From: Candidatus Latescibacterota bacterium
GTDB lineage: Bacteria > Krumholzibacteriota > Krumholzibacteriia > WVZY01
Length of the DNA: 64,000 bases
Assembly (NCBI GenBank): GCA_963791045.1
Contig: CAWBQK010000001.1
Location: 128,001-192,000 of the forward strand
Reading direction: 5' to 3'
Made by a program: the position numbers and the translations under genes. Shown here one piece after another: positions 1 to 64,000 of this stretch; the stretch's first letter is position 1, and each line of letters starts with the position of its first letter. The notes under the pieces were generated by a model that ran no database searches, had not been told where the DNA came from, and was given only the letters and a program-made list of their open reading frames with translations.

Positions 1-804
1 AGTAATTGCGGGATAGTGCATCCGGACGGCCAGGGAGAGCAAGGACCAGGCGGCGGCGCGTTCGGCGCGACACAGCGCGAGTTCGCCGCGTTGGCCGCAC
101 CTCGCGAAAAAAGTCCGGACACTACGGGAATCGCCGGACACACCGAAAAGCGCTTGCTCATCCAGTTCCTTGCAAATGAGGCGTTCATGACGAAACTGAA
201 CGAAGTCAAGGCACTCCTCTCGAACAAGATACCGGGCGGCACCTTCGAAGAGGTCTTTGAAGTTCTAATGAATGAGTTTATCGACCGTCACAGCCCGGAG
301 AAGCGCACACAACGACGCGAAAAACGTCAGGCGAAGAAGGTGGAAAAAAAGCAACAGAAGCGCGACACAGAGAAAAGTAACAAAAAGAACGTGGGTGGCG
401 TTGACACCGACGATAACAAACGATCACGTCATATTCCGGTAAAAACACGAGACGCGGTATTCAAACGAGACGATGGAAGGTGCACGTACGTCGGAAGAAA
501 TGGCAAGCGCTGCGGCTCAACACACGGCCTTCAAATCGATCACATCAAGCCGTTTGCGAAGGGCGGGTCGAACACGCTTTCAAACCTTCGCTTGTTATGC
601 GGAAGGCACAACCGGCATGAGGCAAAAAGAATACTTGGAGCGAATGCAATGAATCAATACAACAGGAGAGAGGTAACCGGTAACCGGCAACCTGCTAGTC
701 CTGCTGAGGCCCAGAGAATCTCCATCTGCCAAACTCGAAGATCCGATCGATCGCGAGTGCTGCGAACATCACGATCACAGGCTCGATGGGGATCCGCATC
801 CTGA
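1..804 (+). CDS. HNH endonuclease domain protein (5' truncated by the window edge; true 3' end probably ~676)
   Basis: Frame is open from base 1. C-terminal RDxGRC-x9-C, QIDHIKP and NLRLLCGRHN motifs are McrA/HNH type. Removing one G at ~672 gives ...YNRRE-stop and removes a 110-bp overlap with the convergent gene. Confidence 0.85.
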   Translation, partial: SNCGIVHPDGQGEQGPGGGAFGATQREFAALAAPREKSPDTTGIAGHTEKRLLIQFLANEAFMTKLNEVKALLSNKIPGGTFEEVFEVLMNEFIDRHSPEKRTQRREKRQAKKVEKKQQKRDTEKSNKKNVGGVDTDDNKRSRHIPVKTRDAVFKRDDGRCTYVGRNGKRCGSTHGLQIDHIKPFAKGGSNTLSNLRLLCGRHNRHEAKRILGANAMNQYNRREVTGNRQPASPAEAQRISICQTRRSDRSRVLRTSRSQARWGSAS

Positions 805-2035
805 GCGATCCGTGGAAGACAAGCGAGACGAAGGTGTGCATGACGATGAGCCCGGCGAGAAATACCCACCAGCGGCGGCGCGTGAACGACAAGGCAAAAC
901 CGACAACAAACAGCGGGATGACAAAAACCGCGTAGACAAACCCCACATCGAGCGTACTCGCGATTTTGCCCAGCACGCTTTGGTTGTTCCACCACCACCC
1001 GCTCTTGACACCACTCAAACCCACATCGCTTTTGAACCGCCAGAAACGGGCGAACTTTCGCCACACGAGAAGAGGAATGTCACCCGGATTCTCGCGGAGG
1101 AATTTCTTACCCAGGACGCGGGCCTTCTCGTCTTTGGGGATCTCCGTCAGGGTCTTCAAGTCGTCGTACCCGGGGAGCATGTAAAGCGGCGCGACACCCC
1201 CGTGATACTGCGGGTACTCGAGAACGGCGGCGTTGTTTCCCTGGTAGAAAGTGATCCCTCCGTGCGACGTAAAAAACATCGTCTTATCGAAGGCGATGTG
1301 GTTGCGGATCGCCCACGGCACGAGCATGAGAAAAACAACACCGACGAGCACTCCGCCGAGGAGGACGCGTTTGCCGAGCTTGCTCGCCCCCAACAAAATC
1401 ATCCAGCCAACGATCCACAGCGCCACAAAAAGCGCCGTCGGGCGGGCGAGACACCCAAGCCCAAGGAGCACCCCCATAAGGGCGGCCCGCCGCCACGACC
1501 CTACAAGATGTGGCTCCTTTGGCGCGACGAGGAGCACGCCGAGGAGCAGAATCATATAAAGGTTCTCTGTTAAGAGATACGCGCTAATGAATATCAAAAA
1601 AGGATTTACGGCGGCGAGTGCGCCCGCAATCCACGCAGCCCTCGTGGAGAAGAATCGACGTGTGGCGAAGAATACGAGCGGTACGATCAGGGTCCCAAGG
1701 AGAACCTGGACGAACCGCGCGAGTGCGGTATTGGTCCCAAAGACACTGTAGAGCCCGGCGAGGACCAGCGAAAAGAGTGGGGGCCGTCGCGCCGTAAGCT
1801 CGTTGTTCTCGAGACGGTAGCCGTTGCCCTCGATGACGTTGACGGCAAGGTAGTGGTAATCCACCTCGTCCCCCGTGGGCGGGCGGTCCCACCCCACGAC
1901 GAACCCGCAGAACACAAGCCGCGCGGCAAGCGCGACGAGAACAAGAAGAAGCAAAAATATTTTTGAATTCGTGCTCAGTACGGACTCCCTCTCTGAACCA
2001 TGTACACACAATGTGAGGTTAAGTCTATCAGGCAA
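695..2035 (-). CDS. Glycosyltransferase family 39 / ArnT-like polytopic membrane protein (start uncertain, possibly ~1980)
   Basis: GDEVDY N-terminal acidic loop, RPPLF, LTENLY and ARP motifs, many transmembrane segments. Confidence 0.8.
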   Translation of the reverse strand: MPDRLNLTLCVHGSERESVLSTNSKIFLLLLVLVALAARLVFCGFVVGWDRPPTGDEVDYHYLAVNVIEGNGYRLENNELTARRPPLFSLVLAGLYSVFGTNTALARFVQVLLGTLIVPLVFFATRRFFSTRAAWIAGALAAVNPFLIFISAYLLTENLYMILLLGVLLVAPKEPHLVGSWRRAALMGVLLGLGCLARPTALFVALWIVGWMILLGASKLGKRVLLGGVLVGVVFLMLVPWAIRNHIAFDKTMFFTSHGGITFYQGNNAAVLEYPQYHGGVAPLYMLPGYDDLKTLTEIPKDEKARVLGKKFLRENPGDIPLLVWRKFARFWRFKSDVGLSGVKSGWWWNNQSVLGKIASTLDVGFVYAVFVIPLFVVGFALSFTRRRWWVFLAGLIVMHTFVSLVFHGSLRMRIPIEPVIVMFAALAIDRIFEFGRWRFSGPQQD

Positions 2036-2169
2036 GGGGGATGCCGATAAACTCCAATTTTACGGGAAAACTTCGCCGGCACGGCAATTTCCCTTCCGCA
2101 GGTCTCACTGCCGGTCTATTATTCTGCGGAGAGGCCCCTGACGACAACCTGAAAAGGAATCTGCCAACG

Positions 2170-2778
2170 ATGCCGCGCGATATCAAAACCGCATTTCTTC
2201 ACGCAGTGAGAGGACTGACCATCCTCGCTTTGTTCGCGACAGTCCTGGGCGGTTGCTCGTTGTGGTCATCGGACTCCAAGCCTGACGAACAAAAAACAGA
2301 CGCATTGACTGCCACCTCTCCAACCCCAACCAACCAATTGATCGAGAACCAAATTCTTGAACTCAAAACCCTCACCCGAGGACCCGTCATCGAACGAACC
2401 GGCGATGAGATCAAAGTTATATGGGAGAGCGAAGCGCTTTTTGATTTTGATTCGGCGATGCTGATGAAGGACGTCACCGGAACGATCGACGAGTTGAGCA
2501 AGATCCTCAACCGATACCCCGACACCCAAGTCGTCATCACCGGACACACCGACAACGAGGGATCGGAAGACTTCAACCTCAAACTCTCGAAACGGCGCGC
2601 CGTGTCGCTAAAGGACTATCTGGTCGAAGTGGGCGTTGCCCCATCGCGGCTGGAAGCATTCGGACTCGGAGCGCGCCGTCCCATCGCCCCAAATGACACC
2701 GACGAAGGCCGCCGTTACAACCGCAGGGTCGAGATTATCATCCGACCGAACCCACCTCCCGCCGCGGACGACAACTAA
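2170..2778 (+). CDS. OmpA/MotB C-terminal domain lipoprotein
   Basis: Lipobox LGGC; LFDFDSA, GHTD, NLKLSKRRA and NRRVEI motifs; AGGA upstream of ATG 2170. Confidence 0.9.
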   Translation: MPRDIKTAFLHAVRGLTILALFATVLGGCSLWSSDSKPDEQKTDALTATSPTPTNQLIENQILELKTLTRGPVIERTGDEIKVIWESEALFDFDSAMLMKDVTGTIDELSKILNRYPDTQVVITGHTDNEGSEDFNLKLSKRRAVSLKDYLVEVGVAPSRLEAFGLGARRPIAPNDTDEGRRYNRRVEIIIRPNPPPAADDN

Positions 2779-2785
2779 TATGAAC

Positions 2786-2820
2786 AAAAAAACGGGCCCC
2801 CGATGGAGGCCCGTTATTGA
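2786..2820. terminator. Intrinsic terminator, probably bidirectional, between the convergent ompA-like gene and pruA
   Basis: AACGGGCC(2791-2798)/GGCCCGTT(2808-2815) stem with flanking A-tract. Confidence 0.75.
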
Positions 2821-2859
2821 TTTCACCCTTGAGCGGTGACGAACTCGAGAACCGAACGA

Positions 2860-4413
2860 CTAGGAGGGGATCTCGGAGATCAGCTTCGCCTGGGTGAAGA
2901 GCGCCAGGTAGTCGCGGCCGCCCGCCTTGCTGTCCGTCCCCGACATGTTGAACCCGCCGAACGGGTGCACGCCGACGAGGGCGCCGGTGCACTTGCGGTT
3001 ATAATAAAGATTCCCCACGTGGAAAGTGTCGCCCGCTTTCTCGAGATGCTCGCGGCTCGTCGAATACACCGCGCCGGTTAGCCCGTACTCGGTGTTGTTC
3101 GCGATGCGCAGCGCGTCGTCATAGTCCTTAGCCTTGATTATGGCAAGCACCGGTCCGAAGATTTCTTCGAGCGAGATCCGTGCTTCGGGGTCGATATTCT
3201 TGAAGATCGTCGGCTGGATGAAGTAACCGTCGCCGGCGGCGCGCATGCCGCCGAGTACGAGTTCACCTTCGGTCTTGCCCGTCTCGATGTAGTCGAGGAT
3301 CTTCTCGCATGCCGCTTCGTTGACCACGGGACCCATATAGACGTCCTTCGATTCGTACGGCTTGCCCTGCACAATTGTGCTCGCCTCTTTTACAACGGCA
3401 TCGACGAATTTGTCGTAGATGTCCTGGTGAACGATCGCGCGCGAGCATGCCGAACACTTCTGCCCCTGGAAACCGAATGCCGATGTCCACACGGCCTTGA
3501 CCGCCCCGTCGAAGTCACAGTCCTTGTCGACGACGATCGAATCCTTGCCGCCCATCTCGAGAACGGCGCGCTTGATCCAGATCTGGCCTTGCTTCTTGAT
3601 CGCCGCCTGCTCGTTGATGCGAAGACCCACCTCCATCGACCCGGTAAACGCGATAAACCGCGTCTTCGGATGCTGGACGATATAGTCGCCGACATCGGCG
3701 CCGCTGCCCGGCACAAAGTTAACGACACCGGCGGGAAGTCCGACCTCTTCGAGAATCTCCATGAACATCGCGGCGACGACGGGCGCGTCACTCGAGGGCT
3801 TCAAGAGAACGGTGTTCCCCGCGACGAGGGATGCCGTGGTCATGCCGATCATGATCGCGACGGGAAAGTTCCACGGCGGAATCACGGCGCCTGCGCCGAG
3901 CGGAATGTAACGAAGTTCGTTCTTCTCGCTCGGAATTTTTGTCAGCGGTTGTTCGCCGCCGTAACGGATCGCCTCACGCGCGTAGAACTCGAGGAAGTCG
4001 ATCGCTTCCGCAGTATCCCCGTCCGCCTCCGGCCAGCTCTTGCCCACTTCGTAGACCATGCCCGCCGAGAACTCGTGCTTTCTCTCACGCAGCAAAGCGG
4101 CCGCTTTAAAAAGGTACTCGGCCCGTTCTGCGGGCTTGACGAATTTCCATGTTTCGAACGTCTCGTTGGCAACACGGATCGCTTCTTCGGCGTCCTCTTT
4201 CGATGCCTTCGACACCGAGCCGATAACCATTTTGGGATCGGAGGGGTTGGTCGAGACAATACGGTCTTGCGTTTTTTTGCGTTTGCCGCCGATAATCAGA
4301 TCGTATTCATTGCCCAGTCTGGACGCAAACTTGGCGAGTCCCGCTTCGAACGCTTTCGCGTTCTCCGGGTTGCCAAAATCGGTGAAGGGTTCGTTCTTGA
4401 ATTCAGATACCAT
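2860..4413 (-). CDS. pruA: L-glutamate gamma-semialdehyde (P5C) dehydrogenase
   Basis: FKNEPFTDF N-terminus; PPWNFP, FTGS, EMGGKD, GQKCSACSR, EEIFGP, GTDSKAGG motifs; AAGGGAG RBS before ATG 4413. Confidence 0.93.
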   Translation of the reverse strand: MVSEFKNEPFTDFGNPENAKAFEAGLAKFASRLGNEYDLIIGGKRKKTQDRIVSTNPSDPKMVIGSVSKASKEDAEEAIRVANETFETWKFVKPAERAEYLFKAAALLRERKHEFSAGMVYEVGKSWPEADGDTAEAIDFLEFYAREAIRYGGEQPLTKIPSEKNELRYIPLGAGAVIPPWNFPVAIMIGMTTASLVAGNTVLLKPSSDAPVVAAMFMEILEEVGLPAGVVNFVPGSGADVGDYIVQHPKTRFIAFTGSMEVGLRINEQAAIKKQGQIWIKRAVLEMGGKDSIVVDKDCDFDGAVKAVWTSAFGFQGQKCSACSRAIVHQDIYDKFVDAVVKEASTIVQGKPYESKDVYMGPVVNEAACEKILDYIETGKTEGELVLGGMRAAGDGYFIQPTIFKNIDPEARISLEEIFGPVLAIIKAKDYDDALRIANNTEYGLTGAVYSTSREHLEKAGDTFHVGNLYYNRKCTGALVGVHPFGGFNMSGTDSKAGGRDYLALFTQAKLISEIPS

Positions 4414-4510
4414 GTCGTGTCTCCCTTGAGGTAACGGCCAAAGGTAGCGTGGCAACAAAAGTATGGGTTTTGATTAAAAAAATCGTGCCCGTGCCGGGGC
4501 GGTAAAGCCG

Positions 4511-4539
4511 AATATACGCCAAACACAAACGACTGTAAA
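4511..4539 (-). promoter_or_regulatory. Putative sigma70 promoter for pruA
   Basis: TTTACA-N17-TATATT on the minus strand. Confidence 0.5.
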
Positions 4540-4574
4540 CAGCAATCTCAAACGTCAAAGCGAGCGAGTCCCCA

Positions 4575-4988
4575 ATGAAAACCCATGTCATTGAACAAAA
4601 TGTCCGATATGCGGAAACCGACCGTATGCAGGTGGTTCATCATTCCACGTACCTGATCTGGTTCGAGATTGGGCGGACCGGACTGCTCTCTGAAGCGGGG
4701 TTTCCCTACCATGAAATGGAAAGAGACGGAATGATTTATCCGGTCATCGAATACACCTGCCGAATGGTCGGATCGGCGGATTACGGCGATACGGTGAGGA
4801 TCGAAACCCGTGTCGCCGAAGTCAAGAGTCGCGCGGTCACTTTCGAATATACGATCACAAACCGGGGCGCCGTCGTCGCGACGGGAACGACCATGCATAT
4901 ATCGTCCGACTCGAACCGCAAGCCGCGGCGGATGGCCGAGCCGCTCATCCGCGCGCTCAAAGCGTACACAGTGCGCGGCAATCAATAG
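4575..4988 (+). CDS. Acyl-CoA thioesterase, YbgC/4HBT hotdog family
   Basis: VRYAETDRMQVVHHSTYLIWFEIGR motif. Confidence 0.9.
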   Translation: MKTHVIEQNVRYAETDRMQVVHHSTYLIWFEIGRTGLLSEAGFPYHEMERDGMIYPVIEYTCRMVGSADYGDTVRIETRVAEVKSRAVTFEYTITNRGAVVATGTTMHISSDSNRKPRRMAEPLIRALKAYTVRGNQ

Positions 4989-5254
4989 CGAATCTTAAAA
5001 CCGACGAGTCCCTCGTCATCATCTTCCCACTCGAATTCGACACTGTCCACCCGCGCCGCCTGGGGACCCTTGCGAACTAACGCAAGCGCCTTCTCGCAAA
5101 GCTCCCGATCACCTTCGAACACCGCTTCCACACGGCCGTCGGGGAGATTTCTCACCCAGCCACTCAGCCCGAGCGCCTGCGCGGCCTGGCGCGTCGAATC
5201 ACGGAAGAAGACACCCTGGACACGGCCTTCCACCCACACATGAAGATGCGGCAT
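4982..5254 (-). CDS. acyP: Acylphosphatase
   Basis: GRVQGVFFR and GWVRNLPDGRVE signatures; AAGGAGG RBS before ATG 5254. Confidence 0.95.
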   Translation of the reverse strand: MPHLHVWVEGRVQGVFFRDSTRQAAQALGLSGWVRNLPDGRVEAVFEGDRELCEKALALVRKGPQAARVDSVEFEWEDDDEGLVGFKIRY

Positions 5255-5293
5255 GCCGCCATCCTCCTTTGAATTTGAAATCAAAGGGCGCCG

Positions 5294-5710
5294 TCACAGA
5301 TCAAAAATAACGCGGCCTCTGATACGGTCGCCGCTCTCCTCGACGGTCAGCCCGTGATAGGTCGCGGCCTTGACATCAAAACGAAGATCGTGCCGCCCGG
5401 GATCGGTTTTCTCACCCTTGAGAACACCTTCTGCGAACCACTCCCCCACCCGCGTGATCTCAACCGACCGATAAACCTCGCCGTGGGCGCCCCCAAGAGA
5501 GATCACCTCCGAGAGCCAGTCCACGAGAAGGTCCTCCGACGACGACGATTCGACTCTGATCTCCCTGTCGATCACGGGGTCCGGTTCGGCCCGGCGGATC
5601 AGCGAGAAGAGACCGAGCGTGGCGTTCGAGAGCATCTCCGCAAAGTCATCGCCCCACGCGTCGATCCCGATGTCGCCCGAATGATCGATTTCCTCGAAGG
5701 GCTTTTTCAT
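5294..5710 (-). CDS. Archease (SHS2 domain)
   Basis: EEIDHSGDIGI, LLVDWLSE, VKAATYHGL and terminal IFDL motifs. Confidence 0.92.
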   Translation of the reverse strand: MKKPFEEIDHSGDIGIDAWGDDFAEMLSNATLGLFSLIRRAEPDPVIDREIRVESSSSEDLLVDWLSEVISLGGAHGEVYRSVEITRVGEWFAEGVLKGEKTDPGRHDLRFDVKAATYHGLTVEESGDRIRGRVIFDL

Positions 5711-7261
5711 TTATCGGCGCCTTCCAATCCCGATGAGACGTTTCTCAAAATCGGCGAGTTCACGAACGGCGACAAGAGACGCAACATACGCGGCTAGACC
5801 GACGGGAAGACCGATCGCAAGCACGAGCATTAGATGGACCCGATCCACGAGGAGGGTTTTGCAGCCCCACCAGGCGAGCGCACCCCCCATCCCCGCGATC
5901 ACGATCCGCAGCACGGACACCCACGGAATGCGCCATTCGAGATGCGACTTCGCGACAAAATACACCATGAGCGGGTACAGCGCGAAACTCACGAGCGTCG
6001 TCACCGCAGCTCCCTGATATCCGTACGAAGGGACGACGACGAGGTTGAGCCCAATGTTTACAACACAAGTGACGAACACCATGACGAACATCAACCCTGT
6101 TTTCTCGAGGAGTTTTATGCCTTTGTGTCCGTACATCGCGAAATTCCACAGGAGCGATCCGACGAGAATATATGGAATGATCGTGTACCCTTCCCTGAAG
6201 TCCCGTCCCAGGAAAACCGTGACGAGTTCGCGCGCATAGACGATCGCGAAAACCGTCACCGGCACCGCTGCAATCAGGTAGTAGCGGGAGAAAGTCGATA
6301 CGACCATCTGGATTTTTTCACGGTGCCCTTCCTCCCACGCGTTAACAATGAGAGGAAGCGCGGCGGAGAGAAGCGGCGCGGCGACAAAAGAAATACCCAT
6401 GGCGACGAGCGTGTAGTTCGCCGCGTAAATTCCTACCTCCGCCGACGGACGGAAAAGCTCGATGATGAAACGGTCGGATAGATCGAGAACCTTGACCCCG
6501 AGCGCCCACCCGATAACGGGCAGCCCGTACCTGAAAAACTTCTTCAAGAGCGCCGTATCGATAACGGAACCGTGCCCCTTCAAACTTTGAAAAGCCCGAA
6601 GTTCGAACACCATCGGGCCAAGGAGAACGAGATACGCCACACTCGCGCCTATGACTAGGCCCATCACGTCCCTTGATACAAATAAAACAAAGGCCAGGGA
6701 GAATACGAGCCGGCCCACGGCAAAAGCGACCTGATAGCGAGAAAAGACGCTCGATCTCAAGTCGGCGCGGAAGGCGGCATTCTGGACAAAAAAGATCACG
6801 CCGGCGACCATCCACACGACCGCGGGCACATAGTATCTGCCGTACCCCCCAAGAACCGACACCGCGGGGCGGTACAACAAAAGCGCCGCGGCGAAAACAC
6901 CAATACCCATCACCCACAGGATCACGGCCAGTTTGCCGATAAACTCACCCGTGCGGCCCTCCGCGCGGTATCGGGGAAGATATCTCAAAACGGATTGCTG
7001 GATCCAACCGGCGAGGATGCCGGTGCCGATCGCAACCACGGAAGTGACGAGCGCGTACTCACCGTATGGAGCCGGAGCGAAGATACGTGTAAAAATGGAG
7101 ACGCTCAAAAAGCTAAGGAATGCGGGCAAAACCACGGCTGGAATATATCTAATGGTGTCCGACCCGAGACGAGATACGATTGCGTCAAGCATCGCGTCAT
7201 CGGGGAGCGATGACGAATCGTCCGGGGTGGGCGGATCAGGTTCGTTGCGTTTCCCGGCCAT
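5711..7261 (-). CDS. Oligosaccharide/polysaccharide flippase (Wzx/MOP family)
   Basis: FTRIFAPAPYGEY, SDRFII...EVGIY and NIGLNLVVVPSYGYQGAAVTT motifs, ~14 TM. Confidence 0.85.
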   Translation of the reverse strand: MAGKRNEPDPPTPDDSSSLPDDAMLDAIVSRLGSDTIRYIPAVVLPAFLSFLSVSIFTRIFAPAPYGEYALVTSVVAIGTGILAGWIQQSVLRYLPRYRAEGRTGEFIGKLAVILWVMGIGVFAAALLLYRPAVSVLGGYGRYYVPAVVWMVAGVIFFVQNAAFRADLRSSVFSRYQVAFAVGRLVFSLAFVLFVSRDVMGLVIGASVAYLVLLGPMVFELRAFQSLKGHGSVIDTALLKKFFRYGLPVIGWALGVKVLDLSDRFIIELFRPSAEVGIYAANYTLVAMGISFVAAPLLSAALPLIVNAWEEGHREKIQMVVSTFSRYYLIAAVPVTVFAIVYARELVTVFLGRDFREGYTIIPYILVGSLLWNFAMYGHKGIKLLEKTGLMFVMVFVTCVVNIGLNLVVVPSYGYQGAAVTTLVSFALYPLMVYFVAKSHLEWRIPWVSVLRIVIAGMGGALAWWGCKTLLVDRVHLMLVLAIGLPVGLAAYVASLVAVRELADFEKRLIGIGRRR

Positions 7262-7269
7262 GGTGTTTT

Positions 7270-9078
7270 CTATGTGCCGTCCGAGATACGGCGCATCGTG
7301 TTGAGTTTTTCGTAGTAGCTGCGAAGAACGTCACGCCGACGAATCATCCCCAGGAGCTTCGCGCGGTCTTCGCGTTCGACAACGGGGAGTGTGTCAACTT
7401 CGTTCTCCGTAAACTTACGCAAAACTTCGCCAAGGTTTTCATCGAGCGTAACAAACGGGATATCCTCGTTCGCCACCTCTTTCATAATGAGAAGATTGTC
7501 GAGATCCCGTTCGACGAGGATTTCGCGGACGTCATTTATCGAGAAGACGCCCGTCATCTCTCCCTTCTCGTTCACCACGGGAAAGTTTTGCTGATCGACC
7601 TCGGTCATTATCGGGATGAACTCGCGCAGCGTGAGATTTTCTTTTACATACTGAAAATTCGTGTCCGGCTGGAATATCTCGCGAACATAGATTTCTTCGA
7701 GAAGATCTTTTGCGAAATCGCCGTAATGCGCCGGCGAATCGATGCGTGTGGGAACCTGGTTCTCGTAGATACTCCAACGCCGCCCGATGATGAATGCGAT
7801 CGCGCAAACCCACATCGCTGGGACGAGGAGGTTGTAGTTCCCCGTCATTTCGCTCACCATAATGATCGTGGAAATCGGCGCATTGGATGCCGCCGAAAAG
7901 AACCCGGCCATACCGACAATCACAAACGCGCCGGGCTGAGCGACGAGCGCCGGCGTTAACTGATGGAAGATCTTGCCCACGGCGCCGCCAAGGGCGCCGC
8001 CGATCACCATCGACGGACCAAACACACCACCACTTCCACCCGACCCAATAGAGAGGGACGTCGTTACGATTTTGCCCAGCGCTATCATGAGAAGAAGCCC
8101 AATCGCGACCTCGTTGTGGATCGCGTCCTGGATCACACCGTAGCCAAATCCAAGCGTTTGGGGGAGAAAGAACCCCACACACCCCGCAAGGAGACCGCCG
8201 ATGGCCGGCTTGAAGTGGTTGGGAATCTTGAAACGCTTAAACAAGTCGCGAATACCGTAGAAACATTTTACATACAACGGCGACGCCAGGGCCACGACGA
8301 TCGCGAGGACTGTATAGGGCCCCAACTCGAACGGATGCGAAAACGCAAAAGTGCTCCGTTCGAAAAGCGGTTCAAACCCCATGATGAGCCCGAATGTCGA
8401 ATAGGCAACAATCGTTGTGACAAACGCGGGGATAATGACTTCGGTTTCGAACTCGGGTTCCTTGTAAAGAATTTCCGCGGCAAAGAGCGAACCGGCAAGC
8501 GGCGCGCGGAAGATACTCCCGATACCGGCGCCAAGCCCTGCGGCAAGAAGCACACGCCGGTCGCGCGCTGAGAGATTCAGTTTGTCCGCGAGAAACGATC
8601 CGAACCCGGCGCCGATCTGTGCGATCGGCCCTTCGCGGCCTCCCGATCCGCCCGAACCCAACGTTATCGCCGAGGCAATCGCCTTGACGATCGGCACACG
8701 CCCGCGAATTCTCCCGTGCTTGTTGTGGAATGCGTCGATCGCCGCGTCCGTCCCGTGACCCTCCGCCTCCGGCGCGAAGACATAAACGATGACGCCGGCG
8801 AGGAGTCCGCCGAGCGCCGGGATAATTATAAGAAGATAGCGGCGAAATGGTGTGCTGGTGGGCGCGAACAACGGAGGCTCACCATAAGGCTCATCGGGGC
8901 GGAAACCGGCGAGCGCGTCGAGAAGATAGTGCTGTCCGACCTGGCACAAGAAGTAGAACACCACGGCCCCGAGGCCCGCTACCACACCAACGACCACGCC
9001 GAACATCATGTACCGGCCGATCGACCGGACATTGAACACGGCGATAATTCGCAACACAAACCGCTGGAGCTTCGTCAT
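7270..9078 (-). CDS. ClC chloride channel/antiporter with C-terminal CBS pair
   Basis: PEAEGHG, GSGGREGP, FRAPLAG, GGSGGVFGP motifs followed by CBS domains. Confidence 0.93.
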   Translation of the reverse strand: MTKLQRFVLRIIAVFNVRSIGRYMMFGVVVGVVAGLGAVVFYFLCQVGQHYLLDALAGFRPDEPYGEPPLFAPTSTPFRRYLLIIIPALGGLLAGVIVYVFAPEAEGHGTDAAIDAFHNKHGRIRGRVPIVKAIASAITLGSGGSGGREGPIAQIGAGFGSFLADKLNLSARDRRVLLAAGLGAGIGSIFRAPLAGSLFAAEILYKEPEFETEVIIPAFVTTIVAYSTFGLIMGFEPLFERSTFAFSHPFELGPYTVLAIVVALASPLYVKCFYGIRDLFKRFKIPNHFKPAIGGLLAGCVGFFLPQTLGFGYGVIQDAIHNEVAIGLLLMIALGKIVTTSLSIGSGGSGGVFGPSMVIGGALGGAVGKIFHQLTPALVAQPGAFVIVGMAGFFSAASNAPISTIIMVSEMTGNYNLLVPAMWVCAIAFIIGRRWSIYENQVPTRIDSPAHYGDFAKDLLEEIYVREIFQPDTNFQYVKENLTLREFIPIMTEVDQQNFPVVNEKGEMTGVFSINDVREILVERDLDNLLIMKEVANEDIPFVTLDENLGEVLRKFTENEVDTLPVVEREDRAKLLGMIRRRDVLRSYYEKLNTMRRISDGT

Positions 9079-9320
9079 TCGTAAAACCCGCGGACACCCG
9101 ATCCGCCCGAATTGTGGTATGGGAAATTCCCTCTGAAGTCACGCACGAAAGGCGCGCGCGTGACGGCCAAAGGTACGTCTTACGGGGTGCTTTTGCAAGG
9201 TGTTTCAGGGGATCATCATAGGATGTTAGATGGGCCTTTTGTTCGACTTTTCGCCCACCGCCCGTTCACGCATTCGGGCGAAGGAGAACAAAAGGCCCGG
9301 CTGCCATCCTGGCGAAAAAG

Positions 9321-10967
9321 CTACAGGCGGTAGCGGGCGGCAATTGGCATCCTGCGCCCGGACCCGAAGGCCTTCGATGTCACCTTCAAACCCGGAGCCG
9401 CTTGCTTCCTCTTGTATTCGTTGATCCGAACCGTGTCGACCACCCAGGTCACCGTCTCGCGGTCGAACCCCGCCGCGACGATTCCGTCGATCGACTCGTG
9501 GTGGTCGACGTGGAGTTCCAGAATCCGGTCGAGGATATGGTACGGCGGAAGCGTGTCCTGGTCGGTCTGGCCGGGTTTGAGTTCCGCAGAGGGAGGGCGT
9601 TGGATGATCCGCCTGGGGATAACGGTATTTCCACGGTTGATATGATCGGCGAGTTTGAACACGAGTGTTTTCGGCACGTCGGAGATGACGGCGAGCCCCC
9701 CGCTCATATCGCCGTAGAGCGTGCAGTATCCCACCGAGAGTTCGCTCTTGTTCCCCGTAGAGAGCGGGAGATATCCGAATTTGTTTGAGAAAGCCATTAT
9801 GATGTTCCCGCGAATCCGGGCCTGAATGTTCTCCTCGGTGACATCGCTCTCCAACCCATCAAAAGATTTCATGAGAGCTCCGTCGTATCCCTTCATCAAT
9901 CCGTCGATACCGATAACCTGGAGTTCAATACCGAGGATCCCGGACATCTCCGTGGCATCCGCAAGACTATCCGGAGAGGAATACCGTGAGGGCATTGCGA
10001 TCGCGTGGACATTTTGAGGTCCAATCGCGTCAGCGGCGATCGCGGCAGTGACCGCCGAATCGATCCCACCCGAAAGCCCGACGACAACTTCCGTGAACCC
10101 GCACTTTCGAATGTAGTCACTAGTCCCCATCACAAGCGCGCGATAAACCGTATCGATGTCATCTTCGACTTCATACCCGGGCGCGGGACCATCGACGTCC
10201 GTTTCGACCGTCACCACGGCCTGATCAAAACTCGGAAGCACGCACCGCGCACAACCCTTCCTGTCGACGAAGAGACTCCGGCCGTCAAAAACGAGTTCAT
10301 CGTTGCCGCCAACCTGGTTGACAAAAACGAACCCGGAATCGTGGGCACGCGCATGTTCTTTCAACAACCTGTAGCGGACGGACTCCTTCCCCACGGAGAA
10401 CGGAGACGCCGATATATTGATAAAGAACGACGCGCCTTTTTGGGCGAGCATTTTGACGGGGTCGTACGGATAGGGCCGCCTATTCCACGGATCGGGTTCG
10501 TTCCAGACATCCTCGCAAATGGTCAACCCGAGTTTTTCGCCTTTGAAAACCACAAACTGGTTCTCCGTCGCCGCCCTGAAATAGCGGAGCTCATCAAAAA
10601 CATCGTATGTGGGAAGCAGCATCTTGGGTTGCCTGAAAAGCACTCGGCCTTCGGACACAAGAAACGCCGTGTTGAAGAGCGGTTTGCCGTCAGGGAGACC
10701 CGTGGGCTCGGGGTTGCCCAGAACGATCCCCATACCCGGATAAATATAGGACGATTCCACAACGCGTTTGAGGGCGAGCTCGGCGTGTTCGATAAACGAT
10801 GGAAATTCAAGGAGATCTTTTGGAGGGTAACCGGTGAGAACCAGTTCGGGGAAAACAACGAGATCGGCGCGCGCCTCAGATGCAATATTCAGCGTGTCCA
10901 AAACCTTGCGTACGTTTCCGTCGATGTCCCCGACAACGGGGTTTAGTTGTGCCATCGTGACACGCAT
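9321..10967 (-). CDS. nadE: Glutamine-dependent NAD+ synthetase
   Basis: N-terminal nitrilase domain (FPEL, K, ICED); GLSGGIDS, ENIQARIRG, TGNKSE, PPSAEL, NEYKRKQA. Confidence 0.96.
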   Translation of the reverse strand: MRVTMAQLNPVVGDIDGNVRKVLDTLNIASEARADLVVFPELVLTGYPPKDLLEFPSFIEHAELALKRVVESSYIYPGMGIVLGNPEPTGLPDGKPLFNTAFLVSEGRVLFRQPKMLLPTYDVFDELRYFRAATENQFVVFKGEKLGLTICEDVWNEPDPWNRRPYPYDPVKMLAQKGASFFINISASPFSVGKESVRYRLLKEHARAHDSGFVFVNQVGGNDELVFDGRSLFVDRKGCARCVLPSFDQAVVTVETDVDGPAPGYEVEDDIDTVYRALVMGTSDYIRKCGFTEVVVGLSGGIDSAVTAAIAADAIGPQNVHAIAMPSRYSSPDSLADATEMSGILGIELQVIGIDGLMKGYDGALMKSFDGLESDVTEENIQARIRGNIIMAFSNKFGYLPLSTGNKSELSVGYCTLYGDMSGGLAVISDVPKTLVFKLADHINRGNTVIPRRIIQRPPSAELKPGQTDQDTLPPYHILDRILELHVDHHESIDGIVAAGFDRETVTWVVDTVRINEYKRKQAAPGLKVTSKAFGSGRRMPIAARYRL

Positions 10968-11189
10968 CGGACAATACCTCCGTGGCTCGGTTCAGGTGAT
11001 CCCGTGGCAACCCTCCCGAGGCGCGAACCTATTCGGCCTCAGAGCCAAACGGAATGCCGACGCCGGTGAATCCGATTGTTCGGTCACCGATAGCGCCCAT
11101 GATCTGAAATTTGTATCGTGATCGTTTATTCCTAACACATTACGGCCGTCGCAGTCAAGAAAACGCCACAGACACGCCCCAGACCCCGA

Positions 11190-11579
11190 TTACGAGGATA
11201 TTTTCACAGCTTCGTCGAGAGCCGACGCGATGGCGGAGGGACTCCCCGTCGCAATGGCTCCGCTCAAGCGCACCGCCGCCTCGCCGATTCCGATGATCTT
11301 TCCCACCCGCTCGAGCTTTTTGACCGAGTTTTTCATTTTCCGTGTGACCCGGCCGACCTGATCGAGAACCGGCCCCGCGTCATCGAGGGCGAGGGTGATC
11401 GCCATGGATGTGAAATCCGACGAAGCGTTCAAGAGCGACCACTCGATTGACTCGATGTCCCGCCGCTGCCTGGCGGTAATGTTGTCCCAGTTCGCAAAGC
11501 GGTATGAGCCCAGTTTGACCGAAAGCTTATAGAACATCTCGGCCAACCCGCGGGCCTCCCCAGCGGTAAGACGCGGCAC
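11190..11579 (-). CDS. Hypothetical all-helical protein (129 aa)
   Basis: ORF with GGAGGTG RBS, 15 bp downstream of the lipoprotein gene; Gly/Ala-rich C-terminal segment. Confidence 0.75.
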   Translation of the reverse strand: MPRLTAGEARGLAEMFYKLSVKLGSYRFANWDNITARQRRDIESIEWSLLNASSDFTSMAITLALDDAGPVLDQVGRVTRKMKNSVKKLERVGKIIGIGEAAVRLSGAIATGSPSAIASALDEAVKISS

Positions 11580-11594
11580 CTTTCACCTCCGTTG

Positions 11595-12470
11595 TCAGAA
11601 CGCATCCATGACGTCACGAATCAACTCTTCGATTGTTTCCGTGTATTCGAGAATGAACTTCTTCATCTCCTTGGAATCGAGATCGTTCCGGTTGTCATAC
11701 AATTGCTGATGCCCTTTGGCAATCTTGCGGAGAATTTTTCCGTAGGCTCGGGCGGCGCCCCGTTTCGCGTCGAGCGTCGACTCTTCCTTTTGCCACAGGT
11801 CATAGACAAGAACGGCTGCAAGCGGCTCTTCTTCTCCCCCCGTTTTTACTTTTCCTAGAAAGTATTTCCGCGCCGCTTCACTTTCGCGATCGAGGAGCCG
11901 CAGGTAGTCCTCGCTAACGACATCATCGAGCATGGTGGTCAAAACCTGGATGTCGTCGTTGGTCCGCTCAATGGCTTTGCCCAGTTCGCTCCTCCGCCAA
12001 CCTCCGCCGGCGACTTCGACCAGGAAACTCGACACACCTTCGACGGCCTCCACCCGGCGTTCGTCGAACGGGTACGTATCCCCGAAAGCGTCAGCCAGGT
12101 CGTCAAACTCGTCGTCGTAATCCAGCGTTTTCTTATCGGCCAGTTTCGAAAGGGCCTTCAAATAGTCGACAAGGACACGGTTGGTTTTGCGAAGGCCTTT
12201 CGCCGCTTTCTTATAGTCTTTGCAGGCAGAGCCGCCGGCGACGCGAAGCGAGTCGAGGGTTGGATCAGACACGGAGAGACCTTGATAATACTGCTGGCGA
12301 ACACACGATCGGCTTATGTCTTTTTGGATACCGGCAAACTGTTCGCTCGCCGTCTTCGAGACCCCCGCATACCTCTTGACGGTGGTGGGAGCGGTGCAGC
12401 CGCTCGCGAAGAGAGCGGCGACGAGAACAATAACCGACACACCCAAAAATTTTCGTTCATTCTTAATCAC
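11595..12470 (-). CDS. Hypothetical helical lipoprotein (~291 aa)
   Basis: GAGGTG RBS before GTG 12470; signal peptide with lipobox ASGC; amphipathic helical body. Confidence 0.75.
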   Translation of the reverse strand: MIKNERKFLGVSVIVLVAALFASGCTAPTTVKRYAGVSKTASEQFAGIQKDISRSCVRQQYYQGLSVSDPTLDSLRVAGGSACKDYKKAAKGLRKTNRVLVDYLKALSKLADKKTLDYDDEFDDLADAFGDTYPFDERRVEAVEGVSSFLVEVAGGGWRRSELGKAIERTNDDIQVLTTMLDDVVSEDYLRLLDRESEAARKYFLGKVKTGGEEEPLAAVLVYDLWQKEESTLDAKRGAARAYGKILRKIAKGHQQLYDNRNDLDSKEMKKFILEYTETIEELIRDVMDAF

Positions 12471-12619
12471 GATTTTCACCTCGATATCTCGGGGTGCGGA
12501 AAACCTGGATGATGAACGGGAGGTGTCTGGGCTGTCGAGAGGGTCTCGTGCACCGACCGATGAAGGAGCTTCTACTCCTCTCGATTGTAAGACACACCGC
12601 CCTCCCGTGTCCATGCGGT

Positions 12620-12649
12620 TTGACTTGCCTGCCCCCGGTGGTCTATCTT
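12620..12649 (+). promoter_or_regulatory. Putative sigma70 promoter for the amrS operon
   Basis: TTGACT-N18-TATCTT. Confidence 0.55.
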
Positions 12650-12697
12650 TAGGACGAAGGTTCGGGTCGTGACGGGTCTCGAAACGGGCGGCTTCAC

Positions 12698-13972
12698 ATG
12701 TCCATTCTGAACGATTCGTTTTCAAAAGACCGGATGACGGCATCGGTGACGCGGCGCCGGTTTCTCGGGATCCTCGCGCGGTCGGCCGCTGTCGCCGGTG
12801 GCGCGGGCTTTCTCATAAACTCCCCGAATATCCCGAAGGCCATCGCCGCTAACTCGAGTTCGTCCACCGCAAAACTCAATCCAGCCGACGCGCCGCTCGC
12901 CAGATACTGGATCTCGTCGAACTCACGCGGCATCGACTGCTTGTCGTGTCATACGACCGATGACAACGTGGCCGGCGACCTCTTCGATCACGGCAAGGCC
13001 GTCATCAAGTGTGAGCTTTGCGCGCAAGCGTGCGTTATCCCTGAAGGAGAACGCGGTGAATGCCGCGCGCGGATGAATGTGGGCGGCACGCTGCGGAGCC
13101 TTGTCTACGGACGTCCCGTTTCCGTCCATGTCGATCCCATCGAAAAAAAACCGTTTTATCATTTCATGCCGGGCTCGGCCGCGTTCTCGATGGCGACCGC
13201 GGGGTGTCCGCTCCACTGCAAATTTTGTCAGAACTGGGAAATCTCCCAGTCGCGCCCCGAGGATTTCAACACCGAGTTCGTACCGCCCGACGCAATCGTA
13301 CACGAGTCGCTCAAACGTAACGCGCCGGTAATTGCTTTCACATATAACGAGCCGACGGTATTTACGGAGTACCTGACCGATATCGCGCGGCTCGCCCGCG
13401 ACGACGACATCAAATGCGTACTGATCAGCTGCGGGTTCATGAACGAGAAACCGCTCGACGAAATGTGTTCAGTACTGGACGCGATCAAGATAGATCTCAA
13501 AGGATTTGACAAGGAGTTCTACCGGCGAGTGTGCGGCGCCGAACTGGACCCGGTGTTGAGGAGCATCAAACAGGTTGCGAAGAGTGGGATCCATCTCGAG
13601 ATTGTCAACCTCGTCGTGCCCACGCTGAACGACTCCGATGAAATGCTCACGGGACTGGCGAAATGGGTGGTGGATGAGGTGGGTCCGGATGTACCCATCC
13701 ATTTTACGCGATTCCACCCCGATTATCAGATGCTTAACCTGCCGCCGACTCCGGTGGCGACACTCGAGAAAGCGTACGAGATCGCGAGGGACCAGGGTGT
13801 TCATTATCCGTTCGTGGGCAATGTTCCCGGTCACGAGGGAAATAACACCTATTGTCCACAGTGCGGCCAACCGGTCGTCTCCCGAAAAGGATTTTTTGTG
13901 TCGGATATTAGAATCGAAAATGGGCACTGCACGCAGTGCGGCGAAACCATCGCGGGGGTTTGGACGGATTGA
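12698..13972 (+). CDS. amrS: AmmeMemoRadiSam system radical SAM enzyme with Tat signal (start 12698 or 12734)
   Basis: CELC-x3-C N-terminal ribbon, VDPIEKKPFYHF, CxxxCxxC (GCPLHCKFCQNWEISQ), FTYNEP, C-terminal CPQC/CTQC; N-terminal TRRRFL. Confidence 0.93.
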   Translation: MSILNDSFSKDRMTASVTRRRFLGILARSAAVAGGAGFLINSPNIPKAIAANSSSSTAKLNPADAPLARYWISSNSRGIDCLSCHTTDDNVAGDLFDHGKAVIKCELCAQACVIPEGERGECRARMNVGGTLRSLVYGRPVSVHVDPIEKKPFYHFMPGSAAFSMATAGCPLHCKFCQNWEISQSRPEDFNTEFVPPDAIVHESLKRNAPVIAFTYNEPTVFTEYLTDIARLARDDDIKCVLISCGFMNEKPLDEMCSVLDAIKIDLKGFDKEFYRRVCGAELDPVLRSIKQVAKSGIHLEIVNLVVPTLNDSDEMLTGLAKWVVDEVGPDVPIHFTRFHPDYQMLNLPPTPVATLEKAYEIARDQGVHYPFVGNVPGHEGNNTYCPQCGQPVVSRKGFFVSDIRIENGHCTQCGETIAGVWTD

Positions 13973-14034
13973 CCGCTCGTCCGCGAAAAGCCAGCGAGGG
14001 TGGCTCACGAGAGAGGTTCACGAAAGAGGCTCGA

Positions 14035-15582
14035 ATGCGAGGCAGTAATATTTCTTTGGTCCGCTTTTTCTGTGTGATGGCGATCGCCATTTGTGTTGTG
14101 GGCTCTTCCCCACCCGGGGCGAAATCGTCGCGCGGCGGCGTCCGGCATCCCGCCGTGGCCGGACAGTTCTATCCATCGGATCCCGTCAAACTTGGGTACT
14201 CCATCGACGCTTTTCTCGATGACGCGCTCGAGCGGTTCGACGAAAAACCCGTAGCGATCGTGTGTCCGCATGCCGGTTACATTTACTCGGGGCAGATCGC
14301 CGCCGACGCCTACAAACAGGCGTCGAAACACAGCTACGATCTCGTCGTCATCGTGGGCGTTAATCATACGACGGGCGGGTTCCGGGACGTTTCAATTTAC
14401 GACGGCGAGGGTTACAAAACCCCGCTTGGAATCGCGGAAATCGACGCGGAGCTTTCCGCCGGACTCATCGCGGCGGACAACGACTTTGTGTTCAACAAAA
14501 AAGTCCACGAACGGGAACATTCTGTCGAAGTCCAGATCCCATTTATACAGAGGATCTTTCCCGCGACTCCCGTTGTTGCGGCGATCGTCGGCACGACGGA
14601 ACCCGAGCTGTGCGAGAAATTCGGCCGCACACTCGCCGGCATGCTAAAGGACAGGAACGCACTCATCGTGGCGAGCTGCGACCTGTCTCACTTCCCCCTC
14701 TACGATGACGCCGTCGAAGTCGACAAAAAGACGCTTGAAGCTTTCTCCACTATGGAGACAAGCGTCGTGCACTCGACTATCGAAAAACAAATGTCGCGGG
14801 GGGTGGCCAGCCTTTCGACATGCGCCTGTGGAGAAGCGTCTGTTCTCGCCGTCATGACCGCCGCCCGCGAGCTCGGCGCCGACGGCGCGCAGATCATCAG
14901 CTATGCAAATTCCGGCGACAGCCCCGTGGGAGACCATTCGCGTGTTGTCGGCTATGGGGCGGTCGCGTTTGTCAAAGGCGGCGAATCGGCCGAGGTTCCG
15001 CCGCTTCGAAACCCCCAGGACGGTGGCAAGACGGAATTCAGCGAAGATCAGCGGGAGGCGCTTCTCAAGTTCGCACGCAAGACCATTCGCCAGTATCTCA
15101 CCGGAGGGACGGCGCCGCTCGCGCGGGGATTCGATCCGGTGGTCGAAACAAACAAGGGCGCTTTTGTCACCCTCAAGAAAGACGGCGATCTGCGCGGTTG
15201 TATCGGCCACATGATTGACGATCTCCCGCTGTCGCAGGTTGTCGGGTATTGCGCGCTGCAGGCGGCGTTCAACGACCGCAGGTTTTCGCCGCTCGAACTC
15301 GGCGAACTCGATGACATCGACATCGAAATCTCCGTTCTAACGCCTTACGAACAAGTCGACGGTCATCGCGATATCAAAATCGGACGCGATGGCGTTCTTA
15401 TAAAAAAGGACGGCCGGTCGGCCGTGTACCTCCCGTCGGTCGCCGTAGAACAGGGCTGGACACTCGAGGAAACCCTCACCCACCTGTCGCGAAAAGCGGG
15501 ACTCCCCGGTGACGGCTGGAAGGAAGGAACGACGTTTTACACATTCCAGGCGATCGTGTTTGGCGAGGTCGAGACCCACTAA
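14035..15582 (+). CDS. amrB: AmmeMemoRadiSam protein B (MEMO1) - protein A (AMMECR1) fusion
   Basis: PAVAGQFYP, PHAGYIYSG, EHSVEVQIPF, DLSHF, CG, VVGY (MEMO), then GAFVTL, LRGCIG, DRRF, EISVLT, YLPSV (AMMECR1). Confidence 0.93.
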   Translation: MRGSNISLVRFFCVMAIAICVVGSSPPGAKSSRGGVRHPAVAGQFYPSDPVKLGYSIDAFLDDALERFDEKPVAIVCPHAGYIYSGQIAADAYKQASKHSYDLVVIVGVNHTTGGFRDVSIYDGEGYKTPLGIAEIDAELSAGLIAADNDFVFNKKVHEREHSVEVQIPFIQRIFPATPVVAAIVGTTEPELCEKFGRTLAGMLKDRNALIVASCDLSHFPLYDDAVEVDKKTLEAFSTMETSVVHSTIEKQMSRGVASLSTCACGEASVLAVMTAARELGADGAQIISYANSGDSPVGDHSRVVGYGAVAFVKGGESAEVPPLRNPQDGGKTEFSEDQREALLKFARKTIRQYLTGGTAPLARGFDPVVETNKGAFVTLKKDGDLRGCIGHMIDDLPLSQVVGYCALQAAFNDRRFSPLELGELDDIDIEISVLTPYEQVDGHRDIKIGRDGVLIKKDGRSAVYLPSVAVEQGWTLEETLTHLSRKAGLPGDGWKEGTTFYTFQAIVFGEVETH

Positions 15583-15600
15583 CCCACAGAGAGAATTCCG

Positions 15601-17760
15601 GTGATTCTTTTTCTCTTCTCTATCGGTCTCATTTCTATCCTCGGCCAGGTCGTCATCCTTCGTGAGCTGAACGTTGCTTTCTACGGCGTCGAACTTATTT
15701 TTATCCTCGCCATGGGTGTGTGGCTGTTGTGGACGGCCCTCGGTGCGCTTGCCGGACGACGCAATTATTCTCCGGCGGCGCACGTCGTCGAGTGGTTGTT
15801 TGTCTGTTTCGCCGTTCTACTGCCGCTCGATATCGCTTTTATCCGTTCGATGCGTGATATCTTCGGCGCCGTTCCCGGCACGTATTTGCCATTCGGCTAT
15901 CAGTTGCTGGGGGTCGTGATCGCGCTCTTCCCGCCGGGAATACTTCTTGGCCTCCTTTTTCAATGGGCGGCAAAACGGTATGCGGCGGACGGCGGAACGC
16001 TCGCGACCGCATATGCCGTCGAAAGCGCGGGCGGGCTTATCGGAGGTCTTGCGTCGACACTTCTCCTCCAAACCGGCGTGTCCAATTTTTCCGCGGCACT
16101 CGTGTGCGGTCTTGCCGCCACGGTGACAGTGGTCGCCGCCCCGGCGAGCGGTCGTTCGCGCACAAGAATCGCGGGCCTGATCGTGTTTGCCGCCCTGCTG
16201 GTATTGGTATTTACCTCGCGGCAAATCGATCATACCTTGACACGCATCACTCACCCTTCGCTGGTCGACTCGAAAGACTCGCCGTACGGCAGAATCTCGA
16301 TAGAGGAACACTCGGGACAGTATATCGTTTTTGAAAACGACGCGTTTTCATTCGACACCGAGGGCGCGGGGAGCGAGGAACTCGTCCACCTGGCCGCGAT
16401 CCAAATCGACTCTTTGAGCGATGTGCTCGTCCTCGGGGGCGGGCTCGACGGCACGCTCCGCGACCTCTTGAAACACAATCCCCGGCGCGTCGATTTTGTC
16501 GAAATTAATCGCATCCTTCTCTCGGCCATCGACGCGAATCTCCCCCCCGGCTTAATCGAGCCAATGCACCCTCCCTCGGTGTCGACGACCATCGAGGATC
16601 CACGGCGCTACGTGGACAGGCCGGGTCGATATGATCTCATACTCGTGGGGATGCCCGACCCCGCATCGGGGCAGTCAAACCGCTTTTACACACGTGATTT
16701 TTTTGAGCAGTGCGCCGAGGCGCTTCGCCCAGGCGGCGTGCTCGCCTTCCGCCTCCGCTCTCCCGAGAATATCTGGACCCCCTTTGTCACTTACCGGAAT
16801 TCGAGTATTTTCAACGCGCTCAAAATGGCATTTGTGGATGTCGTCGTACTCCCCGCCAGCGCAAATATTGTCATCGCGTCGATGGGCCCGCTCGATCGCG
16901 ACCCGCTTCGTCTGTCCCGGCGCCTCGACACGCTCAACATCACAACCAATTTAGTCACAAGCCAATACGTCAATTACCTCTATACAAATGACAGGTTTAC
17001 AGGGATCGCCGAGAGGCTCTCTTCGACCGACATTCCGGCGAACACCGACCTGCGGCCCATCTGCTACCGGTTCACCGGTATGATCTGGCTGTCGAAATTC
17101 CTGCCCGGTATGATCCACGCGGATATCCGTGGCGACACATCCGCATCGATTCCCCGCCGCGCGGCGATCATCCTCGCGGCGGTTCTCGCGATCGTTTTCC
17201 TCCTCGTGAAACGCCACCAGGGATTGCGAAGGGTCACGCTGGTTGCTGCGGCGGGTTTTCTTGCGATGGTGATGGAAACGGCGTTCATCCTTTATTACCA
17301 GTCGAAGTGCGGGGTGCTCTTCCAGAATATTGGCATCCTCATTATGATGTTCATGGCGGGGCTCGCCGTTGGCGCCATTTCTATCCGTTTCTTGATGGCG
17401 AACAAAAATATCCCGCGACCGATATCCGGGCCGAAGATTGGAATCAGCCTTTTTGGCGGTTTTGCCGTGGTGAATCTGCTTTTTTGGATCGGTTTGCGGC
17501 TTGGCCTCCCCACAAATCTCTCCTCGATTTCATTTTTTCTCTTTGGCGCCGGGTTTCTCGTTTCCGGTGTCTTCGCCTGGATGAGCCTCGACGGTGTTGA
17601 CGACCAGCGGCTCGTCGTTTCCCCGCTCTATTCCGCCGACCTTCTTGGTGGGTGCGTCGGATCGCTCGCCGCCGGCTTGTTTCTGATTCCATTCCTTGGA
17701 ATCGAACTCTCCACGGGGACCGTCGCGGTCTTGTCCGCCTTGTGCCTGCTGCTCATCTGA
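15601..17760 (+). CDS. Polytopic membrane protein with central spermidine-synthase-like SAM-binding domain
   Basis: GQVVILREL, YAVESAGG, DSPYGRI, VLVLGGG, YDLILVGMPDP-NRFYT, C-terminal LYSADLLGG. Confidence 0.85.
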   Translation: MILFLFSIGLISILGQVVILRELNVAFYGVELIFILAMGVWLLWTALGALAGRRNYSPAAHVVEWLFVCFAVLLPLDIAFIRSMRDIFGAVPGTYLPFGYQLLGVVIALFPPGILLGLLFQWAAKRYAADGGTLATAYAVESAGGLIGGLASTLLLQTGVSNFSAALVCGLAATVTVVAAPASGRSRTRIAGLIVFAALLVLVFTSRQIDHTLTRITHPSLVDSKDSPYGRISIEEHSGQYIVFENDAFSFDTEGAGSEELVHLAAIQIDSLSDVLVLGGGLDGTLRDLLKHNPRRVDFVEINRILLSAIDANLPPGLIEPMHPPSVSTTIEDPRRYVDRPGRYDLILVGMPDPASGQSNRFYTRDFFEQCAEALRPGGVLAFRLRSPENIWTPFVTYRNSSIFNALKMAFVDVVVLPASANIVIASMGPLDRDPLRLSRRLDTLNITTNLVTSQYVNYLYTNDRFTGIAERLSSTDIPANTDLRPICYRFTGMIWLSKFLPGMIHADIRGDTSASIPRRAAIILAAVLAIVFLLVKRHQGLRRVTLVAAAGFLAMVMETAFILYYQSKCGVLFQNIGILIMMFMAGLAVGAISIRFLMANKNIPRPISGPKIGISLFGGFAVVNLLFWIGLRLGLPTNLSSISFFLFGAGFLVSGVFAWMSLDGVDDQRLVVSPLYSADLLGGCVGSLAAGLFLIPFLGIELSTGTVAVLSALCLLLI

Positions 17761-17934
17761 ACGGCGTAGTTGCTAAAAAGTGCGCGTCAAAAACCAGAGG
17801 GCGCGCCGCGCGATCATACAGGCACAGAACCCACGCAACGAAGTATTGTCACCACCAGCCCAATCTGGTAATATTCGCCATCAACACGTGGTAGATTCTC
17901 CTGAAAAACACCACAGCCTTCAAAAGGAAGTCTT

Positions 17935-18705
17935 ATGAGTAACCCACTTGATAGCACACCGACGCTGAGTCGTGTGCCGGCAAGTCTCGATGTAACACAG
18001 AGCATCACGGGGCTAGTCCTCGCGCTCTTTATGTGGGCTCACTTGCTTCTCGTCTCGAGCATATTGCTCGGCAAGGACGCCATGTACTACGTGGCTGGCG
18101 CGTTCGAGCTCAAATTTCTCACCGGATGGCAGCACGGATACCCGATTATCGTTACGATAATCGGGATAATTGTTTTTGCCCTCTTTATCGTTCACGCGGG
18201 GATCGCGCTGCGGAAGTTCCCTGTCTCCTGGAAACAGTACCGGATATTCCGGCACCAGATGGGGATGATGAAACACCAGGACACAAACCTCTGGTTCTGG
18301 CAGGCGCTCACGGGCTTTGTCATGTTTTTCCTCGGTTCGGTTCACGCCTACATAATGATCACCAATCCGGAGAAAATAGGACCGTATGCTTCGGCCGACC
18401 GTTTTGTAACCGGATGGATGTGGCCTCTCTATTTCTTGCTGTTGTTTGCCGTTGAGATTCATGCGGCGGTCGGGGTCTACCGGCTCGCGGTCAAGTGGGG
18501 CACGTTTGACGGAAAAGATCCGCGCAAAAACCGGAAGCGACTCAAGGTTTTCAAAAACGCGCTGACGACTGTATTTCTTATTATCGGCCTCATGACATTC
18601 GCCGCGTATGTAAAAATTGGAATCGAACACAAAGACAGGGCGGGCGAGCGATACTCACCCGCGGGACATTCATCGGCTTTGCTGGACCGAGGTGATATCG
18701 GATGA
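17935..18705 (+). CDS. frdC: Fumarate reductase dihaem cytochrome b subunit (type B)
   Basis: [49 protein letters not shown]; four haem-ligand His. Confidence 0.92.
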
Positions 18706-20679
18706 AAGTCGTCTATACGGATTCATTGGTGATTGGTGGCGGACTGGCGGGTCTCCGTACGGCTATCGCCACAAAAATGAGGGGGCTCGACACAATCGTT
18801 CTCTCGTTGATCCCCGCAAAACGTTCGCATTCGGCGGCCGCGCAGGGTGGAATGCAGGCGAGCCTTGCCGCCGCGATCAAGAGCGAGGGTGACAACGAAG
18901 ATGTCCACTTCTCCGACACCGTCAAGGGGAGCGACTGGGGATGCGACCAGGATGTAGCGCGGATGTTTGCGCAGTGCGCACCCAAGGCGGCACGCGAGTT
19001 GTCCGCGTGGGGCGTTCCCTGGACGCGCGTCCGAAGGGGTCCACACCAGGTGATCATCAATGCGGAAAAAGTCACAATCAATGAAAAAGATGAGGCCCAC
19101 GGGCTCATCACAGCCAGGGATTTCGGTGGAACAAAGAATGGCGAACCTGTTACACCGCGGACGGCACCGGACACACAATGCTGTATGCGATGGACAACAA
19201 AGGCAATCGAACTGGGGATCCCCGTCCACGAGCGCAAGGAAGCCATCGCGCTGATCCATGACGGCAAGACAGTGTTACGGCGCCGTGGTCCGCGACCTCA
19301 TCACCGGCGAACTCATCGCTTATGTGTCAAAAGCGACCACCATCGCGACCGGCGGCTACGGCCGGATCTATTCCGTGTCGACAAACGCCGTAATCAGCGA
19401 AGGCATCGGATGCGCGATCGCGCTCGAAACCGGCGTCGCCGCCCTGGGCAACATGGAAGCGGTCCAGTTTCACCCGACGGCAATCGTCCCGGTGGGAATT
19501 CTCACCACCGAAGGATGCCGCGGTGACGGCGGACTGCTCAAGGATGTGGATGGTTACCGGTTCATGCCGGATTACGAACCCGGAAAGAAAGAGCTGGCCT
19601 CGCGTGACGTGGTATCGCGGCGGATGACCGAGCACATGAGAAAAGGCAAGGGTGTCCCGTCGCCATACGGAGGATCACCTCTGGCTCGACATCACCCTTC
19701 TCGGCAAGGAGCACATCGAAAAGAACCTCCGCGAGGTCAAGGAGATCTGCGAATACTTCCTCGGCATCGACCCTGTGACCGAGTACATCCCCGTCCGTCC
19801 CACGCAGCATTATTCCATGGGTGGGATCCGAACCGACCACACCGGTATGAGCCGTCAGCTCGACGGACTTTTCGCCGCGGGCGAGGTGGCATGTTGGGAC
19901 ATGCACGGATTCAACCGGCTTGGCGGCAATTCGGTTGCCGAAACGGTTGTCGCCGGGATGATCGTCGGTGAATTCGTCGCCGACTACTGCGAAGGCGCCG
20001 ACATGTCGACATTCCAACCTCGTTGGTCGAGAGATTTCGTCAAGCGCGAGGAAGCCAAGATCACCGATATTATAAACAGATCGAGCGGCGAAGACGTTTA
20101 CGAACTCAAAGAGGCCATGCAGCAAATCATGATGGACAAGGTCGGGATTTTCCGCAACGGAACCGATCTCGACCCAAGCCGTCGATGAACTCGAGGCGCT
20201 CGTCGCGCGAAGCCGGAATGTCGCGATACAAAACAAGATTCGCTCGTCCAATCCCGAGCTTGTCGATGCGATCCGCGTCCCGATGATGATCAAGCTAGCC
20301 GCTTGTGTCGCGGCGGGCGCATCCGCGCGAACGGAGAGCCGAGGCGCGCACTTCAGAGAAGACTATCCGGAACGAAACGACCGGGACTGGCTCAAACGCA
20401 CCCTGTCGATCTGGAAAAACGAGGGTGACAATCTGCCCGACGCTCGAGTATGACGATCTCGATATCATGAAAATGGAGATGCCGCCGGGCTCGCGCGGTT
20501 ATGGCGGCGCCACAATAATCGATCACCCGGACACCGAAAAAAGGGTCCAGCAGGTCGAAGAAATCAAGAAAGCGAACCCGAACGCCGACCGGTTCGAGAT
20601 CCAGAAGGCGCTTATGCCGTACGATCTTCCCGAAAAATACAGGGGCAAAAACGAGCGGATAGGAGTTGGTTTCGAATGA
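18702..20679 (+). CDS. frdA: Fumarate reductase flavoprotein subunit (about 6 apparent frameshifts)
   Basis: [56 protein letters not shown] and [10 protein letters not shown] found in successive frames; shifts at ~19138, 19200, 19270, 19672, 20173, 20439. Confidence 0.9.
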
Positions 20680-21434
20680 TCCAGGTTAACGAGGGAGAAG
20701 GCAGAAAACTCAAGTTTCACATCTTCAGGTACAACCCGCAAGTCAAGGGTGACAAGCCCCGGATGCGACATATGAAATCACCGAGGCCGTCGGCATGACG
20801 ATCTTTATCGCGATCAACCAGATCCGGGAGAAGTTCGGACCGGTCGATCCAGTTCGATTTTGTGTGCCGTGCGGGTATTTGCGGAAGCTGCGGAATGGTG
20901 ATAAACGGCAAACCGGATCTCGCGTGCCGGACGCTCACATCGAAGTTCAAAGATGGAGAAATCACGCTTCTTCCCCTCCCCGCTTTCGACCTGATCGGCG
21001 ACTTGTCGGTCAACACGGGTAAGTTCAACCGTGCGATCAGCGAACGCGTGGGCACGTGGATACACGATGACGCCGTGGCGAACCCCGATCTCGACAAGCT
21101 CGAAGAACGGATGGACCCCGATCTCGCCGACGAGATTTACGAACTCGACCGCTGTATCGAATGCGGGTGCTGCATCGCCGCGTGCGCGACCAAGCGCATG
21201 CGTGATGATTTCCTCGGAGCGATGGGGTTTATGAAAGTCGCAAGATTTCAGCTCGACTGCCGCGACAAGAGGTCCGACGCCGATTGGTACGAGATTATCG
21301 GCAATGATGACGGTGTATTCGGATGCATGAGTCTCCTTGGCTGCGAGGACAATTGCCCCAAGGATCTCCCGCATCAGACCAAAATCGCGTTTTTGAGGCG
21401 GAAGATGGTCGGCGCGGTGTTTGGTTCAAAGTAA
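20676..21434 (+). CDS. frdB: Fumarate reductase iron-sulfur subunit (2 apparent frameshifts)
   Basis: ATGA overlap with frdA; IFRYNP, FDFVCRAGICGSC, CIECGCC, CMSLLGCEDNCPK; shifts at ~20766 and ~20837. Confidence 0.9.
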
Positions 21435-21517
21435 CCCCGCACCCCACCGGCATAACCCTTCGAATAAGCCCCAACTGAGCATGTTTGGGCTCCCGGTGCT
21501 GTTTTCTAACGATGCGT

Positions 21518-24003
21518 ATGAACTTACTAAAATATCTTGAGCAAATCCGCGGTGCCAGATATACGCTCGCGATCGTGGCAGTTCTCACCATGTTCGGATC
21601 GGTGGCGCTCGCTCAGGAACCTGCCACTCCCCCGTCGGAACAACCCCCGGCGGAGCCATCGATAGTCCCTCCCGCGCAAATCGTCGAGGCCTCGAATAGG
21701 ATATCTGAAGCACTAAACAGTTACCGGCAAGGCCTTGCACCCAGCGACTTCGCAACCGATATTGACTCCCAGATTGTCGCCATCGCCGCCGAGATCGCCG
21801 ACATGAAAATCAAAACCGACTTCTGGCTATCCTCGGATCTGGCGTTGTCCGCACTTGAAGAAATTCAGCGTGAATGGACTCGTCTGGACGACAAACTCGC
21901 TTCGTGGCTGAGGCAGTTCGATTCGAGGATCAACCCGCTGCAGACACAACTTGCGGAAATCGGCGGCGAACGCCAAAAGTGGAAATACACCCTCGGCGCC
22001 GCGGCCGACACCGGGCTTCCCCGTCGCTCGCGGAAAACATAAACGAGGTGCTTGTTCAGCTCAATGAAACACAAGCACTTATCGAAGCTCGCGTTGATGC
22101 CTTGAATCTGGTAAAAAAGAAGGTGAACGATAACAAGGCTCAAACGTCTTCCGCGCTCATAACAGCAAAAGGGGCCGTCCGAAGGGCCCGGTCGGGCGTG
22201 TTCGTCGCCAACAAGCCCCCGATCTGGAAGTTGTTCCGCCAGTCGACTGATGCTTCGGCGCACGCGAATAATCTTGGCGAGTCAGGGCTCTGGGTAGTCG
22301 CTGCTATTAAGAGATTTTACAACCTCTACGAGTTCCGCATTATCTGGCACGTCCTCATATTTATTCTTATTCTCACGGCCATGATCGTGATCCGCATTCG
22401 GAGCGCCAAATGGGATCTCGACCAAACGTCGCGGCAAACCGTCGAGCATGTTTTTAAGCATCCGGTCGCTACTGCATTGTTGATTTCCATTTTCGTGACT
22501 CGGTTAATATACCCCGATGCTCCGTCCGTCATCTTTGAGCTTGCCGCTTTTTTATCGGTCCCAATACTGGCCATTCTCGTCCCACATCTTTTTCCGCGTT
22601 CTTTTTTGAAGTACATCTATGTCTTGTTCGCGGTCGTTGTTTTCTTTCCCATAATTGATCTTTTGGCTGTAGGGAATATTTTAGGCCGCCTGGTTGTTTT
22701 GACGCTCTCGGGCGTTGCGGTATTCATCCTCTCGGCGTGGTCGCGTAAAAGCGGCCCGACGGCCAATCTTACCAATCCGAAGATAAGAGCCCTCATTCTG
22801 GCCGTAGTCAGAATCGGCTCGGCCATTATGTTCATTTCGTTTGCCGCGAACATTATCGGGATGGTCGAACTCGCCAACCTCCTTTTTTTGGGAACACTTG
22901 TTTCAGCATACGTCGCAATCCTCATATTTGTATCGCTTCGAATCATACGTGTTTTTCTGACGGCGTCCGTTAATTCGAATTTCTTCCAGTCGTTTGCGTC
23001 CGTAAGAAAGAATCGCTACCGATTGGTCAGCCGAGGGACAAGCTTATTACGGCTGCTCGGGATCTGTGCGTGGCTCTATTCGTCCCTGCGGTGGTTCGGG
23101 GTTCTGGAGTTCATGACGTCGGGTCTGAAAAACCTGCTTTCAACCCGGTGGACCGTCGGTTCGATGGCGATATCCATCGGCAGCATCGTGGCGTTTTTTG
23201 TCGCGCTGTGGGCATCTGTGCTCGTATCGCGCTTCGTTCGTACGATCCTCAGGGAGGACGTGCTTCCCAGGGCTAGACTTGGCCGCGGGATGCCGGAAAC
23301 GATTTCCCTGATCGTAAACTATGCAATCGTCGCCTTCGGGTTCTTCATCGCGCTCGCCGCTGCGGGAATCGAATTGAGCGAATTCGCGATCGTATTTGGC
23401 GCGTTCGGCGTTGGCATCGGGTTCGGTCTACAAACCATCGTAAACAACTTCATCTCGGGGTTGATCCTAATCTTCGAACGCCCGATCCAGGTGGGTGATA
23501 CGGTGGAGCTGGGAACCGGGGGACTCCTCGGAGTGGTCAGAAACATCGGAATCCGCGCGAGCACGATCCGGACGTTTTCAGGCGCGGAAGTAATCGTCCC
23601 GAACGGCGACCTCGTGGCGGGCCAGGTCACCAACTGGACGCTTTCGGACGTCTACCGGCGAATCGATGTCATCATCGGCGTCGCTTACGGAACGGACCCG
23701 CACAAGGTCATAGAACTCTTGCTCGACGTGGCAAAACAGACCCATGATGTTCTCAAGGAACCGGAACCATCCGTCATCTTCAAGGGATTCGGCGAGAGCT
23801 CACTGGACTTCGAGCTAAGAGCCTGGACGGACTCGGATCAATGGTATGCGCTCAAAAGCGATCTCACAGTGAATGTCCATGACGCGATCGTCACCGCCAG
23901 TATCCATATTCCGTTCCCCCAGCGAGACCTCCACTTTCGCTCGATGGATCCCGGCGCCGGCGAATCGCTCAATCGCATCAAACCGCAAGAAGACCCCGAC
24001 TAA
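21518..24003 (+). CDS. Large mechanosensitive channel, MscS/MscK family (one apparent frameshift at ~22020)
   Basis: Signal peptide and coiled-coil periplasmic part, TM block, GIGFGLQTIVNNFISGLILIFERPIQVGD, NWT, IPFPQRDLH. Confidence 0.88.
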
Positions 24004-24006
24004 GCA

Positions 24007-24426
24007 TCACTCGTAAACGCATACATCGATCCGCTCTATGTAATCGAGATTGGCAAGCGCACGAAGCACCTGTCTGAACTCTATTTGATGGGTGCTCCCG
24101 ATGCAGAGATACTCGGCGCCCGAGCATCCGATTCTCCCCGGCGAGGTTCGATGCACTACAACCGTCGAGTCAATCGCGGCCACCTCTTCCAAGCAAGAGG
24201 GCTTCGCAGGGATACAGAACTCATAGTCCAACGCGCGCCTGCCGTCGGGAGGACCGAAGAGACCGGCATCATCCAGTTGTGACAGATCGAAGGTTATTTT
24301 CTGCATTGTGTCCAAAGAGGGTTCGTCGCCCGTTCCGCTACATCCCGCCAACGCAATACACGAGACCGCCAGGACCATCAACAGAATCTGCCTGCGCAAC
24401 AAACCGTGTGTTCGTTTTGCCTTCAT
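24007..24426 (-). CDS. Hypothetical Cys-containing lipoprotein
   Basis: Lipobox LAGC; YEFCIP...GRIGC...LCIGSTH pattern; GGAG/GAAGG RBS. Confidence 0.7.
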   Translation of the reverse strand: MKAKRTHGLLRRQILLMVLAVSCIALAGCSGTGDEPSLDTMQKITFDLSQLDDAGLFGPPDGRRALDYEFCIPAKPSCLEEVAAIDSTVVVHRTSPGRIGCSGAEYLCIGSTHQIEFRQVLRALANLDYIERIDVCVYE

Positions 24427-24476
24427 CCTTCACTCTCCATGAGCTGCCAGCACTCTCACCGCGCGGGCAGTAAGAA

Positions 24477-24512
24477 CAAAAAACCCCGTCCACTATTAAA
24501 GCAGACGGGGTT
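24477..24512 (-). terminator. Intrinsic terminator after rpmG
   Basis: AACCCCGTC/GACGGGGTT stem followed by a U-tract on the minus strand. Confidence 0.75.
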
Positions 24513-24539
24513 CTGGACCTCAACAAAGTCCGGATAAGT

Positions 24540-24704
24540 CTAGCGTGTTTCTTTATACAAAGCGTGTTTACGTATTACTGGGTCGTATCTTTTCAGTTGA
24601 AGACGATCCGGCGTGTTCCGCTTGTTCTTTGTCGTCGTGAACATATGCGGGCTTTCCGTGCTCTTCATCTTAACTGTTTCGCGGCCACCGGTTTTTTTTG
24701 CCAT
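24540..24704 (-). CDS. rpmG: 50S ribosomal protein L33 (54 aa, no Zn-binding Cys; below the ORF-track cutoff)
   Basis: Hand translation: [54 protein letters not shown]. Confidence 0.95.
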
Positions 24705-24735
24705 GATCGAATCGTCCTGTCGTAGGAGCGCTAAT

Positions 24736-24978
24736 CTAGCACTCGATATCCTTGATGGTCAGGCCCTGCTCTTTAAGGAAGGGCATGAGCCCTTTGCGGC
24801 CCACCGTGCGCAATGCAGCGGCGGACAGACGGACGCGCACCGAACGTCCCAGCTCTTCCACAAACAGGCGTTTGCGTTGGAGGTTGGGAAGCTGCCGGCG
24901 TTTCGTCTTGTTATTCGCATGCGAAACGTTGTTGCCCGCCATCGGGCCCTTACCGGTGAGTTTGCACTTCCGAGCCAT
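24736..24978 (-). CDS. rpmB: 50S ribosomal protein L28
   Basis: [34 protein letters not shown]. Confidence 0.96.
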
Positions 24979-25044
24979 GTCTCAACCTTTCGCGTCGATC
25001 ATATCATGCGCCCCGTTTCGGGAAAACCGTTACGAGACTTTAAA

Positions 25045-25079
25045 GGGAAAGAGCCCGCCTGCGCCAACAGGCGGGCTCT
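25045..25079 (-). terminator. rRNA operon terminator
   Basis: AGAGCCCGCCTG/CAGGCGGGCTCT 12-bp stem right after 5S, followed by U-rich sequence. Confidence 0.8.
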
Positions 25080-25084
25080 CAAAA

Positions 25085-25201
<117 letters not shown>

Positions 25202-25359
25202 AAACTATAATCACTATAATGATAATTGCTACGGTGGGAAAAGGGCAGAGGAAAAGTAAATTATAAAATTATATTCTCTCTGAGACTCCTTTTGACCCAC
25301 CGCGAGTCAAAAATTGACAACTTTGTAGGGCATGAGAACAGACACTTAGTCTTTTAGCT

Positions 25360-28385
<3,026 letters not shown>

Positions 28386-28422
28386 AAAGGCGAAGATATC
28401 TGCTTCTCTTACCCTACAAAAG

Positions 28423-28435
28423 TTGTCAAAGAACG
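28423..28435 (-). promoter_or_regulatory. boxA antitermination element in the ITS
   Basis: CGTTCTTTGACAA upstream of 23S; the adjoining segment pairs with 25314-25330 (processing stalk). Confidence 0.7.
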
Positions 28436-28471
28436 AATCTGGCATCTCTATTGCCAGGATCACTTCTTCAT

Positions 28472-28547
28472 TGGTGGAGATAACCGGGCTCGAACCGGTA
28501 ACCTCCGCCTTGCAAGGCCGGCGCTCTCCCAGTTGAGCTATATCCCC
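28472..28547 (-). tRNA. tRNA-Ala(TGC)
   Basis: GGGGATATAGCTCAACTGGGAGAGCGCCGGCCTTGCAAGGCGG...TTCGAG...TCCACCA, CCA encoded. Confidence 0.97.
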
Positions 28548-28570
28548 GAAGAAGTTCGTTTCCAAGAACC

Positions 28571-28647
<77 letters not shown>

Positions 28648-28807
28648 GATAACCATTATCTCTGGTTCCGGAAAATTCCAGAAACGTTATCGAATAGTGT
28701 GTGAGGAGTTCATTAAACGAGATCTGTCGACCTAGGAGTTTCCTGTAAATCGCGAACGACACGCGTCACGCAAGACACCCAGACCGTGAGCTTACACCGA
28801 CGTAACT

Positions 28808-30372
<1,565 letters not shown>

Positions 30373-30617
30373 TAGAGTTTTAATCATGATCCCAACACAT
30401 CGACCAGCAACCCTCGATCTTAGCGACAAAAAAACCTGCTCACGCGATACGAGATCGACGCGGCAGAGCTTTTAAATGTCGACGAGATCTCAATGAGAAT
30501 TACCAGATCAATTGCTGGGCTTTTTTACAGGGATTGGTTGGCCAACACCGGAGTAAATAAATACTCCAGCACGGACCACAAACCCCGCAAAGTTTGAACT
30601 CCTCACATACTACCGAG

Positions 30618-30630
30618 TTGTCAAAGAACA
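30618..30630 (-). promoter_or_regulatory. boxA in the rRNA leader
   Basis: TGTTCTTTGACAA; the adjacent leader segment 30595-30607 is complementary to ITS ~28699-28712. Confidence 0.7.
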
Positions 30631-30706
30631 TAGAGACAGACCGGTCTAAAACCCCAGTCTGAACCTAAGGAACAATAGCTGTTTCCGTTATTGTTGAGGT
30701 GAGACG

Positions 30707-30735
30707 AATATATCCGTAACCCAAAGATATGTCAA
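30707..30735 (-). promoter_or_regulatory. rRNA operon promoter
   Basis: TTGACA-N17-TATATT with AT-rich upstream (UP-like) sequence. Confidence 0.75.
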
Positions 30736-30958
30736 GCGCTAAAATCCAATTATTTCAGAGTTTTTTGGGCTCCTTTTGTCGATCTTGGTAGAATTATTCC
30801 CATATATCGCACATGCGCCCTCAAGAGCGAATTGCCCAGCGACGCAGCAGCCTAACGACAATAAATACAGTTAGTTATGAAATCACCCAACAGGCATGGG
30901 GGGGTGGGCGGGCAGCTTAGGGGCACCATCAGGACGCCAAGGCCCACGGGAAAGGCCA

Positions 30959-32173
30959 TCAGTCGACACGAACCTTCACAAATCGTCTCTTCCCCACCTT
31001 GATTGTGTATACGGCCCCCGATTCAAGAGTGAGATTCATATCCGTTATCTTCGAACCATTAACACTTACCGCGCCCTGCTTGATCATCCTGCGCGCGTCC
31101 GACGAGCTTTTACACACCCCTGAGTCGGCAATCGCTTTCACAACCCACAATCCTTCCACGCCCGCGGCAATCGTTACCTCGTCGATATCCTCAGGCGTAT
31201 CGTGCTTTACGTGGATGTGATCGAAGTGTGCCTCCGCCTTCGCCGCCGCGTCTTCGTCGTGATACTGCGCCGCGATGTCACGGGCAAGGTCGCGCTTTAT
31301 GTGAGACGGGTTTGTCGACGGATCCTTCAGACGTTCTGTGATCTCCGCGATCTCTTCGGATGATTTCGAACTGACGAGTTCGAAGTACTTCAATATAAGT
31401 CCGTCGGGAATGCTCATCGTCTTGCCGAACATCTCTTCCGGCGTGTCCGTAACCCCGATGTAGTTGCCCAGCGATTTGCTCATCTTTTCAACGCCGTCGG
31501 TTCCTTCCAGCAGCGGCAGGGTCAGAATGACCTGCGGCTCCTGCCCATAGCTCTTTTGGATTTCCCGCGCCATGAGAAGATTGAACATCTGGTCGGTACC
31601 GCCCAACTCGACATCCGCTTTCAACGCGACGGAATCATACCCCTGCGCGAGCGGGTAAACGAACTCCAGGAGACTGATCGGCTTGTTGGCCTTGAAACGC
31701 TTCTCGAAATCATCTCTCTCGAGCATCCGCGCCACGGTCTGCGTGGCCGCAAGTTCGAGCACGTCGACAAAATTGAGTTTCGCCAGCCAGTTGCTGTTAA
31801 ATTCGATAACCGTCTTGTCACGATCGAGAATCATGAACGCCTGTGTCGTGTATGTCTCCGCGTTCTTGACCAGATCCTCCCGCGTCATTCTCACACGGGT
31901 TTCGCTCTTACCGCTCGGATCGCCAATCAAACCGGTAAAATCACCGACGAGAAAAACAACCTTGTGCCCGAGATCCTGGAACTGGCGGAGCTTCCTGAGC
32001 CCAACGGTGTGCCCCAGATGAATGTCGGGGGCTGTCGGGTCGAACCCCTGCTTTATAATAAGAGGCTCGCCCGTCTTCACCGAGCGTTCGAGCTTCTCGA
32101 CAAAAAGGTCTTCGGGAACCAGATCCACCGACCCGCGTTTAATTATTTCGAGCTGCTCCCGTGCCGGTTGCAT
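30959..32173 (-). CDS. tyrS: Tyrosine--tRNA ligase
   Basis: GFDPTAPDIHLGH, IGDPSGK, GGTDQ, KMSKS, C-terminal S4 domain; GGAG RBS before ATG 32173. Confidence 0.97.
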   Translation of the reverse strand: MQPAREQLEIIKRGSVDLVPEDLFVEKLERSVKTGEPLIIKQGFDPTAPDIHLGHTVGLRKLRQFQDLGHKVVFLVGDFTGLIGDPSGKSETRVRMTREDLVKNAETYTTQAFMILDRDKTVIEFNSNWLAKLNFVDVLELAATQTVARMLERDDFEKRFKANKPISLLEFVYPLAQGYDSVALKADVELGGTDQMFNLLMAREIQKSYGQEPQVILTLPLLEGTDGVEKMSKSLGNYIGVTDTPEEMFGKTMSIPDGLILKYFELVSSKSSEEIAEITERLKDPSTNPSHIKRDLARDIAAQYHDEDAAAKAEAHFDHIHVKHDTPEDIDEVTIAAGVEGLWVVKAIADSGVCKSSSDARRMIKQGAVSVNGSKITDMNLTLESGAVYTIKVGKRRFVKVRVD

Positions 32174-32260
32174 ACGTTTCTCCGTCCTGGATTGAACCGA
32201 AACCGCCGGTGAGCCGGGGATTCGATGAAGTAACTCACTTCCATTCGATAAGTTAGCGGA

Positions 32261-32289
32261 AGTATAACAAAGAGGAGGCATCAAGTAAA
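32261..32289 (-). promoter_or_regulatory. Putative tyrS promoter
   Basis: TTTACT-N17-TATACT with extended -10 TG. Confidence 0.55.
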
Positions 32290-32420
32290 GCGCCTACGCC
32301 CCCCCTGGGGCGGACGCCGCTGAAAACTCTTTTCGAATCTTCCAATAATTAGTATGTTTGCTCGGGTTGCGCGGTCGTTGGCAGCGCTTTTGCAACGAAT
32401 CCCCGCGGGACCCAATCGTC

Positions 32421-34523
32421 ATGGAGAAAAAACGAATCGGCATAGTCATACGGGTTACTCTCGTGGTACTCGTGTTCTTCCTCGGTTCTCTCGTGGGAGG
32501 ATACCAGTACTTTGCCCGCGACCTGCCAAGCACCGCGCGACTCGAAAACTTCGAGCCATCGCTTAAGACGAGGGTATTCGCGGCGGACAGCTCTCTCGTC
32601 GGCGAGCTCTACCAGCAGAACCGCGTACTGATTCCTCTCGAACAAATGCCGGTCCACCTCGTTGACGCCATCATATCTGTCGAGGACAGAAAATTCTACT
32701 CGCACTGGGGTGTGGATGTGTTCGGTGTCATGCGCGCCGCGGGGAGCAACCTTCGCGCCGGCCACGTTGTACAGGGCGCCAGCACCATCACCCAACAGCT
32801 CGCTCGCAACCTCTTTACAATGTTCGACGTCTCGATAAGCAGGAAGATCAAGGAGATGATCCTCGCGCTCAAAATCGAGCGGACCTACTCCAAAGATGAA
32901 ATCCTGGAGATGTACCTCAACCAGATCTACTTCGGATCCGGTGCCTACGGTGTCGAAGCGGCCGCGAGGGAATTTTTCGGAAAAAGCGCCACCGACCTCT
33001 CCATCGGTGAAGCGGCACTTATTGCAGGACTCCCCAAAAATCCGCGTGACTACTCGCCGCATTATCATCTCGACAGGGCCGTACAGCGGCGTTCCGTTGT
33101 TCTGGGTTCGATGGTTTCCGACGGCAAACTCGAACCGGCGGTCGCCGATTCGGTGGCGTTGACACCGATAACGATCGGCGAGGCCGCCGTCGGCGATCCG
33201 TTCGCCGCCTATTTTCTCGAACATGTCCGGCAGTATCTCGAGGCGAGATACGGAGCGGACAGGATCTATCACGACGGCCTGCAGGTGTACACCACCCTGG
33301 ATCCATACCTCCAACGTGTCGCGGAGGACAGCCTCGAAGCCCACATGCTGCGGACGGAGAAGGCGCGGCGTTACGATCAAACTCGAGAGAGTTACAATGC
33401 GGCCGTCGAAGCCGGCGAAGAGCCCACCCTCGCGTACGTCCAATCCGCCGCCATCGCGATCGACGTGCAAACCGGCTACATTCGCGTCATGGTCGGCGGA
33501 CGGAGTTTTAAGGACAGCAATTGGAACCGTGCCGTTCAGGCCAGGCGGCAGCCGGGGAGTTCTTTCAAACCATTCATATACCTGGCCGCGCTCGAAAACG
33601 GCTTTTCCCCATCCGACATCATCCTCGACGCGCCCATCGTTCTCGATATGCCCAATGGAGACGTTTACAAGCCCCGCAACTTCAAGGAAAAATTCGAAGG
33701 CGAAATCACCATCCGCCGCGCGCTCAACAAATCAATAAATGTCCCCGCCGTGCGGATATTGCTCTCGCTCGGTCCTCCTGCGGCGATCAGCTGCGCGCAT
33801 CGCCTCGGGATCAAAAGCCCTCTCGACGCCGTGTACTCGCTGGCGCTTGGCACCGAAGAGGTAACGCTACTCGAACTCACAAACGCGTACGCAACGATCG
33901 CGGCGGGCGGTGTGCGCGCAGAACCGGTGTTCGTCAAGCGAGTCTTTGATCGTGACGGAAAACTCCTCGAAGACAACACAGTCTATCGCGAAGAGGTGCT
34001 CAGCCCGCAATCAGCCTTCTTGATTACGAACATGCTCGAAAGCGCAATCAACGAGGGAACGGGGCGCGGCGCCCGCCTGATGGGTTTTGTCGAACCGGCG
34101 GCGGGCAAGACGGGAACGACAAACGATTACACCGACGGTTGGTTCGTCGGTTTCACACCGGAACTCGCGGTCGGCGTATGGACGGGATTTGACGTCAATC
34201 GGTCGATGGGGAGAAACATGACGGGCGCAAGGGCTTCGCTTCCAACGTGGACGGAGATCATGAAAGCGTACTACCGCGATCATCATGGGGAGCCGTTCAA
34301 TGAACCGGAGGGAATCGTCCATCGCGTGGTTTGCGAGAGAACCGGACTCCTCGCCACATCGCACTGCAAGAGGGCGCGCCGCGAGATATTTGTCGAAGGG
34401 ATCGAACCGCGACGCCAGTGCGACCACTGCACTAAGGAATACACTCTGATCCGCGCCGTCCCGAATGTCGACGATTTTGACTCGCTCGACAAGAAACTGA
34501 TGGAAGAAGACGACGACCACTAG
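32421..34523 (+). CDS. Class A penicillin-binding protein (PBP1A family)
   Basis: EDRKFYSH, GASTITQQL, RKIKE, YLNQIYFG (GT51); SSFK, SIN, KTG (transpeptidase). Confidence 0.95.
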   Translation: MEKKRIGIVIRVTLVVLVFFLGSLVGGYQYFARDLPSTARLENFEPSLKTRVFAADSSLVGELYQQNRVLIPLEQMPVHLVDAIISVEDRKFYSHWGVDVFGVMRAAGSNLRAGHVVQGASTITQQLARNLFTMFDVSISRKIKEMILALKIERTYSKDEILEMYLNQIYFGSGAYGVEAAAREFFGKSATDLSIGEAALIAGLPKNPRDYSPHYHLDRAVQRRSVVLGSMVSDGKLEPAVADSVALTPITIGEAAVGDPFAAYFLEHVRQYLEARYGADRIYHDGLQVYTTLDPYLQRVAEDSLEAHMLRTEKARRYDQTRESYNAAVEAGEEPTLAYVQSAAIAIDVQTGYIRVMVGGRSFKDSNWNRAVQARRQPGSSFKPFIYLAALENGFSPSDIILDAPIVLDMPNGDVYKPRNFKEKFEGEITIRRALNKSINVPAVRILLSLGPPAAISCAHRLGIKSPLDAVYSLALGTEEVTLLELTNAYATIAAGGVRAEPVFVKRVFDRDGKLLEDNTVYREEVLSPQSAFLITNMLESAINEGTGRGARLMGFVEPAAGKTGTTNDYTDGWFVGFTPELAVGVWTGFDVNRSMGRNMTGARASLPTWTEIMKAYYRDHHGEPFNEPEGIVHRVVCERTGLLATSHCKRARREIFVEGIEPRRQCDHCTKEYTLIRAVPNVDDFDSLDKKLMEEDDDH

Positions 34524-35203
34524 TCCCCGCCACTACCGCCCTTTTCCTCGACGATACCAACCGACGCGCTGCATCCCAACCGCGTCGCCCCCGCCGCGAT
34601 CAACTCTTCCGCCTGGCCGCGCGTCCGGATTCCGCCGGCGGCTTTTATGCCGACATCTTTTCCGACGGCGGAAGCAATAATCCGAATATCACCGGGGCTG
34701 GCCCCGCGCGACGCAAAACCGGTCGATGTCTTTATGAAATCAGCCCCCGCGCCGGCGCCCAGTAAAGCTGCCTCAGAGATTCCGTCTTCATCAAGATACG
34801 CCGTTTCTATAATGAGCTTGAAAACGGCGCTCCCCGAGAGCATATCGGCGAGGGCCCTCGTCTCGCTCTCAACGACATCCCGTCGTCCGGAAAGAAACGC
34901 GCCGACGTTCATCACGACATCGATTTCGACCGCGCCCGACGCAAGAAGTACGTCAGCCTGACGGAGTTTGTCCGCCGGCGGCTCCCAACCGAACGGAAAA
35001 CCGGCAACCGAGCAAACGGCGAGTCCGCTTTGCCCCACACTCTCCACCGCCGTCCGGACAAAGCACGGCGGCACCACGACGGCGGCGAAACCGTAACGCT
35101 TCGCCTCGGAACAAACTCTTTCCACATCCGCTTCGCCCGCGCTCGATTTCAAAATCGTGTGATCGATCATGCCCGCGAGTCTTGCGCTGTTTTTGTCCAC
35201 CAT
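34520..35203 (-). CDS. deoC: Deoxyribose-phosphate aldolase
   Basis: IDHTIL, GFPFG, EIDVVMN, KLIIET, FIKTSTGF, IKAAGGIR; GAGG RBS before ATG 35203. Confidence 0.95.
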   Translation of the reverse strand: MVDKNSARLAGMIDHTILKSSAGEADVERVCSEAKRYGFAAVVVPPCFVRTAVESVGQSGLAVCSVAGFPFGWEPPADKLRQADVLLASGAVEIDVVMNVGAFLSGRRDVVESETRALADMLSGSAVFKLIIETAYLDEDGISEAALLGAGAGADFIKTSTGFASRGASPGDIRIIASAVGKDVGIKAAGGIRTRGQAEELIAAGATRLGCSASVGIVEEKGGSGGD

Positions 35204-35267
35204 CTTCCTCACCTTCAAAAAAACCGGCATTCACAACCCGCGCTTCCAGTATCACGCGCGGGGTCGT

Positions 35268-36455
35268 CTATCCCGACACATCCTTCAAAAAACTCGTTCC
35301 CGGCATGTCGGCATCCACGCCAAAACACTCCGCAATGGTCATTCCGGCATCGGCGAACGTCGCACGTACCCCCAGGTCCCTCCCCGGCGCGCCGCGAATC
35401 ATCATTTTTGAATATGCAAGCAGCGGCACAAACTCACGGCTGTGATCTGTGCTTGGAGTCGTCGGATCGTTACCGTGGTCGGATGTTATAATAAGAAGGG
35501 TGTCATCTCCAATGTCCGCCATGAGCTGCCGGAGATACGAATCGAAATCCTCGAGGCCGAGCGCATACGCTCTCGCGTCGTTTCTGTGTCCCCACATCGT
35601 GTCAAAGTCCACGAGGTTTGCAAAAACAAACGGCCACTCTTCCGTAGCGGCGATATCGAGGATGGCCTCCATTCCCTCTCTGTTGTTCTTCGTAGGAATG
35701 AATCGCGTGATCCCCCGGCCCGCGAAGAGATCGTGGATCTTGCCGATCGTAAGCACCGGGATTCCCTTGTCGACGAGCACGTCCAGGACGGTATGTTTCG
35801 GCGGCGGGAGCGAGAAATCACGCCGGCCCGCCGTACGATAAAACCCACCCACCTCACCGGCAAACGGCCGCGCGATCACGCGCGCAACGCCGTGCGGAGG
35901 GCACAGTATCTCGCGGGCGATCTCGCAGAAGCGGTACAGCTCGTCGACGGCGAGAACCGACTCGTGCGCGGCGATCTGGAACACGCTGTCCTGGGAGGTA
36001 TAGAGAATGGGGCTGCCCGTATCGAGGTGTTCTTCTCCAAGCTCCTGGATGATCACCGTACCGCTACACGGTTTGTTCCCGATGACGCGCCTGCCGATCG
36101 AGTCTTCGAACACGGCAACAACCTCGCCAGGGAAACCGTTCGGGTATACGGGAAACGGCTCGTCTGGAATACAACCCATCAGCTCCCAATGCCCGCTGAT
36201 GCTGTCTTTGCCCGGCGACACCGGCGTCATCCGGCCGAAAAACGCCGCCGGTTTTTCAACGGGAGGAACACCTTCGATGGACGTAATGTTGCCCAACCCG
36301 AGGGATCCGAGCACCGGCAACCGCAGGGTTCCAACATGGCACGCGGTGTTGCCGAGGCTGTTGCTCCCCACGTCGCCGAAATCGGAAGCGTCCGGCGCTT
36401 CACCAACACCGACACCATCAAGGATAACGCAGATGATCTTTTTGAAATTATTCAA
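35268..36455 (-). CDS. deoB: Phosphopentomutase
   Basis: LDGVGVG, GKDSISGHWE, RVIARPF, NLVDFDTMWGHRND, DHGNDPT, DHSRE. Confidence 0.95.
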   Translation of the reverse strand: MNNFKKIICVILDGVGVGEAPDASDFGDVGSNSLGNTACHVGTLRLPVLGSLGLGNITSIEGVPPVEKPAAFFGRMTPVSPGKDSISGHWELMGCIPDEPFPVYPNGFPGEVVAVFEDSIGRRVIGNKPCSGTVIIQELGEEHLDTGSPILYTSQDSVFQIAAHESVLAVDELYRFCEIAREILCPPHGVARVIARPFAGEVGGFYRTAGRRDFSLPPPKHTVLDVLVDKGIPVLTIGKIHDLFAGRGITRFIPTKNNREGMEAILDIAATEEWPFVFANLVDFDTMWGHRNDARAYALGLEDFDSYLRQLMADIGDDTLLIITSDHGNDPTTPSTDHSREFVPLLAYSKMMIRGAPGRDLGVRATFADAGMTIAECFGVDADMPGTSFLKDVSG

Positions 36456-36519
36456 TGATCCGGCTTTGATTTGTCATGGCACAGGCGGGTCATGCAACGA
36501 GGAAATTCCTGCCGTGGTC

Positions 36520-37697
36520 TCAAACACTCACGTGGTTCGGGATCACTCCAAGAAGCGACTTGAACGCCTCAACCTTGCCCCGCCGGAAATAGGTCCGGGG
36601 AACACGCTTGCTGATACCGCAGAGTATTTCGTACGAAATCGTTCCGGCCCACCCGGCAAGATCGTCCAGGGATATTTCCGCGTCGCCGTCCGACCCCATC
36701 AACACAACTTCATCCCCGACACTCGGCCGCGGCGTAACATCGCTCAGATCGATCATGGTCATGTCCATGGTGACACGCCCCATAATCGGGACGATCGATT
36801 CCCCGACGATCATTCGACCCTTATTCGACAATCCGAACGGATACCCATGACCATACCCGACGGGGACGATTCCCATCAACGTATCGCGTTCGGTTGAAAA
36901 TGTCCGGCCGTAGCTGATAGAAGTTCCCTTTGGCATGTCCCGTACCTGAACGAGTCTCGACTTCCAGCTCATAACCGGTTTGACCTCGAGTGAGCGCTGC
37001 GCGCCCGGCTGAAAATGACCGTATGCGAGAAGCCCCGGGCGGATCATGCGGAGATGGGTTTCCGGCAGACCGGCAACCGCCGCGCTGTTCGCGCTATGGA
37101 TTATGGGGACGGTCGGCACCTCTATCTTTCAACTCTTCGACAAGCTCGAGGAATCGCAGCAGCTGGTCCTTCGTGAAATCCGGATCGCTGTCGGACACCG
37201 GATAGTGGGTGAATAGTCCACCCAGGCGGAGCCCTTCGAGCGCGTGGACTTTCTCAACGAGCTCGAACGCGTCTCCAACCGAAGAACCCGGTGCGGCCCA
37301 TGCCCGTGTCGATCTCGACATGAACTTCGGTTGTGGTCTTTCGTCTTCGCCGCATAACCGGCGATCGCCCTGGCAAAATCGAGCGACGATACCGTCGTAG
37401 CAAAACCGTTGTCGACGACGCCGGGAATTTCATGTTCGAGGCTCGGGCTCAGAATGAGGATTCTCTTGCGGACACCGGCATTTCCCAGCTCGAGCGCCTC
37501 GTCAAGCGTGGCAACGCCGAACCAATCCACGAGCTCCCCGGCCGCCTGCGCGATGTGAACCGCGCCGTGACCGTAGGCGTCGGCCTTGATCGTGAGCAGA
37601 CACCGACACGTTGTTCGCCAATGGATTTGCGAATCGCTTCCAGATTGCCGACTAACGTGTCGAGATTGATTTCAACCCATGTGGGCAGCTTTTTCAC
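36520..37697 (-). CDS. alr: Alanine racemase (about 4 apparent frameshifts)
   Basis: WVEINL, IKADAYGHG, FGVATLDEA, EIDTGMGR, FTHY, HSANS, RPG, ISYG, GRVTMD, YEILC in successive frames; shifts ~37600, 37335, 37282, 37115. Confidence 0.9.
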
Positions 37698-37810
37698 TTC
37701 AAGACCTCAAGAATCGTTGATGCACGGCCACTATCGATTAAAGCATATACCATGCCCGCAATCGACTGATTGCAGTCCAAGCTATCGCAACACTCACCGA
37801 ACGGTCAAAC

Positions 37811-37839
37811 AAAAAAAGGCGCACCGGAGTGCGCCTTTT
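37811..37839. terminator. Intrinsic terminator after the lipoprotein gene
   Basis: AAAAGGCGCAC-CGGA-GTGCGCCTTTT. Confidence 0.8.
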
Positions 37840-37847
37840 CGACAATC

Positions 37848-38636
37848 TCAAATCTTTGGAAGCGGGATCATCCGGAAATGATCTGGTCTCCGTATTTGAT
37901 ATAGTTGGATCTCGACCGTTCCGGCGATTTTGGATTTCATCCGGTCGCCGTACGCCTCGACCTCGGTCATCGTCATCCCGCCCTCGAATGTGTATCCTTT
38001 TTCCGCAAAGAGCTTGAGGAAGAGTCCCAATCCGTCCGACGGATCCGTGACACGGAACTTGGCGTTAGCGCCGTGGATCATGTAGAACGGCCGGCCTTCT
38101 TCCATCTCGCGGGTGATTTTCCCGGTCACGCGGATCTTTTTGTCGACAAGACCGCGAAGAGCACCCGTTCGGTTGAACGGGATATTGTCGAGGTTCGTCT
38201 CCTCAAAACCGTCGAGCCCGAACTCGGCGGCATTCCAGAGTTTGGGATAGACAATGGCGCCAGCCTGGGTCATGAAAGTAGTATCGATTTCGGTATAAAT
38301 CTTTTCGACTTTGAAATGAACATACGGCGAAAACTCTTTCACGACGGCTAACTGGAAATCGGCGCCCAGTTTGCTGGCAAGTTTGTCCTCGAGACTACGC
38401 CCACCAATAAACTCGAGCAGATTGCCTTCGCGAATCAGACCGAGACTCCGGTTCAACGCGACGACTTCGGGGTTGTCGAATTTATACTTCATCCCCTTGC
38501 TAACAACTGTCGAACGCGTGACCTGTCTCAGTGAGACCTGCGCATACGGATCGACTTCACTGCCCTCATCACAAGCGATAAACAGCGATGCGAGAAGTGC
38601 GACGATGACTGCATTTAACACGATATTCTTGAACAT
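37848..38636 (-). CDS. Hypothetical lipoprotein (true stop possibly 37868 after a +1 error at ~37905)
   Basis: Lipobox FIAC, AGGAG RBS; one-base correction gives ...VEINYIKYGDQIISG-stop. Confidence 0.75.
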   Translation of the reverse strand: MFKNIVLNAVIVALLASLFIACDEGSEVDPYAQVSLRQVTRSTVVSKGMKYKFDNPEVVALNRSLGLIREGNLLEFIGGRSLEDKLASKLGADFQLAVVKEFSPYVHFKVEKIYTEIDTTFMTQAGAIVYPKLWNAAEFGLDGFEETNLDNIPFNRTGALRGLVDKKIRVTGKITREMEEGRPFYMIHGANAKFRVTDPSDGLGLFLKLFAEKGYTFEGGMTMTEVEAYGDRMKSKIAGTVEIQLYQIRRPDHFRMIPLPKI

Positions 38637-38744
38637 TAAAAGCACGCTCCTACGTTCCGACTCAGATTGACTTCATCAACCTTGACACTACCCATTAGGG
38701 AACGATTTCAGGTGGGGATCAAAAAGCCGCCATGCGGTAAGAGG

Positions 38745-38774
38745 AAATTACCACTGGCGGTTAGCGTCTGTCAA
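38745..38774 (-). promoter_or_regulatory. Putative promoter for the lipoprotein gene
   Basis: TTGACA-N18-TAATTT with TG extension. Confidence 0.5.
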
Positions 38775-39172
38775 CCCGAAAAAAGAACACAATTGGATTG
38801 GCGGCCCTGGCCAACCTCCCCATCGTCGCATCTCCGCGTCCGATTCGCCCCCCCTCCCATACTCCCCGCGGGCGGTCAGATCAGCGGGATTCTAGCACCC
38901 GGCGGAGCCCTCAAGCGCCCGTCTAAAACCGCCTCCGAAACCCAGTTCGCGCCCCTGGAAGTCGTCCGATTCTAACTGCGAAGCCCGGGTTGGGCGTGAC
39001 CCGCCAAAGTATTTTTAATCGTTTGAGGCACAAGGAGTTGGATGCACCAATAACCAGGCAAAATTACTTGACTTTTTGCCTGGTTCCGTGTTTTCTTATG
39101 TACAGAGCCCCACCTGACAACGAGTTACTCCAGTAGTGACAGATGTATCCCCGCGATAACAAGGATGGTCTC

Positions 39173-41644
39173 ATGAGACGCAACTTACCCATATACCTAG
39201 TCTTGGCCGCGGTACTCCTTGCGATGCCCACTTGGAGTTTGGCCCGCTGGGCTCCCGAGACAAAAAAGAGCAAAGATACGTTCCCGGGTATGCAGCGTAT
39301 TCTGGTGTTGGACGGGTCGAACGTTCACAACGTGGGCGAATTGCATATGCACGTGGCAAACTGGGGCAACTTCGGCTCGTGGCCCGGCTCCGGGCAGCAA
39401 TTCTCCGAAGCTCCATCGGCGCAGTGGCCGGCCGGTAGCGGCGTTGAATATCTGTATACATCGGGTCTCTGGGTCGGGGCACTCAAAAGCGGTGTCCCCG
39501 CCGTTTCGACGGCGGCGTTTGCAACCGAGTTCAGACCTACGCAGGATCCCATCGACAAAATTTACCGGACAGCCGAAGGCGCCCGCGGGGGCAATCGGCT
39601 TCCCTCTCCCGATGCGGACGATGACAAAGACGGAATGGTGGATGAGGATTGGCTGAACGGACGTGACGATGACCTCGACGGCCTGGTCGACGAGGACTTT
39701 GCGTCGGTTTCCAAGCAGATGTTTAGTTGCTGGTACACCGACGATCAGCCGATCGCGATCCAGATCTTCCCGGAACACAACCCCTTGAATCTCCTGATCA
39801 AGCAGGAGAGCTTTCAGTGGGAGGAAGACCGCTTCGACGACTTTGTCGGAATCGAATTCAAACTCACAAATATTGGCAACGACATTCTCGAAGACCTCTA
39901 TATCGGGTTCTTCGCCGACTGTGACGCCGGCGCCCGTACAACGGACAATTACTGGGAAGATGACGCGAGCGGGCATGTCGCGCCTCCTCCGCTGTGTACG
40001 GACCTCGGCCCCGTTCTCGTCGACATCGCTTACACGTACGACGCGGATGGAGACAACGGAACAACGCTCGGATACTTTGGCGTAATGTTCCTCGGACACA
40101 CAGTTGACCCCACGGGCGAGACGGCGCCTGAGCGAGTCGGTATCAGCACCTACGCGAACTTTTCCGGGCAGCAGTCATTTGAAGAGGGCGGAGATCCCAC
40201 AAACGACTTTGAACGTTACGAGCTGCTCTCCCAGGAGACGATCGAGCGCGACGCGGTGGTTCCGCGTGACTATCGAATGCTCATGAGCGCCGGTCCGTTC
40301 GTGGAGCTTTTCCCCGATAGTTCACTCGTTTTTCAGACCGCGTTTGTCGCTGGTGAGGGCCAGGCAGGGATGATCGCGAACGCCGCCAACGCCCAGCTCA
40401 CATACGACGGCGCGTGGTTCAACCTCGATGGTAACAGGACGACCGGCGCCGACTACCGTGAGACGGCAGTCATCGGCCCCGCGGAAAACGTCGCCATCGA
40501 TACCTGCCGTGCCGAATACCGAAACCCGATTCCGTTGATCCCGCGCGGCACGACACTCTGGATCAATAACGACTGCGCGAAGGAAGGGTTCTTCCAGCTC
40601 TTCTGTGGCTATACGGACGACGACAGTTTGAAATTCAGGACCGGGGTTGACGGGAAAGAAACTCAGATCAACTGGATCGTGGGAACCGCTCCGCCGGCGC
40701 CGAACATGCGTCTCGACGACCACTCGGCGGGCGGGCTTACAATTTACTGGGACAATTTCAGCCAGTCCGTTCCGGATGTCAAAACCCAGAAATTCGACTT
40801 TGAAGGGTACAGGGTGTGGCGGGCCGATAACTGGGGACGTCCACTGGGTAGTTCCGTAGAGAATGGTCCGGCGGCCGAACTTTGGAAGCTTTTGTTCGAG
40901 GCCGACGTGGTCAACAATTTTGGCCAAGACACGGGGCTCGACCGCTACCGCTACGAACCGCTCGTGAGCACACTCTCAGCGTCGCAGAAGAGCGATTTCA
41001 TCCGTTCGATGGAACAGTACCTTCTCGAGTTCCCGGGCAAAGAACCTCCCTGTCCTCCCGGTGTCACACCGGAAGTGTGCGACACACTTTCGCGCCTTGC
41101 CAAGTGGTCGATCGGCGCGGACGGCGGACGTCAGTATTACAAGTATATCGATCGTTCGATGCACCTTGGCCGCCACTACTTCTATTCGGTAACGGCGCTG
41201 GATCACGGACTGGACGATGACAACAACCTCTTTGAAGGAAAAGCGGGCGATCCGTCATCGAACTTCCAGTACGTCCAGCCCAATTCCGTTTCGAGAGCGG
41301 CGTACGAATACCAGGAAGGCGACATCTACGTGGTGCCCAACCCGGCAACTACCGCGTCGATGGCTGAATGGCCAAGCCTCGAGCCGAACAACGACGATCC
41401 AACGGGTATTAAGGTAGAGTTCAGGAACCTGCCGCGTTCGCGGGGAACCATCCGCGTATACACGCTCTCTGGCGACCTTGTGGAAGAACTGCCGTTTGAT
41501 GGAAACACCGGTATCGGAACGGTCCGGTGGGACCTCGTCAGCCGAAACATGCAGGATGTTGCGAGCGGTATCTATCTCTATTCGGTCGAGACCGACGACA
41601 CGAACTTCGACCGGTTCGTCGGCAAGTTCGTGGTTATTCGCTAA
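39173..41644 (+). CDS. Large secreted protein with Ca-binding DxDxDG repeats, FN3-like region and T9SS-like C-terminal domain
   Basis: Signal peptide; DDDKDGMVDED/DDDLDGLVDED; FEGYRVWR...YFYSVTALD; VVPNP...FRNLP...WDL...ASGIYLY...GKFVVIR. Confidence 0.8.
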   Translation: MRRNLPIYLVLAAVLLAMPTWSLARWAPETKKSKDTFPGMQRILVLDGSNVHNVGELHMHVANWGNFGSWPGSGQQFSEAPSAQWPAGSGVEYLYTSGLWVGALKSGVPAVSTAAFATEFRPTQDPIDKIYRTAEGARGGNRLPSPDADDDKDGMVDEDWLNGRDDDLDGLVDEDFASVSKQMFSCWYTDDQPIAIQIFPEHNPLNLLIKQESFQWEEDRFDDFVGIEFKLTNIGNDILEDLYIGFFADCDAGARTTDNYWEDDASGHVAPPPLCTDLGPVLVDIAYTYDADGDNGTTLGYFGVMFLGHTVDPTGETAPERVGISTYANFSGQQSFEEGGDPTNDFERYELLSQETIERDAVVPRDYRMLMSAGPFVELFPDSSLVFQTAFVAGEGQAGMIANAANAQLTYDGAWFNLDGNRTTGADYRETAVIGPAENVAIDTCRAEYRNPIPLIPRGTTLWINNDCAKEGFFQLFCGYTDDDSLKFRTGVDGKETQINWIVGTAPPAPNMRLDDHSAGGLTIYWDNFSQSVPDVKTQKFDFEGYRVWRADNWGRPLGSSVENGPAAELWKLLFEADVVNNFGQDTGLDRYRYEPLVSTLSASQKSDFIRSMEQYLLEFPGKEPPCPPGVTPEVCDTLSRLAKWSIGADGGRQYYKYIDRSMHLGRHYFYSVTALDHGLDDDNNLFEGKAGDPSSNFQYVQPNSVSRAAYEYQEGDIYVVPNPATTASMAEWPSLEPNNDDPTGIKVEFRNLPRSRGTIRVYTLSGDLVEELPFDGNTGIGTVRWDLVSRNMQDVASGIYLYSVETDDTNFDRFVGKFVVIR

Positions 41645-41669
41645 AGCATAACTAATCGCTGTCTCAAAG

Positions 41670-41707
41670 CAAGAGGCCCTGGAGTTTACTCCAGGGCCTC
41701 TTGTTTC
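41670..41707 (+). terminator. Intrinsic terminator (long perfect hairpin)
   Basis: CAAGAGGCCCTGGAG/CTCCAGGGCCTCTTG followed by TTT. Confidence 0.85.
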
Positions 41708-41826
41708 GAGCATTGTTTGCGGGGCCGGCAACAAAGCGGTTGTGCGGGGGCATTAAAAGAGGGTGACGGTTTGACCCATCACCCTCTTAACTTTCAACTC
41801 ATGTCGCGGCGGCCGACAACCGATAT

Positions 41827-42813
41827 CTAGCCGTTCACAAGTTTTTTCAATTCCTCCGTCAGCAAGGGAACAACCTCGAACAGGTCGCCTTCGATCCCAT
41901 AGTCCGAATACTGGAAAATCGGAGCGTTCGGATCCTTGTTTATCGAAACGATCACTTTGGATGTTCTCATACCGACGAGATGCTGGATGGCGCCCGACAC
42001 GCCGCAAGCAAAATAGAGTTTTGGATTGACGACCTTGCCGGTCTGCCCGATCTGTTTTGAATGCTCCGAGTAACCCGCGTCCACCGCGGCACGTGACGCG
42101 CCGACCGACCCGCCGAGTACATCCGCCAGATCCTCGAGAATCTTGAAATTCTCTTCACTCTTGATAGACCGTCCACCCGCGACGATGACTTCGGCTTCGG
42201 TCACGTCTTTACGCCCCGTCGATACGCCCTCCACCCCCGTCACTACCGCGCCGATCTGATCTTCCGTCACTGGAAGCGCGACTTCGACAACTTCCGCACC
42301 GCCACCGGACTTTTCAGCCGCGGGGAAAATATTCGGCCGGATGGAGGCCATCTTCAGCCCGTCTTTGGTCGACACCACGGTCGCGTACACCTTGCCCGAA
42401 AAAACGGGGCGCTTGACCTTGAGGGCACCGTCTTCGAAATCGACATCCGTGCAGTCGGTCATCAGGGCCGCCCCGAGGCGTGCCGCCAGGCGGGCTGACA
42501 GATCCTTGCCCGTCGCCGTTGCGCCAAACAACAAGACTCCGGGATCTGCTTCTTTGACCACGGCTTCGAGACCACCGGCAAAACCCTCCGTCGAATATTT
42601 GGCCAGAACAGGGCTCTTTACGGTGAATACTTTCTGTACGTCAAACCCCTTTGCCTCCTCGACCGCCTGGTCGACTCCGTCACCCAATACCGCGATGTGC
42701 ACGCCGCCTCCACTCTTCTCCGCAAGCGTCTTCGCGGCGGTTACAAGCTCGCCGTTAATTTTTTTGAAATCGCCATCGCGAATCTCTGCGAATACCAGGA
42801 TATCGTTTGTCAT
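41827..42813 (-). CDS. etfA: Electron transfer flavoprotein alpha subunit
   Basis: VAGGR, GASRAAVD, QIGQTGK, GVSGAIQH, INKD. Confidence 0.95.
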   Translation of the reverse strand: MTNDILVFAEIRDGDFKKINGELVTAAKTLAEKSGGGVHIAVLGDGVDQAVEEAKGFDVQKVFTVKSPVLAKYSTEGFAGGLEAVVKEADPGVLLFGATATGKDLSARLAARLGAALMTDCTDVDFEDGALKVKRPVFSGKVYATVVSTKDGLKMASIRPNIFPAAEKSGGGAEVVEVALPVTEDQIGAVVTGVEGVSTGRKDVTEAEVIVAGGRSIKSEENFKILEDLADVLGGSVGASRAAVDAGYSEHSKQIGQTGKVVNPKLYFACGVSGAIQHLVGMRTSKVIVSINKDPNAPIFQYSDYGIEGDLFEVVPLLTEELKKLVNG

Positions 42814-42864
42814 TTTTGTTCCGGGACGACGTCCCGACTCCTTTCCATTTCTTGAATCAATGTC

Positions 42865-43665
42865 CTAGATTACTTTCGCATCTTCGCGCAGCGCGCGGAC
42901 CAGTTCCGTCACTTGCTGCGCCGGCTCCCCTTCGATCATTTTGCAGGGGGGGCGAGCGGACAGCGGTTCATAACCGACGACTCTGGTCGCGGAACCCGCC
43001 GCGCCCACCTGGTCTTCGCTCAAACCATCCAGGTCGGCCAGCGTGATTTTCTTTATCTCTTTCTTTTTTGCTTTCATGATACCGGGAAGGGATGCGTAGC
43101 GAGGCTCGTTGAGCCCCTTCTCACAGGTCACAACCGCGGGAAGCTTGACGTCGACGACCTCGTCTCCGCCCTCGACACTCCGTCGCGCGATAAACCCGGT
43201 CTTGTCATCATTCATTTCGAAACCTACCACGACCTGAACCTGGGGAATCCCGAGGTGCTCGGCGACGGCGGCGCAAACTTGCGACGAATCGTAATCGATT
43301 CCCTGCTTGCCCCCGAAGATAATGTCGAAACCCATCGAGCCCACGACACCGGCGAGAATCTTCGCATTGTTCAGCGAATCGCCGCCTTCCATCGCGGGAT
43401 CCCATACGTGGACCGCTTCATCGGCGCCCATCGCCAGGGCCGTTCTCAGTGACTCGATAACCCTATCGGGGCCGAGCGAGATAACCGTCACCGTGGTATC
43501 GTCCTTGAATTTCTCTTTGAGTTGGAGCCCCGCTTCAACGGCGTATTCGTCAAACGTGCTCATCACCCATTTGATCCCCTGCTCTTCGACCGTCGACCGG
43601 TCAGAGGACAGTTTTATTTTTGTTTCCGTATCAGGAACGTTCTTTACTAAGACACCTATCTTCAC
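42865..43665 (-). CDS. etfB: Electron transfer flavoprotein beta subunit
   Basis: KNVPD, DEYAVE, ALAMGAD, GKQGID, NEPRYASLPGIMKAKKK; AGGAGG RBS before GTG 43665. Confidence 0.95.
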   Translation of the reverse strand: MKIGVLVKNVPDTETKIKLSSDRSTVEEQGIKWVMSTFDEYAVEAGLQLKEKFKDDTTVTVISLGPDRVIESLRTALAMGADEAVHVWDPAMEGGDSLNNAKILAGVVGSMGFDIIFGGKQGIDYDSSQVCAAVAEHLGIPQVQVVVGFEMNDDKTGFIARRSVEGGDEVVDVKLPAVVTCEKGLNEPRYASLPGIMKAKKKEIKKITLADLDGLSEDQVGAAGSATRVVGYEPLSARPPCKMIEGEPAQQVTELVRALREDAKVI

Positions 43666-43732
43666 CCTGGGACCTCCTGTTATCACCGTGCCGGGCTTTC
43701 TCATCCACCCGCGACCGGTCAGTTTCTCCTTG

Positions 43733-44881
43733 TTAGCCTCTCAGGTAGGCTCTCGAAACGACGATTCTTTGGACTTCGCTTGTTCCTTCGTAGATTTCTG
43801 TGATTCTCGCGTCGCGATAGTAACGTTCAACGGGGAAATCCTTGAGATAACCGGCGCCACCGTGGATCTGCACCGCGTCGCGTGCGACCTTGTTCGAAAT
43901 TTCAGACGCGAACAATTTGGCCATCGCCGCTTCCTTGGTGTGCGGGACACCCCTGTCGCGCAGTCTCGATGCCCTGTAAACCAACAACCGGGCCGCATCG
44001 ATCTGGGTGGCCATGTCCGCTATCTTCCATTGGATCGCCTGAAATTCGCCGATGGCTCTCCCGAACTGTTCGCGCTCGCGTGCGTAAGCAACCGAAGCAT
44101 CGAGACAGGCCCGCGCAATTCCCACGGCCTGTGTCCCGATCCCGATCCGCCCTCCGTCGAGAGTCGCCATGGCGATCTTGAACCCTTCGCCTTCAGCGCC
44201 AAGCATGTTAGCTGCCGGCACCCGGCAGTCCTCGAAAATAAGCTCGGTTGTGCTTGAAGCACGCAAACCAAGTTTGTCTTCTTTTTTACCGACACTAAAA
44301 CCCGGCGTGTCGCGTTCGACGATAAACGCGCTTATGCCCTTTACTTTTTGTTCGGGATCGGTTTTCACCAGAACGACGTAAACATCAGCATTCGCACCCG
44401 TCGTTATCCACAGCTTCGTGCCCGTCAAAACATAGTCGTCACCGTCTTTGACCGCACGGCACTGAATCGACGCCGCATCGGTCCCCGCGTCGGCTTCGCT
44501 AAGCGCATACGCGCCCAAATATTCGCCCGAAGCGAGCTTCGGCAGATATCTCTTCTTCAGATCGTCGCTCCCGTATTTCATGATCGGAGAGTTGACCAGT
44601 GAGTTCTGTACCGACATCGTCACGCCGGTCGAGGCACACGCGCGGTTGATTTCCTCAAGCGCGAGAACCGCACAAAAGTTACTCAGCCCCGACCCGCCGT
44701 ATTCTTCGGGGACGAGCATTCCCATGAAACCCAATTCCCCGAGTTTCTTGACAATGTCCGTCGGGAATTGCGCCTTCGCATCGTTCTCAGCGGCAACCGG
44801 CATTATTTCGGATTCGGCAAACTCGCGCGCCGTATCCTGAATCATTCGTTCTTCTTCAGATAAATCAAAAAACGCTGACAT
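43733..44881 (-). CDS. Acyl-CoA dehydrogenase (short/branched-chain, Bcd-like)
   Basis: YALSEADAGTD, KLWIT, KLGLRAS, LDGGRIGI, QIHGGAGY, IYEGTSEVQR. Confidence 0.93.
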   Translation of the reverse strand: MSAFFDLSEEERMIQDTAREFAESEIMPVAAENDAKAQFPTDIVKKLGELGFMGMLVPEEYGGSGLSNFCAVLALEEINRACASTGVTMSVQNSLVNSPIMKYGSDDLKKRYLPKLASGEYLGAYALSEADAGTDAASIQCRAVKDGDDYVLTGTKLWITTGANADVYVVLVKTDPEQKVKGISAFIVERDTPGFSVGKKEDKLGLRASSTTELIFEDCRVPAANMLGAEGEGFKIAMATLDGGRIGIGTQAVGIARACLDASVAYAREREQFGRAIGEFQAIQWKIADMATQIDAARLLVYRASRLRDRGVPHTKEAAMAKLFASEISNKVARDAVQIHGGAGYLKDFPVERYYRDARITEIYEGTSEVQRIVVSRAYLRG

Positions 44882-44982
44882 ACAACACACCCCTCGTTGG
44901 CCCCAAAAGTCCACGTAAAATCGAAGAGACTTTCCTGGAAAGGATTTACTGAGTAGGGTTTACACTTCGTGACCGTCTTGTG

Positions 44983-45011
44983 ATCCTACACCCGGTCACA
45001 CCGCTTGTCAA
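44983..45011 (-). promoter_or_regulatory. Putative promoter of the acd-etfBA operon
   Basis: TTGACA-N17-TAGGAT. Confidence 0.65.
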
Positions 45012-45085
45012 TTGGAATTGGCCATGAGGGGCGTGGGAACCAATCCATACGAGCACGCGGCAACGGCGCTCTGCGCGCCCCTCAC

Positions 45086-45122
45086 AAAAAACCCGGCCGT
45101 TCTCATCTGGAACGACCGGGTT
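45086..45122 (-). terminator. Terminator after the M6 protease
   Basis: AACCCGGTCGTTC/GAACGGCCGGGTT stem plus U-tract on the minus strand. Confidence 0.75.
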
Positions 45123-45149
45123 CACACACTCAAGTCAGGCGGATGTTGT

Positions 45150-47774
45150 TTACTTCAGGAGAACGAGTTTCTTGACCGCCTGGTACTCGCTTCCCGCCGT
45201 GAGCTGATAGAGATAGACACCCGACGCGACAGGTTCGCCCGCATCGTTTCTTCCGTTCCACAAAACGGAGAAACCGCCTGCCTGCGGCGCCTGCATGTCG
45301 TCAACCAGAGTGCGAACGAGCTGCCCGGCGGCGTTGTAGATCTTCAACGTGACATGACCGCCGTCCTTGATCGCGTACTTGATCGTCGTTGTCGGGTTGA
45401 AAGGATTCGGATGGTTCTGGAACAAGGCGTTTGTCGCGGCGAGACTCGGGTTGCCGATGCCGGTTCCAACATCGTTGACGATAAAACCATCGTCGATTAC
45501 GGACTCCTGGCCGTCCGGGTTGCGAACAACCACATCGTACGTACCGCCGGGAACGCCGTTGAGATCGAGCGTGCCGACGAGTTTCGCCTTGCCGATCCAC
45601 TCAACGTCGGTGGCCGCGTACTCGATCATGGAAGGGTCACGGAGGAGGAATGTCGCCCCGTATACAAATCCGGCGCCCGCGACATCGGGGACAGGAACAA
45701 CCTGATCGTTATCTCCGATAACGGGAGTTATCGACACGAGCGTCGGCGCGAAGTATCCGCCGCGCATATCCGCCGTCATCACGTTGCCCGACGGGCTGAT
45801 ATTCTCGACGGCCACATTGGTCGTGTAAGCGTTGAGGCTGTTGCTGTTCGGTACTGTCGCCGAATTAAAGGCCGTGTTGCTGGTGTTACCCGGGAACACA
45901 TCGCCCGCGTCCCCGCGGTTCGTTCCGCTAAGGAGCTGACCCAGGCCGTCGGCTTCCTCGACCATCATGCCGCGAGCCGTCGTGCCGGGGTCTCCGTCCC
46001 CGGAGTTTCCCAGTGTGGTTTTCATCACATCGTCTTCGACATGATAGATGACAAGTCCCTGGCCGTTGAGATTCTGATCGAACTGCGCCCCAATACTGTT
46101 GCGGTTCTCGACAAGGAAGTATTCCTTCACCGGGGTCATGGTCCGGTCAACATGCCAGCCGTCTTCGTAGGCCTCGAAATCGGTCGCGTAGCTCTCGCCG
46201 CCACCGGTTACCGAGACATCATCAATCTTGAACGGACCCGTCGTGCCGGAGTTGAAATCACCGTCTTCATCCGCGTAGGCCCAGTCGGAATCGAAACCGA
46301 AAATCAATGTGTAGGCGGAAGCGCCGCTCCCGGTCAGATACGGAGTCAAGTCGATGTTCGCGGTCCCACTGCCAACACCGTGATACGATACAATTGTGGA
46401 TACGGTTCCGTTGACCTCGATCTTGACGCGACCATAGTCATACCCCGACTCCGTGTGGTACGAATACTTGTACTGGAGCGAGACGGGATCGGCGCCGTTA
46501 TACGAAAAGTCCCTGCACACCGCTTCGTCCCATCCGTTCCCGTATCCGGTCCCACCGGCCCAATTGCGGGTTGCGGCATCCGTTGCGGTCAAGCCGCAGT
46601 GCAGCGAATACGACCCGGAGATGGGTGTGTAGTTCTTGCGGCTGAACTTCTCTTCCATCACATTGAGCTTGTACGCTTGGGGCGTGACTTCCGAGTTATT
46701 CACCGTGTACATCTGCGACATCGGACCGACTTCGGTGGGTACGATCCAGCCGAGCCATTCCTTCGAGTATGCCGTCATGTGTACCGGGTTCGTGGGAATC
46801 TGCCAGTTCCCGGAGCCCATGAGACCCCACTCACCGATTCCCGCGCTTCCACCGTCCGTGTCGTAGTAATCGGGGAGACCAAACGCGTGCCCAAACTCGT
46901 GGCAGAAAACGCCGATCTCAATCACGCCGGCGCCGCATCCGTTCGTCGAACCCAAAGCGGGTTGGATAGTGTAGTCGTATATTTTGACAACGCCGCCGTT
47001 TGCCGACGGGTCGTTCGTCGCCCAGGGAGCACTGAACTCGGGCCAACCGACTACGACCCAGCGGTGTGACCACAGGTTGTCATTCCCGCACTCAGCGCCG
47101 ATCTCCGGTTGGACGATCGCCACAAAATCGACGTAGCCGTCATCATCCCCCGAGTTGGGGAGACCGTCGGGACCGTCATTGTCATAAAGACTGAAGTCGA
47201 CCCCGGGATCGGCAAGCTGGAGAACCTCTTTTATATACGCGCCGACCTTTCCCGTGGCACAAAATCCGTAACAACCCGCCCCACCCTCGTAATACGTATC
47301 CGTGTTCGACACCTGGTACCACCCATACACCGAGCCCGTAAGATTGAGATTGCCATAGGACATCTCATCATAGAGAGATGTCATCGACGCGGCCGGGGGA
47401 GGGCTAAAGAGTTTTGTTTGGAGCGTCGCCGTTGTGTACGGATCGGCGCCAGTGTTTGAATATTTTCCCATGAGAACGGGAACCTGAGAGGTACCCGAAA
47501 CCATCATCGCTTTTTTTAAATCATCGGGCAAAGCGGCAAACGCCATTCCCGCTTGCGGGGTCATCGACAAAAACTTGTCGCGTGCTTCTTTTGCTCTCTC
47601 GGCTTTTTGAATCCATGCTCTCTCGAATTGAAATGCCTTCGGGTTTTCCGCGATACGATCGTAATATGCCTGTGGAATATCGACACCCGGTTTGGGCGGC
47701 ACAATCTGCGCAAAAGCGCTCAAAGGCACAAGCATAACCGCGATGACTAGCATCAATGCGACCGACGATTTCAT
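45150..47774 (-). CDS. M6 family (immune inhibitor A-like) metalloprotease with FlgD-Ig/T9SS-like CTD
   Basis: Signal peptide; HEFGHAFGLPDYY, WGLMGSG, EYFLVENR, GLVIYHV; QNHPNPFNPTT...GVYLY...KKLVLLK; AAGGAGG RBS. Confidence 0.92.
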   Translation of the reverse strand: MKSSVALMLVIAVMLVPLSAFAQIVPPKPGVDIPQAYYDRIAENPKAFQFERAWIQKAERAKEARDKFLSMTPQAGMAFAALPDDLKKAMMVSGTSQVPVLMGKYSNTGADPYTTATLQTKLFSPPPAASMTSLYDEMSYGNLNLTGSVYGWYQVSNTDTYYEGGAGCYGFCATGKVGAYIKEVLQLADPGVDFSLYDNDGPDGLPNSGDDDGYVDFVAIVQPEIGAECGNDNLWSHRWVVVGWPEFSAPWATNDPSANGGVVKIYDYTIQPALGSTNGCGAGVIEIGVFCHEFGHAFGLPDYYDTDGGSAGIGEWGLMGSGNWQIPTNPVHMTAYSKEWLGWIVPTEVGPMSQMYTVNNSEVTPQAYKLNVMEEKFSRKNYTPISGSYSLHCGLTATDAATRNWAGGTGYGNGWDEAVCRDFSYNGADPVSLQYKYSYHTESGYDYGRVKIEVNGTVSTIVSYHGVGSGTANIDLTPYLTGSGASAYTLIFGFDSDWAYADEDGDFNSGTTGPFKIDDVSVTGGGESYATDFEAYEDGWHVDRTMTPVKEYFLVENRNSIGAQFDQNLNGQGLVIYHVEDDVMKTTLGNSGDGDPGTTARGMMVEEADGLGQLLSGTNRGDAGDVFPGNTSNTAFNSATVPNSNSLNAYTTNVAVENISPSGNVMTADMRGGYFAPTLVSITPVIGDNDQVVPVPDVAGAGFVYGATFLLRDPSMIEYAATDVEWIGKAKLVGTLDLNGVPGGTYDVVVRNPDGQESVIDDGFIVNDVGTGIGNPSLAATNALFQNHPNPFNPTTTIKYAIKDGGHVTLKIYNAAGQLVRTLVDDMQAPQAGGFSVLWNGRNDAGEPVASGVYLYQLTAGSEYQAVKKLVLLK

Positions 47775-47884
47775 TCGCTGTCCTCCTTGGGATGGTGAGC
47801 TCGAGATCAAAAAGATACGACGGAACCAATACGGTTGTTGGAACGCAAGTGTGATGTAAAGCAAAATTCCGTCGATCTTTGTAA

Positions 47885-47914
47885 ATTATACTACACTTTC
47901 GACTCCCCTGTCAA
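47885..47914 (-). promoter_or_regulatory. Consensus sigma70 promoter for the M6 protease
   Basis: TTGACA-N18-TATAAT. Confidence 0.75.
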
Positions 47915-48107
47915 TTCATAACCTATAACAAACAAATGAATTCCGTTAATTGCCTGTCGTCGCGGGAATTCCATATCTTGTATTCGCGCTCCGACGGTGC
48001 GATGTGAATTTCTTACTTGAACCATACGCCCGTTTCGACTATTTACAGATAATTAATCCGATTGAAAGTCGATCTCAACAAGCAGCCCAACAACCGAACG
48101 GAAAAAA

Positions 48108-48524
48108 ATGGCAAAGAAGAAAGCCGGGAAGAAAAAGAGCAAAAAGACCGCGAAATCCAAGGCGCAACTCGTTGCGCAGCACCCGCGGTGCGCGCAGTGC
48201 ATTCCGGCGAAATGCTGCCGGTATTTTTCGCTAGAGATAGACCGGCCGCGGTCCAAGAGAGATTACGACGATCTGCTATGGATGCTCGCGCATCAGGACG
48301 TGTCTGTTTATGTCGATAAGAAGAAGTGGCATCTGATGGTTCACACGCAGTGCAAATTTCTCGACATGGACACGAACTGCTGCACGATCTACGACACTCG
48401 CCCGCAGATGTGCCGGGAGCATTCTGTCGATGAATGCGAATGGAACAGCCCCTACGATTTCGATAAACACTTCATGTCGTACGAAGAACTCAGGCAATGG
48501 ATGAAGAAGAAGGATCTCCTATAA
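48108..48524 (+). CDS. YkgJ family cysteine-cluster protein
   Basis: CAQCIPAKCC, CKFL, CTIYDTRPQMCR. Confidence 0.88.
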   Translation: MAKKKAGKKKSKKTAKSKAQLVAQHPRCAQCIPAKCCRYFSLEIDRPRSKRDYDDLLWMLAHQDVSVYVDKKKWHLMVHTQCKFLDMDTNCCTIYDTRPQMCREHSVDECEWNSPYDFDKHFMSYEELRQWMKKKDLL

Positions 48525-48608
48525 TAGAGAAGAGACCACCCGGGGCAATGGTGTGTCGAAGTGGGAAGTGAAATGCCCCGGATGGCTCTAAGTTGTGTCG
48601 TTTCGTCA

Positions 48609-48740
48609 GGCGCGGGTGGCGCCGATGGGGCCCCCGGAGGCCGCGAGTGTTCGCGTGCACACGCCGGGGTCGCCATACCTCGTGAATCCACGCTCGCAAA
48701 AGCGAGCGGACTTGGGGTAATCGGCGACAGGACCCGCGCC
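48609..48740. other. Highly structured intergenic element (candidate ncRNA or REP-like repeat)
   Basis: Nested stems GGCGCGGGT/ACCCGCGCC, CCCCGG/CCGGGG, GTCGCC/GGCGAC, CGCTCGC-AAAA-GCGAGCG. Confidence 0.4.
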
Positions 48741-48769
48741 CTTCGGCGAGGATCCTGTGAATTCACCGG

Positions 48770-51700
48770 TTACTTCAGAAGAATCATTTTCTTCGTCAGT
48801 GTCGCCTGGTCGGATCTGAATCGATAGAAGTACACGCCCGATCCTACCGGGTTGCCCCTCATATCGCGTCCATCCCACATCGTGTCATACAGACCCGGCG
48901 CCCTTGTGCCCTCGATAAGGGTGCGAACTCGCGCGCCGGTCACATCGTATACAACCAGCGATACGTGCTGGGTTGCGCCCTGCGGCACCACGAACTCGAT
49001 TCGTGTCGTCGGGTTGAACGGGTTCGGATAGTTCTGGTGGAGCACCGCGTGCGTTGTTGACACGTGTGGTGATTCATCATCCCCGATACCTGTCGGTTCC
49101 GCGAACCCGTAACACCCGTTGCGGTGCGAGTTGGCCCCAACTGTCGGCCACGGTGCAAGCGCCGCATTGTACGCGCCGCTCAGATCGAAGGCGTAGATGC
49201 TCTGGTCCCAACTGTGGACGATCATATCGATGTCGCCATCCTGGTCGACATCGGTAAGATACGGGGTCGACCGAACGGCATCCTCGGCCTGAACCGGATA
49301 CCCCGGAACCATGACACCGTTGATGTCCCACGCATAGATAAACCGCGATTCGTCACCCAGCACGATGTCCAGCCCGCCGTCGCCATCGACATCAGCAACC
49401 GTCAGAGACGACGTGTCGGTGAAGTTGTTGGACAGCGTCTTTGGCCATCCCGGGTAATCGGAACCGGTATGATCAAAAATCCATATCTTGGTTGACGTTC
49501 CATCCCAGGCGTAGAGAACGCTTTCCAGATAGCCGTCATTGTTGAAATCAGCAATCGCCGGTGACGGCGTAAAGAAGATATCCCTGATCTTGGCGTTTCG
49601 CGGCCAGCTGCCCGCGGCCAGCGTTCCGTCGTGGTTAATAAGATGCGCCTTGCCGACCAGTCCCTTGGTCTGGACCAACAGCTCGATAAAACCGTCGTTG
49701 TCGATATCGCCGGCACAGATGCTTCCGCCGGCGTCCGCGCCAAGATAGTACGGAAATCCGGGGACCGCGGTGCCGTTGTCGTTGAGCGCCCACACGCTGT
49801 CCGCGCGCGTGCCGACAATGATCTCGTCTTTGCCGTCATTATCGAGATCGCAAACCGTCGGAGTCGCAAAATGGAAGCTCGTTACCGCTGTTCGGAAAAA
49901 CACGCCGTCGGTCGACGGGTTGTTGTCACCGTCGCGATACTCGGTGCCATCGGCATACCACGCATAGATGACACCCTGCGAATCGATGGCGATGACTTCG
50001 CAGTCACCGTCCCCGTCGAGATCGCCGGCGGACGGCGCGGCACGGAAATCATGTTCGCCGACCTTCGGCCACCCGGGAAGCGCGTCGCCGTTATAATCCA
50101 CACAGTAAATGTGCGCGATCCCCGTAACGGTCCCAAGATCCGCCGCGATAATGTCGAGACCCGGCTTATCGTCCAGGCTGGCGAGTGTTATCGGCGCGGT
50201 GAACTCATCACCGTCGGGGGTCAAAACTCCCCAGGTCTGCGGATCGTTGTCTCCGTCCCTAAGTTCGATTCCGTCGTGATGCCAGGCGTAGATGTACTCG
50301 TTGCCACATATGATCTCGAGATCGCCGTCGCCGTCGATATCACCCACCACGGGTGAACTCGTGGTGGTCGTCTTCATCTGGATCGGAAATCCGGGCATCT
50401 GCGGCGGGTTGGTGCTCGCCGAGAATTCGCCGGATATGACGCTCTCGTTCCCCGAACCATCTATTGACGTAATCACAAAATAGTACAGCGTGCTCGCGGA
50501 CAACCCCGTGTCGAGGTAAACCGCGTGGTCGAGCGGGTCAACATTCGCCAACGTGTAGGGTCCACCCTGTATTTCCGAGTGATACACATTGTAGCGTACG
50601 ACATCGGGTGTCAGGCTGTGCGGCCACGCAACCTCGAGGCGATCCGGCCCCAGGCTCGAATCGAACTCGATCGCCAAAGGTGGATCGGGCACTCTCAATT
50701 CGACCGTGTCTCTGTACACGCGGCCGAAGAGATCGGTCACCGCGACCTCGACAAGATTTTCGATACTCGTATTGGTCTCCTCGAGATGGAAGCCCGCCAG
50801 GTTCTCGCCCCCGATAATCGAGGAGAGATCCGGATAAACATCCGTCCCGTCATGTACGGTTACCTGACCGCTCAAGTCGGTCACGACGGCCGTCAGATCC
50901 GACGCCGTTCCCGTTCCGTAGTTTTTCAGACCATAGAAGAGGAGGAACTCCTCGTTGTCTTCGTTGACGCCGTTTCCATTCCCGTAAGGAGGATCGTCGT
51001 AGATACGCAACGTCGTGAGCGCCAGGTCGGGCGCGTGGACTTCCCTGCGGAACATGTCCGCCCATGTGGGACTCCCGTTGTTCTCGATCGAGAGGTCGAA
51101 CTCTACCGACTGTTCGTCGACGATTGCCGCATCGAACATCACTCGAACCACGTCGGAAGCCGTCGCATTGGATCCCGAGCCGATCACGCCAAACGTTGCC
51201 GTGCTGTCGAGGACCGTCGCCAGAGCGTCGTCGCAGCGGAACTTTGCCGTCACGTTGCCCGACGAGGCCCCGCCGGTGTTTGTCAGTTCGAGTGTGAAGT
51301 CGATCGTCTCACCGGCATCGATGATGCCGTCGCCATTGCCGAACGTTCCACCGCTCTGGTCGTCATCGACCGTGAGCGACGCGAAGTTCACATAGGCGCC
51401 GGCGGAGGGATCGACGGTAATCGTGTCCTGGTGGCGGATGAGGTTCAACCCGGTCACCACAACGGTGATTTCACCGGGACTCTCCGCCGTAAAATCGAAG
51501 ACGACGTTGCCGACCGCGTTGGTCGCACCGTACTGGTAATCGTCATTATCCTTGGAGAGACAAACAAATGCCGAGTCGACGGGCACGCCGCCCGAAGTGA
51601 CATTTACAAGAACACTCGACGTGCCGAGACCAACATTCGCCACGTGAAACACATCGATGCTCTTCACCTGTGCCGTATAAAGCGGCATTTCCGGATCGGC

Positions 51701-53545
51701 GAGGAGCGTATAGATATAGTGCGTCCACAGATCGACATTGTCCCCGGCCACGGCAACCGGTGTCCGCGGCAGTCGTGAACGGGCGAAGGTCTCGCCGATA
51801 TGGACGACGTCATCGTTGAACAAGAGTTCGTAATACTCATTCATATAGTTGCCGGAAGCATTAGGAAACGCGCTTTCGTTCGACCCAACGACGGATACAG
51901 CGCCGCCGTTCGGGTTGGCGAGATAATGCTCGGCAAGACAGAAAAACTCATACGCAGCGGCGGTACAGTTCAACATATAGAGGTTGAAATAGCGGCCCCC
52001 GTTGGTCAGCACGTCGGCGTCTTCGTTGAGGATACTCGCATTACCCACGGACATGTTGAACCGGAACCCGTGGCCAACATGGTTGATGTGGTTGATGCCT
52101 GTCTCCATCGAGTCGATCGCCGCTTGTTTATTCTCGTTTACCGCGTTTGCATAGAGCCAGTCGGTCTCATACATCTTTATAATTTCGATCGGTTTACCCT
52201 GGAGACTCGTCGCATAGATGAACTCGGCGAAGTCGGCGCCGTTGAGACTGATCGGATCGGGGTTTTTCCAATCCACCGGAAACAGCACCTCCGCCAGGAA
52301 CATGTAACGATCCATATAATCGGTAAACAACGGCGTTTCATACGCGATGATCTTATCGATCATGAGCGAGACGTCGGCGAGGTCGGACCGCGGTATGCGG
52401 CCGTTGTAAACTTCCGCGTAGAGATCGGGGTTATCATAAGGAACAACACTGAACCCTTCTCCCCAATATTTGTCGTGGGTGTCGTTCCACGATCCGTCGA
52501 GACACCCGAAATACATGTCCGTGGGAAGTTCGGTTCCACCAAGATAGAAACGGCTGAGTGCGTATCTCGGCGGCATGATGTCGGTGTCACCGCCAAGAAG
52601 AACGTATGTGATTCCCCACTTGGCGTATGCGTCCTGGATAAAGAACCGTATCGTCTCGGGGAGATCGACACCGTTGCGCGTATTTGCCTCGATCCACTCC
52701 ACCGTCCGCACCACCGTCGGCACGCCCTTTATCGTTTTCCAGTCGGCGAGACGCTGGTACTCGCCCGCCAAAGCGTCGGTCGTCACGATCAAGTAATCGA
52801 CGGGGCTTCCCTCGAGCGACGGATAGGTCGTCGGCTGAAAGCCACCCTTCTCCTTCTCCACCGCCACCTCGTCGAACATGTAGCGCCCGTTCATCTCCGG
52901 GTTCACCACAAACGCTTCGAGCATCGACTCCACGCTCTTCTGGAAGCCTTCGCGGAAACGCTCGCGGACCACTGGAGCGTCTTCGGCGGAAGCAAGCGTC
53001 GTCGTGATCTCGACTGTCACCTTCTCGGTGAGAACCAGGTCACCCGAATCGACACGAACCGGAAAGACGGCAAACGAAGCGATCGCGCGTCCGTGGAGAT
53101 AGCTTGTACCAAGGTAGCGCCCGAGCGCTTCGGGGAAAACCGTCCCCGCATCGGACGCGGCGGCAAGCGGCTCACCCCGGCCCACCGTGCCATCCTCGGC
53201 GACCATGGGGCCCGCCTGGGCGATTGCGGCACGGGGGAGCATTGTCAGCACGGGACCGTCGGTCGTGAACCGGAACGACTCAACCGTGTCCCCCTGCGGG
53301 AGAAGCACACTGATAATACGGTATGGAAGCTCGGGCGATCCTTCTTCCGCCAACAGATCGTAACCGGCGGCCGAGACCTGAATCGTCGCCACACCGGCGT
53401 CGGTCAGGACCGTTACGTAATCTTGCGGCAGTTCCAACGAATAGGTCAGTTTCTCCGCCTGAACATCGGCGAAAAAACCGAGAAGGATTGAGCTTGCCAG
53501 AATTAATACTACAACAGCGGGACACAGCGAAGGCATGCGCGCCAT
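48770..53545 (-). CDS. C25 (gingipain-like) cysteine peptidase with FN3, FG-GAP/VCBS repeats and FlgD-Ig/T9SS-like CTD
   Basis: Propeptide G.PELP, YLIVT, LADWK..KG, YVLLGGD, GRIP, catalytic GHG and NC, LLADP; DxDGDG repeats; QNYPNPFNPTT...KKMILLK; AAGGAGG RBS. Confidence 0.92.
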   Translation of the reverse strand: MARMPSLCPAVVVLILASSILLGFFADVQAEKLTYSLELPQDYVTVLTDAGVATIQVSAAGYDLLAEEGSPELPYRIISVLLPQGDTVESFRFTTDGPVLTMLPRAAIAQAGPMVAEDGTVGRGEPLAAASDAGTVFPEALGRYLGTSYLHGRAIASFAVFPVRVDSGDLVLTEKVTVEITTTLASAEDAPVVRERFREGFQKSVESMLEAFVVNPEMNGRYMFDEVAVEKEKGGFQPTTYPSLEGSPVDYLIVTTDALAGEYQRLADWKTIKGVPTVVRTVEWIEANTRNGVDLPETIRFFIQDAYAKWGITYVLLGGDTDIMPPRYALSRFYLGGTELPTDMYFGCLDGSWNDTHDKYWGEGFSVVPYDNPDLYAEVYNGRIPRSDLADVSLMIDKIIAYETPLFTDYMDRYMFLAEVLFPVDWKNPDPISLNGADFAEFIYATSLQGKPIEIIKMYETDWLYANAVNENKQAAIDSMETGINHINHVGHGFRFNMSVGNASILNEDADVLTNGGRYFNLYMLNCTAAAYEFFCLAEHYLANPNGGAVSVVGSNESAFPNASGNYMNEYYELLFNDDVVHIGETFARSRLPRTPVAVAGDNVDLWTHYIYTLLADPEMPLYTAQVKSIDVFHVANVGLGTSSVLVNVTSGGVPVDSAFVCLSKDNDDYQYGATNAVGNVVFDFTAESPGEITVVVTGLNLIRHQDTITVDPSAGAYVNFASLTVDDDQSGGTFGNGDGIIDAGETIDFTLELTNTGGASSGNVTAKFRCDDALATVLDSTATFGVIGSGSNATASDVVRVMFDAAIVDEQSVEFDLSIENNGSPTWADMFRREVHAPDLALTTLRIYDDPPYGNGNGVNEDNEEFLLFYGLKNYGTGTASDLTAVVTDLSGQVTVHDGTDVYPDLSSIIGGENLAGFHLEETNTSIENLVEVAVTDLFGRVYRDTVELRVPDPPLAIEFDSSLGPDRLEVAWPHSLTPDVVRYNVYHSEIQGGPYTLANVDPLDHAVYLDTGLSASTLYYFVITSIDGSGNESVISGEFSASTNPPQMPGFPIQMKTTTTSSPVVGDIDGDGDLEIICGNEYIYAWHHDGIELRDGDNDPQTWGVLTPDGDEFTAPITLASLDDKPGLDIIAADLGTVTGIAHIYCVDYNGDALPGWPKVGEHDFRAAPSAGDLDGDGDCEVIAIDSQGVIYAWYADGTEYRDGDNNPSTDGVFFRTAVTSFHFATPTVCDLDNDGKDEIIVGTRADSVWALNDNGTAVPGFPYYLGADAGGSICAGDIDNDGFIELLVQTKGLVGKAHLINHDGTLAAGSWPRNAKIRDIFFTPSPAIADFNNDGYLESVLYAWDGTSTKIWIFDHTGSDYPGWPKTLSNNFTDTSSLTVADVDGDGGLDIVLGDESRFIYAWDINGVMVPGYPVQAEDAVRSTPYLTDVDQDGDIDMIVHSWDQSIYAFDLSGAYNAALAPWPTVGANSHRNGCYGFAEPTGIGDDESPHVSTTHAVLHQNYPNPFNPTTRIEFVVPQGATQHVSLVVYDVTGARVRTLIEGTRAPGLYDTMWDGRDMRGNPVGSGVYFYRFRSDQATLTKKMILLK

Positions 53546-53778
53546 GGGTTCCTCCTTGGATCGTCAGACAGCGACCCGAACAGAAAGCGCATCTTCCCGC
53601 ACGGAACGATATCCGACAATTCTTTTCAGAAAAGGCATTTGATACTGGTGGACCTAAGATCCCAAGATATTGGCAGAGCTAAACGCCGAATTTACAGCAG
53701 TAACAGTAAGGTTGGCTGTGCTCCTTAGAGAGTGCGGAATTAACTGGATACGGTCGACACACCATAACTAGAAGTCGT

Positions 53779-53807
53779 ATTATAGAGGATTTCAGAGCAA
53801 AAGTCAA
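53779..53807 (-). promoter_or_regulatory. Putative promoter for the C25 peptidase (long leader of ~225 nt)
   Basis: TTGACT-N17-TATAAT. Confidence 0.65.
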
Positions 53808-54072
53808 GATAGTACGTTGGGCCGAACCCCGCGATGGCAAAGTCATTTCACCGCATTGTCATGCGAAGATCGGCCGATCCTCCACGGACCCTTCCCGACC
53901 CCGTTGGACCTGTCAATTTTAGACGGCCGCAACGGACCCCAAACGGGTTGGTCGTTCTTCTTGATTTCCCACAGTTACTTCACACCAAGATCGAATTCCC
54001 GGGTCGATCTGGAGATCGGCGATTTGTCGGGCGAACTCGAATGTGGAAACTGGGGGTGGGCGTGTACGCACG

Positions 54073-55868
54073 TTAGTCGAAGCGGTGCCATTCGGCGTCG
54101 AAACCGCGGGGCAGGTTGTACATCGCCTTGCCGAGATTGATCTCATCGACTGCGGGAAATAGAACCCCGGGGAAGTGGGCACCGACCATGATGTGATCGC
54201 CGTCGGTACTGTGGTTGAACCCGAGGGCGTGACCCAACTCGTGGCGGACAATAACCTGGAACACTTCCAGGTTGTCCACGGTGTAGATCGTTTTCAACGC
54301 GACCCGCCCCTGGATCTGCATCCCGAATTCATCGCGCTTGGTGACGAGGTAATTCTCGCGGGAATCACCTTCATTGATATAGGTTATGAAGAGTCCCGTG
54401 TCGGGTTCCGAGTCGACAAACTCGAATATATCGACGCCAATAAAGCTTTCCCACTCGTCAAATATGTCTATGACGATCTGCTGGTAGTCGAGGTTGTTTG
54501 CCACCATCGGAGGCACATAGACGTAACACGGAGGATTCCACCTTTCGAGAAGGTTCTTCTCTGCGCCTTCGAGCTCGGTCAACTCTCGATAGTATGCGAG
54601 GAAGTTTGGATAATCCGTTGTTACGAGCGGATCATTCGGCAGCATCCAGAAATCACGAACATCCTTGTCCTGGATGTTGTAGGGAGTAAAGAGAATATCG
54701 AAAAACGCTCCAAGTTCCGCGTGGTTCGATTCATCTTCGACATAAATCTGCGAAAGTCCCGCGGGCAACTCCTCCAGCAAGTACGTTCCATCCGCCCCGG
54801 TCGTGGCTACAGACGACACCAACCGAAGGTTGACTCCGGGAATCGGATCGCCCGTCACGGCGTTGCGCACGGTTCCCCGTATCTTCATTCCGCGGGCCTG
54901 GGTCCATGACATCTCCGGGAGCGCCGAGAGGTTTCCAAAGTCGTCGCGCGCGCGGACCGCTACATAAACGGTCCTGGCCGGCGGCAAACCTTGAAGCGTC
55001 ATGCGTTGAATCTCACCGGGGAGTGCCGGCCCGGGTTCACCCGTTCGGTCGCTCGATGAGTTCCAGGAGTGTTCATCCGCAATGGGCATCGGAGACGTTT
55101 TGACGATGTAGTGAGACGGAAGACCCGTCATGCTGTCGTCTCCGACGGCAACCCACTCGATGTCAACCTCTCCGGTCTCCACGCCGGGTTGGATCGAAAC
55201 GATTTCGACCGCGGCCGGGGGTATGGAATCAGGCTCGGAAGCGACCATGAGCAACCACTCGTGCGAAACAAAACTTTCGCCATCTGTAACTACCGCACGG
55301 ATGTTCACGTCGCCCACAAACGATGACGGATACGTGTAACGGCGCGTAACCGATACTATCGAATCGCCTATCGTATAAACATAGCTGAGTGATTTGCCTT
55401 CGGGTCCATCGCGCTGACTATGAAATCGATGGACGAACCGACAATGATGGTAACTTCAGGTTCGGGCGGATCCACGCGGACGAATTCAGGGGGAAGGTTT
55501 ACCGGGATCACCCGAGTGAGGTTCCAGCGGATCTCCGACTGCCCGGCGCCGTCCGAGACACACCCGCGGATTTCCACATCACCGGGTTCGTGGACGACAT
55601 AGACCCATTCGGATTCCGTCGCCGCAAGGCTGTCACCAAGCATAAAAGAGTACTGGAGGTTTTGTTCGTCGGGGTCGATCGCCGTAACCGAAAAATCCAG
55701 GGAATCCCCAACCGCCGCATGCAATGTGGGGGACCCGGGAGAATAGCTCTTGATCACGGGGGGACGCAAATATCTGTCCGGGTCATTGATGTCGCAAGCC
55801 ACGAACGTCACCATCACAATGACACAGGCAGCCACAATCGTCAGGGGTAGAATAATAGAGTTTCTCAT
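54073..55868 (-). CDS. Lipoprotein with Ig-like repeats, FN3, carboxypeptidase-regulatory-like domain and C-terminal M10-like zinc metalloprotease (one apparent frameshift at ~55402)
   Basis: Lipobox FVAC; one-base correction gives DPEGKSLSYVYTIGD and joins ORFs 55368-55868 and 54073-55317; HELGHALGFNH plus Met-turn HIM. Confidence 0.8.
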
Positions 55869-56169
55869 AAGCAGATCTCGTCAAAACGTACAATTCACGA
55901 CGCGCGACGAGGTGGGGGGTCCATCTATAAGAAGTTACATTTCAAGACGGATGGCAAGCAAAAACTCCCCACGGAGACGGCGAACGCCGATCGCCCTCGC
56001 ACCGCAACGACACGCATAACTTAATTTTAAAAAATAAGTTATGCGCCATTCTGGCTCTGGAGCCGACACGAACGCCGGACGGGACGCCAAAGGCCGCGAA
56101 CGGCCGAGTGAGCGGTGGAATTGACCGCATCATGCGGGCCGAATCCGCGGAGTCATGGCCTGGGAAGAA

Positions 56170-56595
56170 TCAGCGGTAGGCGATAATGGCGACGAGCAAT
56201 CCAAAAATAAACCCAACGGTAACCTCGCCCCAAGTGTGGCCGACGAGTTCCTTGAGCCGCGAAGTGTTAAGATGGTGCGTGACAAGAAGATCGTCAACGA
56301 GCTCGTTCAGGACGCGGGCCTGCTTTCCCACTTCCTGCCTTAGTCCGGTGGCCTCGAATACCACGTAGAGGCTGAAGATCAGAGCGATGCTGAACACCGC
56401 CGAATTCACTCCGCTGTCGACACCAACCCCTATGGTCAACGTCGTCACCAGCGATGTGTGTGAGCTGGGCATGCCACCGGTGTCGAATACGCGCTCGAGA
56501 CGAAACTTCCTCGTCCGGTAAAACGCGATCAACACTTTCATGAATTGGGCAAGTAGTCCGCTTGCCAGCGATGCGATACCGATCATGTGAAGCAT
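56170..56595 (-). CDS. Divergent PAP2 family protein (DUF212/YuiD-like)
   Basis: AQFMK, TGGMPSSHT, GLRQEVGKQA, LKELVGHT. Confidence 0.9.
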   Translation of the reverse strand: MLHMIGIASLASGLLAQFMKVLIAFYRTRKFRLERVFDTGGMPSSHTSLVTTLTIGVGVDSGVNSAVFSIALIFSLYVVFEATGLRQEVGKQARVLNELVDDLLVTHHLNTSRLKELVGHTWGEVTVGFIFGLLVAIIAYR

Positions 56596-56667
56596 AACGC
56601 ATTATCCGTTCGAAAGACCGGCGGTCCTCTCAGGCAAAAATCGAAGAAACGGGCCAAAACCCTCCGA

Positions 56668-56697
56668 TTGACATTAGGGGAGCAGGTACTATAAGAT
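56668..56697 (+). promoter_or_regulatory. Putative promoter for the thiolase-DUF35 pair
   Basis: TTGACA-N18-TAAGAT ending 8 nt before the GTG start. Confidence 0.5.
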
Positions 56698-56705
56698 AAC
56701 CGACC

Positions 56706-57857
56706 GTGAAAAAAATCAAGATCAAATCTTCATGTATGACGCATTTTGGCCGTCTGGACAGCGGGCTGGAAGCGCTGGCCCTCGAAGCGCTTGGGGGTGT
56801 AATGGCAGCGGCCGACCCGAAACGGGTCGAGCGGATTTATCTCGCTTCGTACGCACCGGCCGAACTTTGCGGAATCACCGACCCTTTCAGAAAACTGACC
56901 CGGGCGATCCAGGCCGAGTTTCCCGAACTTCGTGCGACCTTCCACGGGGTTTTCAAGACGGGCGGCGAAGCCCTTTACCACGCGCTGGAAGACACCCACC
57001 GTTGCGAGGGACAGACGATCGTTCTCGGTGTCGAGAAGATGGCGCATGTGCCGCCCTCCGAAACCGCGGGAATACTTTCCAACAGAGAGAATCCTCATGA
57101 CCGCGCGTACGGCGCGACGCTTCCCGCTCTCGGAGCCCTGGTGACCCAGTCGTATTTGCGGAAACACGATATCCCCGAACATGCGCTCCATCTTGTCGCC
57201 CAAAAAAACCACTTCCATGGTTCAAAAAACCCGAACGCGCATTTTCAGAAAGCAGTCACCGTAGAGGAAGTGGCCGCGAGCCCTCTTGTCGCCGACCCAC
57301 TCCGCCGCCTCCACTGTGCTCCCGTCTCCGACGGCGCCGCGGCGGTGCTTCTCGATCCGGCCGACGGCGATGTCTGGTATCGGGGTTGGGGTAAAGGAAC
57401 CGACGTTTGTCTCTTTCAGGATCGTGACGACATTTCACGGTTTATGGCCACGGCCGAGGCGGCCACGAACGCCTGTGAGATGGCCGCCGTCACTCCGGCG
57501 GACATTGATATAGTTGAAATCCACGACGCGTTCACATCATTTGAAATGATCAACCTCGAGGAAATGGGTTTCTTCGATTTGGGATCGTCATGGAAAGAAC
57601 TTGCGCAGGGAGGGTTGATTATCAACTCCCGCCTCGCCGTGAACCCGTCGGGCGGAATGAAAGCGCGGGGACACCCCATCGGGTGCACCGCCGTTTCGGG
57701 CAGTGTTGAACTCCACGAACAGCTCACCGGCAGAGCAGGCTCGAGACAACACCATCGCGCCCGGATGGGCATGATCCAGAGTGTCGGCGGCGTTTCAAAC
57801 GAGAGTTTTGTTTTTGTGGTCGACTCCCTCACACATGCGGAAGGGAGCAACCGTTGA
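56706..57857 (+). CDS. Thiolase-superfamily protein (SCP2/archaeal type) with non-canonical active site
   Basis: GVEKM, KNH..G..NPNAHF, PL...HCAPVSDGAAA, EIHDAF, VNPSGG, GHPIG. Confidence 0.88.
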   Translation: MKKIKIKSSCMTHFGRLDSGLEALALEALGGVMAAADPKRVERIYLASYAPAELCGITDPFRKLTRAIQAEFPELRATFHGVFKTGGEALYHALEDTHRCEGQTIVLGVEKMAHVPPSETAGILSNRENPHDRAYGATLPALGALVTQSYLRKHDIPEHALHLVAQKNHFHGSKNPNAHFQKAVTVEEVAASPLVADPLRRLHCAPVSDGAAAVLLDPADGDVWYRGWGKGTDVCLFQDRDDISRFMATAEAATNACEMAAVTPADIDIVEIHDAFTSFEMINLEEMGFFDLGSSWKELAQGGLIINSRLAVNPSGGMKARGHPIGCTAVSGSVELHEQLTGRAGSRQHHRARMGMIQSVGGVSNESFVFVVDSLTHAEGSNR

Positions 57858-58204
57858 CACGATCCGACGGCGACAAGAATCGGGGATTTACGCCCGAAAG
57901 CCTGACACTGTATCGCTGCGAGAACAAGCACGCCTTTTTTTATCCACACAGCAAGTGCCCCGTTTGCCGATCGATGCTGGACGAAATCACATGCAAACCT
58001 GATGCGACGCTGGTGAGTTACACAACCGTTCGCGTGAGTCCCACCGGCTCAGTATTCAGGCTCGGCCTCGCAAAGACACCCAACGGGGCAAAAACCCTCT
58101 GCATTCTCAACGAGCAACTGGAGGGAGTCGGCGCGGTAACCATCGTCAAGGACGACGGTCTTTACTATGCACTGCCGAAGACCTCCAAGAACACCGGCCA
58201 ATAA
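57854..58204 (+). CDS. DUF35-type Zn-ribbon/OB-fold protein
   Basis: C-x2-K-H...CPVC ribbon followed by LVSYTTVRV.P OB-fold; 4-bp overlap with the thiolase. Confidence 0.78.
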   Translation: MTRSDGDKNRGFTPESLTLYRCENKHAFFYPHSKCPVCRSMLDEITCKPDATLVSYTTVRVSPTGSVFRLGLAKTPNGAKTLCILNEQLEGVGAVTIVKDDGLYYALPKTSKNTGQ

Positions 58205-58208
58205 TCCG

Positions 58209-59825
58209 TCACCGGCGCTCGTCCGAGATATACCATTCGTGGAGATTAACGAAGAAACCGATCGCGTTTGGTTCCATACCGTGGTACCCGCGGCGAAGAC
58301 CGACGACTTCGTGCGGGACGGAGAGAAAAAGAATCGGCTGATCGTCATAGATGATCCGCTGACACCGGTACCAAACCGGACGTGAGATATCGGGATCGAG
58401 CGTGGTCTTCGCCAGATCGATTAGCGAATCGATCTCGGCGTTTCTGTAACGTGAAATGTTGTAGCCGTCGGGCGGCATTGAACTGCTATGCCAAAAACTT
58501 GTCAGGTCGGCTTTCGTCGCCACTTTCCAGCCAAGAACGCAGCTCTCATACTCGCCGCTTACGACGCGGCCAATAAAAGTGTTCCATTCAAACGTCCTGG
58601 GGACGACTTTGACACCGATCTTGCGGAGATATTCCTGTGTCATCGTCATGATATCCGACCGGAGCTGATTCCCCTGGTTGGTTATCATCTCGAACTCGAA
58701 ACGTTGGCCGTCCCTGTCAAGAACGCCATCGCCGTCCTCGTCTATCCAGCCCTTCGCTTCGAGTATTTTCGCCGCGCCTTCGGGATCGAAGGGTATCGGC
58801 GTCATCGACGGATCGTGCGCCCACAACACCGAGTGCATCGGCCCCACGCTCGGTTCCGCGAGACCTCCCCACAATGTCTGGATCATCTCGCCGGTGTTCA
58901 CCGCCATCGCGAGTGCGCGGCGCGTGTCGCGGTCGTCAAGAAGCGGCGCTTCTAGATTCCACGACACGAAGTTGTGGTGCCGCGAGCGGTAGGAGATGAT
59001 TTCGACATCCGGATACCCCGACTTGATTTCCGCCACCGCGTCCGTGGGTATCGACTCGAGACAATCGATTTCTCCGGATTTGAGTTGGGTGACAAGGGTC
59101 GTCATGTCGGGTACGATCCGGAACACCACACTGGCGAGATAAGGCCGGTCCTTTTCGAAATAGAGCGGATTTCTTTCGAGTTCGATGTACTGTTCCGACA
59201 CCCAACGGGCAAGTTTGAACGGACCGTTCCCCACTGGCTCCCTGCCTAAGGGAGCGGTTCTGATCTCACCGCGCGGTATGGACTCGAGCACATGCTTCGG
59301 AAGTATCACACCGTCGTTGGCGTCCATCAGCTGATACGGATAGCGGCCGTCAAAATGAAATCTCACCGTGTTGGCGTCGACAACCTCGACATCCTTGATA
59401 CGATCCTTGAGGTTCCGCCCGGGCCATGCCACGAGCGTGTCGGTCTCAAGAACCCATGTGAAACGAACGTCCTCCGCCATCACCGGCTCACCGTCCTGCC
59501 ACACAACATCATCCCTCAAATAAAAAGTGATCGAGAGGCTGTCGGAACTGAACTCCCATTCGCGCGCCAGTCTCGGCTCGAAGTTCAAAAAGTCGCCCTG
59601 CTCCTCGAGCAGTGTCATGTACATCAGACTGATGATGTTTTTGGCCTCGATCGACGACGCGACCAGGGGGTTTAGGGTCTTCGGATCACTGAGAAGACCG
59701 ACGACGACGTCACCACCGGGCTCGGGAGACGGCGCGCCGCCATCCGTCCCGCCGCACGCCGTTATCGTCAGTAGCAAAAGGCACAAAACGCCTTTTCTAA
59801 GTGGTTTTGAAAAGAGAGTCGTCAC
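58209..59825 (-). CDS. ABC transporter substrate-binding lipoprotein, family 5 (peptide/nickel)
   Basis: Lipobox ITAC; DPKTLNP, LRDDVVWQDGEP, PVGNGPFKL, ERNPLYF. Confidence 0.92.
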   Translation of the reverse strand: MTTLFSKPLRKGVLCLLLLTITACGGTDGGAPSPEPGGDVVVGLLSDPKTLNPLVASSIEAKNIISLMYMTLLEEQGDFLNFEPRLAREWEFSSDSLSITFYLRDDVVWQDGEPVMAEDVRFTWVLETDTLVAWPGRNLKDRIKDVEVVDANTVRFHFDGRYPYQLMDANDGVILPKHVLESIPRGEIRTAPLGREPVGNGPFKLARWVSEQYIELERNPLYFEKDRPYLASVVFRIVPDMTTLVTQLKSGEIDCLESIPTDAVAEIKSGYPDVEIISYRSRHHNFVSWNLEAPLLDDRDTRRALAMAVNTGEMIQTLWGGLAEPSVGPMHSVLWAHDPSMTPIPFDPEGAAKILEAKGWIDEDGDGVLDRDGQRFEFEMITNQGNQLRSDIMTMTQEYLRKIGVKVVPRTFEWNTFIGRVVSGEYESCVLGWKVATKADLTSFWHSSSMPPDGYNISRYRNAEIDSLIDLAKTTLDPDISRPVWYRCQRIIYDDQPILFLSVPHEVVGLRRGYHGMEPNAIGFFVNLHEWYISDERR

Positions 59826-60573
59826 GTTTCTTCCGTTGGAGAAGATAGATTTTCAAATACAAGATCGACCGGTACAACGCAGTCGTCGAAGACAACAGAT
59901 AACCATGAACGCCCGCTTTGTAACACTTGCCGACAATATAGTACCGCAAAAAAACACCCAGCGGCAGCACAACAACATCGCCGAGCCTTATTTTCCGCCG
60001 GCCCACCCGCTCCGCCGCTTCGAGTGTCGTATATCGGTTCAAGCGTTGAAAGCTCTCTCCAAGAGATTGATGCGTGTAATGGAAAAGAGGCTCCGCGAGA
60101 TCGAGAAGTTCGCCGTCGGTTTCGATACCCTCATGAACAGGTCGCTGCGTCATCCTTCCACGCGACCGTCGAAAGAGACGCACCTGCCGGTCATCGCTCC
60201 ACGGTCCGTACGGAATGTGTTTCCCAAGAAAAAAGTTGCTCCGCGGAATGCGGAACGCTCCGACGCTCTCATCAACGCCCCCCGAGAGACGCCGGTTGAT
60301 TTCACCGGCAAGCGCCTCGCTCGCCTCTTCGTCGGAATCGATCAAAAGCACCCACTCTCCGCGCGCTTGATCGATGGCGAATTGTTTTTGCGTCGCAAAA
60401 CCATCCCACTCCCTCAAGAAAATGCGGGCACCAAATCGGCGTGCGATGTCGACGGTGGCGTCTTCGCTGTGCGCATCGACGACAACAATTTCATCGGCGA
60501 ATCGCACGCTCTCCAGGCACCGAGCGATATTCGTTTCTTCGTTTTGTGTTACAACGACGGCTGAGAGTTTCAT
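59797..60573 (-). CDS. Glycosyltransferase family 2 (WaaE/KdtX-like beta-glucosyltransferase)
   Basis: TQNEE.NI.RCL, VVDAHSED.T, IDSDE, RLFRR, VHE, LNRYT. Confidence 0.9.
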   Translation of the reverse strand: MKLSAVVVTQNEETNIARCLESVRFADEIVVVDAHSEDATVDIARRFGARIFLREWDGFATQKQFAIDQARGEWVLLIDSDEEASEALAGEINRRLSGGVDESVGAFRIPRSNFFLGKHIPYGPWSDDRQVRLFRRSRGRMTQRPVHEGIETDGELLDLAEPLFHYTHQSLGESFQRLNRYTTLEAAERVGRRKIRLGDVVVLPLGVFLRYYIVGKCYKAGVHGYLLSSTTALYRSILYLKIYLLQRKKRDDSLFKTT

Positions 60574-60631
60574 AATGGGGTTCCCCGGAACTGTCCGGCG
60601 CGATTATCATCCCAGCCGGGGCACCCGCCCG

Positions 60632-63600
60632 TCAAGCGATCCCTTGCGCGGCCGATTGCAGAGAGCGGATGGACAAGTCTTTCCCGCCGGTGGGCGGGAG
60701 CGAGAGCAGACCGAGCACGAGCGCGTGGAACCCGGACATGGTGGTAACGCACGGAACCTTTTTGCTGATGGCGGCCATCCTGATGGCCTTTTCGTCTTCA
60801 ACCGACCTGCTCCCCACGGGCGTGTTGATGACCATGGCGATTTCCCCGCTCTCGATCATGTCGAGAATCCGGCGGTCACCCGTGCTCACCTTTGGGGCTT
60901 CCTGGACGTCAACCCCGTGGGACCTTAAAACCTTGGCCGTTCCCGAAGTCGCGACCAGGGTGTATCCCATGTCGCGCAATCCCTTCGCGGGATACACGCA
61001 CTCTCTCTTGTATCTATTTGCTACACTTATAAATACAGCACCAACCTCCGACAGTTTAAACCCCGAGGCGATCTGGGCTTTTATGAACGCTTCGCCAAAT
61101 GACGGAGCGATTCCCATGACCTCGCCGGTGGATCTCATCTCTGGGCCGAGAAGCGAATCCACTTCGGGGAACCGATCGAAGGGGAGCACCGGCGCCTTGA
61201 CCGATACGAGCCCGTGAACAGCCGGCGGCTTGTCGGGCATGGGCCCTCCCATGATCACCCGGACCGCTTCTTTCACCCAGGCCACACCGGTGGCCTTGCT
61301 GACGAATGGAACCGTCCGCGATGCCCGCGGGTTGATTTCTATACAATAGAGCATGTCGTCCTTGACGGCGTACTGCACATTGAGAAGACCGACCACTCCG
61401 AGGGCGTGCCCGATCCGCTCCGTCGTCGCCCGGATCTCTTCGACAACTTCATCCTCGAGACTCACCGCGGGGAGGACGCATGACGAATCGCCGGAATGAA
61501 CACCGGCTTCTTCGATGTGTTCCATGATCCCGATGACGAGCACGTCGCGTCCGTTACAAACCGCGTCGACATCGACCTCGACGGCGGAATCGAGAAACCT
61601 GTCCAGCATGAGCGGCCGTCCGCCGCTCGCAACGAGCGCTCGCCTGAGTGACTCTTCGAGATCACCCTCGTCGTAAACGAGCCGCATGTCCATCCCTCCC
61701 AAAACGTACGGCGGGCGAAGAAGAAGCGGAAACCCGAGAGCACGCGCCGCGGCGACACCCTCGTCAACACTCGAGGCGAACGTCGACCTGGGCTGTCGCA
61801 CATCGAGTTCGCTGAGAAGTTCACTGCAACGCCTCCTGTCTTCGGCGCGGTCGACCGCTTCGACACCGGTCCCGATAATTTTGACACCGGCATCGGTGAG
61901 ACGGCGGAGAAGCTTTATCGGACCCTGTCCACCAAACTGAACGATCACGCCGTCTGGGTTTTCTATGTCGACGATCGACATGACGTGTTCGAATGTCACA
62001 GGCTCGAAGTAGAGGCGGTCGCTGATATCAAAATCGGTGCTCACCGTCTCGGGATTGCAGTTGATCATTATGGTTTCGTATCCAAGATTCCGGAGTTCAG
62101 CCGCGGCGTGCACGCAACAATAATCAAACTCTATTCCCTGCCCGATGCGGTTGGGCCCACTGCCCAGGATAACAACCTTTTTGTTTTTTGTAGGCCGCGC
62201 CTCGCACACTTCGTCGTACGTCACGTAGTAGTATGGGGTCGCCGCCTCGAACTCACCGGCACACGTATCGACCATTCTCACGGACGGGAGAATCCCCAGC
62301 TCCTTCCTTCTCGCCGACACGATCCCCTCTTGGACGCCGACCAGGTCCGCGATCTGGCGGTCGCCAAACCCGAGCCGCTTGGCCTCTCGAAGCGTTTCCC
62401 TGTCGATTGGAGTCTCCGCTTCAGTGATTTCGATTTCGAAGGCGGCGAGCCGCCGGATGTTTTCGAGGAACCATGGATCGATGGCGGTGAGTTCGTGGAT
62501 ATCATCGAGCGACCATCCCGCGCCAAAAGCCGCCTTGATCGCGAAGAAACGCTCCGGGCTTGGAATGGCAAGCCTCTCGACGAGGCGATCGTTTGTGTAA
62601 CCGCCGAAAGAGTTGTCGAGACCACTCCACCCGGTCTCCAGCGAGCGCATCGCCTTCTGCAACGCCTCGTTGAAAGTCCGTCCGAGCGCGAGAACTTCGC
62701 CAATCGATTTCATCTGCGGGGAGAGGCCGTCATCGGCGCCTTTGAACTTTTCAAAATTCCACTTGGGGATCTTGATGACACAATAGTCAAGAGCCGGTTC
62801 GAACGACGCGGGGATCGAACCGACAATATCGTTGGTGAGCTCGTCGAGCGTGTACCCGAGCGCGAGTTTTGTCGCAACCTTCGCTATCGGATATCCCGTC
62901 GCCTTGCTCGCCAGCGCGCTCGAGCGTGACACGCGGGGATTCATTTCGATAACAATCATCCGGCCGGTCACGGGGTCGAGCGCAAACTGTACGTTCGCCC
63001 CACCCGAGATCCCAACCTCTTCCATTATTCTGAAAGCGCCGTCCCGCAACTGTTGATATTCCTTGTCGCTCAACGTCTGAACGGGAGCAACGGTTATGCT
63101 GTCGCCCGTGTGCGTCCCCATCGGATCGATATTCTCGATCGAACACACAACGACACAGTTGCCCGTGTGGTCCCGCATGACCTCGAGCTCGAACTCCTTC
63201 CATCCTTCGACCGACTCCTCAATGAGCACCTCACTTGTAGGCGACTTTCTCAAACCCGACGCCACCGCTTCGAAATAGGCGTCGCGGTCACGCGCCATCC
63301 CGGCGCCGCTGCCGCCCAGAGTGAACGACGGACGGACGATCACTGGGAGCGACAACTCGTCGAGCGCCGCAACCGCTTCTTCGATGCAGGTAACCACGGC
63401 GCTCTTCGGCACTTCGCACCCGGCCTCGATGGCCAGCCTGCGAAAACTGCGTCTGTTTTCGGCGCGCTCGATGGTGTCGACATCGGCCCCAAGAAGCGTC
63501 ACACCGAGACGCTCGAGTTCACCCCGGCACGAAAGTTCGCACGCGAGGTTGAGCGCCGTCTGCCCGCCGAGGGTGGGAAGAACCGCGTCGCACTTCTCCT

Positions 63601-63838
63601 TCTTGATTATGGATATACAGGTGTCGACGGTAAGCGGTTCGATGTAGGTCGCGTCGGACAAATCGGGGTCTGTCATTATCGTCGCCGGGTTGCTGTTGAG
63701 AAGCACCACTCGTATGCCCTCTTCGCGAAGCGCCCTGATCGCCTGCGTGCCCGAGTAATCAAATTCGCATCCCTGGCCGATGACTATCGGCCCCGACCCG
63801 ATCACAAGCACCGTGTTCACGTTATACCGTTTGGGCAT
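60632..63838 (-). CDS. carB: Carbamoyl-phosphate synthase large subunit
   Basis: [61 protein letters not shown] domain. Confidence 0.97.
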
Positions 63839-64000
63839 TTCTCGCCCCCTCCCAGACTGACACTAACGGCGCGGGAGCGGCGTTCCCCACCCGTAACCGG
63901 ACCCGTTTGGAGAATTCCTCGATTATGTAGAAAGCATCATGCGGCCCAGGCGATGCCTCGGGATGAAATTGGACACATTCGACGAGAAGGGATTCGACGG
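63822..64000 (-). CDS. carA: Carbamoyl-phosphate synthase small subunit, 3' end only
   Basis: Hand translation [18 protein letters not shown] at 63822-63824 overlaps the carB start. Confidence 0.9.

Follow-up and report, generated by a model that had tools for sequence, protein, structure and literature searches.

A stretch of 64,000 nucleotides from the genome of a Candidatus Latescibacterota bacterium (the window) carries a three-gene variant of the AmmeMemoRadiSam system that probably resides outside the cytoplasm, as read from its sequences and from structure models. Canonical AmmeMemoRadiSam systems, the function of which is unknown, are treated as cytoplasmic. The variant consists of a radical SAM enzyme (AmrS), a fusion of the Memo and AMMECR1 proteins (AmrB-AmrA), and a large membrane protein.

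12698..13972, forward strand: amrS paralogue, an AmmeMemoRadiSam-type radical SAM enzyme of 424 aa (open reading frame list and TIGR04337)
14035..15582, forward strand: amrB-amrA fusion (Memo + AMMECR1), 515 aa from the ATG at 14035, in open reading frame 13936..15582
15601..17760, forward strand: MFS-fold membrane protein of 719 aa with 14 predicted helices and a spermidine-synthase-like domain inserted between helices 7 and 8

The NCBIfam models for AmrS, AmrB, and AmrA all score above their cut-offs. AmrS is extended at its N-terminus by about 100 aa, and from near residue 101 it has a core that identifies it as the radical SAM enzyme of an AmmeMemoRadiSam system (TIGR04337, 369.7 bits; cut-off 220). 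Its radical SAM domain (residues 167-315; PF04055, 74 bits) contains the CX3CX2C motif of the superfamily, and its AF2 model has a mean pLDDT of 87.6. The seven cysteines C105, C108, C112, C122, C170, C174, and C177 are all invariant in an alignment of 56 sequences.

13010..13228, forward strand: N-terminal Cys motif C105-x2-C108-x3-C112...C122 and radical SAM motif C170-x3-C174-x2-C177 of AmrS

The fusion protein lies 62 bp downstream of amrS, in the adjacency typical of AmmeMemoRadiSam genes, and combines in one reading frame a Memo domain (196 bits; TIGR04336, 234.1 bits, cut-off 26) with an AMMECR1 domain (173 bits; TIGR04335, 165.2 bits, cut-off 99). The third reading frame starts 18 bp past its stop codon. 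A first-pass annotation had described these three genes, their two signal-like N-termini, and the 18-bp gap, all of which agree with the present analysis. The spermidine-synthase-like domain that it had recognised in the 719-aa protein likewise matches PF01564 (61.1 bits; cut-off 22.9).

Both soluble proteins start with segments that resemble export signals.

12698..12850, forward strand: Tat-type signal of AmrS (n-region, T-R-R-R-F-L-G, h-region, c-region ...PKAIA/A)
14035-14124, forward strand: Sec- or lipoprotein-like signal of AmrB-AmrA

Judged by sequence and comparison, AmrS bears a conserved twin-arginine signal. The arginine pair (nt 12752-12757) stands in T-R-R-R-F-L-G, which is followed by a hydrophobic region of about 18 residues and ...KAIA/A, on inspection the pattern of a Tat substrate; the N-terminus reads ...MTASVTRRRFLGILARSAAVAGGAGFLINSPNIPKAIA/ANSS. 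The twin-arginine motif, hydrophobic stretch, and AIA-A site had thus been correctly reported. R19 and R20 are invariant in 56/56 aligned homologues from several phyla, F22 is conserved in at least 90%, and the RR pattern fits 108 of 120 AmrS homologues, with 10 of the 12 misses starting inside or after the hydrophobic region. A relaxed Tat-like pattern with a hydrophobic stretch occurs in just 41 of 10256 stop-to-stop frames of at least 120 aa in this genome. Because the pattern is this rare and R19 and R20 are invariant, the signal is more than a chance resemblance. The Rieske Tat signal model UCR_Fe-S_N matches the N-terminus below threshold only (E 0.077). The export proposal would have been weakened by loss of the RR motif in close homologues, where it is in fact kept, or by true starts downstream of the signals; possible start codons lie upstream of them, both candidate ATGs of AmrS (12698 and 12734) preceding the RR motif.

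AmrB-AmrA likely starts at ATG 14035, behind the ribosome-binding site aaagagg, with the N-terminus MRGSNISLVRFFCVMAIAICVVGSS..., and the same kinds of evidence assign it a Sec- or lipoprotein-type signal. The N-terminus of AmrB is hydrophobic in 21/21 assessable loci with a signal-bearing AmrS, as seen by eye also in the 18 phylum loci where its sequence was viewed, and lipoprotein-like signals such as LFPAGC and LVPGC are frequent on partner AmrB proteins. The same genome provides a control: its canonical AmrS (contig C13) has only 23 residues ahead of the Cys motif and no signal, and a second AmrB-AmrA (contig C4) begins MTDPFRVRKPAVAG, also with no signal.

Comparison across loci shows that the three genes form a cassette and recur as a unit. 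Our survey comprised 81 rows (79 loci from genome contigs, this window, and L001), with counts taken after hand correction of five rows. Pairing of a signal-bearing AmrS with a signal-less AmrB was never found, and both signals were present in all 21 assessable pairs. The membrane protein was encoded in the fetched flank of 26/53 loci with a signal-bearing AmrS vs 3/23 without a signal. The co-occurrence of Tat-type AmrS, signal-bearing AmrB, and the membrane protein, which the first-pass annotation had proposed as a check, therefore holds across loci. The exceptions are L018, L048, and L054, where a membrane-protein gene and a signal-bearing AmrB accompany an AmrS without a signal. Gene order (AmrS, AmrB-A, MFS) is kept in all 16 phylum loci with long enough contigs and recurs in L003, L004, and L006; the genes flanking the cassette show no conservation.

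The third gene is predicted to encode an MFS-fold transporter with a nucleotide-binding-type, spermidine-synthase-like domain in the outward loop that joins helices 7 and 8.

16219..17148, forward strand: predicted outward-facing spermidine-synthase-like domain (residues 207-516) and predicted AmrS docking site

The AF2 model of the 719-aa protein (mean pLDDT 88.8, pTM 0.89) has 7 + 7 long helices. In VIA-align it matches VMAT2 (9kqa) at Z 25.7 (rmsd 3.4, 326 aligned), VAChT at 24.8, SotB at 23.7, and some 40 more MFS entries at Z of at least 18, which assigns the MFS fold to what is a predicted model. No Pfam or NCBIfam MFS model matches the protein at E 0.01 or better. Foldseek relates the inserted domain to 1uir (E 1.3e-12), in keeping with its PF01564 assignment. 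MFS termini are cytoplasmic, and together with the MFS fold this places the loop after helix 7 outside. In the family alignment, loops on the far membrane side hold a mean of 17.7 K+R vs 4.8 on the domain's side. The side of the SAM-binding domain, which had been left for a topology check, is thus predicted to be the outer one.

These observations bear on a reading without export, in which the N-terminal segments tether enzymes that stay in the cytoplasm to the inner side of the membrane, or the starts lie downstream, and the spermidine-synthase-like domain faces the cytoplasm. Such an arrangement is improbable, even though radical SAM enzymes are, as far as is known, cytoplasmic, as are SAM and low-potential reductants, a GTG (codon 91) would in principle allow an AmrS of canonical length, and the three exceptional loci pair a signal-less AmrS with the membrane protein. 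The assembly, 81% complete, encodes TatA twice but yielded no TatC, which is present in 5/5 relatives with the same AmrS type. Other proteins of this genome, a Rieske protein and ApbE among them, bear Tat-like signals too. Homologues from different phyla keep the protein sequence from the RR motif through the hydrophobic region to the start of the core, which shows that this part of AmrS is translated. The distribution of K+R and the 7 + 7 helices of the MFS fold place the domain on the outer side, lipoprotein-like signals are frequent among the AmrB partners, and the CxxCH motif of AmrS (see below) would be useless in the cytoplasm. An export signal and a heme motif on AmrS, an exported partner, and an outward SAM-type domain together suggest that the chemistry of the three-gene system probably takes place outside the cytoplasm.

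Complex modelling, another check suggested at first pass, places the outward domain on mature AmrS with ipSAE values of 0.88, 0.88, and 0.89, against 0.00 for the best of three controls. The runs share at least 98% of contacts, and the partners have pLDDT values of at least 88. The ipSAE mark used is reached by 116/157 solved complexes and 2/215 mismatched pairs, counts that are only rough for our own alignments, which were not paired by genome. The modelled interface includes AmrS residues 179-185, directly after the CX3CX2C motif, and loops 388-393, 450-465, and 499-506 of the domain. We know of no solved complex of this kind. On these models and signals, we consider export and docking, as proposed here, somewhat better than an even bet.

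Docking over the face beside the CX3CX2C loop might also be expected if the outward domain were a protein substrate of AmrS, modified or activated as pyruvate formate-lyase (PFL) is by PFL activating enzyme, the closest relative of AmrS in sequence (TIGR02493, 62.5 bits) and in fold (3cb8). The likelihood of this is very small: the interface loops contain no invariant glycine or other obvious target, the invariant residues lie elsewhere, and many AmmeMemoRadiSam systems, including the second one of this genome, lack this membrane protein.

If the domain is instead a binding partner of AmrS, its ligand might be an adenosyl compound. GGGDGG and the Asp of the D-x-x-D-P loop, which we take to be the catalytic and decarboxylated-SAM-binding residues of spermidine synthase, are not retained: in this domain, GGGDGG has become GGGLDG, EID has become EIN, and VD.SDP has become VGMPDP. 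Across 22 family sequences, the catalytic Asp position is occupied by N in 12, G in 4, S in 2, D in 2, and A in 1. NCBIfam equivalog models all fall far below their cut-offs on the 719-aa protein. The loss of the catalytic Asp argues against the membrane protein ‘finishing the modification’ by aminopropyltransferase chemistry. Nucleotide-binding features are kept in the family (GGG loop in 15-18/22, E301 in 19/22, D333 in 22/22), and its invariant residues are E259, D333, R335, N360-R361, D345, and N481-x-D483-x-x-P486.

It is conceivable, if rather doubtful, that the transporter has no SAM role at all and instead moves or presents a substrate or product of the pathway (polyamine-like, lipid-linked, or another envelope molecule), with the domain binding that substrate or merely anchoring AmrS. 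The closest folds are the amine and drug antiporters VMAT2, VAChT, SotB, and NorA; spermidine synthases bind amines besides decarboxylated SAM; and the catalytic Asp is mostly replaced. However, the GGG loop, E301, and D333 are nucleotide-binding features, the model sets the domain on the AmrS face beside the cluster-binding loop, and an exported radical SAM enzyme needs SAM outside, with no other transporter gene conserved in the cassette. Of the earlier proposal of periplasmic radical SAM chemistry assisted by this protein, the export part is favoured by each computational test run, and the roles given to the membrane protein, in supplying or recycling SAM or in completing the modification, are conjectural.

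The N-terminal extension of AmrS also contains, past the signal and ahead of the radical SAM core, an insert about 25 residues long. The first-pass annotation had seen the signal and missed the invariant CxxCH that follows it.

12917..12997, forward strand: clade-specific insert, about residues 74-100 of AmrS, with C81-x-x-C84-H85 and H98 (candidate heme c site)
12938-12952, forward strand: C81-L-S-C84-H85 of AmrS
12989-12991, forward strand: H98 of AmrS, candidate second axial His

This insert bears on the electron supply of a periplasmic radical SAM enzyme. C81, C84, and H85 are invariant in 56/56 AmrS sequences, and the second His stands at position 98 in 51 of these and at 96 or 97 in the rest. 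In the wider set, CxxCH is present in 120/120 homologues, each with a further His 9-16 residues on, and RR and CxxCH occur together in the AmrS of 20/20 fetched phylum genomes. The insert lies 7 to 24 residues ahead of the four-Cys motif; neither the canonical paralogue L001 nor L006 has it. Literature searches found no description of an exported AmmeMemoRadiSam system with a CxxCH insert.

There is roughly an even chance that the CxxCH...H insert is a heme c site for electron entry. A CxxCH motif on a polypeptide with an export signal is the sequence pattern of c-type cytochromes, and here the motif lies downstream of the Tat signal. Cytochrome c maturation is encoded by a Ccm cluster (CcmA, CcmB, CcmC, CcmE, and CcmF) on contig C11. 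PF01578 is found in 4/4 out-of-phylum genomes with the CxxCH motif; within the phylum, its presence in 206/208 genomes sets so high a baseline that co-occurrence with CxxCH cannot discriminate. It is unusual for heme to be attached to a protein that Tat exports in folded form. Radical SAM clusters also need electrons of very low potential, and periplasmic hemes may fall short of it. Predicted twin-arginine signals are among the features reported for split-Soret cytochromes c (PMC4429474).

An exported and docked AmrS might otherwise use CxxCH...H to bind a non-heme metal, either a structural Zn or, through extra iron-sulfur ligands, a cluster near C105, C108, C112, and C122, and receive its electrons from another partner. 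This seems a less probable assignment than heme, though one consistent with the position of the insert just before the four-Cys motif of an iron-sulfur enzyme. It would also suit the fact that Tat substrates fold ahead of export and are then awkward targets for heme attachment, and the results for cytochrome families, none of which reaches threshold on the insert (DUF1924 E 0.09, PSCyt1 E 0.13, NapB E 0.21). Nevertheless, the His right after the second Cys, invariant in all 120 homologues, is a signature of covalent heme and needless for a Cys-based metal site. The predicted export would, moreover, bring AmrS to the side of the membrane on which Ccm works, and the neighbourhood of the cassette has no conserved gene for a dedicated redox partner. 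Sister clades without the insert bear other electron-transfer modules: among cluster representatives, FMN_bind + Fer4_5 (NosR/NapH-like) is fused to AmrS in P0124, P0143, and P0139, FMN_bind alone in P0131 and P0135, and DsbD_2 in P0125, P0130, and P0139. Such fusions to modules of the trans-membrane electron-transfer type point to a need for electrons on the outer side of the membrane.

Taking the heme c reading together with export and docking, a mechanism can be outlined. AmrS would fold with its iron-sulfur clusters in the cytoplasm before Tat export, and AmrB-AmrA would be exported by Sec. Ccm would link heme by covalent bonds to C81 and C84, a few residues ahead of the N-terminal Cys cluster, and H85 and H96-98 would serve as its axial ligands. 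Outside the membrane, the active-site face of AmrS would dock on the outward domain of the transporter, which would hold an adenosyl compound beside it and perform no aminopropyltransferase reaction. SAM is made in the cytoplasm, so the MFS protein might export it, or might re-import 5'-deoxyadenosine and methionine; to our knowledge, no SAM exporter of this kind has been described. Electrons for reductive SAM cleavage would, in this clade, enter through heme c, and AmrS, with Memo and AMMECR1, would handle an envelope or periplasmic molecule. The complete picture, a self-contained periplasmic radical SAM machine in which a Tat-exported AmrS with a bis-His heme c is reduced by the periplasmic cytochrome pool and receives SAM from a dedicated MFS exporter clamped on its active face, is tentative and, taken whole, rather unlikely. 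If true, it would be without precedent in three respects, as radical SAM chemistry outside the cytoplasm, as a radical SAM enzyme with heme c, and as a bacterial SAM exporter, and would place the Memo/AMMECR1 substrate in the cell envelope.

The variant shares with canonical AmmeMemoRadiSam systems the adjacency of its genes and the invariant N-terminal Cys motif, CX3CX2C motif, and C-terminal CxxC pairs of AmrS. It differs in the Tat signal and CxxCH insert on AmrS, the signal on AmrB-A, the added MFS partner, and a TIGR04337 score of 370 bits, compared with 646 bits for the canonical AmrS of the same genome. Clustering at 50% likewise sets this AmrS clade apart (602 bits to its own representative, 403 bits to the next). 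PFL activating enzyme (3cb8, 3c8f) is the best solved fold match of AmrS (Foldseek E 4.7e-15, TM-score 0.82 on the target) and its sole PDB sequence match (E 1e-07). Unlike AmrS, it is a cytoplasmic protein of 245 aa that lacks a signal, an N-terminal Cys domain, a heme motif, and the C-terminal CxxC pairs. The cassette encodes no glycyl radical enzyme.

The outward domain resembles spermidine synthases (PF01564; 1uir, 6qmm, 1inl) in its fold over residues ~220-475, glycine loop, E301, and D333. It departs from them in retaining the Asp in only 2/22 sequences and in being inserted in the outward loop of a 14-helix MFS transporter. PRK03612, a membrane-fused form of spermidine synthase, scores 98 bits over residues 3-391, short of its cut-off of 472. 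Both six-helix halves of the transporter superpose on those of VMAT2 (9kqa), VAChT (8zmr), SotB (6kki), and NorA, at Z 25.7 to 20 with about 330 residues aligned over 1-719. Its two extra central helices are shared with 14-helix MFS transporters of the DHA2-type arrangement; the 310-residue enzyme-like domain between them sets it apart.

Split-Soret cytochrome c, which also holds an Fe-S cluster, has no sequence relation to AmrS, a radical SAM enzyme that bears the candidate heme motif as a short insert. What the two have in common is CxxCH and a predicted twin-arginine signal (PMC4429474). The NosR/NapH-type (FMN_bind + Fer4_5) and DsbD/CcdA-type modules, which are fused N-terminally to AmrS relatives, have no counterpart in this cassette, and in this clade the CxxCH insert may take the place of such NosR/NapH- or DsbD-type electron modules.

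Three open reading frames on one strand occupy positions 12698-17760 of the window:

12698..13972 (+), ORF 1, amrS: 424 aa, AmmeMemoRadiSam-type radical SAM enzyme AmrS (TIGR04337, 369.7 bits; cut-off 220)
from the likely ATG at 14035 (+), ORF 2, amrB-amrA: fusion of Memo and AMMECR1 (TIGR04336, 234 bits; TIGR04335, 165 bits), with aaagagg ahead of the ATG
15601..17760 (+), ORF 3, membrane protein gene: 719 aa, starting 18 bp past ORF 2 (PF01564, 61 bits)

The first-pass annotation had described AmrS and AmrB-AmrA as proteins with signal-like N-termini, followed closely by the 719-aa frame. The open reading frames, the sequence and the profile matches agree with that description in every detail. 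The N-terminus of AmrS reads ...SVTRRRFLGILARSAAVAGGAGFLINSPNIPKAIA/ANSS, its RR motif lies downstream of both candidate ATGs, and the TIGR04337 match starts only at residue 101. A start further downstream, at the GTG of codon 91, was rejected because the residues upstream of it are conserved as protein. AmrB-AmrA, read from ATG 14035, begins MRGSNISLVRFFCVMAIAICVVGSS..., which places 37 residues ahead of the Memo core motif AGQFYP.

The twin-arginine motif is a conserved property of this type of AmrS, as the earlier claim of export would have it. The best 120 homologues are 61-77% identical and have the whole N-terminal extension in common; their source names include Acidobacteriota, Thermodesulfobacteriota, Latescibacteria, Zixibacteria, Neomarinimicrobiota and Desulfobacterales. 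The pattern RR.[hydrophobic]2 is present in 108 of the 120, and R19 and R20 are invariant in an alignment of 56 sequences. Of the 12 homologues without the pattern, 10 are short gene calls that start in the hydrophobic region or beyond it, one reads KR instead of RR, and the last differs by its long N-terminus.

AmrS N-termini were surveyed more broadly in 81 rows, comprising 79 contig loci, the window and L001, the canonical AmrS paralogue of the same genome. A script classed 36 as Tat-like, 12 as otherwise hydrophobic, 28 as without signal and 5 as unassessable. Inspection by eye found an RR motif and a weak hydrophobic region in four loci classed as having none (L004, L005, L016 and L044). 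At a further locus, L034 (4820-5480), a separate frame directly ahead of the core encodes the membrane helix of AmrS and its first, canonical N-terminal strand, probably because of a frameshift or because the gene is split. After these corrections, 53 loci have a signal and 23 do not.

Wherever AmrS bears a signal and the pair is assessable, AmrB bears one as well (21/21 pairs); the combination with a signal-less AmrB does not occur. Lipoprotein-like AmrB signals (LFPAGC, LVPGC, IPLGC) are frequent. Both proteins are without signal at L051 and, by eye, at L069 and L078. At L053 a single reading frame runs from the C-terminus of AmrS straight into AmrB, and no signal separates the two. The examined flank contains a homologue of the 719-aa protein at 26 of the 53 signal-bearing AmrS loci versus 3 of the 23 signal-less ones, figures in which a missing gene does not equal true absence, as many flanks end at contig ends. 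Of the proposed co-occurrence of Tat-AmrS, signal-bearing AmrB and the membrane protein, the AmrS-AmrB pairing and the enrichment in the flanks stand, and three loci depart from it. These are L018, L048 and L054, where AmrB has a signal, AmrS has none and the gene for the membrane partner is present. A detached signal piece upstream of AmrS was sought at these three loci and none was found; L034 has one.

Within the phylum, AmrS of the window's type, defined by a CxxCH motif ahead of the radical SAM core, scores at least 500 bits in 26 of 208 genomes, including the window's own. Coverage extended to 20 of the other 25 (all except G147, G096, G093, G097 and G098). RR and CxxCH are both present in 20/20, and AmrB is the next gene on the same strand in 20/20. 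The order AmrS, AmrB-AmrA, membrane protein holds in all 16 phylum loci on long enough contigs. No conserved redox or cytochrome gene was found outside the cassette, the neighbours at L003, L004, L006 and in the window being mutually unrelated.

The CxxCH motif lies in an insert. In canonical AmrS (L001), about 9 residues separate the strand ARYW from the strand entering C105-x2-C108-x3-C112; the window's clade has about 25 extra residues at the same place, containing C81-x-x-C84-H85. These three residues are invariant in 56/56 aligned sequences, and CxxCH is found in 120/120 homologues. A second His, which lies 9-16 residues past H85 in all 120 homologues, falls on position 98 in 51 of the 56 aligned sequences and on 96 or 97 in 5. 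The signature of heme c attachment is CxxCH on a polypeptide that is exported, so it is this motif that suggests a cytochrome in AmrS; the second His might serve as distal heme ligand. Tat substrates do not usually carry heme c, and the potential of such a heme may fall short of what a radical SAM cluster demands. Searched alone against Pfam and PDB sequences, the insert gave matches below threshold, mostly to cytochromes. The AF2 model of AmrS has a pLDDT of 87.6 (77-84 for residues 71-100), and Foldseek matched it to radical SAM cores, with no match for the N-terminal part. Co-occurrence with cytochrome c maturation says nothing here: PF01578 is present in every one of the 26 phylum genomes that have a CxxCH-type AmrS, but equally in 206 of the phylum's 208 genomes as a whole; the 4/4 out-of-phylum genomes of this type that have it are too few to weigh. 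At L010 (2381-3604), on a contig labelled Chloroflexia, a CxxCH-type AmrS has a further C-H pair nearby (…CGDCH…YCH…), which suggests that the number of candidate heme sites varies.

Other AmrS lineages have different N-terminal additions. After clustering at 50% identity, the CxxCH clade collapses to approximately one representative (602 bits), with the next at 403 bits. Of 150 representatives, 85 begin with the short N-terminus of the canonical type, 23 with a Tat-like one, 4 with a hydrophobic one and 14 with a long addition; in 16 of the other 24 no core motif could be recognised, and 8 were left unclassified. FMN_bind and Fer4_5 (NosR/NapH-like) occur together at the N-terminus of P0124, P0143 and P0139, FMN_bind only at that of P0131 and P0135, and DsbD_2 at that of P0125, P0130 and P0139. 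One protein, P0139 (1055 aa), has all three domains. NosR/NapH-like and DsbD-like modules carry electrons across the membrane or at its outer face. We take their fusion to AmrS as independent support for a site of action outside the membrane, with a demand for electrons on that side. Where sister clades have such added modules, the CxxCH insert may be the electron supply of the window's clade.

The third gene product was modelled with AF2 from a 22-sequence alignment (pLDDT 88.8, pTM 0.89). Seven long helices (2-204) come first, then an alpha/beta domain (about 221-475, with helices up to residue 513), and another seven helices (516-718) complete the chain. When the model was compared with 48,161 chains using VIA-align, MFS transporters matched over its full length: VMAT2 (9kqa) with Z 25.7, rmsd 3.4 and 326 residues aligned, VAChT with Z 24.8, SotB with Z 23.7, and NorA, OxlT, ENT1 and others with Z of at least 18. 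Spermidine synthases matched the inserted domain (Z 22-24.6). Foldseek on the whole model returned spermidine synthases only, the MFS fold being seen only with VIA-align. Together, the AF2 helices and the VIA-align matches indicate that the predicted structure is that of a 14-helix MFS protein with an enzyme-like domain between two extra central helices.

This fold bears on the side of the membrane on which the SAM-binding domain lies. The termini of MFS proteins are cytoplasmic, and the loop past helix 7 would therefore be outside. Independently of the fold, family-averaged K+R is 17.7 in the loops predicted inside versus 4.8 on the domain's side, so that both lines predict an outward-facing domain. 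Its nucleotide-binding features are largely retained across the family (GGG loop in 15-18 of 22 sequences, E301 in 19/22, D333 in 22/22). At the position of the aminopropyltransferase Asp, the family has N in 12, G in 4, S in 2, D in 2 and A in 1, the window's protein having G, and a set of invariant residues is proper to the family (E259, R335, N360-R361, N481, D483 and P486). Because that Asp is not conserved and the family has invariant residues of its own, identification as a spermidine synthase was not adopted.

The coupling of AmrS to this protein, proposed on first reading, is also supported by structure prediction. A complex of membrane protein residues 207-516 and mature AmrS residues 56-424 gave ipSAE values of 0.88, 0.88 and 0.89, with at least 98% of contacts common to the runs and partner pLDDT of at least 88; of three controls, the best scored 0.00. 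For calibration, 116 of 157 solved complexes and 2 of 215 mismatched pairs attain the ipSAE mark, counts that are rough for custom alignments. We know of no solved complex of an AmrS with a spermidine-synthase-like domain, and recall from a known structure is therefore unlikely. The model supports, short of demonstrating, binding at an AmrS interface formed by residues 141-147 (the DPIEKKP region), 179-185 (right after CX3CX2C), 216, 341-355, 376-379 and 397-402. The CxxCH insert is absent from the confident contacts and would therefore stay free for a redox partner. Docking fits the Tat signal on AmrS, since the domain is predicted to lie outside.

The same genome also carries AmmeMemoRadiSam genes without signals:

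C13:265217-266263, C4:171786-173297 and C6:80208-80873, signal-less AmmeMemoRadiSam set spread over three contigs

These genes serve as an internal control for the signals in the window. The canonical AmrS (646 bits) has 23 residues ahead of its Cys motif, the other AmrB-AmrA fusion, on contig C4, begins MTDPFRVRKPAVAG and has no signal, and a lone AmrA lies on contig C6. The canonical AmrS and the C4 fusion point to two sets in this organism, a cytoplasmic-type set elsewhere and the signal-bearing set in the window. The neighbours of the canonical AmrS gene are glyoxalase/HPPD-like, homogentisate-dioxygenase-like and amidohydrolase genes rather than AmrA or AmrB.

With regard to export and maturation, the genome has two copies of TatA and a Ccm cluster; searches for TatC (PF00902, TIGR00945) and for ResB found neither in the assembly, which is 81% complete. 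TatC is present in 5/5 more complete relatives having the same AmrS type. Tat-like signals also occur elsewhere in the genome, on a Rieske protein, ApbE, a molybdopterin-domain protein, a metallophosphoesterase and three aldo-keto-reductase/ferredoxin fusions. The last are paralogues (C1:207217-208443, C1:210287-211519 and C9:288484-289707; L086, L087 and L090) that combine the signal with an aldo-keto-reductase domain and a C-terminal 4Fe-4S dicluster domain.

Two further observations concern the flanks of the cassette. Divergent from amrS, the frame 11595-12743 (-) has no Pfam or NCBIfam match, and in its longest version some 110 residues precede a signal of lipoprotein-like type (…VLVAALFASGC); the longest start overlaps that of amrS by 46 bp, and the true start is therefore probably further in. 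Downstream lies another recognisable gene:

17935-18705, fumarate reductase cytochrome b gene (NF010072, 339 bits)

The flavoprotein subunit expected beside it, at 18702-20293 (+), is apparently spread over three overlapping frames (18702-19526, 19258-19971 and 19652-20188), which could reflect frameshifts or assembly errors.

Sequence features, conservation and gene linkage, together with the predicted folds, topology and complex, form the computed basis for a mechanism. Its steps, from the export through the attachment of heme, the transport of SAM and the path of the electrons to the nature of the substrate, are our inference. In the reading we favour, AmrS would be exported and dock on a dedicated MFS transporter, which would move SAM outward or cleavage products back in. 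Electrons would reach AmrS through heme c, and AmrS and the exported Memo-AMMECR1 protein would act on an envelope substrate. Weak points of this mechanism include a heme potential that may not be low enough, a cytochrome assignment drawn from the motif only, the TatC missing from an incomplete assembly and the three loci with a signal-less AmrS beside the membrane protein.

As far as we know, strict confinement to the cytoplasm is the standard view of radical SAM enzymes, which depend on SAM, on an electron donor of very low potential and on protected clusters. A system found in several phyla appears to meet all three needs outside the membrane, through Tat export of the folded enzyme, a dedicated transporter with a SAM-type domain, and a heme motif or, in sister clades, NosR-/DsbD-like modules. 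Such a system would widen where radical SAM chemistry can occur. AMMECR1 and Memo are conserved up to humans, and we know of no biochemical function for either; they gain a concrete handle here. For the variant predicted to be exported, the substrate should lie in the envelope or periplasm. Exported AmrS could be followed by heme staining, and the predicted complex offers a defined interface for mutation. The papers searched contained no account of an exported radical SAM enzyme, of AmmeMemoRadiSam localisation or of the 719-aa membrane protein family. Burroughs et al. 2019 reportedly describe Memo-AMMECR1 systems, and that account may bear on the neighbourhood claims.

AmmeMemoRadiSam is itself a known, uncharacterised kind of system, and the CxxCH insert is the feature that is new here. 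The inserted domain of the membrane protein shares the fold and the nucleotide-binding features of spermidine synthases, without their catalytic Asp. Modules of the NosR/NapH and DsbD types are fused to AmrS in sister clades, and in the window's clade the CxxCH insert may stand in for them. Among c-type cytochromes, the split-Soret type has likewise been reported to have a predicted twin-arginine signal (PMC4429474).
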